Positions 1 to 27,524 of a DNA stretch of 27,524 nucleotides are shown piece by piece. Both the position numbers and the translations under genes were made by a program. The DNA is taken from the IMG/VR virus record IMGVR_UViG_3300024254_000027, positions 1 to 27,524 of that record; one strand, written 5' to 3'. Position 1 is the stretch's first letter; each line of letters opens with the position of its first letter. A model generated the notes under the pieces. That model was not told the origin of the DNA. It saw only the letters and a list, made by a program, of their open reading frames with translations, and did no database searches. The stretch is from a virus. Taxonomy: Duplodnaviria > Caudoviricetes.

Positions 1-28
1 AATTCTTCAGTGCACGGGAGGCGGGACA

Positions 29-937
29 ATGACGATTGAACGCGATGTAGCAGGACAGAAACGTGGCCCCCTAGGACAGTTTGTAATGCGGACTATGGAG
101 TTGTGGCAAAAAGCCGCTGCTGACCCAGCAATGCAGCACGTTCCATTCGGCAGAGCGATAGAAATTCTGGAGAGAACCTACACCGTCAAGGAAATGACGC
201 AGCAGTGCGCCTGCGATGATTCCGGCCCCTGCAAGATGCACGGCGCAGCGGCGGCATCTCCTCAAGCCCCGGCCCCGCAGGGTGAACAATGCGCTCGAAT
301 CGCTTGCATGTTCTTTTGCCGAGATTACGAGCCTGCATTAGCAAAGTATTTTGACGATGCTCTAGCTGATGTGAAATCCCCCGGCGCGTCCCCAGGGCTG
401 GAGCGGATCGCGCAGGAGATCGCCAAAGAAGTTGCGGAGCGTTTTCCTGTAGAGCCGGGAGATTTTGATGTCAATGTTCTGGTGGCCGATAAGCCACGTC
501 TTTACCTGGAAACCATTGCAGAAATTGTATCCCGCAGCCTGGAGGGGCGCGGAGGGGAGCTGGACGCGCTACGCAGAGAGCGGGATGAAGCGAACACGAT
601 TTCAGGTAATGCTCTGGATGAAATCCGCCGTCTCACTGCTGCTGTGGTAGAAAATGATAAATCGGCCGGTGCATGGATGGTACGCGCTGAAACCGCTGAG
701 GCCCGAACCGCGCAACTAGATACAGAGCTCAAGGAATCCCAGGCCCGCAGCGGCAGAATCTTGCAGAGTTTGCAGGAAGCCGTAGACAGGGCCGCGCAAC
801 TGGAAGCGGCGTTGCGGGAAATTCGCAAGCAAATATGCTCAATCCCGCTATCACAAATCACCGCAATGGAAGAGCACGTTCGCTCACTGGCCGAGGCCGC
901 GCTGGGCCCCGTGGCGCAGGAGCCGAAGGCCAAATAA
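29..937 (+). CDS. Hypothetical phage protein with C-terminal coiled coil
   Basis: 302-aa ORF with GGGAGG SD at 16-21; Ala/Glu/Arg heptad-like C-terminal half; no family recognised. Confidence 0.7.
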   Translation: MTIERDVAGQKRGPLGQFVMRTMELWQKAAADPAMQHVPFGRAIEILERTYTVKEMTQQCACDDSGPCKMHGAAAASPQAPAPQGEQCARIACMFFCRDYEPALAKYFDDALADVKSPGASPGLERIAQEIAKEVAERFPVEPGDFDVNVLVADKPRLYLETIAEIVSRSLEGRGGELDALRRERDEANTISGNALDEIRRLTAAVVENDKSAGAWMVRAETAEARTAQLDTELKESQARSGRILQSLQEAVDRAAQLEAALREIRKQICSIPLSQITAMEEHVRSLAEAALGPVAQEPKAK

Positions 938-960
938 TGCCTTCCCACTGGCGCTTATAA

Positions 961-1001
961 TCCCACTGGACAGTGCTTCAAAAAGTTTAAAATAGTATAC
1001 T
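961..1001 (+). promoter_or_regulatory. Phage promoter P1: TCCCACTGG box, GTGCTT (-35, 973-978), N17, TATACT (-10, 996-1001)
   Basis: AT-rich intergenic gap; exact 17-nt spacer; same architecture repeated at 1992-2032. Confidence 0.75.
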
Positions 1002-1045
1002 GTCTTATAAATCGGGTTAAATACAACCCTTAAAAGGAGTAACAA

Positions 1046-1369
1046 ATGGCAGATCCAAACGTACCTCAAATCGACATGGCAGCCATCCAGGCTGAGGTGG
1101 ATAAACTCGCGCAGTCGGGGCAGTTGGAGGCTGAATACCTCAAGCTCCGCACCCGCCAGAAAACCCAGCAAAAGAAACAGCAGGGTTCCGGTGCGATGAA
1201 GGCATACCAGCAGAAGAAGAAGGCGATGGAGAAGCTGATCCGTGAAGCAATAGCCAAGAAGGGCCTGGCCGACCAACTCGATGCAAAGGCAGAGGAAGAT
1301 GCTGCTGCGAAGCACGAAGAGTGGTTGAAAACCCAGTCTGAGAACGAGCCTGAAGAAGTCGAAGCCTAA
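1046..1369 (+). CDS. Small helical Lys/Glu/Ala-rich hypothetical protein
   Basis: AAGGAG SD just upstream, directly behind promoter P1. Confidence 0.85.
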   Translation: MADPNVPQIDMAAIQAEVDKLAQSGQLEAEYLKLRTRQKTQQKKQQGSGAMKAYQQKKKAMEKLIREAIAKKGLADQLDAKAEEDAAAKHEEWLKTQSENEPEEVEA

Positions 1370-1377
1370 CCACCAGT

Positions 1378-1556
1378 TTGGCGCCGGTGTCCTGGACTAC
1401 ATCGACGCCAACGGGGTAGTGGGCTAACATTCAGCCTTCTGTACTACGGTGCAGCACTACCCCCGTTCGACATTTGGTGCAGCGCATGACGCACCAGCAG
1501 CCAGGTCGCCGCCCGCACCTGTAGGGGAAGAGGAGCATGATCTCCACCTCTTCCCC
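1378..1556 (+). ncRNA. Candidate structured intergenic RNA (five consecutive stem-loops including a three-way junction)
   Basis: Stems 1378-1411, 1410-1467 (inner hairpins 1422-1436 and 1439-1454 with cUACGg tetraloop), 1475-1496, 1502-1521, 1524-1556. Confidence 0.5.
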
Positions 1557-1586
1557 ATTGCTGTGTTTGGAGGTCGAGGAGGAATT

Positions 1587-1895
1587 ATGACTAAAGAAGA
1601 AATTCAGAACGAAGAAGATGTTATCCAATATTTTGGCGGAAGAGATGGAGTGAACATCGGCGTAGTAATGACGAACTTCGACCATACCATCGACAAAGAA
1701 CTGGAAGAAAAATTAAAGTCTACTCCCAAAACCGTTGCAGAGTATTCTGCGTGGGATTTCCACGGACAGGTCTTTTTTAAGGATGGGCAATTCCATTGTG
1801 CAGTCTCCCAGTACAAATCCTTCCAAAAACTTGTCTCGGCGGAGACTTTAGAAGAGATTATGGAGACTTGTTCTGGACTTTATGGAAGTGAATAA
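1587..1895 (+). CDS. Hypothetical protein (start revised to ATG 1587)
   Basis: GAGGAGG SD before ATG 1587, in frame with track ORF 1449..1895. Confidence 0.8.
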   Translation: MTKEEIQNEEDVIQYFGGRDGVNIGVVMTNFDHTIDKELEEKLKSTPKTVAEYSAWDFHGQVFFKDGQFHCAVSQYKSFQKLVSAETLEEIMETCSGLYGSE

Positions 1896-2004
1896 CCTTA
1901 AGAGGTTCCACCTCTTCGGATTCATACAGGAGTTCGTACAGCCCGGCGAAGCCGCCAAGCTAAACATTCACCTACCTAACCAGCTCTGGCTTCCCACTGG
2001 CTAG
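1888..2004 (+). CDS. Possible 38-aa peptide MNNLKRFHLFGFIQEFVQPGEAAKLNIHLPNQLWLPTG
   Basis: GTG start overlapping the previous stop and filling the gap; weak SD. Confidence 0.35.
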   Translation: MNNLKRFHLFGFIQEFVQPGEAAKLNIHLPNQLWLPTG

Positions 2005-2032
2005 TGCTTTGCAAAGTCATTTACGGTATAAT
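1992..2032 (+). promoter_or_regulatory. Phage promoter P2: TCCCACTGG box, GTGCTT (2004-2009), N17, TATAAT (2027-2032)
   Basis: Consensus -10 and the same upstream motif and spacing as P1; heads the long replication operon. Confidence 0.75.
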
Positions 2033-2065
2033 GAATGGCATAGAGCCAAGATTGGAGATCGCAGT

Positions 2066-2287
2066 ATGGCGCACTTAGGCAATGCGTTCGAGTGTGATGT
2101 TTGTAAGGCGGTAAAGAAACCAAACCTTGAGGAGAAGGGATGGTTAATAGGAGTGCCTGAACTCCCACTTGTAATCGCCAAGTGGAGTGAAACACTTGCA
2201 ATGTTTGGCCATACTTACAACCACCTTTGTGGTATTGAATGCGCACAGAAGTGGGTTGGGCAACAACTCTCGGCGGTGCAGTCATGA
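2066..2287 (+). CDS. Small putative zinc-binding protein
   Basis: GGAG SD; CDVC...HLCGIEC; ATGA overlap with next gene. Confidence 0.75.
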   Translation: MAHLGNAFECDVCKAVKKPNLEEKGWLIGVPELPLVIAKWSETLAMFGHTYNHLCGIECAQKWVGQQLSAVQS

Positions 2288-3300
2288 TCCTCAACATCTC
2301 CCGGGTTAAAGAATTCAACCAGTGCCGGCAGAAAATGAAATACCACCAGGTGGATGGGTTGGAAGAGAACTCGATCGCGATACCCCTCATGACTGGTGGG
2401 GCGTTCCATGAAGGGGCTGCAGAGTTTCTTGCACATAGAGACGTTCGTTTGGCTACGCAGACAGCTGAGACGAAATACCGAGAACGCCTCGTCGGCCAAA
2501 TGATCCTCCCTGAAGAGCGCGCCCAGATTGAGCAACAGATTGAGCTGTCGAAACGCATGGTTGACGTCTTCGCATCTCACTTCGACGACCACGAGATGGT
2601 GGTAATTTCACCTGAGGTGGAGTTTTGTGTGCCGATGAAGGGGACGGAGCATCATTGTTATTGGTTCCATAAACTCCTTCATCCTGATAAACCTAACCAA
2701 CCAGGGTATACTACCTTCACAGGAGGATGTGAAGATCCTCTCTGCATCCAACCCCACTACTTCCGTGGCAAAACAGACGCGGTGATTTCGTGGAAAGGTA
2801 AAATATGGCTGCTGGAACACAAGACGACAGCGATGACAGGGAATATTTTTTACGACAAATTTATGCTCGACTTCCAGACTACTGGGTACTTATACGGAAT
2901 TGGAAAAGCACTCGGTACCCGACCACATGGGTTTCTCTTGAACGTGCTCAAAAAGCCGAACAAAAACGCAAAGGATCAATTATCGGTATCTTTCGAACGC
3001 GAACCCTATCTTAGATCGGATGAGGACATCTCCCGCTTTGAATCCCAATTCATCCTGCAAGCGCAAGAATACGAGCGGGCAGTAACCGACAACATCATCT
3101 GGATGAATCCCGATTCATGTACGTCGTGGAATAGGCGTTGTTATTTTTGGGATACGTGTAAGAACTTCGGCCGTATCATCCCTGAACAATTTCGTCAGAA
3201 GGCTTTGGACTACGTCGACCTGGAATACTACCGTATTCTTAACCTCGAACCCCCACCGGAACGGTGCCTAGCTACACAGGAGGAGATGGTAAATGAGTGA
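2284..3300 (+). CDS. Cas4/AddB-like PD-(D/E)XK exonuclease with Fe-S staple cysteines
   Basis: N-terminal Cys (NQCRQK), GxxxH, KTD...LLEHKT catalytic motif, QxxxY, C-terminal C-x6-C-x5-C; start revised to ATG 2284. Confidence 0.85.
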   Translation: MILNISRVKEFNQCRQKMKYHQVDGLEENSIAIPLMTGGAFHEGAAEFLAHRDVRLATQTAETKYRERLVGQMILPEERAQIEQQIELSKRMVDVFASHFDDHEMVVISPEVEFCVPMKGTEHHCYWFHKLLHPDKPNQPGYTTFTGGCEDPLCIQPHYFRGKTDAVISWKGKIWLLEHKTTAMTGNIFYDKFMLDFQTTGYLYGIGKALGTRPHGFLLNVLKKPNKNAKDQLSVSFEREPYLRSDEDISRFESQFILQAQEYERAVTDNIIWMNPDSCTSWNRRCYFWDTCKNFGRIIPEQFRQKALDYVDLEYYRILNLEPPPERCLATQEEMVNE

Positions 3301-3463
3301 AGAGTCTTATATTCGTGCCGGGATGGAAGATAACCTTATAACTGCTTACCGGATGTATAAGGACAAAGGTGTTGCAGGTACTTATACATTTAAGGAAGGA
3401 GAGGTAAAGCTTTATGAGGTCGGAACCATTCTTCGAATCGACATTAAGGAGAAACAACCATGA
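3293..3463 (+). CDS. 56-aa hypothetical protein (not in ORF track)
   Basis: GGAGGAG SD, MSEESYIRAG...KEKQP, ATGA overlap with queC. Confidence 0.75.
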   Translation: MSEESYIRAGMEDNLITAYRMYKDKGVAGTYTFKEGEVKLYEVGTILRIDIKEKQP

Positions 3464-4137
3464 GCAAACCAATCGTGCTCTACTCCGGAGGGCTTGACTC
3501 CACCGTGTTGTTGTGGAGTTTAAGGCCTAACGTTAAGGCGTTGTTGTTTGATTATGGGCAGAGACACTCTAAAGAACTTAAGCAGGCGGTACAGATATGT
3601 CAAACTCACCAAATTGAGTGGGAGTTGGCGGATTTACAGTCAATCCGGGAGTTGATCTCATCTGGTTCTCAAACAGGCAACGAACCCGTCCCTGAAGGCC
3701 ACTACGCAGAAGAATCGATGAAGGCCACGGTTGTTCCAAACCGCAACATGATTATGCTTTCTATTGCGGTAGGATGGGCGGTCGCAACAAAATCTCCCTA
3801 CGTAGCATGGGCGGCTCATGCTGGGGATCATCCTTTATACCCCGATTGTAGGCCGGACTTCTTTGAAGCATTACGAAATGCAATAGAAATTGGAAATGCA
3901 TGGTCTAACGTAACTCTACAAGCTCCCTTTATTCTTAAAACTAAAGCTGAGATTGTCAAATTAGGGCACCAATTAGGTGCTCCTTTAGACCAAACTTGGA
4001 GCTGTTATAATTCAGGCCCCATCCATTGTGGCCGGTGTGGGACTTGTGTAGAACGGCAGGAAGCTTTTGCTTTAGCTGAAGTTGACGACCCTACAGAATA
4101 TGTAGACACTTCCTTTTGGAAGGAGAAGTGTAAATGA
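3460..4137 (+). CDS. queC: 7-cyano-7-deazaguanine (preQ0) synthase
   Basis: SGGLDS PP-loop, FDYGQRH, VPNRN, YPDCR, TWSCY, CGRCGTC zinc site. Confidence 0.97.
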   Translation: MSKPIVLYSGGLDSTVLLWSLRPNVKALLFDYGQRHSKELKQAVQICQTHQIEWELADLQSIRELISSGSQTGNEPVPEGHYAEESMKATVVPNRNMIMLSIAVGWAVATKSPYVAWAAHAGDHPLYPDCRPDFFEALRNAIEIGNAWSNVTLQAPFILKTKAEIVKLGHQLGAPLDQTWSCYNSGPIHCGRCGTCVERQEAFALAEVDDPTEYVDTSFWKEKCK

Positions 4138-4592
4138 CACATCTTTTTGCGGAAGAAGTCCATCGAGCATACTGGGCGGGATTATTTGATGGAGAAGGTT
4201 CTATTGGCCCTTTTGTTCAGGTAAACGGTACTGTAAGTATAAGAGTATCTGTAACACAGAAAAACTGGCCCTTCCTTGAAGGATTACGAGTAGAATTTGG
4301 TGGGGGAATATCAGAAAACCAAAACTCAAAAGGCACGTGGTGCCTTAACCTAGGTGGTATACAAAGTTGCAAGAAATTCCTACTTTATGTTTCTCCTTAT
4401 CTTATCCTTCGAAAAGATGAAGCTCGTTGGGCTTTAGTCTATCTAGATTTTCAACTCCAGCGTAAGAGAGGGCTACCCCTTTCTAAAGAGGAAGAAGTAA
4501 CCCGAATACTCATCCTAAATAAACTTGAAGAAGCTTCTGAACTTCGTAAAAACGGTTTTACGAAAAAAGTGGAGGAAGCCATTGCCCTCTAA
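4134..4592 (+). CDS. Free-standing single-motif LAGLIDADG homing endonuclease
   Basis: YWAGLFDGEGS helix, VSVTQKN, FGGGI, PYLILRK. Confidence 0.9.
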   Translation: MTHLFAEEVHRAYWAGLFDGEGSIGPFVQVNGTVSIRVSVTQKNWPFLEGLRVEFGGGISENQNSKGTWCLNLGGIQSCKKFLLYVSPYLILRKDEARWALVYLDFQLQRKRGLPLSKEEEVTRILILNKLEEASELRKNGFTKKVEEAIAL

Positions 4593-5370
4593 ATACAAAA
4601 CCGTCGCTTTCGACTCAATCGGCGAATTGGCCCGTTTGTATTTCTCGTTTGACATGAAGAAAACCGCCTCCGATATGGACACCATCAGAGCGTTGAACAA
4701 CTACAACGGTACCACCGAACGGTTAAACATGCTGATCCGCCGTTGCAAAAACCTCCGCGACCAAGGTGGGGATCATCAAGGGGTTAACGTCGTCTTCATC
4801 GCTCACGAGCAGATCGAGAAGGTTTACGCGAAAGGTGGAATGATCACAGCCAAAGGCCAAGCTCCCCAAGAACCAATCGCTATCAAAGGCCTCCCCGACA
4901 TGCCGGGCAAACAAACCCCTGAAGAAGTCTGTCGTGCTGCAGACAACGTGTTTCGCGTCCGTGCTCTCAACGGTCAAATCATCTGGCGCGCTATCCGTGA
5001 GCCTGTCGGAGGAGGGGGAGACTATTGGGAAGCGAAAGCACGGTTTGACTGCAAGAAGATCAACAACGGGTTTCTGCCAGTCGGTTACAACGAACTATTC
5101 GAGGCAGCAAAGAAGGCTGGCATCGAACTCGACCCAGCTTACATCTGGATTCTCTATGGAACTATCGGGATGGAGAAGACGCGCAGTTTGCTCAAATTCC
5201 CACGTCCAATCAAAATCTTCGACCTCGACCACGGTACCGTTGTAATCAAGCGTGAGGTGGAAGCCCTACGTAAAGCGGGTGAAATAATCGATATCGTCAC
5301 CGACATCGACGTAGAAGAAACCACCCACTACGAGAAGTTTGTGTCAGAATTGGAGGCCACTTTTGGCTAA
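4582..5370 (+). CDS. AAA_24/Sak4-like recombination ATPase, apparently circularly permuted
   Basis: YKTVAFDS (Walker B), NVVFIAHE, ADNVFR, and a C-terminal ILYGTIGMEKT...PRPIKIFDLDHG; probable TTG start at 4582 after GGAGG. Confidence 0.8.
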   Translation: MPSKYKTVAFDSIGELARLYFSFDMKKTASDMDTIRALNNYNGTTERLNMLIRRCKNLRDQGGDHQGVNVVFIAHEQIEKVYAKGGMITAKGQAPQEPIAIKGLPDMPGKQTPEEVCRAADNVFRVRALNGQIIWRAIREPVGGGGDYWEAKARFDCKKINNGFLPVGYNELFEAAKKAGIELDPAYIWILYGTIGMEKTRSLLKFPRPIKIFDLDHGTVVIKREVEALRKAGEIIDIVTDIDVEETTHYEKFVSELEATFG

Positions 5371-5569
5371 AATCGACATCACCATCAACACCAACTCTTG
5401 GCCGAAGTTACAGATGGTCATCTCAGCCAACGACGAATTTGGGAAGTCCATACTTCTGGACTCCAAAGAAAGATACGATTTGGCGTATACGAAGTTTGAG
5501 AATGATATACACAACGTACTACGCCCTATCGTCGAGTCTGTAGTAAAATCCAAAACACGAGGACAATAA
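5363..5569 (+). CDS. Small hypothetical protein
   Basis: GGAGG SD then TTG 5363, overlapping the previous stop. Confidence 0.65.
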   Translation: MAKIDITINTNSWPKLQMVISANDEFGKSILLDSKERYDLAYTKFENDIHNVLRPIVESVVKSKTRGQ

Positions 5570-5573
5570 TCCA

Positions 5574-5972
5574 ATGCCGTTACTCCAAGACAATATGCAA
5601 ACTGTTGCCGCGCTCGGTGATCTCCTGCCTGAGGGTTGGTACCACTTCCGTGTAAAACATGTTGAGTACAAGACTGAAGAGCAACGCGTACTCATCCAGC
5701 TCGCCTCACAAGAGGAAGGCACAACTGGTCGTATCGCTTTCGACAACCCACAGGTCAACCACCCAATGGGGTTGTCAAAACTGAAAGCATACTACACCGC
5801 GGTCGGTTACAACCCAGGACCTGAAGGGCACGATCCTGAAAAAATCCTTGACGGTGAGCTGTATGCTTACATCGTGCACAACACCGACGGGGACAAGAAA
5901 TACGCGAACGTCGCTCCCTGGTCCATTCGCAGCACGCAACAAGGGAAGGGTTCAAACCCGAAGGGGAAGTAG
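5574..5972 (+). CDS. DUF669-like single-stranded DNA-binding protein
   Basis: LLPEGWYHFRVKHVE signature; usual position after an AAA_24 ATPase. Confidence 0.7.
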   Translation: MPLLQDNMQTVAALGDLLPEGWYHFRVKHVEYKTEEQRVLIQLASQEEGTTGRIAFDNPQVNHPMGLSKLKAYYTAVGYNPGPEGHDPEKILDGELYAYIVHNTDGDKKYANVAPWSIRSTQQGKGSNPKGK

Positions 5973-6082
5973 TGCTCGACATCCTCTTCATCATCGGATG
6001 GTGCGTATTCATCATCCTCTACGAAAACCGTTATGAACGACGGTTTAACGAAAGACGCAGAAGACGTCTAGGGTTGAAATAA
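5972..6082 (+). CDS. 36-aa membrane peptide with Arg-rich tail (not in ORF track)
   Basis: GTG overlapping the previous stop; MLDILFIIGWCVFIILYENRYERRFNERRRRRLGLK. Confidence 0.6.
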   Translation: MLDILFIIGWCVFIILYENRYERRFNERRRRRLGLK

Positions 6083-6088
6083 TCAGCT

Positions 6089-6124
6089 GGAGAGGTGGAT
6101 TAGTAATACCACCTCTCCGTTTTG
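6089..6124 (+). terminator. Intrinsic terminator-like hairpin
   Basis: GGAGAGGTGG-N10-CCACCTCTCC perfect 10-bp stem followed by GTTTTT. Confidence 0.65.
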
Positions 6125-6134
6125 GAGAGTCAGG

Positions 6135-6593
6135 ATGGAAATCTGTAAGGAGTTCGAGTTTGAAGCCTCACATGTTCTACCCAACCACAAAGGGAAGTGT
6201 TCTAACCTCCACGGTCATTCGTGGAAGTTAACAGTCTACGTTAAAGGCCCTGTCGATTCCGAAACAGGTATGGTAGTTGACTACGCAGACATTAAGTCTT
6301 CCATCCAGCCAATCATTGATGAGTTAGACCACGCCCACCTCGGTGCCTGGCATACTTCCAAGGTTGAAATTGATTGGGCGGATGGCTGTGACGAGGCTTC
6401 TGGAACGAAATCAGTTCCTTGGTTAGTAAAAGACGGGAGTGACAAATTTAACCCTACCTCCGAAAACCTCCTGATCGAAATCGCCAAACAAATCGTCAAA
6501 CGCGGCCAGGTGTTTTCCTCCCTTACGCTTGATGAGACGTGCACAGTGTCGTGTCTGTTAACCTGGGAGGAATTCAATGCTCTCTCACGGTAA
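6135..6593 (+). CDS. queD: 6-carboxy-5,6,7,8-tetrahydropterin synthase
   Basis: FEASH, CSNLHGHSW, GMVVDY, LDH, PTSENL, ET motifs. Confidence 0.95.
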   Translation: MEICKEFEFEASHVLPNHKGKCSNLHGHSWKLTVYVKGPVDSETGMVVDYADIKSSIQPIIDELDHAHLGAWHTSKVEIDWADGCDEASGTKSVPWLVKDGSDKFNPTSENLLIEIAKQIVKRGQVFSSLTLDETCTVSCLLTWEEFNALSR

Positions 6594-6927
6594 TCCTCCT
6601 TATCTCGAATGTTCAGGCAAAGGAGATCGTAGATTCTCCGCATTTTACGCACGCGTAAACGGACGCACTATTGAGGAGCAATACCAAGCTGCGAAAGTCT
6701 TTGAAGACGGTTCGACTGGCCTCGACTGGCGCCGTGCGAAAGGGAGGAAGGCTGTAAATCAGGAAGAGGTAGCTGAACTTTACTCCCAACTGTGGGATAA
6801 GTACATTTCAGAACACCCAGAGCTGTTGGAAGTGCTGAAAGCCGCTTCAGGGTTAAGTGATATCTTCGGCCAAAAGGGTCACTGTTGTCAAGCTACCGAA
6901 CTTTGGAGAATACGTAATGCGGGCTGA
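6577..6927 (+). CDS. Putative NADAR-like protein
   Basis: RFSAFYA...IEEQYQAAKVF...AKGRK pattern resembles NADAR-superfamily ExxYQxxK; recognised by eye only. Confidence 0.45.
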   Translation: MLSHGNPPYLECSGKGDRRFSAFYARVNGRTIEEQYQAAKVFEDGSTGLDWRRAKGRKAVNQEEVAELYSQLWDKYISEHPELLEVLKAASGLSDIFGQKGHCCQATELWRIRNAG

Positions 6928-7294
6928 TACCAAAGCCGAGCTCCAGATGCTGCGCGAGATTGCCTGGTTCTACCTCCATGACAAGAAGTGTTACTTCTGT
7001 AATGGATATCTCATCGACTCACCCAAACGTATCGGTCTGCCTATTGAAGGTCTAACCTTCGGGCATCGTCATCATCAAAGATTCCCTCAAGACATCACCC
7101 TGCACCACATCGACGAAAACCGTGAGAATAACAAGCCAGACAACGTCGTGCTCTGTCATGACTCCTGTCACCGTTCCCACCACGCTGTAAAACGTTCCGC
7201 TCTACGAAAGGAGATAATTAAACGTTATGAAAGCCAAGAAAACCAAGAAGAAGCCAAAGAAGTCTCAACGCCCAGGAGCGTATTAAATGAGTAA
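6917..7294 (+). CDS. HNH endonuclease
   Basis: CYFC, LHHIDENRENN...NVVLCHDSCHRSHH; GGAG SD before ATG 6917. Confidence 0.85.
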   Translation: MRADTKAELQMLREIAWFYLHDKKCYFCNGYLIDSPKRIGLPIEGLTFGHRHHQRFPQDITLHHIDENRENNKPDNVVLCHDSCHRSHHAVKRSALRKEIIKRYESQENQEEAKEVSTPRSVLNE

Positions 7295-7559
7295 TCCCCT
7301 CACAACCGATATCGTCGTGCCGACTATTCTAGTTGATAGAATTGCCGGTATGATGGTGTTGTTACAAAAAGCCAATCCAGCAGACATCCTATATGAGCTA
7401 AAGGGTCTGAGGAAGATCGCAGGGGAGATCCAGCAGGAACTGCAGAAAATCCGAGGTCCCTGGGCTGTCTGTCATATCTGCAAACCTCCTTTGAGGTTAA
7501 GAACAGAAGAGCTCTACAAACACGATACGGAGGTTCATAATGCTTACCGAAGCAGGTAA
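7287..7559 (+). CDS. Hypothetical protein with C-terminal C2H2-like zinc finger
   Basis: CHIC-x13-H-x4-H; AGGAG SD. Confidence 0.7.
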   Translation: MSNPLTTDIVVPTILVDRIAGMMVLLQKANPADILYELKGLRKIAGEIQQELQKIRGPWAVCHICKPPLRLRTEELYKHDTEVHNAYRSR

Positions 7560-8265
7560 GGGGTTGCCTATTGCAGAAACCTTCCACTCAATCCAAGGTG
7601 AGGGAACCTACGTCGGCACTCCTATGCATTTCATCCGGTTGGCGGGATGTCCTGTGGGGTTTAAAGCTACCGAGGAAGCAGTTACAGCTCTCAAACCAGG
7701 AGACCATGAAGTAATCCCCGTTCTTGAGTCTGGACGACGCGGCTCACTGTGCAAAACCTGGGATGGACGACGCTTTACCTGCGACACCGACTTTTCCTGC
7801 CACACCTACAAAACTGTGGATGAACTAATCGGCGAAACCTGGGAGAAGCACATCTGTTTGACTGGGGGAGAGCCGCTTATCCATCAACAGAGTTTAATCC
7901 CTCTAGGGTTCTTCCAGAAGGCCTTTCAAAAGGGAATTATGATCCACATTGAGACTTCTGGCACTATCATGCTTGCTGAAGTCTTTCACCACGACAAGCG
8001 GGTTTGGATTACTGTCTCTCCCAAGTTTGACTGTAAGCTGGATATGCTATGCCTCGCAGACGAGATTAAACTTCTTGTGGATGAGAACTTCGACCCGAAG
8101 AACTTCTTTAAGGACCCTCAGTATAAAGGGCAAATCTTCCTCTCACCTATTAACGGTGAAAAGGAAGTCAACCAGAAGAATGTTGAGCTCACTTTAAAGT
8201 GGCTTGAACATTATCCAACATGGCGCTTATCCGCTCAATGGCACAAATTCCTAAACCTGAGGTGA
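7540..8265 (+). CDS. queE: 7-carboxy-7-deazaguanine synthase (radical SAM), atypical cluster motif
   Basis: ETFHSIQGEG, FIRLAGC, CDTD, LTGGEP, IETSG, VSPK, WRLSAQWHKFL. Confidence 0.93.
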   Translation: MLTEAGKGLPIAETFHSIQGEGTYVGTPMHFIRLAGCPVGFKATEEAVTALKPGDHEVIPVLESGRRGSLCKTWDGRRFTCDTDFSCHTYKTVDELIGETWEKHICLTGGEPLIHQQSLIPLGFFQKAFQKGIMIHIETSGTIMLAEVFHHDKRVWITVSPKFDCKLDMLCLADEIKLLVDENFDPKNFFKDPQYKGQIFLSPINGEKEVNQKNVELTLKWLEHYPTWRLSAQWHKFLNLR

Positions 8266-8268
8266 AGT

Positions 8269-8436
8269 ATGGTTTTAATTCCACATCGTGATGACAACGC
8301 CCCCTTCCTCATGACCGCCACCCGAGATGGAGAGTGTTCAGAATGCGAACTAGAGATCTTCGAGGGTGACAAAATGATCTGGGATCCCAAAGAGAAAAAA
8401 GCCTACTGTGAATCCTGCGGAGAGGATATGTTATGA
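8269..8436 (+). CDS. 55-aa CxxC/CxxC zinc-ribbon protein (not in ORF track)
   Basis: GAGGTG SD; CSEC...CESC; ATGA overlap with next gene. Confidence 0.75.
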   Translation: MVLIPHRDDNAPFLMTATRDGECSECELEIFEGDKMIWDPKEKKAYCESCGEDML

Positions 8437-8798
8437 GCGACCCGCATATCTCCTTCCGGAAACCAAAATGTATCATCGAACAAGACTGTATGTCCTGGTC
8501 GCATAAATACTACCTCTATCTTGGTCGTCACTATCACCATGCTGGGAAGGAGTGTTGGGTTGTAGGAGCCATCAATACAGTCACATCCGAAGACCGAGCG
8601 CGCCACTACAACACTGACGCGGGTTCGGCAGACCCAAAGGCCGAAGCCTTAGTCTTCTGGGAAGCCTTCCTCACCGGAATGACACGCGCGCCCGAAACGG
8701 AAGAAAAACATGATTGGGAGATCGAGTTGCAAAACTACCTCCAGAAAGAGGCAAAGAAACATGGCTACACAGAAGAAAAACCAAACATTATCGTCTGA
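8433..8798 (+). CDS. Hypothetical protein
   Basis: Translationally coupled 121-aa ORF with GAGGA SD. Confidence 0.7.
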   Translation: MSDPHISFRKPKCIIEQDCMSWSHKYYLYLGRHYHHAGKECWVVGAINTVTSEDRARHYNTDAGSADPKAEALVFWEAFLTGMTRAPETEEKHDWEIELQNYLQKEAKKHGYTEEKPNIIV

Positions 8799-9042
8799 TC
8801 CTGTTAACCATCCAGAGCATTACAACGTAGGAAGGATTGAAGTTATCGACTTTATCGAAGACCAGGGTTTAAATTTTCACCTTGGGAATGCGGTGAAATA
8901 CATATGCCGTCCTAGGAAGTATATACACAACGACGTTGAATTCTCCGTAAAGAAACGTATCGAGGATCTTCAGAAAGCTGTTTGGTATATCCAAAGGCAG
9001 ATCCAAAACCATTCTAAGGGGTTAACCAATGGACCTCGGTAA
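8761..9042 (+). CDS. DUF3310 protein (T7 gp1.7-like nucleotide kinase family)
   Basis: DPVNHPEHY, IEVIDFI, GNAVKYICR, EDLQKAVWYI. Confidence 0.88.
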   Translation: MATQKKNQTLSSDPVNHPEHYNVGRIEVIDFIEDQGLNFHLGNAVKYICRPRKYIHNDVEFSVKKRIEDLQKAVWYIQRQIQNHSKGLTNGPR

Positions 9043-9580
9043 AATCGAACGCGGAGTGAAGTTGATCCTGCAAGGCCTCGACTGTGACCTACGCGACCAA
9101 AACTTCCTCGAAACACCCGACCGTGTCGCCCGAATGTACAACGAGATGTTTAACTGTCCGGATGTGGATTATCCGACGTTCGAAGAACACTACAATAACT
9201 TTATACTCCTCCGCGGACATGAGATATGGGGGTTTTGTCCTCACCATCTACTGCCAGTCGAGATGTCTGTCGATGTAGCCTACATCCCTAACGGTCACGT
9301 ACTTGGGTTGTCCAAACTCGCCCGTTTACTGCACGACATCAACCGCGGCCCAATCCTCCAGGAGAAGTTCACAAATGACGTCATCGACAAGATCTACCAA
9401 GTCCTCCCGTCCTGCAAAGGTGCGGCGTGTGTCGTCACCGGGAAACATGGATGCGCCAAGATACGAGGGGTTCACACCAAGGGGGATTTCCGAACCTACA
9501 GCATTCGAGGAGAATTCCAGTCAGATCCGGATCAGGAGAGAAGGTTTCTCGAGCTCGCCAGAAACGGGCACGGCAAATGA
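9029..9580 (+). CDS. folE: GTP cyclohydrolase I
   Basis: ETPDRVARMY, CPHHLLP, GLSKLAR, LQE, HGCAKIRG. Confidence 0.96.
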   Translation: MDLGKIERGVKLILQGLDCDLRDQNFLETPDRVARMYNEMFNCPDVDYPTFEEHYNNFILLRGHEIWGFCPHHLLPVEMSVDVAYIPNGHVLGLSKLARLLHDINRGPILQEKFTNDVIDKIYQVLPSCKGAACVVTGKHGCAKIRGVHTKGDFRTYSIRGEFQSDPDQERRFLELARNGHGK

Positions 9581-11982
9581 ATGAAAAACCCCCATCCTGT
9601 ACCGGGTGTCCCTACTTCGACCGCCCTATGGTCCGAGGAGACGGCCACCCGAATGCCCAACTCTTCATCCTCGGACAATCTCCGGGTGATAGGGAAAGGG
9701 AGTCGGGCAAACCATTCTCGGGCCCCTCGGGTGAGGTGCTTAACACTGCACTTCGAAAAGCTGGTATTTCCCGGGCCCAGAATTACGTTAGTAACATGGT
9801 TAAGTGTTATGTACCCGCGGGAGAGAAAATACACCCGGAGGCGGTTAAACACTGCAGACCTCTCCTACACCGCGAGATGGAGCTTCTCTCTAACTGCAAA
9901 ACAATACTTACGGTTGGTAAGGAAGCTTTTGATGGATTAACCGGAAAGGATCTAAAAGTCTCCCATGACAGAAAATCCTGTGAGAAAAACCCTTCAGCTT
10001 GGCTCCGAGGTGCTCCCTTCAGAATGGATAGTACAGGACAAACTATCATTCCAACTATCCACCCATCCTTTGTCATGCGATCAGGCTTCCTTAACGCGCC
10101 CACCTTTGAATACGACGTGGCCAAGGGAGGAGATTTTGCTGACAATGTTCGAATGGTCCCTCAGGTGCATTACAATCACAACGCGTCTGACGCCGAAGTA
10201 CTCGAATATCTCGAACTTATCCTTTCCCGTGGAGAGTGCGGACTTGATATTGAAACTCCAGAGGCCACTGCCGACGAAGACGAGCTGGACTCGGTGGTCC
10301 AAACTAATATCGACCTTATTGGATTATCAGCTAACGTTGGAGAATCAATCGGAGTACATCCTGATCAATTCCATCTGCTTGATTCGTTCTTCACAAATAC
10401 AAGCCGATCACCAGTTACTACCTGGGTTTACAACGGCGGATTTGATTTTCTCCATCTTGGTAAACGATGGGATCTTCGAGGAGTCAGGCCTGCGGATGCT
10501 ATGATTGGGTTTTATTTATTATGGCCTGATTTAATGGTAAAAGACCTCGCGACAGCTACTTCCTACTACTGCGACATGCCCTATTACAAAAACTGGAGGA
10601 AGTTACAACCGGAGAAGTATAACACGTTGGGGAATTGTTACGACACCTATGCTGCGTTAGAGATTGGACAGAAGGTGCAGGCTGAGATGCAGCGTAAAAA
10701 AATCGACATGCGACCTCTCTTCTGGTCTCTCATGCCTGTCATCAAAGCGGTCGAACCATGGCGCACTAAAGGCTGTAACTACAACACGAAAGAAAGCATG
10801 CAGATGTTGGTGACACTTTCGAAGACCTTGCAAGCGTACGAAACCTGGTGGAGTAGTAAATTACCTCTGGTTGATTGGGGCTCGCCGAAGCAGTTAGTTA
10901 CACTCTTTACCTCAATGGGCCAGAACGTTCCGAAGAAAAAGCGTCCTAACGGCACCTTCACACCCTGTATGGATGATGAGGCGTTGGAGACGTTAGCAAA
11001 GAGAGGAGTACAACTTGCAACCCTCATTCGTGAAATGCGTACTCTCCGAAAAGCCTCTGACTTCGTTGATCTTGCAGATAAAGACGGAAGAGTGCGTACT
11101 CGAGCTAAACTTCACGGACAAGCAGGTGGAAGAATTCAACTTGTCGATAAGTCGTTACAAACAATCCCAGAGACTCTCGGAGGAACTTATCCTCGAAGTC
11201 TTATTATTCCAGATCATGCTGATGATCTCATCTTGGTTTCAGATTTCTCCCAAGCTGAGTTCTTCATCTACGCCTGGTACACCCAAGACCCCGAGTTGTT
11301 AGCTATTCACCAATCAGGAGACTACTGTTATGGATTCTTCCACGAAGAAATCTGGAAAGAGCCGTACTTCCAAGAAGGGAAGCCGCGGCAGAAGAAGTGG
11401 GCACGTAAAGACATCGAACCATGGAAACTTCTTGTCACAAAAAGCTATCCACTTGGATTTACTTACGGACGTAAGGCGGTGGAGTCTAAATATAAATGGC
11501 TCCTTGAATGGTATCACAAGAAGTTTACCCGCGTTGCTCCTTTCCATTCAGAACTCATCTTCCAAACAACGCGAGACGGGTATCTGCAAACTGTCTATGG
11601 TAGGATGCGAAGGTTCCCTAACCCTCGTGGACAACACAACCAAATCCTCGCTTTCCCAGGTCAAACAACCCTCGTTGACGTCCTCATTCGAAATGCTATC
11701 GTCCCGCTTACGGAGTCTCTCCCAAGGTTGTTCGGACCAAGATCGCGAGTACTTTTCTCGGTCCATGATTCAGTTGTCTGTAACATTCAAGGAGCTGCTA
11801 AACAAGTTACCACCGCAACGGACGCCTGTGAACACGTCGACGCAACCTTACAAGCGCCAATCCCAGAGATGAATGGGTTTGCTCTGCGATGTGAGACTAA
11901 GACAGGTCCTAACTGGTATAAAGTATACACCAAGGAGCAATGGTTTGAGCAGAACAATACCAGAACAACTAGCGTTGTTTAG
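9577..11982 (+). CDS. polA: Family A DNA polymerase with N-terminal family-4 uracil-DNA glycosylase-like domain and 3'-5' exonuclease
   Basis: UDG: CTGC, GQSPGDRE...PFSGPSG, NMVKC, HPS; Exo: DIET, NGGFD; Pol: DFSQAE, KSYPLGFTYG, VHDS; start revised to ATG 9577 (ATGA overlap with folE). Confidence 0.92.
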   Translation: MNEKPPSCTGCPYFDRPMVRGDGHPNAQLFILGQSPGDRERESGKPFSGPSGEVLNTALRKAGISRAQNYVSNMVKCYVPAGEKIHPEAVKHCRPLLHREMELLSNCKTILTVGKEAFDGLTGKDLKVSHDRKSCEKNPSAWLRGAPFRMDSTGQTIIPTIHPSFVMRSGFLNAPTFEYDVAKGGDFADNVRMVPQVHYNHNASDAEVLEYLELILSRGECGLDIETPEATADEDELDSVVQTNIDLIGLSANVGESIGVHPDQFHLLDSFFTNTSRSPVTTWVYNGGFDFLHLGKRWDLRGVRPADAMIGFYLLWPDLMVKDLATATSYYCDMPYYKNWRKLQPEKYNTLGNCYDTYAALEIGQKVQAEMQRKKIDMRPLFWSLMPVIKAVEPWRTKGCNYNTKESMQMLVTLSKTLQAYETWWSSKLPLVDWGSPKQLVTLFTSMGQNVPKKKRPNGTFTPCMDDEALETLAKRGVQLATLIREMRTLRKASDFVDLADKDGRVRTRAKLHGQAGGRIQLVDKSLQTIPETLGGTYPRSLIIPDHADDLILVSDFSQAEFFIYAWYTQDPELLAIHQSGDYCYGFFHEEIWKEPYFQEGKPRQKKWARKDIEPWKLLVTKSYPLGFTYGRKAVESKYKWLLEWYHKKFTRVAPFHSELIFQTTRDGYLQTVYGRMRRFPNPRGQHNQILAFPGQTTLVDVLIRNAIVPLTESLPRLFGPRSRVLFSVHDSVVCNIQGAAKQVTTATDACEHVDATLQAPIPEMNGFALRCETKTGPNWYKVYTKEQWFEQNNTRTTSVV

Positions 11983-13405
11983 GGGAGCGATGGAGGGGAA
12001 GAAGTTGCCGAGAACTCATCCTGCTTTTGAAGGGGTGACGAACTTCCTGAAGACTCTACATCCTGGTTCAGTCCCCGTGGATGAACGCGAGTCGTTAAAA
12101 ACCCTGGTGTGTGAGACTTTTGAGTTAACAACCGACGAACTAATCGAGGTGGTGTATGGTATACAAAACAACAACGGAACCTCCCAAATCGGAGCCAACT
12201 TCAAACGCTCCCACTACGACCCGGAGTTGGCTGAAAGGGAGCTTGACGCTCTCATACCGGAGACGGGATTTTTTAGAGATTATGTTGAATATACCTCTCG
12301 GGCGGAAGCGCCTTTGCCCTATCACTTCTTCTCTTCCGTTGTGGGTGTGGCAGCCGTGTGTAATCGTAGAATTTGGGTGGAGATGGGATACTTCAATTTC
12401 TACCCTGCGACTGGCGTCATTATTCTTGGACCGTCCGGACTTCGTAAAACTTCAGCAGCGGATATTATTGTTAAAATGTTACAGGAGTTACAAATTACGC
12501 CAATATACAGCGAGAAGTTAACCCCCGAAGCCCTAATCGACTCCATGAAAGGTGAAAATGCGACTGGACTTATTTATGCTCCCGAGATGGCCGTTTTTCT
12601 CAATAAGCAGAAGTATAACGAAGGACTTGTACAGCTTATCACCCGGTTTATGGACTGTCCCGACGAGTGGGCCTCAGGCACCATTATGCGGGGTAAGACT
12701 CCTTTACGGAATATTGCCATATCAGTTCTTATGTGCTCTACCCCCGACTGGTTTGTTACTAACATTCCAGAAGATACGTTTGGAGGGGGATTCATGGCGC
12801 GTAATTTGCTGGTTGTACAAGAATCATCTGTGAGATGTGAACCCATCCCAAGGCCGGGAGACCCCACCATTAAAGAACGTTTGATGATGCAGCTCGCCTG
12901 GTTCCACACATTTATGGGCGCGTGCAAAATCGCAGGCCACACAGGTATCCAAGGCTGTGCATGTAAATTCTGTTCCTGGTACCGCAAACACACTATCGAT
13001 TCCCAACACCCCGAACATGAGTTGTTGGGGACGTATTATCAAAGGAAACAAGGGCATGTTGCGCGGCTGGCGATGTGCTTACATGTAGGGACTCACTATG
13101 AATACGACATCCATACAATATGCGAGGAGTGTTTTGAGAGAGCGGTTAAAATCCTCGATTGGAATGAGAAGTTTCTGCCTAATCTCTTCCGTCAACTTTT
13201 CAAAACTCAAGCAGGTCAGGATGCAGAAATTATTCTCCGGGCTATTAGATCTAGTGGAGGTTCGATTTCTCATTCAGGCCTTGTGCGCAAAATGCAATAC
13301 AAATTCGCCGCCACGCAAGTCAAATCCATCATCGCGTCGCTCAAGGAAGCGGGACAGTTGAGGGAAGAGAATAATGTGTTGGGGCATCTCTATATTCTTG
13401 AATAG
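11945..13405 (+). CDS. DUF3987-like P-loop NTPase (putative replicative helicase) with C-terminal winged helix
   Basis: EAP, ILGPSGLRKTS Walker A, TPEAL, GGFMAR; probable TTG start 11945 after AAGGAG. Confidence 0.75.
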   Translation: MSRTIPEQLALFRGAMEGKKLPRTHPAFEGVTNFLKTLHPGSVPVDERESLKTLVCETFELTTDELIEVVYGIQNNNGTSQIGANFKRSHYDPELAERELDALIPETGFFRDYVEYTSRAEAPLPYHFFSSVVGVAAVCNRRIWVEMGYFNFYPATGVIILGPSGLRKTSAADIIVKMLQELQITPIYSEKLTPEALIDSMKGENATGLIYAPEMAVFLNKQKYNEGLVQLITRFMDCPDEWASGTIMRGKTPLRNIAISVLMCSTPDWFVTNIPEDTFGGGFMARNLLVVQESSVRCEPIPRPGDPTIKERLMMQLAWFHTFMGACKIAGHTGIQGCACKFCSWYRKHTIDSQHPEHELLGTYYQRKQGHVARLAMCLHVGTHYEYDIHTICEECFERAVKILDWNEKFLPNLFRQLFKTQAGQDAEIILRAIRSSGGSISHSGLVRKMQYKFAATQVKSIIASLKEAGQLREENNVLGHLYILE

Positions 13406-13415
13406 GAGGAGTAGT

Positions 13416-13571
13416 ATGACAGTACAAGAAGTAATTGACATTCTCAACAAAGTTGAAGATAAATCAGTGCCTATCTTCATTGACTGTAACTACTGTGGTA
13501 AAGGTCTTGAATTCAAGGCGTTGGATAAAGTATATCTTGTTAGATCTTCAATACTTCATCCACCAAGGTGA
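13416..13571 (+). CDS. Small hypothetical protein with CxxC
   Basis: AGGAGGAG SD; MTVQEVIDILNK...CNYC. Confidence 0.7.
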   Translation: MTVQEVIDILNKVEDKSVPIFIDCNYCGKGLEFKALDKVYLVRSSILHPPR

Positions 13572-13575
13572 CAAT

Positions 13576-14001
13576 ATGGCTGAAAACTGGGTTAAAGTCG
13601 CACGAGATCTCGGTTACACGGACGAAAAATCTATGTGGGAAGATCTCTACACCACTCAGAGGTTGTCGATTGAGGAGCTGCACAAAAGGCTAAACTACGG
13701 CATGCACACCATCATCCGTAGGCTTGAACGCTGTAAAATCGACCGTCGACCGACAGGAGGAGCTCGCTACAGCCCCAATCAACGTGCCAAACTATTCCAC
13801 CTCGACCAACGGGTTATCTGGACCCTTACCATCAAAGAGTTATCTAGCCTGTTGAATATCTCAACAGCTTTAATCTCCAAATACCGAAACTTCTACGAGG
13901 GAGAGTTTAATGAACTTTTGCATAATTTGCCCTACAGCGGGACTGGAACGATATGCAACACTATCCAAAACACACCTAGTGTTGGCACAGATCAAGGATG
14001 A
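13576..14001 (+). CDS. Helix-turn-helix DNA-binding protein (two HTH-like segments)
   Basis: LY...LSIEELHKRLNYGMHTIIRRL and LTIKELSSLLNISTALISKY. Confidence 0.65.
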   Translation: MAENWVKVARDLGYTDEKSMWEDLYTTQRLSIEELHKRLNYGMHTIIRRLERCKIDRRPTGGARYSPNQRAKLFHLDQRVIWTLTIKELSSLLNISTALISKYRNFYEGEFNELLHNLPYSGTGTICNTIQNTPSVGTDQG

Positions 14002-14713
14002 GAAGTACCGCCAATTCTACCTAGAAAGGAGAGCCCATGGGGATACTATTATCCTGGACAACGGTGCATACGAACTTGGTAAATCACTCGACCAAACCTC
14101 GTTTGCACAAGCCGTTCGGTTTTACTCTCCGCAGTACATTGTATGCCCTGACGAGCTATACCAAGACTGGGAACGTACTTACTCTCTCACGAAGAACTTT
14201 CTCGATCACCACTATGATGAGTTTCGCGAATTGGGTTGCAAGTTCATCGGGGTGCCCCAAACCACCAAAGGAAACATAATGGGATGGATGGAAGGGTTGA
14301 TACGGATGGTGGAAGAACTGCCGCTTGATGGAATTGGGTTACCTAGAGCTCTCGTAACACACTACTACGTTGACCCCCTTACTCGTGTTAGAGCCTGCGA
14401 ATTCCTCAAACGCCGTTATGAAGGCGACCAACTCTACATCCACGCATTCGGGATGGTTAAGGGGAATGTTGATGAGTTAAACATGCTCCGCGATGCCCAA
14501 TGTGACTCAATCGACTCTTCAGCGCCAGTTTGGAGAGCGTGGTCGAAAGGAATTAGCCTTCTTTGTCAAGACCACTTTAAAGTATGGGATGAGGTAGGAA
14601 CCGAATGTGACTTCAACGTCAACTGGCTCCCTTCCCCTGATAATCATAACCAAATACTTATCAACCTGGAGGCTTGTGGATGTCAACTTCAGCACAACTC
14701 GGTAGCAAAATAA
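13910..14713 (+). CDS. TGT/DpdA-like DNA guanine transglycosylase
   Basis: TIM-barrel motifs in TGT order: LDNGAYE, CPD, GVPQ, GIGL, IHAFG, DSIDSS; co-occurs with folE/queD/queE/queC. Confidence 0.78.
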   Translation: MNFCIICPTAGLERYATLSKTHLVLAQIKDEKYRQFYLERRAHGDTIILDNGAYELGKSLDQTSFAQAVRFYSPQYIVCPDELYQDWERTYSLTKNFLDHHYDEFRELGCKFIGVPQTTKGNIMGWMEGLIRMVEELPLDGIGLPRALVTHYYVDPLTRVRACEFLKRRYEGDQLYIHAFGMVKGNVDELNMLRDAQCDSIDSSAPVWRAWSKGISLLCQDHFKVWDEVGTECDFNVNWLPSPDNHNQILINLEACGCQLQHNSVAK

Positions 14714-14928
14714 TCCACGACGGAGTTACCTGTGACGTCCAACGCATCGTTCACTCTTCCACCGTCTTCCAAGACGAGACGGAACTCTACATCCTAGAGG
14801 AGACGTACGCTCAACTCCTCTCCGAAACCGGGAAGATCATCTTCCTGATGTTCAACCAAACCAAACACCCGTTTGTGAATGAAGCGGGGGTGAAAGGATT
14901 AAATGTGAAGGTATGGAAGCGATTCTAG
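14680..14928 (+). CDS. Hypothetical protein
   Basis: GGAGG SD before ATG 14680; overlaps both neighbours. Confidence 0.65.
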   Translation: MSTSAQLGSKIIHDGVTCDVQRIVHSSTVFQDETELYILEETYAQLLSETGKIIFLMFNQTKHPFVNEAGVKGLNVKVWKRF

Positions 14929-15317
14929 GAGTAGAACCGAAGATCAAAATCCCAAAACCAATCGGTGGACGGATTATCGTCCGCACGATTCAGACGTCCT
15001 TAACCATCGAGGAGAAGTACAAAAAAGCGGGTCTCTACGGTGTGTCTGCGCAGAAGGAGAAACCCCGCAACTCTATCGGTTTCATCCTCGCTATCTCGCA
15101 GGATCCCCTAATTCAAGAAAACTTCAAGGTAGGGATGATGGTGTACTTCCCTCCATTAATGGGCACCAACATTCAACTAATGGGGCAGGAATTTCGTGCA
15201 TTGGATTTTAACGATATCCTCTCTACCCTTGAAGAGGCAGAAGCCCCGGAGGAGTACAAGAAGGAAGCTCAAGCATTCCTCCGAGGGGAACAACCAAACG
15301 ACGAGGTGTCTATTTAA
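14913..15317 (+). CDS. GroES/Cpn10-like co-chaperonin
   Basis: KPIGGRIIVR, AGLY, GFILAI, KVGMMVYF, GTNIQLMGQEF, DILSTLE. Confidence 0.8.
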   Translation: MEAILGVEPKIKIPKPIGGRIIVRTIQTSLTIEEKYKKAGLYGVSAQKEKPRNSIGFILAISQDPLIQENFKVGMMVYFPPLMGTNIQLMGQEFRALDFNDILSTLEEAEAPEEYKKEAQAFLRGEQPNDEVSI

Positions 15318-15432
15318 CGTTACACACAACAGGAGGGATGCATGGAGGGTTGCCGCAACATAGCTTCACACCCTCAGCCAAACTTCCGGCAGCCAAAACG
15401 ACAAACAGCACAAACTTAACCGACATCTTCAT
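15310..15432 (-). CDS. 40-aa secreted cysteine-rich peptide (not in ORF track)
   Basis: AAGGAG SD 7 nt upstream; MKMSVKFVLFVVLAAGSLA|EGVKLCCGNPPCIPPVVCNVK: Sec-type signal peptide plus CC-x4-C-x5-C. Confidence 0.75.
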   Translation of the reverse strand: MKMSVKFVLFVVLAAGSLAEGVKLCCGNPPCIPPVVCNVK

Positions 15433-15445
15433 GGGAGTACTCCTT

Positions 15446-15958
15446 ATGTCCAATTGGACTTTATCACTCTGGGTTTTGAAATGCTTGATGGAACTTGTTC
15501 TTCTTTACACCTGTCTCACCAGGGGTGTTAGGACGATCCTACTCCTGGCGAGTTACACGTTCTCCACAACCTTAGTGTTGATGTTAATCCTCACCTACCT
15601 CCCTTCTAGGTTTGTTGCAGCCACACACTGGGTGGATGTATTCGGCACACTGGTGATGATCTTCGTCTTCATCCAGCTTGCCTCGTATGTGATAGAAGGG
15701 AAGTATGACTATCTCCCCACTCTATACATCTTCGTAGGTCTGGTTACCTCCCAGCTGGTGTGTGTACAGCTGAACCTACACCTCTTACCCTCCTTAAGCC
15801 TCAATCGGCTAAACATCCTCCTCTGGATCCTCGGCATCTTTGGGTTAATCCTAACATCTCGTCGCTTCCCCCACTCAGTGTGGATCTCCCCCATTGATCT
15901 TATGCCGACGTCTATAATCCCTCCACATCAATCGGTGTTGGTAACCCATGATAATTAA
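15446..15958 (+). CDS. Multi-pass membrane protein (about 5 hydrophobic segments)
   Basis: GGGAG SD before ATG 15446; 170 aa, mostly hydrophobic helices. Confidence 0.75.
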   Translation: MSNWTLSLWVLKCLMELVLLYTCLTRGVRTILLLASYTFSTTLVLMLILTYLPSRFVAATHWVDVFGTLVMIFVFIQLASYVIEGKYDYLPTLYIFVGLVTSQLVCVQLNLHLLPSLSLNRLNILLWILGIFGLILTSRRFPHSVWISPIDLMPTSIIPPHQSVLVTHDN

Positions 15959-16030
15959 GGTCGACAACTGCACCACCAACGATCCAACAACCATTAATGC
16001 GGGGTAGTTGTGGTTTACCCATTCCAGCAT
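15875..16030 (-). CDS. Small single-TM protein with basic tail (holin-like or membrane accessory)
   Basis: AGGGAG SD; MLEWVNHNYPALMVVGSLVVQLSTLIIMG...RRRHK. Confidence 0.65.
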   Translation of the reverse strand: MLEWVNHNYPALMVVGSLVVQLSTLIIMGYQHRLMWRDYRRRHKINGGDPH

Positions 16031-16046
16031 GTTAGTTCTCCCTTGA

Positions 16047-16075
16047 AGTATACCTTCTCCGTATACCGGGAGCAC
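16047..16075 (-). promoter_or_regulatory. Promoter P3: GTGCTC-N17-TATACT on the minus strand
   Basis: Same -35/-10 and 17-nt spacing as P1/P2, in the gap between 16030 and 16079. Confidence 0.6.
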
Positions 16076-16078
16076 GTG

Positions 16079-16285
16079 TTACAGCTGTTCAGGTCCGTAG
16101 GTTGCGTCGATTGCTTGACGCAGTTCGAGCATGGTTTCTTGCAGAGTTGCAGCGTAGTGTGGGTTGCGTAATGCCAAGTGTAGAGCTGCAATCCCGCTGT
16201 TGATAGAGAAACTCACCCACCAGGGGAGAGCTACTGGAGTTGGTGCGTTGGTAATAGTTCCGGTTCCTACAACGGGCGTGCCCAT
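16079..16285 (-). CDS. Small hypothetical protein
   Basis: AAGGAG SD; starts 1 nt after the ATP-grasp stop codon. Confidence 0.75.
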   Translation of the reverse strand: MGTPVVGTGTITNAPTPVALPWWVSFSINSGIAALHLALRNPHYAATLQETMLELRQAIDATYGPEQL

Positions 16286-16286
16286 A

Positions 16287-17591
16287 TTAAGCTCCTTTGC
16301 TTAAGGTTCGTCCAACCTGAACAAGAGTCTCCCATCTTCCGTAGTCTTCCGAGAGCTTCTCAATCAGGTCGTTTCTATACTGTTTGTCGGGGATCCGAGC
16401 AGCCTTCGCCAAGTCATACGGACCCCAGAGTGAACCGGCGATGGACTCCCCATGACCGGTTATTGCGACCACGGTACCGCCAGAATCGGAGGTAACCAGT
16501 TGGTCTTTGTCGTTTAGACGGACTTCATAGAAGAACAGGTGTTCACGATCTTTACGTTCAAACCCGCGGATAGGGACTCCACCCTTAGGACGGTATTCTT
16601 CAGAGGGGTAGGGAGGGATCGACAACCTTAACGCCGATCCAAACCCCTCCTTTAACACCATCTCCTTGGGGTAAGTCAACATCGCCAAGCTCGCCAACAA
16701 CTCGCCTACATCGCCTTGGTAGATTTCCAGGAAGGCTGGGAGGGCATCGTAACCAAACCTGGGGGTGAATTCAAGCGCCCAGACTCCTTGCTCATTGACG
16801 ATCGAATTGAGATCGATAGGACCAACGTATCCAAAGCTCCTGAGAGTAGGAGCCATACGAGCGATTCCGTCGTCAATGATGTGGTTGTTGAAAGTACAAG
16901 CCCACACAGCGTTCCCAGAACAACCACCAGAGGGACCCAGATTTTGGTCCATGAGTTGTTTTCTCTCCACAGTGTGGTTAAAAGGGACCATGAAGTCTTT
17001 GCCATTAAACCATCCTTCGGTGGAGATAGCGACCCCACCTTCAATAAATTTTTGCAGCACGAAGTCGGCGGGAGTTGAGCCGGCCAAGCTTTGGAAGTAA
17101 TCCAACATCGCGATCATATCCTCTGCGTCGTAGGACACGTAGGAGTCAATCCCAAGGTCGATTCCTTTCTTCGCTAACTCACCCGTCGGTTTGAAGACGA
17201 GGCGGCCCTCGAACTTCCGAGTATAGGCTTTACCTTCCTCCCAGTCGGTGAAGGATTCAGTGGGAGGGACTTTGATCCCAACCTCTTCCATCAGCTGGAA
17301 GGCCAAACCCCTATCCATCTCTAACTGGTCGTGGAAGACAGAACCACCGAGTACATGATGGCCCCTAGACCTCATCATATCTCCCGTCTTCCCTCCCCCG
17401 TTCGAATCAAACACAACAATCGTCTTGGCGTCGATGAAGTCAGACCATTTGTCTACCTTCTTCACCAATCCATCGAAGTTCTTCTTTGCCCTTCGATCCA
17501 TAACCCACGCGGCCACATCATGACCGTTTTCCGAGAGACGGCGGGCTAGGGCTAGGCCGTCCCCCGAACCAGACATTAGTAGGAATTTCAC
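16287..17591 (-). CDS. PurD (GAR synthetase)-like ATP-grasp ligase
   Basis: MKFLLMSGSG..ALA, LEMDR, VFKP, LQKFIEG, GPSGGCSG, ALEFTPRFG, YRNDL; GTG start with AAGGAG. Confidence 0.85.
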   Translation of the reverse strand: MKFLLMSGSGDGLALARRLSENGHDVAAWVMDRRAKKNFDGLVKKVDKWSDFIDAKTIVVFDSNGGGKTGDMMRSRGHHVLGGSVFHDQLEMDRGLAFQLMEEVGIKVPPTESFTDWEEGKAYTRKFEGRLVFKPTGELAKKGIDLGIDSYVSYDAEDMIAMLDYFQSLAGSTPADFVLQKFIEGGVAISTEGWFNGKDFMVPFNHTVERKQLMDQNLGPSGGCSGNAVWACTFNNHIIDDGIARMAPTLRSFGYVGPIDLNSIVNEQGVWALEFTPRFGYDALPAFLEIYQGDVGELLASLAMLTYPKEMVLKEGFGSALRLSIPPYPSEEYRPKGGVPIRGFERKDREHLFFYEVRLNDKDQLVTSDSGGTVVAITGHGESIAGSLWGPYDLAKAARIPDKQYRNDLIEKLSEDYGRWETLVQVGRTLSKGA

Positions 17592-17593
17592 AT

Positions 17594-17770
17594 TTACTCC
17601 TTGCTGTATCCTTGAGAGACAACCCCAGGGATTGGATGACAGGTTTCAACTTTGGGTTGAGTGACGGTGTTGGACATTAGAGTGCCTCCAACTTCGGTGA
17701 CTTCCTTGGTCTCATTGACCGTTCCCGGGATGGGGTGCGGCTTGTCGTTCAGTCTTGGTTTCATGGACAT
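17594..17770 (-). CDS. 58-aa peptide with two HPIPGxV repeats (not in ORF track)
   Basis: AAGGAG upstream; MSMKPRLNDKPHPIPGTVNETKEVTEVGGTLMSNTVTQPKVETCHPIPGVVSQGYSKE; stop 2 nt before the ATP-grasp start. Confidence 0.65.
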   Translation of the reverse strand: MSMKPRLNDKPHPIPGTVNETKEVTEVGGTLMSNTVTQPKVETCHPIPGVVSQGYSKE

Positions 17771-18137
17771 GGTAAACCAACTCCTTTATCTTTTGTTCGT
17801 ACTGATTCCAATCAACGCCTAACTGGCGTGCTAAGGTGCGCTCAACGATAAGAGCTTGCACATGCTGTTTGTGGTACGGTGCAGCAGGATCATCTCCAGG
17901 TTCTCCTTTTCCCTTGAAGCTAAGGTCCCACTGATCTACCAATTCTTGATCCACCCGATCGGCCATACAACGGATGGCTTCTATAAACTCGTGTATCCCC
18001 AAACATGCTTCCATCTTCCAATCTCCTAGGAAGGAGATGTTGATAATAAGCGTATCAGTATTCCTATCTAACCACCAGTCACCTGCAGTATCATACCGCT
18101 GTTGGTCGTGAGGTATGGTGTTCATCTGAACATTCAT
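17712..18137 (-). CDS. Putative metal-binding/metallopeptidase-like protein
   Basis: HEFIE (HExxE) plus distal PYHKQH; ATGA overlap with the large virion gene. Confidence 0.6.
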   Translation of the reverse strand: MNVQMNTIPHDQQRYDTAGDWWLDRNTDTLIINISFLGDWKMEACLGIHEFIEAIRCMADRVDQELVDQWDLSFKGKGEPGDDPAAPYHKQHVQALIVERTLARQLGVDWNQYEQKIKELVYHVHETKTERQAAPHPGNGQ

Positions 18138-21100
18138 GGCTTCTCCCTTTTCTCACCAAACTCATACCTTAACCTTTCAGCTGGGCTTAAGTCTATCAAA
18201 CGCTGTTCGTGAGTTTCGTTGAGAGGTTTGAAACCCAGGATCCGCGTGAAGTTATCAGATAAGTGGCCGTCGTCTGTGAATGCGGGTCCACCTTCATCTA
18301 TTGATTTGAGTATCGTCTTTATCTCATTCGACGCAGGTAGGAAGTCCATAGGGTACTCCATAACCTTGCGTCGTGCTTCCCTCCCTTCTTGGGTTTCTTC
18401 TGCCATTTTAAAGAGGTTCTGGGCTAACTCCAAATGTGGAGATCCACCAAACCCTGCAGGACTTAACCAGAACCATTTACCCACATCCGCGTGGAAGATC
18501 CCCTCCATGGTGGCTGCCGCGGCGAAGTTCGCCCCCATCCAGGTGCCTACGGTTCGCAACGCGGGACCGTGGAAGTCAGAAACCTTCGTCGCCATACGGC
18601 GCAGGAAGTCCATATAATTCAAGGGCCACATACCGAATTGCCCAAATATGCGGCCCGCTCCAGTCCGTAATAGAGTAGGTTGTGCTCCCCTTCTATACGG
18701 CCAGAGAGTTAGGTCAACGAGTTGTAAGGCTGAGCGTTTGGCTACCTCTTCAGGGGGCACCGCATGATCGGTCGCCATCTGAAGTATCTTATTGATCTCA
18801 GGTTTATCGTAAAACCAAACCGAGGTATCCGTCAAGAACTTCGACGCATCAATAACCCCCGCACGATACTTCTGTACAGCCTCAAAAACTGAGTCGAATT
18901 CACCATTGTAAGCAATGGCACGGGCGACGTTATGACCCCACCTCGACGGCGCAAGGAGTTTAGAACTGAGTTTAAGAGCTTTGTCGAATGTATTACCGCC
19001 TGCGGGGAGTTCGTTGAAGATATCACCATACATCTCTCCGATGTTCTTTTTGTTGAGCAACGCGCCAGCTTCTTCTGCGCGCGTAAAACCTTCTGATGTA
19101 AGCCCACGTGCTGCCCCCTTAATAAAGTTTTTGATACCGAGAACGGGTAGGGTTGTCGTTGCTGCTTGGAAGACGTCTCGGACGAAGATTGCTGGGCGAG
19201 CACCTAAGGCTCCGACGTATGACATAGTCATCAGCTTGTTGAAGATCGATCCGGGATAGTTTACTTCTTCGGGAAGTTTAAACTTGTCAGGTAGATAAGG
19301 GTTGATCTTCTTAAACTGCTCCCCCATTGTACGTCCAAAATCCGCAGACATCCTAGTGATCACTTGTTGGGTGACATCCGGGATACCACGCACATAATTC
19401 ACGTAGTTATTTAACGGCCAGCGGTTTGTACCGAGGATGTATTTACCTTCTACATCTTTAAGGTCTACAACCTTCTTCAGCTCGTTGATAGCATCCCCCG
19501 TAAACTTCTTCTCAAAGCCCTCTCGAATAAGGAAGTTGAAGAACCGCCCAAGGTGAGCATCTTTAGGATCAAGGGTTCCTTCTGCGATTGCTTTATGAAA
19601 GAACGACATATCGGATGGCAGTTTGGCTCCGCGGCCGTAGACAAAATCAGGGTTGAAGTTAAACCCACGGAGCCGGGGAAGCTGATCTCTAAGATAGTTG
19701 AAAGCTGGAATATGGGTGTCATTCTGAAAGTTCTTCAACCATTCTTCAGCACGTGCGAGGTTTTGTAGATCCCCCGCATCCAGCTGTAACTTCTCAGCCA
19801 TCTGAGGCCAGTGTTCTTTCGTCTGAGTGAGAGCATCCATATAGGCGTACAGCTTCTTCGGATTACCCTTAAGGAAGTCTGCCGCGAGCTCTTTCTGGTT
19901 TGTCAACCAATCATCACCAGCTTTGAGCGCATCGTCGACAGCTTTCACTTTTTCGTAGATGGGTAATCTTGTCCCTTGTCGAGAGAATGCTTCATTCAAC
20001 TTGGTATCCAAATCGGCAACCCAAGGAAGCATCGGTCGAAACGCTCCCTCCATCGCTCTCCACCCGACCCATTTCTGGTCTTGACCAACGGAGTGCTCGG
20101 GCATGGGCATGCGTTCGGTAGGGCCTAACCCACGAGGATTCATCTCTCCTCGTAACCCCCTCATCTCAGCCCAAATGGAGGCGGAGGGAGCAAAATCCAT
20201 TCCAGACGCCAACTCCTCCATATGGTCAACCATACTGCCGAAGTTGCGTGAAGTACGGAACTTCCCTTCCGCATCGATGTACTTCCAGGTTTGCTCTTCA
20301 GGGGCATAAAACGTCAACCCATCAGTCTCCCTACCAAGCCTAACCAACTCAGCCATACGATCGGAGGAGGCTTTAACTACCACGTGGTCTAAAGCACGTT
20401 TGGCTTGACGAACGGGGACTGTGTCAGCTTCGAGAGCAGCCCGGTCTAACGCCTTAACTCCGAAGTCTTCAACCATCCTCATAACGGAGCCGATCGAGGT
20501 ATCCCAGTATGCCATATGAGCAAGATAATTCACATCACCCGTTCGAATGGCTGTCGCAGCATGAACGAACGCTTCCTCGATCATCTGGGGTTCTAAAGAC
20601 TTACTATACGCCGCATGCTGCATCAACTGCGCGCCGATCTCTTTAGCAGTCTGTATACCACTAGAAGGTCTCCAAGCCTTAACGATGTCAAAAGGTTTCT
20701 TCGTAATATTATAGAGATTTACATGCATCTGTTCATGCCACACATAATCTCTATTGGGGGAGGTAGCTACATGCCAGGGGCGAGGATCTCTGGGATCTAA
20801 ATCAACCCCTAACGCTTTAACCAACCCTTCTCTGAACGTCTTCGCCTCGGGAGGAATCATCAACCCAGCAGTACCCGGATGAAGTTCTTCTAGCACGTCG
20901 GGGTGAACTCCAATACGGACACGCGCTTCATTTTCATGGAGACTGCGCCAGGTTAGATCTCTGTTAAGCTGCCCCCTCTCAGAGGGAGGGATTCTGTTTT
21001 CTGTAGCTGAAGGCTCAACTTCTCCTTTCCTTGCTGCCTCCTGTAAGGCTGAGGACTCCTCAAGCGAAACTCCCGTTTGTGCGATTTTCTGTTCAATCTC

Positions 21101-23470
21101 TTCCTTGGCAGATTGGATGATTTCATAACCCTTAAGCTCAGATTGAAAGGCTTCGAAGTTGGGAGCGAACCCCAACTCCTCCATATCGACGGTGTATGGG
21201 TCGTGACCAAGGTCTTGAAGTAACCTCTCCGCGGCAGTGTCAATATCTCCACCCTTCCCATATCCCTGTCCCGTTACGATGTTGTAGAGGCGCTGCATCT
21301 TGGACGTGCGTGATTCCTCCACATCCAAGGTGGGAATCGTCTCCTGAGTGGGAGACACCTGATTCCCTAACGCCTTCTCAACTTGTATCTCTCCCACGGG
21401 TTTGGGCGTTAACTCCTTCGGCAGGAACTTCTCAGGCACCTTAATCCCACGTGGAAGTCTCTTCTCAATATCCGAAACATACTCCTGCAACTCATTAGGG
21501 AAGTAATTCCCCCCAGACACTTGGGTCATCATAGAGTCCCACGAACCGTTCGCCATACGGATGTCAGTAGGCTTCATCGCACCAAGGGAATACAACCATT
21601 GCTCGAACTCAGACTTATAAACCCCAGACACCTTTGGTTGGATTTTCCACTCGTCGGGGAGGAGTTCGTTGGCTTTTTCTCCTACTAGCTCTTCCAGCTT
21701 ATCGACCATCAATCTCTTTGACTTCGTTGGCGCCTGGGCATTCCAAATCTGCCGGATCTGATTTGTTACATTCTGTTTAAAACTATCATCATCGCTCCCC
21801 CAGCGATCGACGACTTCTTTGATCTGGTCGCGGGAGGGCATGGCTTTCTTTGGTTGGGAGATAACTATTTTATCTGGAGCTATGGCTTCGACTGGATGTC
21901 CTTGTGACCTTAACTTTTCAGCTATACGCTGAGATGACCATAGTTTCTTAGCCTGTTCATATTCTTCATCAGTTAAAGGTATGTCAGGATCTTTAGAAGG
22001 GAAAAGTTCTGCCCTTGCCTTAGCCCAATCTCCTTCATAGTATTCCTTATCATAAAGACTACCAACCTTAATAACACGATTAGTATATTGGGATTCTGTT
22101 GATTTATTCTGCAGCGCCAAAAACTCCTGCACCTTCCCTTGCCATCCAGGTTGGAAGTCGATACCAAGTACTTCAGCTCCCTGTTGCGTCCAGTATTGGG
22201 TTCTGTTTAGTGCTCCAGGCACATCGTTAGAGAGGATAGATTCTTGGATGACTCGACCATCCTTCAACTTAATCTGTACCTGTGCACCCCTCACATCATG
22301 GGTTTCACGGAGGAAGGAGGAACGTCCTTCTTGTGTGGCTATACGTTGGTCTTGAAGGATGTAATCTCCTATAACCTGGTCTGCATCAAGGGACACTCCC
22401 TTTTCGGGGTTGAGAGCATCCTTCAACAACGCATCTGCACTCCCTTGTACCCCTTTACGAAGCAACTTCCCACCAAGAGATAACCCCCCATCCATAGCTG
22501 CACCTAGGACGAAACCTTTAAGTGCTGCAACACCCTTATCCTTATTCTCTGCAGCACCCCCTTCATAAGCTGCAAAGGCAATCCCCCCACGTAAAGCTCG
22601 ATGGGCGATGCTAGCAGATTTGGTTAGGGCGAATAGGTCTTCCACTACTGATGCGGCTATAGGCTCTGCTCCCTCCGACGCGAGCATTAAAGGTCCAGAC
22701 GCTCCTAACATCTCTCCTGGGAGTTGTTCAAAGATGGGGTTTTGTCCTTCCCTCTCCTGTAGGGCTGCAATATGTGTTTGGATGTCTTGATAACGTTTTG
22801 CCTCCTCTGGATCAAACGGTGCAATCGCACCATGCATGAAGGAGGCTACAGCTTGAATAGGTCTAAGCTTGGCAAGATTCTCATCAGAGATAAGATGAGG
22901 TCTCTTCGTCTTCTCGTCAAAGTACTTGAACGATGTTAGGAGATCATCCTCCTTCGAGAGGTGTGGCGCAATGAAGTTGTCAAAATACAACTTCTTCATC
23001 TCCTGATAGGTCTCCTCAGGCATCATAGGGTCGAATTGGGCAGCAATCTCCGCCCATGGTTTGGCGCCAGAAGGAGTAGACGGGCGCTGAACCAGCCGAG
23101 AGTCGGGATCCAACCCCATGTGCTTAGAGAGGAAGGCCGCGTAGGCGATAGGGTCACCTTCAGCCGTCGCCTTGGGCTCTCCCGTTCCTCCAAGGTAGGC
23201 GTGCATGTGTTGGGCGAGGGTAAACTCGGGATGACGTTCGAGGTTTCTCTGAAGCTGTTCTTTCAGAGCTTTCATCCCCAACTCTTTATTCTCGAATACA
23301 GCGAAACCATCCTTGTCGTACCCCGTCGCACCGAACTGTTTGGCGTATTTCAGATTTCCAGGATTGTTATTCCTGATGTTACGCGCATCCGGCTTAGAGC
23401 CCTGCTCGTATAGAGATATCCCCTCTGCCCATTGATCAATGTTCAGTTGAGATTGTGTAGCCTGCGGCAT
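18134..23470 (-). CDS. Large internal virion/ejection protein with N-terminal lysozyme-like domain and HExxH metallopeptidase motif
   Basis: 1778 aa; RNNNPGNL at N-terminus; WHEQMH...EEAF; last and largest of three coupled genes after a GNAT. Confidence 0.75.
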   Translation of the reverse strand: MPQATQSQLNIDQWAEGISLYEQGSKPDARNIRNNNPGNLKYAKQFGATGYDKDGFAVFENKELGMKALKEQLQRNLERHPEFTLAQHMHAYLGGTGEPKATAEGDPIAYAAFLSKHMGLDPDSRLVQRPSTPSGAKPWAEIAAQFDPMMPEETYQEMKKLYFDNFIAPHLSKEDDLLTSFKYFDEKTKRPHLISDENLAKLRPIQAVASFMHGAIAPFDPEEAKRYQDIQTHIAALQEREGQNPIFEQLPGEMLGASGPLMLASEGAEPIAASVVEDLFALTKSASIAHRALRGGIAFAAYEGGAAENKDKGVAALKGFVLGAAMDGGLSLGGKLLRKGVQGSADALLKDALNPEKGVSLDADQVIGDYILQDQRIATQEGRSSFLRETHDVRGAQVQIKLKDGRVIQESILSNDVPGALNRTQYWTQQGAEVLGIDFQPGWQGKVQEFLALQNKSTESQYTNRVIKVGSLYDKEYYEGDWAKARAELFPSKDPDIPLTDEEYEQAKKLWSSQRIAEKLRSQGHPVEAIAPDKIVISQPKKAMPSRDQIKEVVDRWGSDDDSFKQNVTNQIRQIWNAQAPTKSKRLMVDKLEELVGEKANELLPDEWKIQPKVSGVYKSEFEQWLYSLGAMKPTDIRMANGSWDSMMTQVSGGNYFPNELQEYVSDIEKRLPRGIKVPEKFLPKELTPKPVGEIQVEKALGNQVSPTQETIPTLDVEESRTSKMQRLYNIVTGQGYGKGGDIDTAAERLLQDLGHDPYTVDMEELGFAPNFEAFQSELKGYEIIQSAKEEIEQKIAQTGVSLEESSALQEAARKGEVEPSATENRIPPSERGQLNRDLTWRSLHENEARVRIGVHPDVLEELHPGTAGLMIPPEAKTFREGLVKALGVDLDPRDPRPWHVATSPNRDYVWHEQMHVNLYNITKKPFDIVKAWRPSSGIQTAKEIGAQLMQHAAYSKSLEPQMIEEAFVHAATAIRTGDVNYLAHMAYWDTSIGSVMRMVEDFGVKALDRAALEADTVPVRQAKRALDHVVVKASSDRMAELVRLGRETDGLTFYAPEEQTWKYIDAEGKFRTSRNFGSMVDHMEELASGMDFAPSASIWAEMRGLRGEMNPRGLGPTERMPMPEHSVGQDQKWVGWRAMEGAFRPMLPWVADLDTKLNEAFSRQGTRLPIYEKVKAVDDALKAGDDWLTNQKELAADFLKGNPKKLYAYMDALTQTKEHWPQMAEKLQLDAGDLQNLARAEEWLKNFQNDTHIPAFNYLRDQLPRLRGFNFNPDFVYGRGAKLPSDMSFFHKAIAEGTLDPKDAHLGRFFNFLIREGFEKKFTGDAINELKKVVDLKDVEGKYILGTNRWPLNNYVNYVRGIPDVTQQVITRMSADFGRTMGEQFKKINPYLPDKFKLPEEVNYPGSIFNKLMTMSYVGALGARPAIFVRDVFQAATTTLPVLGIKNFIKGAARGLTSEGFTRAEEAGALLNKKNIGEMYGDIFNELPAGGNTFDKALKLSSKLLAPSRWGHNVARAIAYNGEFDSVFEAVQKYRAGVIDASKFLTDTSVWFYDKPEINKILQMATDHAVPPEEVAKRSALQLVDLTLWPYRRGAQPTLLRTGAGRIFGQFGMWPLNYMDFLRRMATKVSDFHGPALRTVGTWMGANFAAAATMEGIFHADVGKWFWLSPAGFGGSPHLELAQNLFKMAEETQEGREARRKVMEYPMDFLPASNEIKTILKSIDEGGPAFTDDGHLSDNFTRILGFKPLNETHEQRLIDLSPAERLRYEFGEKREKP

Positions 23471-24942
23471 TAGTAAGGACCTCCTTCGGTGTCGGATTTA
23501 ATACCCGAGCCTAGAGGTGTTGGCTTGGTGTCTTTATTGTCTTTGATCGCTTTACCGATCGCACCAATAGTACCTTGGGCAGCTTGATCGGAGGTAGAAC
23601 CCCCTCCGATTGATCTATCAATCGTCGACTGTCCTGAAGGGGTCATTTGGGGTCTGTATCCTCTATTCGTCGAAGGAATCAACCCTCCAGTGATATGGTT
23701 CCAAAAACCTTTTGTCTCAGTCTCAGTCCACCCCATTGCCCTCATTGCTCTCGTTTGAGCGGCAGAGATCATATCGTCAGGGATAGGCATGCCAGCCTTC
23801 TTCATCTCCGCCATGGATTTGAACAGTGCCAGATCAGCCTGGGAAGCCTCCAACTTCATCTTGGCATCCATCCCAGCTGCCATAGCTTGGTAGTGGGCTT
23901 CCTCGGCTTTAAATCGGGCAATGTCGACCTTTGTCCGGGTTTCTTCAGCTTCGATCTGACGTGTAGCCAACGGCTTCATCCCGGTGGGTAGAGCGTTCGC
24001 CAATCCTACCTTCTGCGCATTGGCTGCGATAGTTCCCACCTGTTCGGGAGGTACTCCCATCTCTACCAACTGATTTCCCAACTGCGCCTCCTTAACCAAA
24101 TCAGTCATAGTGTTGGGAACCATTGCGTTACGTACTTCGGTCGGAAGCTCTCCACCCTTAGAAATAATCTCGGCAGCCTTCATCCCCATCGAAGGGTCTT
24201 TGAATCTCCCGTCAGACATCAGTTGACCATAGATGGCGTCTTTGCGCGCAGCGAGTTGAGTCTCGGTTTCGGCTCCCCTTGCCACATCCATCATCTTCTG
24301 ACGTTGTTCAGGAGTTCCCTTCTGCCATGCTTGAGATTGGAGGTTGAAAGGGATGTCATTATGAGCCATCAATTTACCTAACGCCTCGGTATCCCCGTTC
24401 AACGCCTTGTTATGCAGGTCGGAGAGAGTGTTCTGCAGTTTAATTTGATTCTCCTCCGTCTCCCCTTTCATCTTCGCCATCTGCATCCTATGCTGCACAA
24501 ACGCCTGGAGTAAACTCTGGGTAGCTTGCTTTTGAGTTTGTTTAGCCCCTCCTACCGCTCCCACTTGTTGTGCACCTTGAGTACCACCATTTGGCTGTGC
24601 GCCAGAAGCGACGCCTGTCGCTCCCGTTGTTCCAGGAGCACCTCCACCCAGAAGTTTATCCACCGACCCGTCCGCTTTCGCTTGGAGATGGGCTTTCATC
24701 TCTTCAGGGGGCATTAGTTTAATCCCAGCCTTCTTCAACGCCCCAGAAATCTGTTTGTCGTCGACAGGTAGACCTAGATCTAGAGCTTTCATCAAACGGT
24801 CAAATTCCTGAGCGCCCATTTCCTTTTTCTTATCATGGGCTGCCACAATCTGTGCAATCCCCTTCTCAATCGGTGAATAATCCGGGCCTGGCATAAATCC
24901 CAGGTTTGCTCCAACTCCAGAGGTAGAACTCGGACCTGCCAT
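23470..24942 (-). CDS. Probable internal virion/ejection protein
   Basis: Gly/Ala/Gln/Met-rich, no Cys; TAATG coupling to the next gene; positional inference. Confidence 0.6.
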   Translation of the reverse strand: MAGPSSTSGVGANLGFMPGPDYSPIEKGIAQIVAAHDKKKEMGAQEFDRLMKALDLGLPVDDKQISGALKKAGIKLMPPEEMKAHLQAKADGSVDKLLGGGAPGTTGATGVASGAQPNGGTQGAQQVGAVGGAKQTQKQATQSLLQAFVQHRMQMAKMKGETEENQIKLQNTLSDLHNKALNGDTEALGKLMAHNDIPFNLQSQAWQKGTPEQRQKMMDVARGAETETQLAARKDAIYGQLMSDGRFKDPSMGMKAAEIISKGGELPTEVRNAMVPNTMTDLVKEAQLGNQLVEMGVPPEQVGTIAANAQKVGLANALPTGMKPLATRQIEAEETRTKVDIARFKAEEAHYQAMAAGMDAKMKLEASQADLALFKSMAEMKKAGMPIPDDMISAAQTRAMRAMGWTETETKGFWNHITGGLIPSTNRGYRPQMTPSGQSTIDRSIGGGSTSDQAAQGTIGAIGKAIKDNKDTKPTPLGSGIKSDTEGGPY

Positions 24943-24951
24943 ATAAACTCC

Positions 24952-25512
24952 TTATGCGAACATTCCCGCCATGATCATTGCAGAGATGATTTCACTACCA
25001 GCACCTACTGCAGCTCCACCAAGATTCGACCCACCTTGTGTGCCGATTGCCTCGGTGGGAGCGAAAGCCATTGCTGCGTTACCGAAGGTTTCTTCGAGGA
25101 TGCCTGCCGCACCCATTTGTCGGTTGGCCGCGGACTCGGCGCCTTGGAATTGAAGTTTGGCTACGGTCTCGTCTGTTTGAGTATCATAATTAACATTATA
25201 ATCAGACAACGCCTTCATCATATCTGTCGACATCGACATACCAGATGCGGCAAACTTATTCTGGATTTGACCAAACCCCGTTTGCTGGTTACTCTGTGCA
25301 CCAGCTCTTATAGCAGCAATCATTTCGGGGGTAACTGTAGAGGCGCCTGCTCCCTTACCTTGTGCAGCATCGGTTAAGGCTCCAACACCTGCCGCCCCAG
25401 CCCCCCCTTGTCCTCCAAACAACGTCTGGAACAACGAATTCATCCCAGGCATTATCGCTGCTGGGGGTTTAATCGGAACTGCAGTCGGTTTACTCCCACC
25501 AAATCCTGGCAT
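24952..25512 (-). CDS. Probable small ejection/pilot protein
   Basis: Gly/Ala-rich with hydrophobic C-terminus; follows the GNAT as in podovirus ejection cassettes. Confidence 0.6.
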   Translation of the reverse strand: MPGFGGSKPTAVPIKPPAAIMPGMNSLFQTLFGGQGGAGAAGVGALTDAAQGKGAGASTVTPEMIAAIRAGAQSNQQTGFGQIQNKFAASGMSMSTDMMKALSDYNVNYDTQTDETVAKLQFQGAESAANRQMGAAGILEETFGNAAMAFAPTEAIGTQGGSNLGGAAVGAGSEIISAMIMAGMFA

Positions 25513-26063
25513 TACTGCACCTCAGGTTTAATGAAGTTGGATTGTAACAACCCGAAGATATCTTCGTCATACCACTTGCCTTTGTAGAGGATGGCTTCTT
25601 TCAGGGAGCCCTCGTAACGGAATCTCAATTGAGTAGCTAACCTCTTCGCAAAGGGGTTATATACGGGAATCATCGCAGACACGCGATGACATCCATAAGT
25701 AGAGAAAATCCACCCCAGGGCTTCCTTAGCTGCCTCCACCATTCTTGAATGGGGGTACTTCCTATCCCAGATACAGAAGTGAACGTTAGAAGAGGTTGAG
25801 TTCTCGTAGAGGTCGTTGATGATTGCGATGCCGGCGTCTTCCACTAAAAAGTAGAAAGTGGTCTCATTGATTAACCCTGCGAGGAATAGCTGAGGGTTGT
25901 TGATCGTAAAATCGTCAAACGCATAATCCTGGGTGCGTATCTTCTCCCAAACCTCTTGAATGAGTTTGGGGTCGCTCAACCTCGTTAACGGCTCTAAAAA
26001 ACGAAAACTCGGTAATTCACGTTGATCACGTTCGCTTGCAGAAATATTTGTCTCGATGTCCAT
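25512..26063 (-). CDS. GNAT (RimJ/RimL-like) acetyltransferase-fold virion assembly protein
   Basis: HRVSAMIPVYNPFAKRLATQLRFRYEGSLKEAILYKGKWYDEDIFGLL. Confidence 0.8.
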   Translation of the reverse strand: MDIETNISASERDQRELPSFRFLEPLTRLSDPKLIQEVWEKIRTQDYAFDDFTINNPQLFLAGLINETTFYFLVEDAGIAIINDLYENSTSSNVHFCIWDRKYPHSRMVEAAKEALGWIFSTYGCHRVSAMIPVYNPFAKRLATQLRFRYEGSLKEAILYKGKWYDEDIFGLLQSNFIKPEVQ

Positions 26064-26335
26064 ACTCCAGCTCCAATTTTGAAGTCTACGTAGTTATCCT
26101 TCCATACGAGTAACCACCCCGTAGGGACTCTTCCCAAATTATGGGTTAGTGTGAAGTCTGTGTTGATTACGCCTGGGGTAATTCCCGTCACCCAAGCCCC
26201 GTTAATGTTTACAGGTTTCTTGTTTTTAGCATCCCCGAACTCGATGCCGAGGTTGATGGCTCTTATGAGTGCGGAGAGAAGATCAGCCAACTCCCGTTTT
26301 GATAAATCCTCCCGAACTATATTGTTGACCTGCAT
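25994..26335 (-). CDS. Small tail-associated protein
   Basis: TAATG-coupled; beta-rich THNLGRVP motif. Confidence 0.6.
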   Translation of the reverse strand: MQVNNIVREDLSKRELADLLSALIRAINLGIEFGDAKNKKPVNINGAWVTGITPGVINTDFTLTHNLGRVPTGWLLVWKDNYVDFKIGAGVWTSRQIFLQANVINVNYRVFVF

Positions 26336-27492
26336 TAGGTGCCTTCAACTTTCTCACCCGCAGTATCTTCAAACTCAGGGAGGAAGCCTAGAAGGGATAC
26401 TGCTCCTCCTCCTGCCGCTCGAGTGATTTGGAGAGTGATTAACTCACCCGCTATCTGCACATCGAAAAACCCTGTACGCTCTGTTAGGTCTGCTGTAACC
26501 GTACCTAGAGAAGAGTTTGCAGTCTTGCTGTCGAATGAATCCGGCCCTACACTTGGCCGAGGGGAGGAGACAGTTGCCGTAAGTACTGCAACCCCATAGT
26601 TCTCATACCAGTATCTGATCCGCCTTAACTTCTTCTCAAACCCGGGGTTATCCCAGATTGTGCCGTTGAAGATTAAAGTTCCTGCTTGTTGGCCGTTGAG
26701 GTTTGTCGGGTCTAAGTACTGTGTTATCACAACAGGAGTATTGTCAACAAACGAGAATAACAATCTGCGGATGTTGTCGGTAATAATCCCTACTGGTATG
26801 AGGGTTACCGAAGGTCCTTGGATGATAGTACTTACAGTTCCAATTCCTGCCGTCCCGATGTTCAGAAAATCTAAAGCCAACCCTACACTCGTCGGGTTGA
26901 ACGTAACGTTGAACGTGGTAGTTGTACCTGGGGTTAGAGTTAGAGGTAATCCAGGAAGACCTGTTAAAGCGAAAGGCAATCCTGTCCCCAAAGCGATTGT
27001 GTTGATTACCACATTCGCAGACCCAACGTTCTTTACCGTTATAACGATCGGCGTAGCCGAATGAGTTACGATCGTGGTGGGGAACGTAATCGGCCCTGGA
27101 GAAACATTTAACGCTCCTCCCGCTCCCGGTGCCGTTCCTGAAATTGCTGCGCTGTAGGGAGCATTATCAACGCCAGGAGAAGTTGTGATGTTAAGCGTGT
27201 CATTAAACGTCCCTGCGATAGTAGGGGAGAACCTAAGTATGAAGGTAAAACTATCACTGGGTTTTAAGGTCTTTGGTAGAGCAGGCAGTCCTACTAAACT
27301 ATAAGGCACTCCTCCAACGGTGATCCCAGTTACAGTAAACCCCGTTCCACCATTGTTCGAAACCGTGATTGATATATCTGCGGTACTTCCTACCGCAACT
27401 GACCCGAACCCTAGTGCACCGGAAGGGGAGACTAACAACACTCCAGGATCAAACCCTCCACCTCCTCCGTCAATCGGTGGTGTGATAGGCAT
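26335..27492 (-). CDS. Virion protein with two ASH/choice-of-anchor-D Ig-like domains
   Basis: Two repeats of L.F..V.VG...ITV.N.G...I..I...PF.L.G.P.LP.TL.P...TF...F.PT..G...D.LNI. Confidence 0.75.
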   Translation of the reverse strand: MPITPPIDGGGGGFDPGVLLVSPSGALGFGSVAVGSTADISITVSNNGGTGFTVTGITVGGVPYSLVGLPALPKTLKPSDSFTFILRFSPTIAGTFNDTLNITTSPGVDNAPYSAAISGTAPGAGGALNVSPGPITFPTTIVTHSATPIVITVKNVGSANVVINTIALGTGLPFALTGLPGLPLTLTPGTTTTFNVTFNPTSVGLALDFLNIGTAGIGTVSTIIQGPSVTLIPVGIITDNIRRLLFSFVDNTPVVITQYLDPTNLNGQQAGTLIFNGTIWDNPGFEKKLRRIRYWYENYGVAVLTATVSSPRPSVGPDSFDSKTANSSLGTVTADLTERTGFFDVQIAGELITLQITRAAGGGAVSLLGFLPEFEDTAGEKVEGT

Positions 27493-27524
27493 TACGACAC
27501 CGCCACACTCCCCATCCAGTTTAA

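Follow-up and report, generated by a model that had tools for sequence, protein, structure and literature searches.

Agr quorum sensing is built on a peptide plus a membrane sensor and, among phages, the exported T4 antiholin RI regulates holin T, antiholins of the RI type binding a holin and inhibiting it. What is known of peptide communication between phages is, in the part of the published account drawn on here (PMC10075063), of the arbitrium kind: the signals are short and linear (in RRNPP/arbitrium systems the mature peptide is the 4-10 C-terminal residues of its precursor), the receptors are intracellular, and the carriers are Bacillota and their temperate phages. The same part of that account covers ComX/ComP, an exported peptide and a multi-helix membrane protein specified by one locus. 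T4 RI appears in the relevant portion of PMC8385771 as a phage protein with a cleavable signal peptide and periplasmic action, and the α-conotoxins (A-superfamily, framework I), in the portion of PMC4278219 that defines them, are made as signal, propeptide and mature peptide with the spacing CC-C-C. The phage module taken up here is, to judge by sequence, an undescribed variant of such peptide-with-membrane-partner systems; its functional role is offered as a proposal. Among the matches listed in literature searches, there was no paper describing a module or peptide of this kind, whether from acidobacteria or from phages (subscription journals lay mostly outside the scope), and no description of the module in the phage-communication literature.

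The window (the whole stretch of phage DNA that was analysed, 27,524 nucleotides) has the module at the meeting point of its replication arm (+) and its virion arm (-), whose ends interleave: GroES (+), peptide (-), membrane gene (+), 51-aa gene (-). The features concerned are these:

14913..15317, + strand: GroES-like gene (Pfam Cpn10), the last replication-arm gene before the module
15310..15432, - strand: four-cysteine peptide precursor gene, 40 aa, kept intact in 7/7 related contigs across the site
15322..15360, - strand: CC-X4-C-X5-C core of the peptide; within the clade CCGNPPC, the next two prolines and the last Cys never vary
15376..15432, - strand: predicted Sec signal peptide, residues 1-19 (by heuristics only; cleavage after 21 equally possible)
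15433..15445, no strand: 13-nt spacer between the two start codons, holding a 10-bp palindrome (15434-15443)
15446..15958, + strand: 170-aa five-helix membrane protein, the inferred partner and probably a shortened relative of a Terriglobia 7TM family
15875..16030, - strand: 51-aa single-helix protein with a basic tail, the last virion-arm gene before the module, holin-like by shape only

An earlier note on this DNA had singled out a minus-strand ORF of 40 aa with AAGGAG upstream, filling the gap between GroES and the membrane gene, and all of this holds: the ORF (15432-15310) has the same sequence, with cysteines spaced CC-X4-C-X5-C; AAGGAG ends 7 nt before the ATG; the gap is indeed occupied, the peptide stop overlapping the stop of the GroES-like gene by 8 nt and the true start of the membrane gene lying at 15446. 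The 40-codon ORF is a real gene. The strong evidence for this is conservation across related contigs; that none of 300 base-shuffled versions of the window yielded a comparable ORF is weak support, the criteria having been chosen post hoc. With the membrane protein, the ATP-grasp gene, a 267-aa neighbour and the peptide motif as queries, seven other contigs spanning the site were found (L001, L004, L005, L006, L007, L008 and L017; the count excludes L003, which is the window, and L002/L031, L386 and L387, which end before the peptide). The earlier note had staked its reading on retention of the ORF and its cysteines in relatives, and an ORF of 40-41 aa with 4/4 Cys is at the same place in 7/7 of these contigs. 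Chance, or a shadow cast by a + strand ORF, is ruled out by this conservation, by the starts of homologues (see below) and by pN/pS. Since the peptides of L005 and L007 are identical, there are seven distinct sequences counting the window's, all with CC-X4-C-X5-C; clade peptides are 55-70% identical to that of the window. The 7-codon CCGNPPC core has pN 0.00 and pS 0.50 (all pairs of 8 genes, which are non-independent); dN/dS is 0.18 for the mature part (the C-terminal half) and 0.51 for the N-terminal part of the peptide (all pairs, likewise non-independent) and 0.17 for the membrane gene (6 sequences, pairs again non-independent). By these measures the peptide gene and the membrane gene are both under purifying selection. 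A homologue search with the peptide gave no match beyond itself, and wider peptide patterns run against viral contigs gave 6 loci and then 119 (58/64 parts), with no new member of the clade or module among them.

An exported signal or effector was the proposal of the earlier note, and it is supported in part: the gene is real and conserved, it forms one half of a two-gene module, and the peptide is probably exported. Its N-terminus has a basic start, a hydrophobic stretch and small residues at -3/-1 by rule of thumb; to that extent the "typical" signal peptide of the earlier note stands, while the exact point of cleavage is uncertain: in the window it could come after residue 19 or after 21, every clade peptide offers three or more acceptable -3/-1 sites, and none is common to all 7. 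A lipoprotein was considered and rejected, the lipobox being absent in 7/7 peptides. The cysteines begin 3-5 residues past the predicted cut, with no propeptide between, so that the mature peptide would have about 20 residues (19-21) and about 2 kDa; it is small, cationic (+1 to +2) and proline-rich, its conserved part is 13 residues holding the 4 Cys, and two disulfides are predicted in the folded form. The lack of a common cut site, together with the shortness of the hydrophobic stretch and the invariance of F10 and G16 within it, would also suit a 40-aa protein that is never cut but stays anchored in the membrane as a small subunit of the five-helix protein, its periplasmic head tied by disulfides. 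This is very unlikely: acceptable sites abound in each peptide, the N-terminal half is the faster-evolving one, and the acidobacterial peptides described below have ordinary signal peptides.

The cysteine framework had been called α-conotoxin-like and the likeness put down to convergence, a judgement that is borne out. The phage peptide has the CC-C-C spacing of the definition (PMC4278219, in the portion cited above), and its best PDB sequence match is the α-conotoxin CIC, at E 0.12 over 13 residues, covering the first loop only. It has no propeptide, its second loop is proline-rich, and its origin is a phage. α-Conotoxins are further marked by I-III, II-IV disulfides and by block of the nicotinic receptor. 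A true conotoxin, or transfer from an animal, is ruled out by that best PDB E of 0.12 and by the absence of any Pfam family match at E up to 1. With the arbitrium/RRNPP systems, as far as the cited part of PMC10075063 describes them, the locus shares a small phage-encoded precursor with a signal sequence and an adjoining putative receptor gene. It differs in these points: the phage peptide has about 20 residues and four Cys, its neighbour is a membrane protein, and no integrase was found. No TPR receptor was recognised next to the peptide, whose neighbours are the GroES-like gene and the five-helix gene; for lack of that receptor, and with a conserved part of 13 residues containing 4 Cys, identity with arbitrium was rejected.

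The longest mechanical + strand ORF for the membrane gene (15338-15958) overlaps the peptide gene. Close homologues start at Met 15446 or within 1-2 residues of it, and the two genes are therefore non-overlapping, head-to-head and 13 nt apart. They are paired in 7/7 other spanning contigs, at 12-14 nt, and are never separated. The palindrome of the spacer yields a GGAG ribosome site on each strand; GGAG is present on both strands in 8/8 contigs, including the window, and the palindrome is perfect or near-perfect. Hydropathy and an AlphaFold2 model (mean pLDDT 76) give the membrane protein five helices, followed by a tail of low confidence. To judge by basic residues in loop 1 and past helix 5, the N-terminus is probably out and the C-terminus in. 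The last 28 codons (84 nt) overlap the antisense 51-aa gene, which accounts for conservation of a tail that is missing in distant homologues. Pfam, NCBIfam and PHROG have no family for the peptide or the membrane protein. A profile of the membrane protein run against 1.84 billion representatives retrieved 10 proteins of 112-188 aa, none functionally named, and there was no match among 50,697 annotated phage records. The protein has no kinase or DNA-binding domain. A predicted complex of its residues 1-145 with the full 40-aa precursor scored 0.06, which is uninformative either way.

What kind of phage is this? The clade is a group of soil phages. The complete relative G779 (49.5 kb) has direct terminal repeats and, by its SU10-like portal and adaptor, is a podovirus. 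Neither it nor the 97% complete G780 has an integrase of PF00589, the family looked for, and no repressor or recombinase was recognised among 45 scanned G779 ORFs, most of which have no family; hence there appears to be no lysogeny decision to control. A search for σ70 promoters between 14600 and 16500 found 0, with 1.5 expected, and is uninformative. For the host, CRISPR spacers of 301 genomes gave two matches of 33-35 nt at 89%, neither inside a repeat array; it is the peptide-membrane module alone that points to an acidobacterial host for the clade.

The window phage encodes a UDG-PolA fusion and a set of 7-deazaguanine genes. The fusion, of a uracil-DNA glycosylase domain to a family A DNA polymerase, is at about 9577-11982 (+), and its best annotated phage match is 24% identical. 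The 7-deazaguanine genes (3460-4137, 6135-6593, 7540-8265, 9029-9580 and 13910-14713, all +) comprise QueC, QueD/PTPS and FolE by Pfam, a QueE-like ORF by eye, and the 267-aa protein, a weak DpdA match (E 0.1). Near the end of the virion arm is a PurD-like ATP-grasp gene (16287-17591, -) that is 89-93% identical across the clade. Relatives at 38-40% identity, carried by other phages (L034-L040), are followed immediately by virion genes; these seven distant relatives have other genes downstream, which is uninformative on the module. An ATP-grasp match in G516 (30%) was discarded because cellular genes surround it. After the ATP-grasp gene comes a 68-aa gene (16079-16285, -), swapped for an unrelated ORF of 61-62 aa in L004 (852-1040), L005 (3632-3817) and L031 (5308-5493). 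Just upstream of the ATP-grasp gene there is a separate lysozyme-like ORF in L001 (6144-6524), L005 (about 5326-5721) and L030 (about 1347-1847), and an ORF of about 59 codons in the window (about 17593-17770, -) resembles L001 6521-6709. The region around GroES is variable and the peptide-membrane pair is fixed: extra small genes are found in L006 (435-764 and 1165-1404) and L007 (2303-2476), one of them between GroES and the peptide. Also in the virion arm, the window has a protein with two ASH/Hydin-type Ig-like domains (26335-27492, -), and G779 (L258 1078-3450) a 790-aa protein of no family with a signal-peptide-like stretch near its N-terminus.

The position of the module bears on the next possibility, that the periplasmic disulfide peptide and the membrane protein would regulate the neighbouring holin-like protein, controlling lysis with no signal passing from cell to cell. 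The module directly follows the 51-aa single-helix gene in every locus checked (the motif of that protein is in the window and in 5/5 other loci), and some 1.9 kb upstream, in L001, L005 and L030, is the lysozyme-like ORF. Yet the window lacks that ORF at this place, and none was found in L031 or L033; the 51-aa protein has no Pfam or NCBIfam family and only one weak, unnamed PHROG match (E 0.033), so that "holin-like" refers to shape and nothing else; no holin or antiholin match came from Pfam, PHROG or NCBIfam; and the Angelobacter copy of the module that was inspected (G782) is close to the integrase end, and no recognised lysis gene adjoins it. The analogy with T4 RI extends to a phage protein with a cleavable signal peptide and action in the periplasm (PMC8385771, in the portion already cited). 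It stops at a mature part of about 20 residues, with a membrane partner of its own and no family match. We regard this explanation as distinctly unlikely.

ComX/ComP, as the cited part of PMC10075063 has it, likewise joins an exported peptide to a multi-helix membrane protein in one locus. The phage locus differs from it and from Agr: it lacks a kinase domain, a response regulator and a dedicated enzyme for processing, and its host would be diderm; where those peptides are prenylated or closed by a thiolactone, the phage peptide is predicted to have disulfides. No sensor kinase or response regulator was recognised among the 31 scanned proteins of the window, and the 170-aa protein itself has no Pfam or NCBIfam domain.

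Bacteriocin-immunity pairs such as SdpC/SdpI have a similar layout: a small cationic peptide with disulfides next to a multi-helix protein that stands alone and has no output domain. One can accordingly picture an exported peptide that blocks the phage receptor or harms neighbouring cells, with the membrane protein providing immunity or barring a second infection. Against this, Pfam, NCBIfam and PHROGs offer no bacteriocin or immunity family match, and the mature part is short, proline-rich and nearly invariant where toxins diversify. Such a pair is as improbable, in our estimate, as private control of lysis.

A different relationship emerges from the CCGNPPC core. Its 22 exact matches in viral contigs divide into 3 of the clade, 3 unrelated signal-peptide ORFs and 16 of other layout. 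The unrelated elements (L023, L028 and L029, amounting to two distinct sequences) each have the peptide directly upstream of a co-oriented membrane gene of 261-265 aa, and their source is named as Ca. Angelobacter (Terriglobales); the L028 record is a provirus with an integrase. CCGNPPC is also present in L151, L167 and L168, and genome G001 has two modules of this type. Of 120 pattern matches in bacterial genomes (12/64 parts covered), 1 combined a signal peptide with a short tail, at a Ca. Angelobacter locus, and among 301 genomes of the class the core was found in G001 only, the 24 next-best loci not being such peptides. The codons of CCGNPPC differ between the phage clade and the Angelobacter elements, and loop 2 has 5 residues in the phage peptide versus 3 in the Terriglobia module.

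The membrane gene of these elements belongs to an unnamed, acidobacterial family (Atlas score 0.96) found in 46/151 genomes of the order and 46/121 of the class. Its model (pLDDT 87) has seven helices and a cytoplasmic C-terminal helix; the nearest Pfam-labelled Atlas structures, which include 7TMR-DISM and HisKA_7TM sensor domains, fall below the bar for naming, and at E 0.001 nothing matched in fold searches with the five-helix and 7TM models. A small signal-peptide ORF with at least 2 Cys and at least 2 Pro adjoins the 7TM gene in 18 of the 57 best-scoring loci (two seed loci and two duplicates excluded), compared with 3/31 other loci of the class and 4/80 mixed loci as controls; by eye, 16 of the 18 look genuine and none of the controls do. 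These tallies take in the unpublished genomes G093, G522, G496 and G003 (L179 is among the 18), and the conclusions do not depend on them. The peptides beside other acidobacterial 7TM genes are highly diverse, with ordinary signal peptides. Two or three near-identical tandem peptide genes stand beside one 7TM gene in L208 and L211. In the Angelobacter-type modules an unnamed third gene of 127-142 aa overlaps the end of the 7TM gene (L023, about 2401-2784; L028, 2362-2790) and might be an output partner; the window has no such gene.

The phage module resembles these Terriglobia modules in placing a signal peptide with a Cys/Pro tail beside a stand-alone multi-helix protein, and in a CCGNPPC identical to that of two Ca. 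Angelobacter elements. It departs from them as follows: 1) five helices in place of seven plus a cytoplasmic helix; 2) head-to-head genes with a double ribosome site in place of co-oriented genes; 3) residence in a podovirus in which no integrase was found, as against chromosomes or proviruses.

Are the two membrane proteins related? On balance this seems probable, and the phage protein is then probably a shortened 7TM relative composed of helices 1-3 and 6-7. As the alignments were deepened, the hhalign E value went from 0.53 to 0.12, 0.013 and finally 0.0033, the final probability being a weak 9.7%, and phage residues 1-91 fell on family positions 3-98, in register from the N-terminus (helices 1-3). 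The score was reached by 0/100 column shuffles and 0/100 local shuffles, and with the deeper alignment by 0/200 local, hydropathy-preserving shuffles, the best shuffle (24.0) coming close to the real score (25.1). It took a search restricted to helices 6-7 to align the C-terminal half with them (E 0.018). In the models the phage helices measure 24, 23, 31, 26 and 23 residues, against 23, 23, 32, 24 and 27 for 7TM helices 1, 2, 3, 6 and 7, and the phage model ends in a low-confidence tail where the 7TM model has its cytoplasmic helix. The 7TMs closest to the phage protein are not the Angelobacter ones that share its peptide core. The phage membrane profile had 0 matches at E 0.01 among 301 genomes of the phylum, and 2 weak partial matches in long frames among 251 of the order.

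The reading that we tentatively favor, at a little short of even confidence, is that the phage pair is a peptide and sensor captured from the acidobacterial peptide-7TM module and signals infection at the cell envelope; the equality of the peptide core with that of peptides upstream of acidobacterial 7TM genes supports it, and the five-helix protein is likely to be what senses the peptide. Because the ends of the arms interleave, the membrane gene would be expected to belong to the earlier transcript of the replication arm and the peptide gene to the later one of the virion/lysis arm. With every gene transcribed along with its arm in this way, the two transcripts would cross each other's gene in antisense; phage antisense units of this general type appear in the part of PMC11087260 consulted here. 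Mature peptide would accumulate in the periplasm and escape on lysis, and a cell with newly made membrane protein would bind it and relay the signal to a partner protein, needed because neither a kinase nor a DNA-binding domain is present in the membrane protein. The output could be, at a guess, the timing of lysis through the neighbouring 51-aa holin-like protein. The fuller statement, that lytic podoviruses of soil acidobacteria communicate by a disulfide peptide made late, released by lysis and read by an early membrane receptor for lysis timing, is doubtful, though to be taken seriously. Several things tell against capture of a signalling pair: no regulator gene was recognised beside the membrane gene, the clade has no apparent lysogeny decision to control, and a peptide of about 2 kDa would not freely cross an outer membrane. 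An unchanged core beside dissimilar partners is also more readily explained by an outside target than by a ligand and a receptor private to each other.

That last point opens the way to the strongest rival: mimicry, in which the peptide would imitate a host or prophage peptide and act on the 7TM protein of the host or a resident prophage, with the five-helix protein as a decoy or sink shielding the phage's own infection. CCGNPPC is identical in the clade and the two Angelobacter elements even though the membrane partners barely align and the codons differ, and other peptides beside acidobacterial 7TM genes are very diverse; because an identical core sits beside very different membrane proteins, a shared outside target is suggested. 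The phage protein also seems to be without two helices and the cytoplasmic helix. But with the core found in G001 alone among 301 genomes of the class, a widespread host target having such a ligand is not evident, and the two phage genes are never apart in 7 contigs. Mimicry is, all told, unlikely.

Should capture of a peptide and its sensor prove to be the right reading, it would mean that phages of a diderm host communicate by a peptide and a membrane receptor, in a way unrelated to arbitrium and with a CCGNPPC "code" in common with prophages of the host group. The shared palindromic ribosome site and the interleaved arms make for an unusual coupling of two genes. The occurrence of one 7-residue core in two independent lineages makes the ligand-receptor idea testable with a single peptide and two kinds of membrane partner, and through the phage module an acidobacterial peptide-7TM family that is large and unnamed becomes more accessible.
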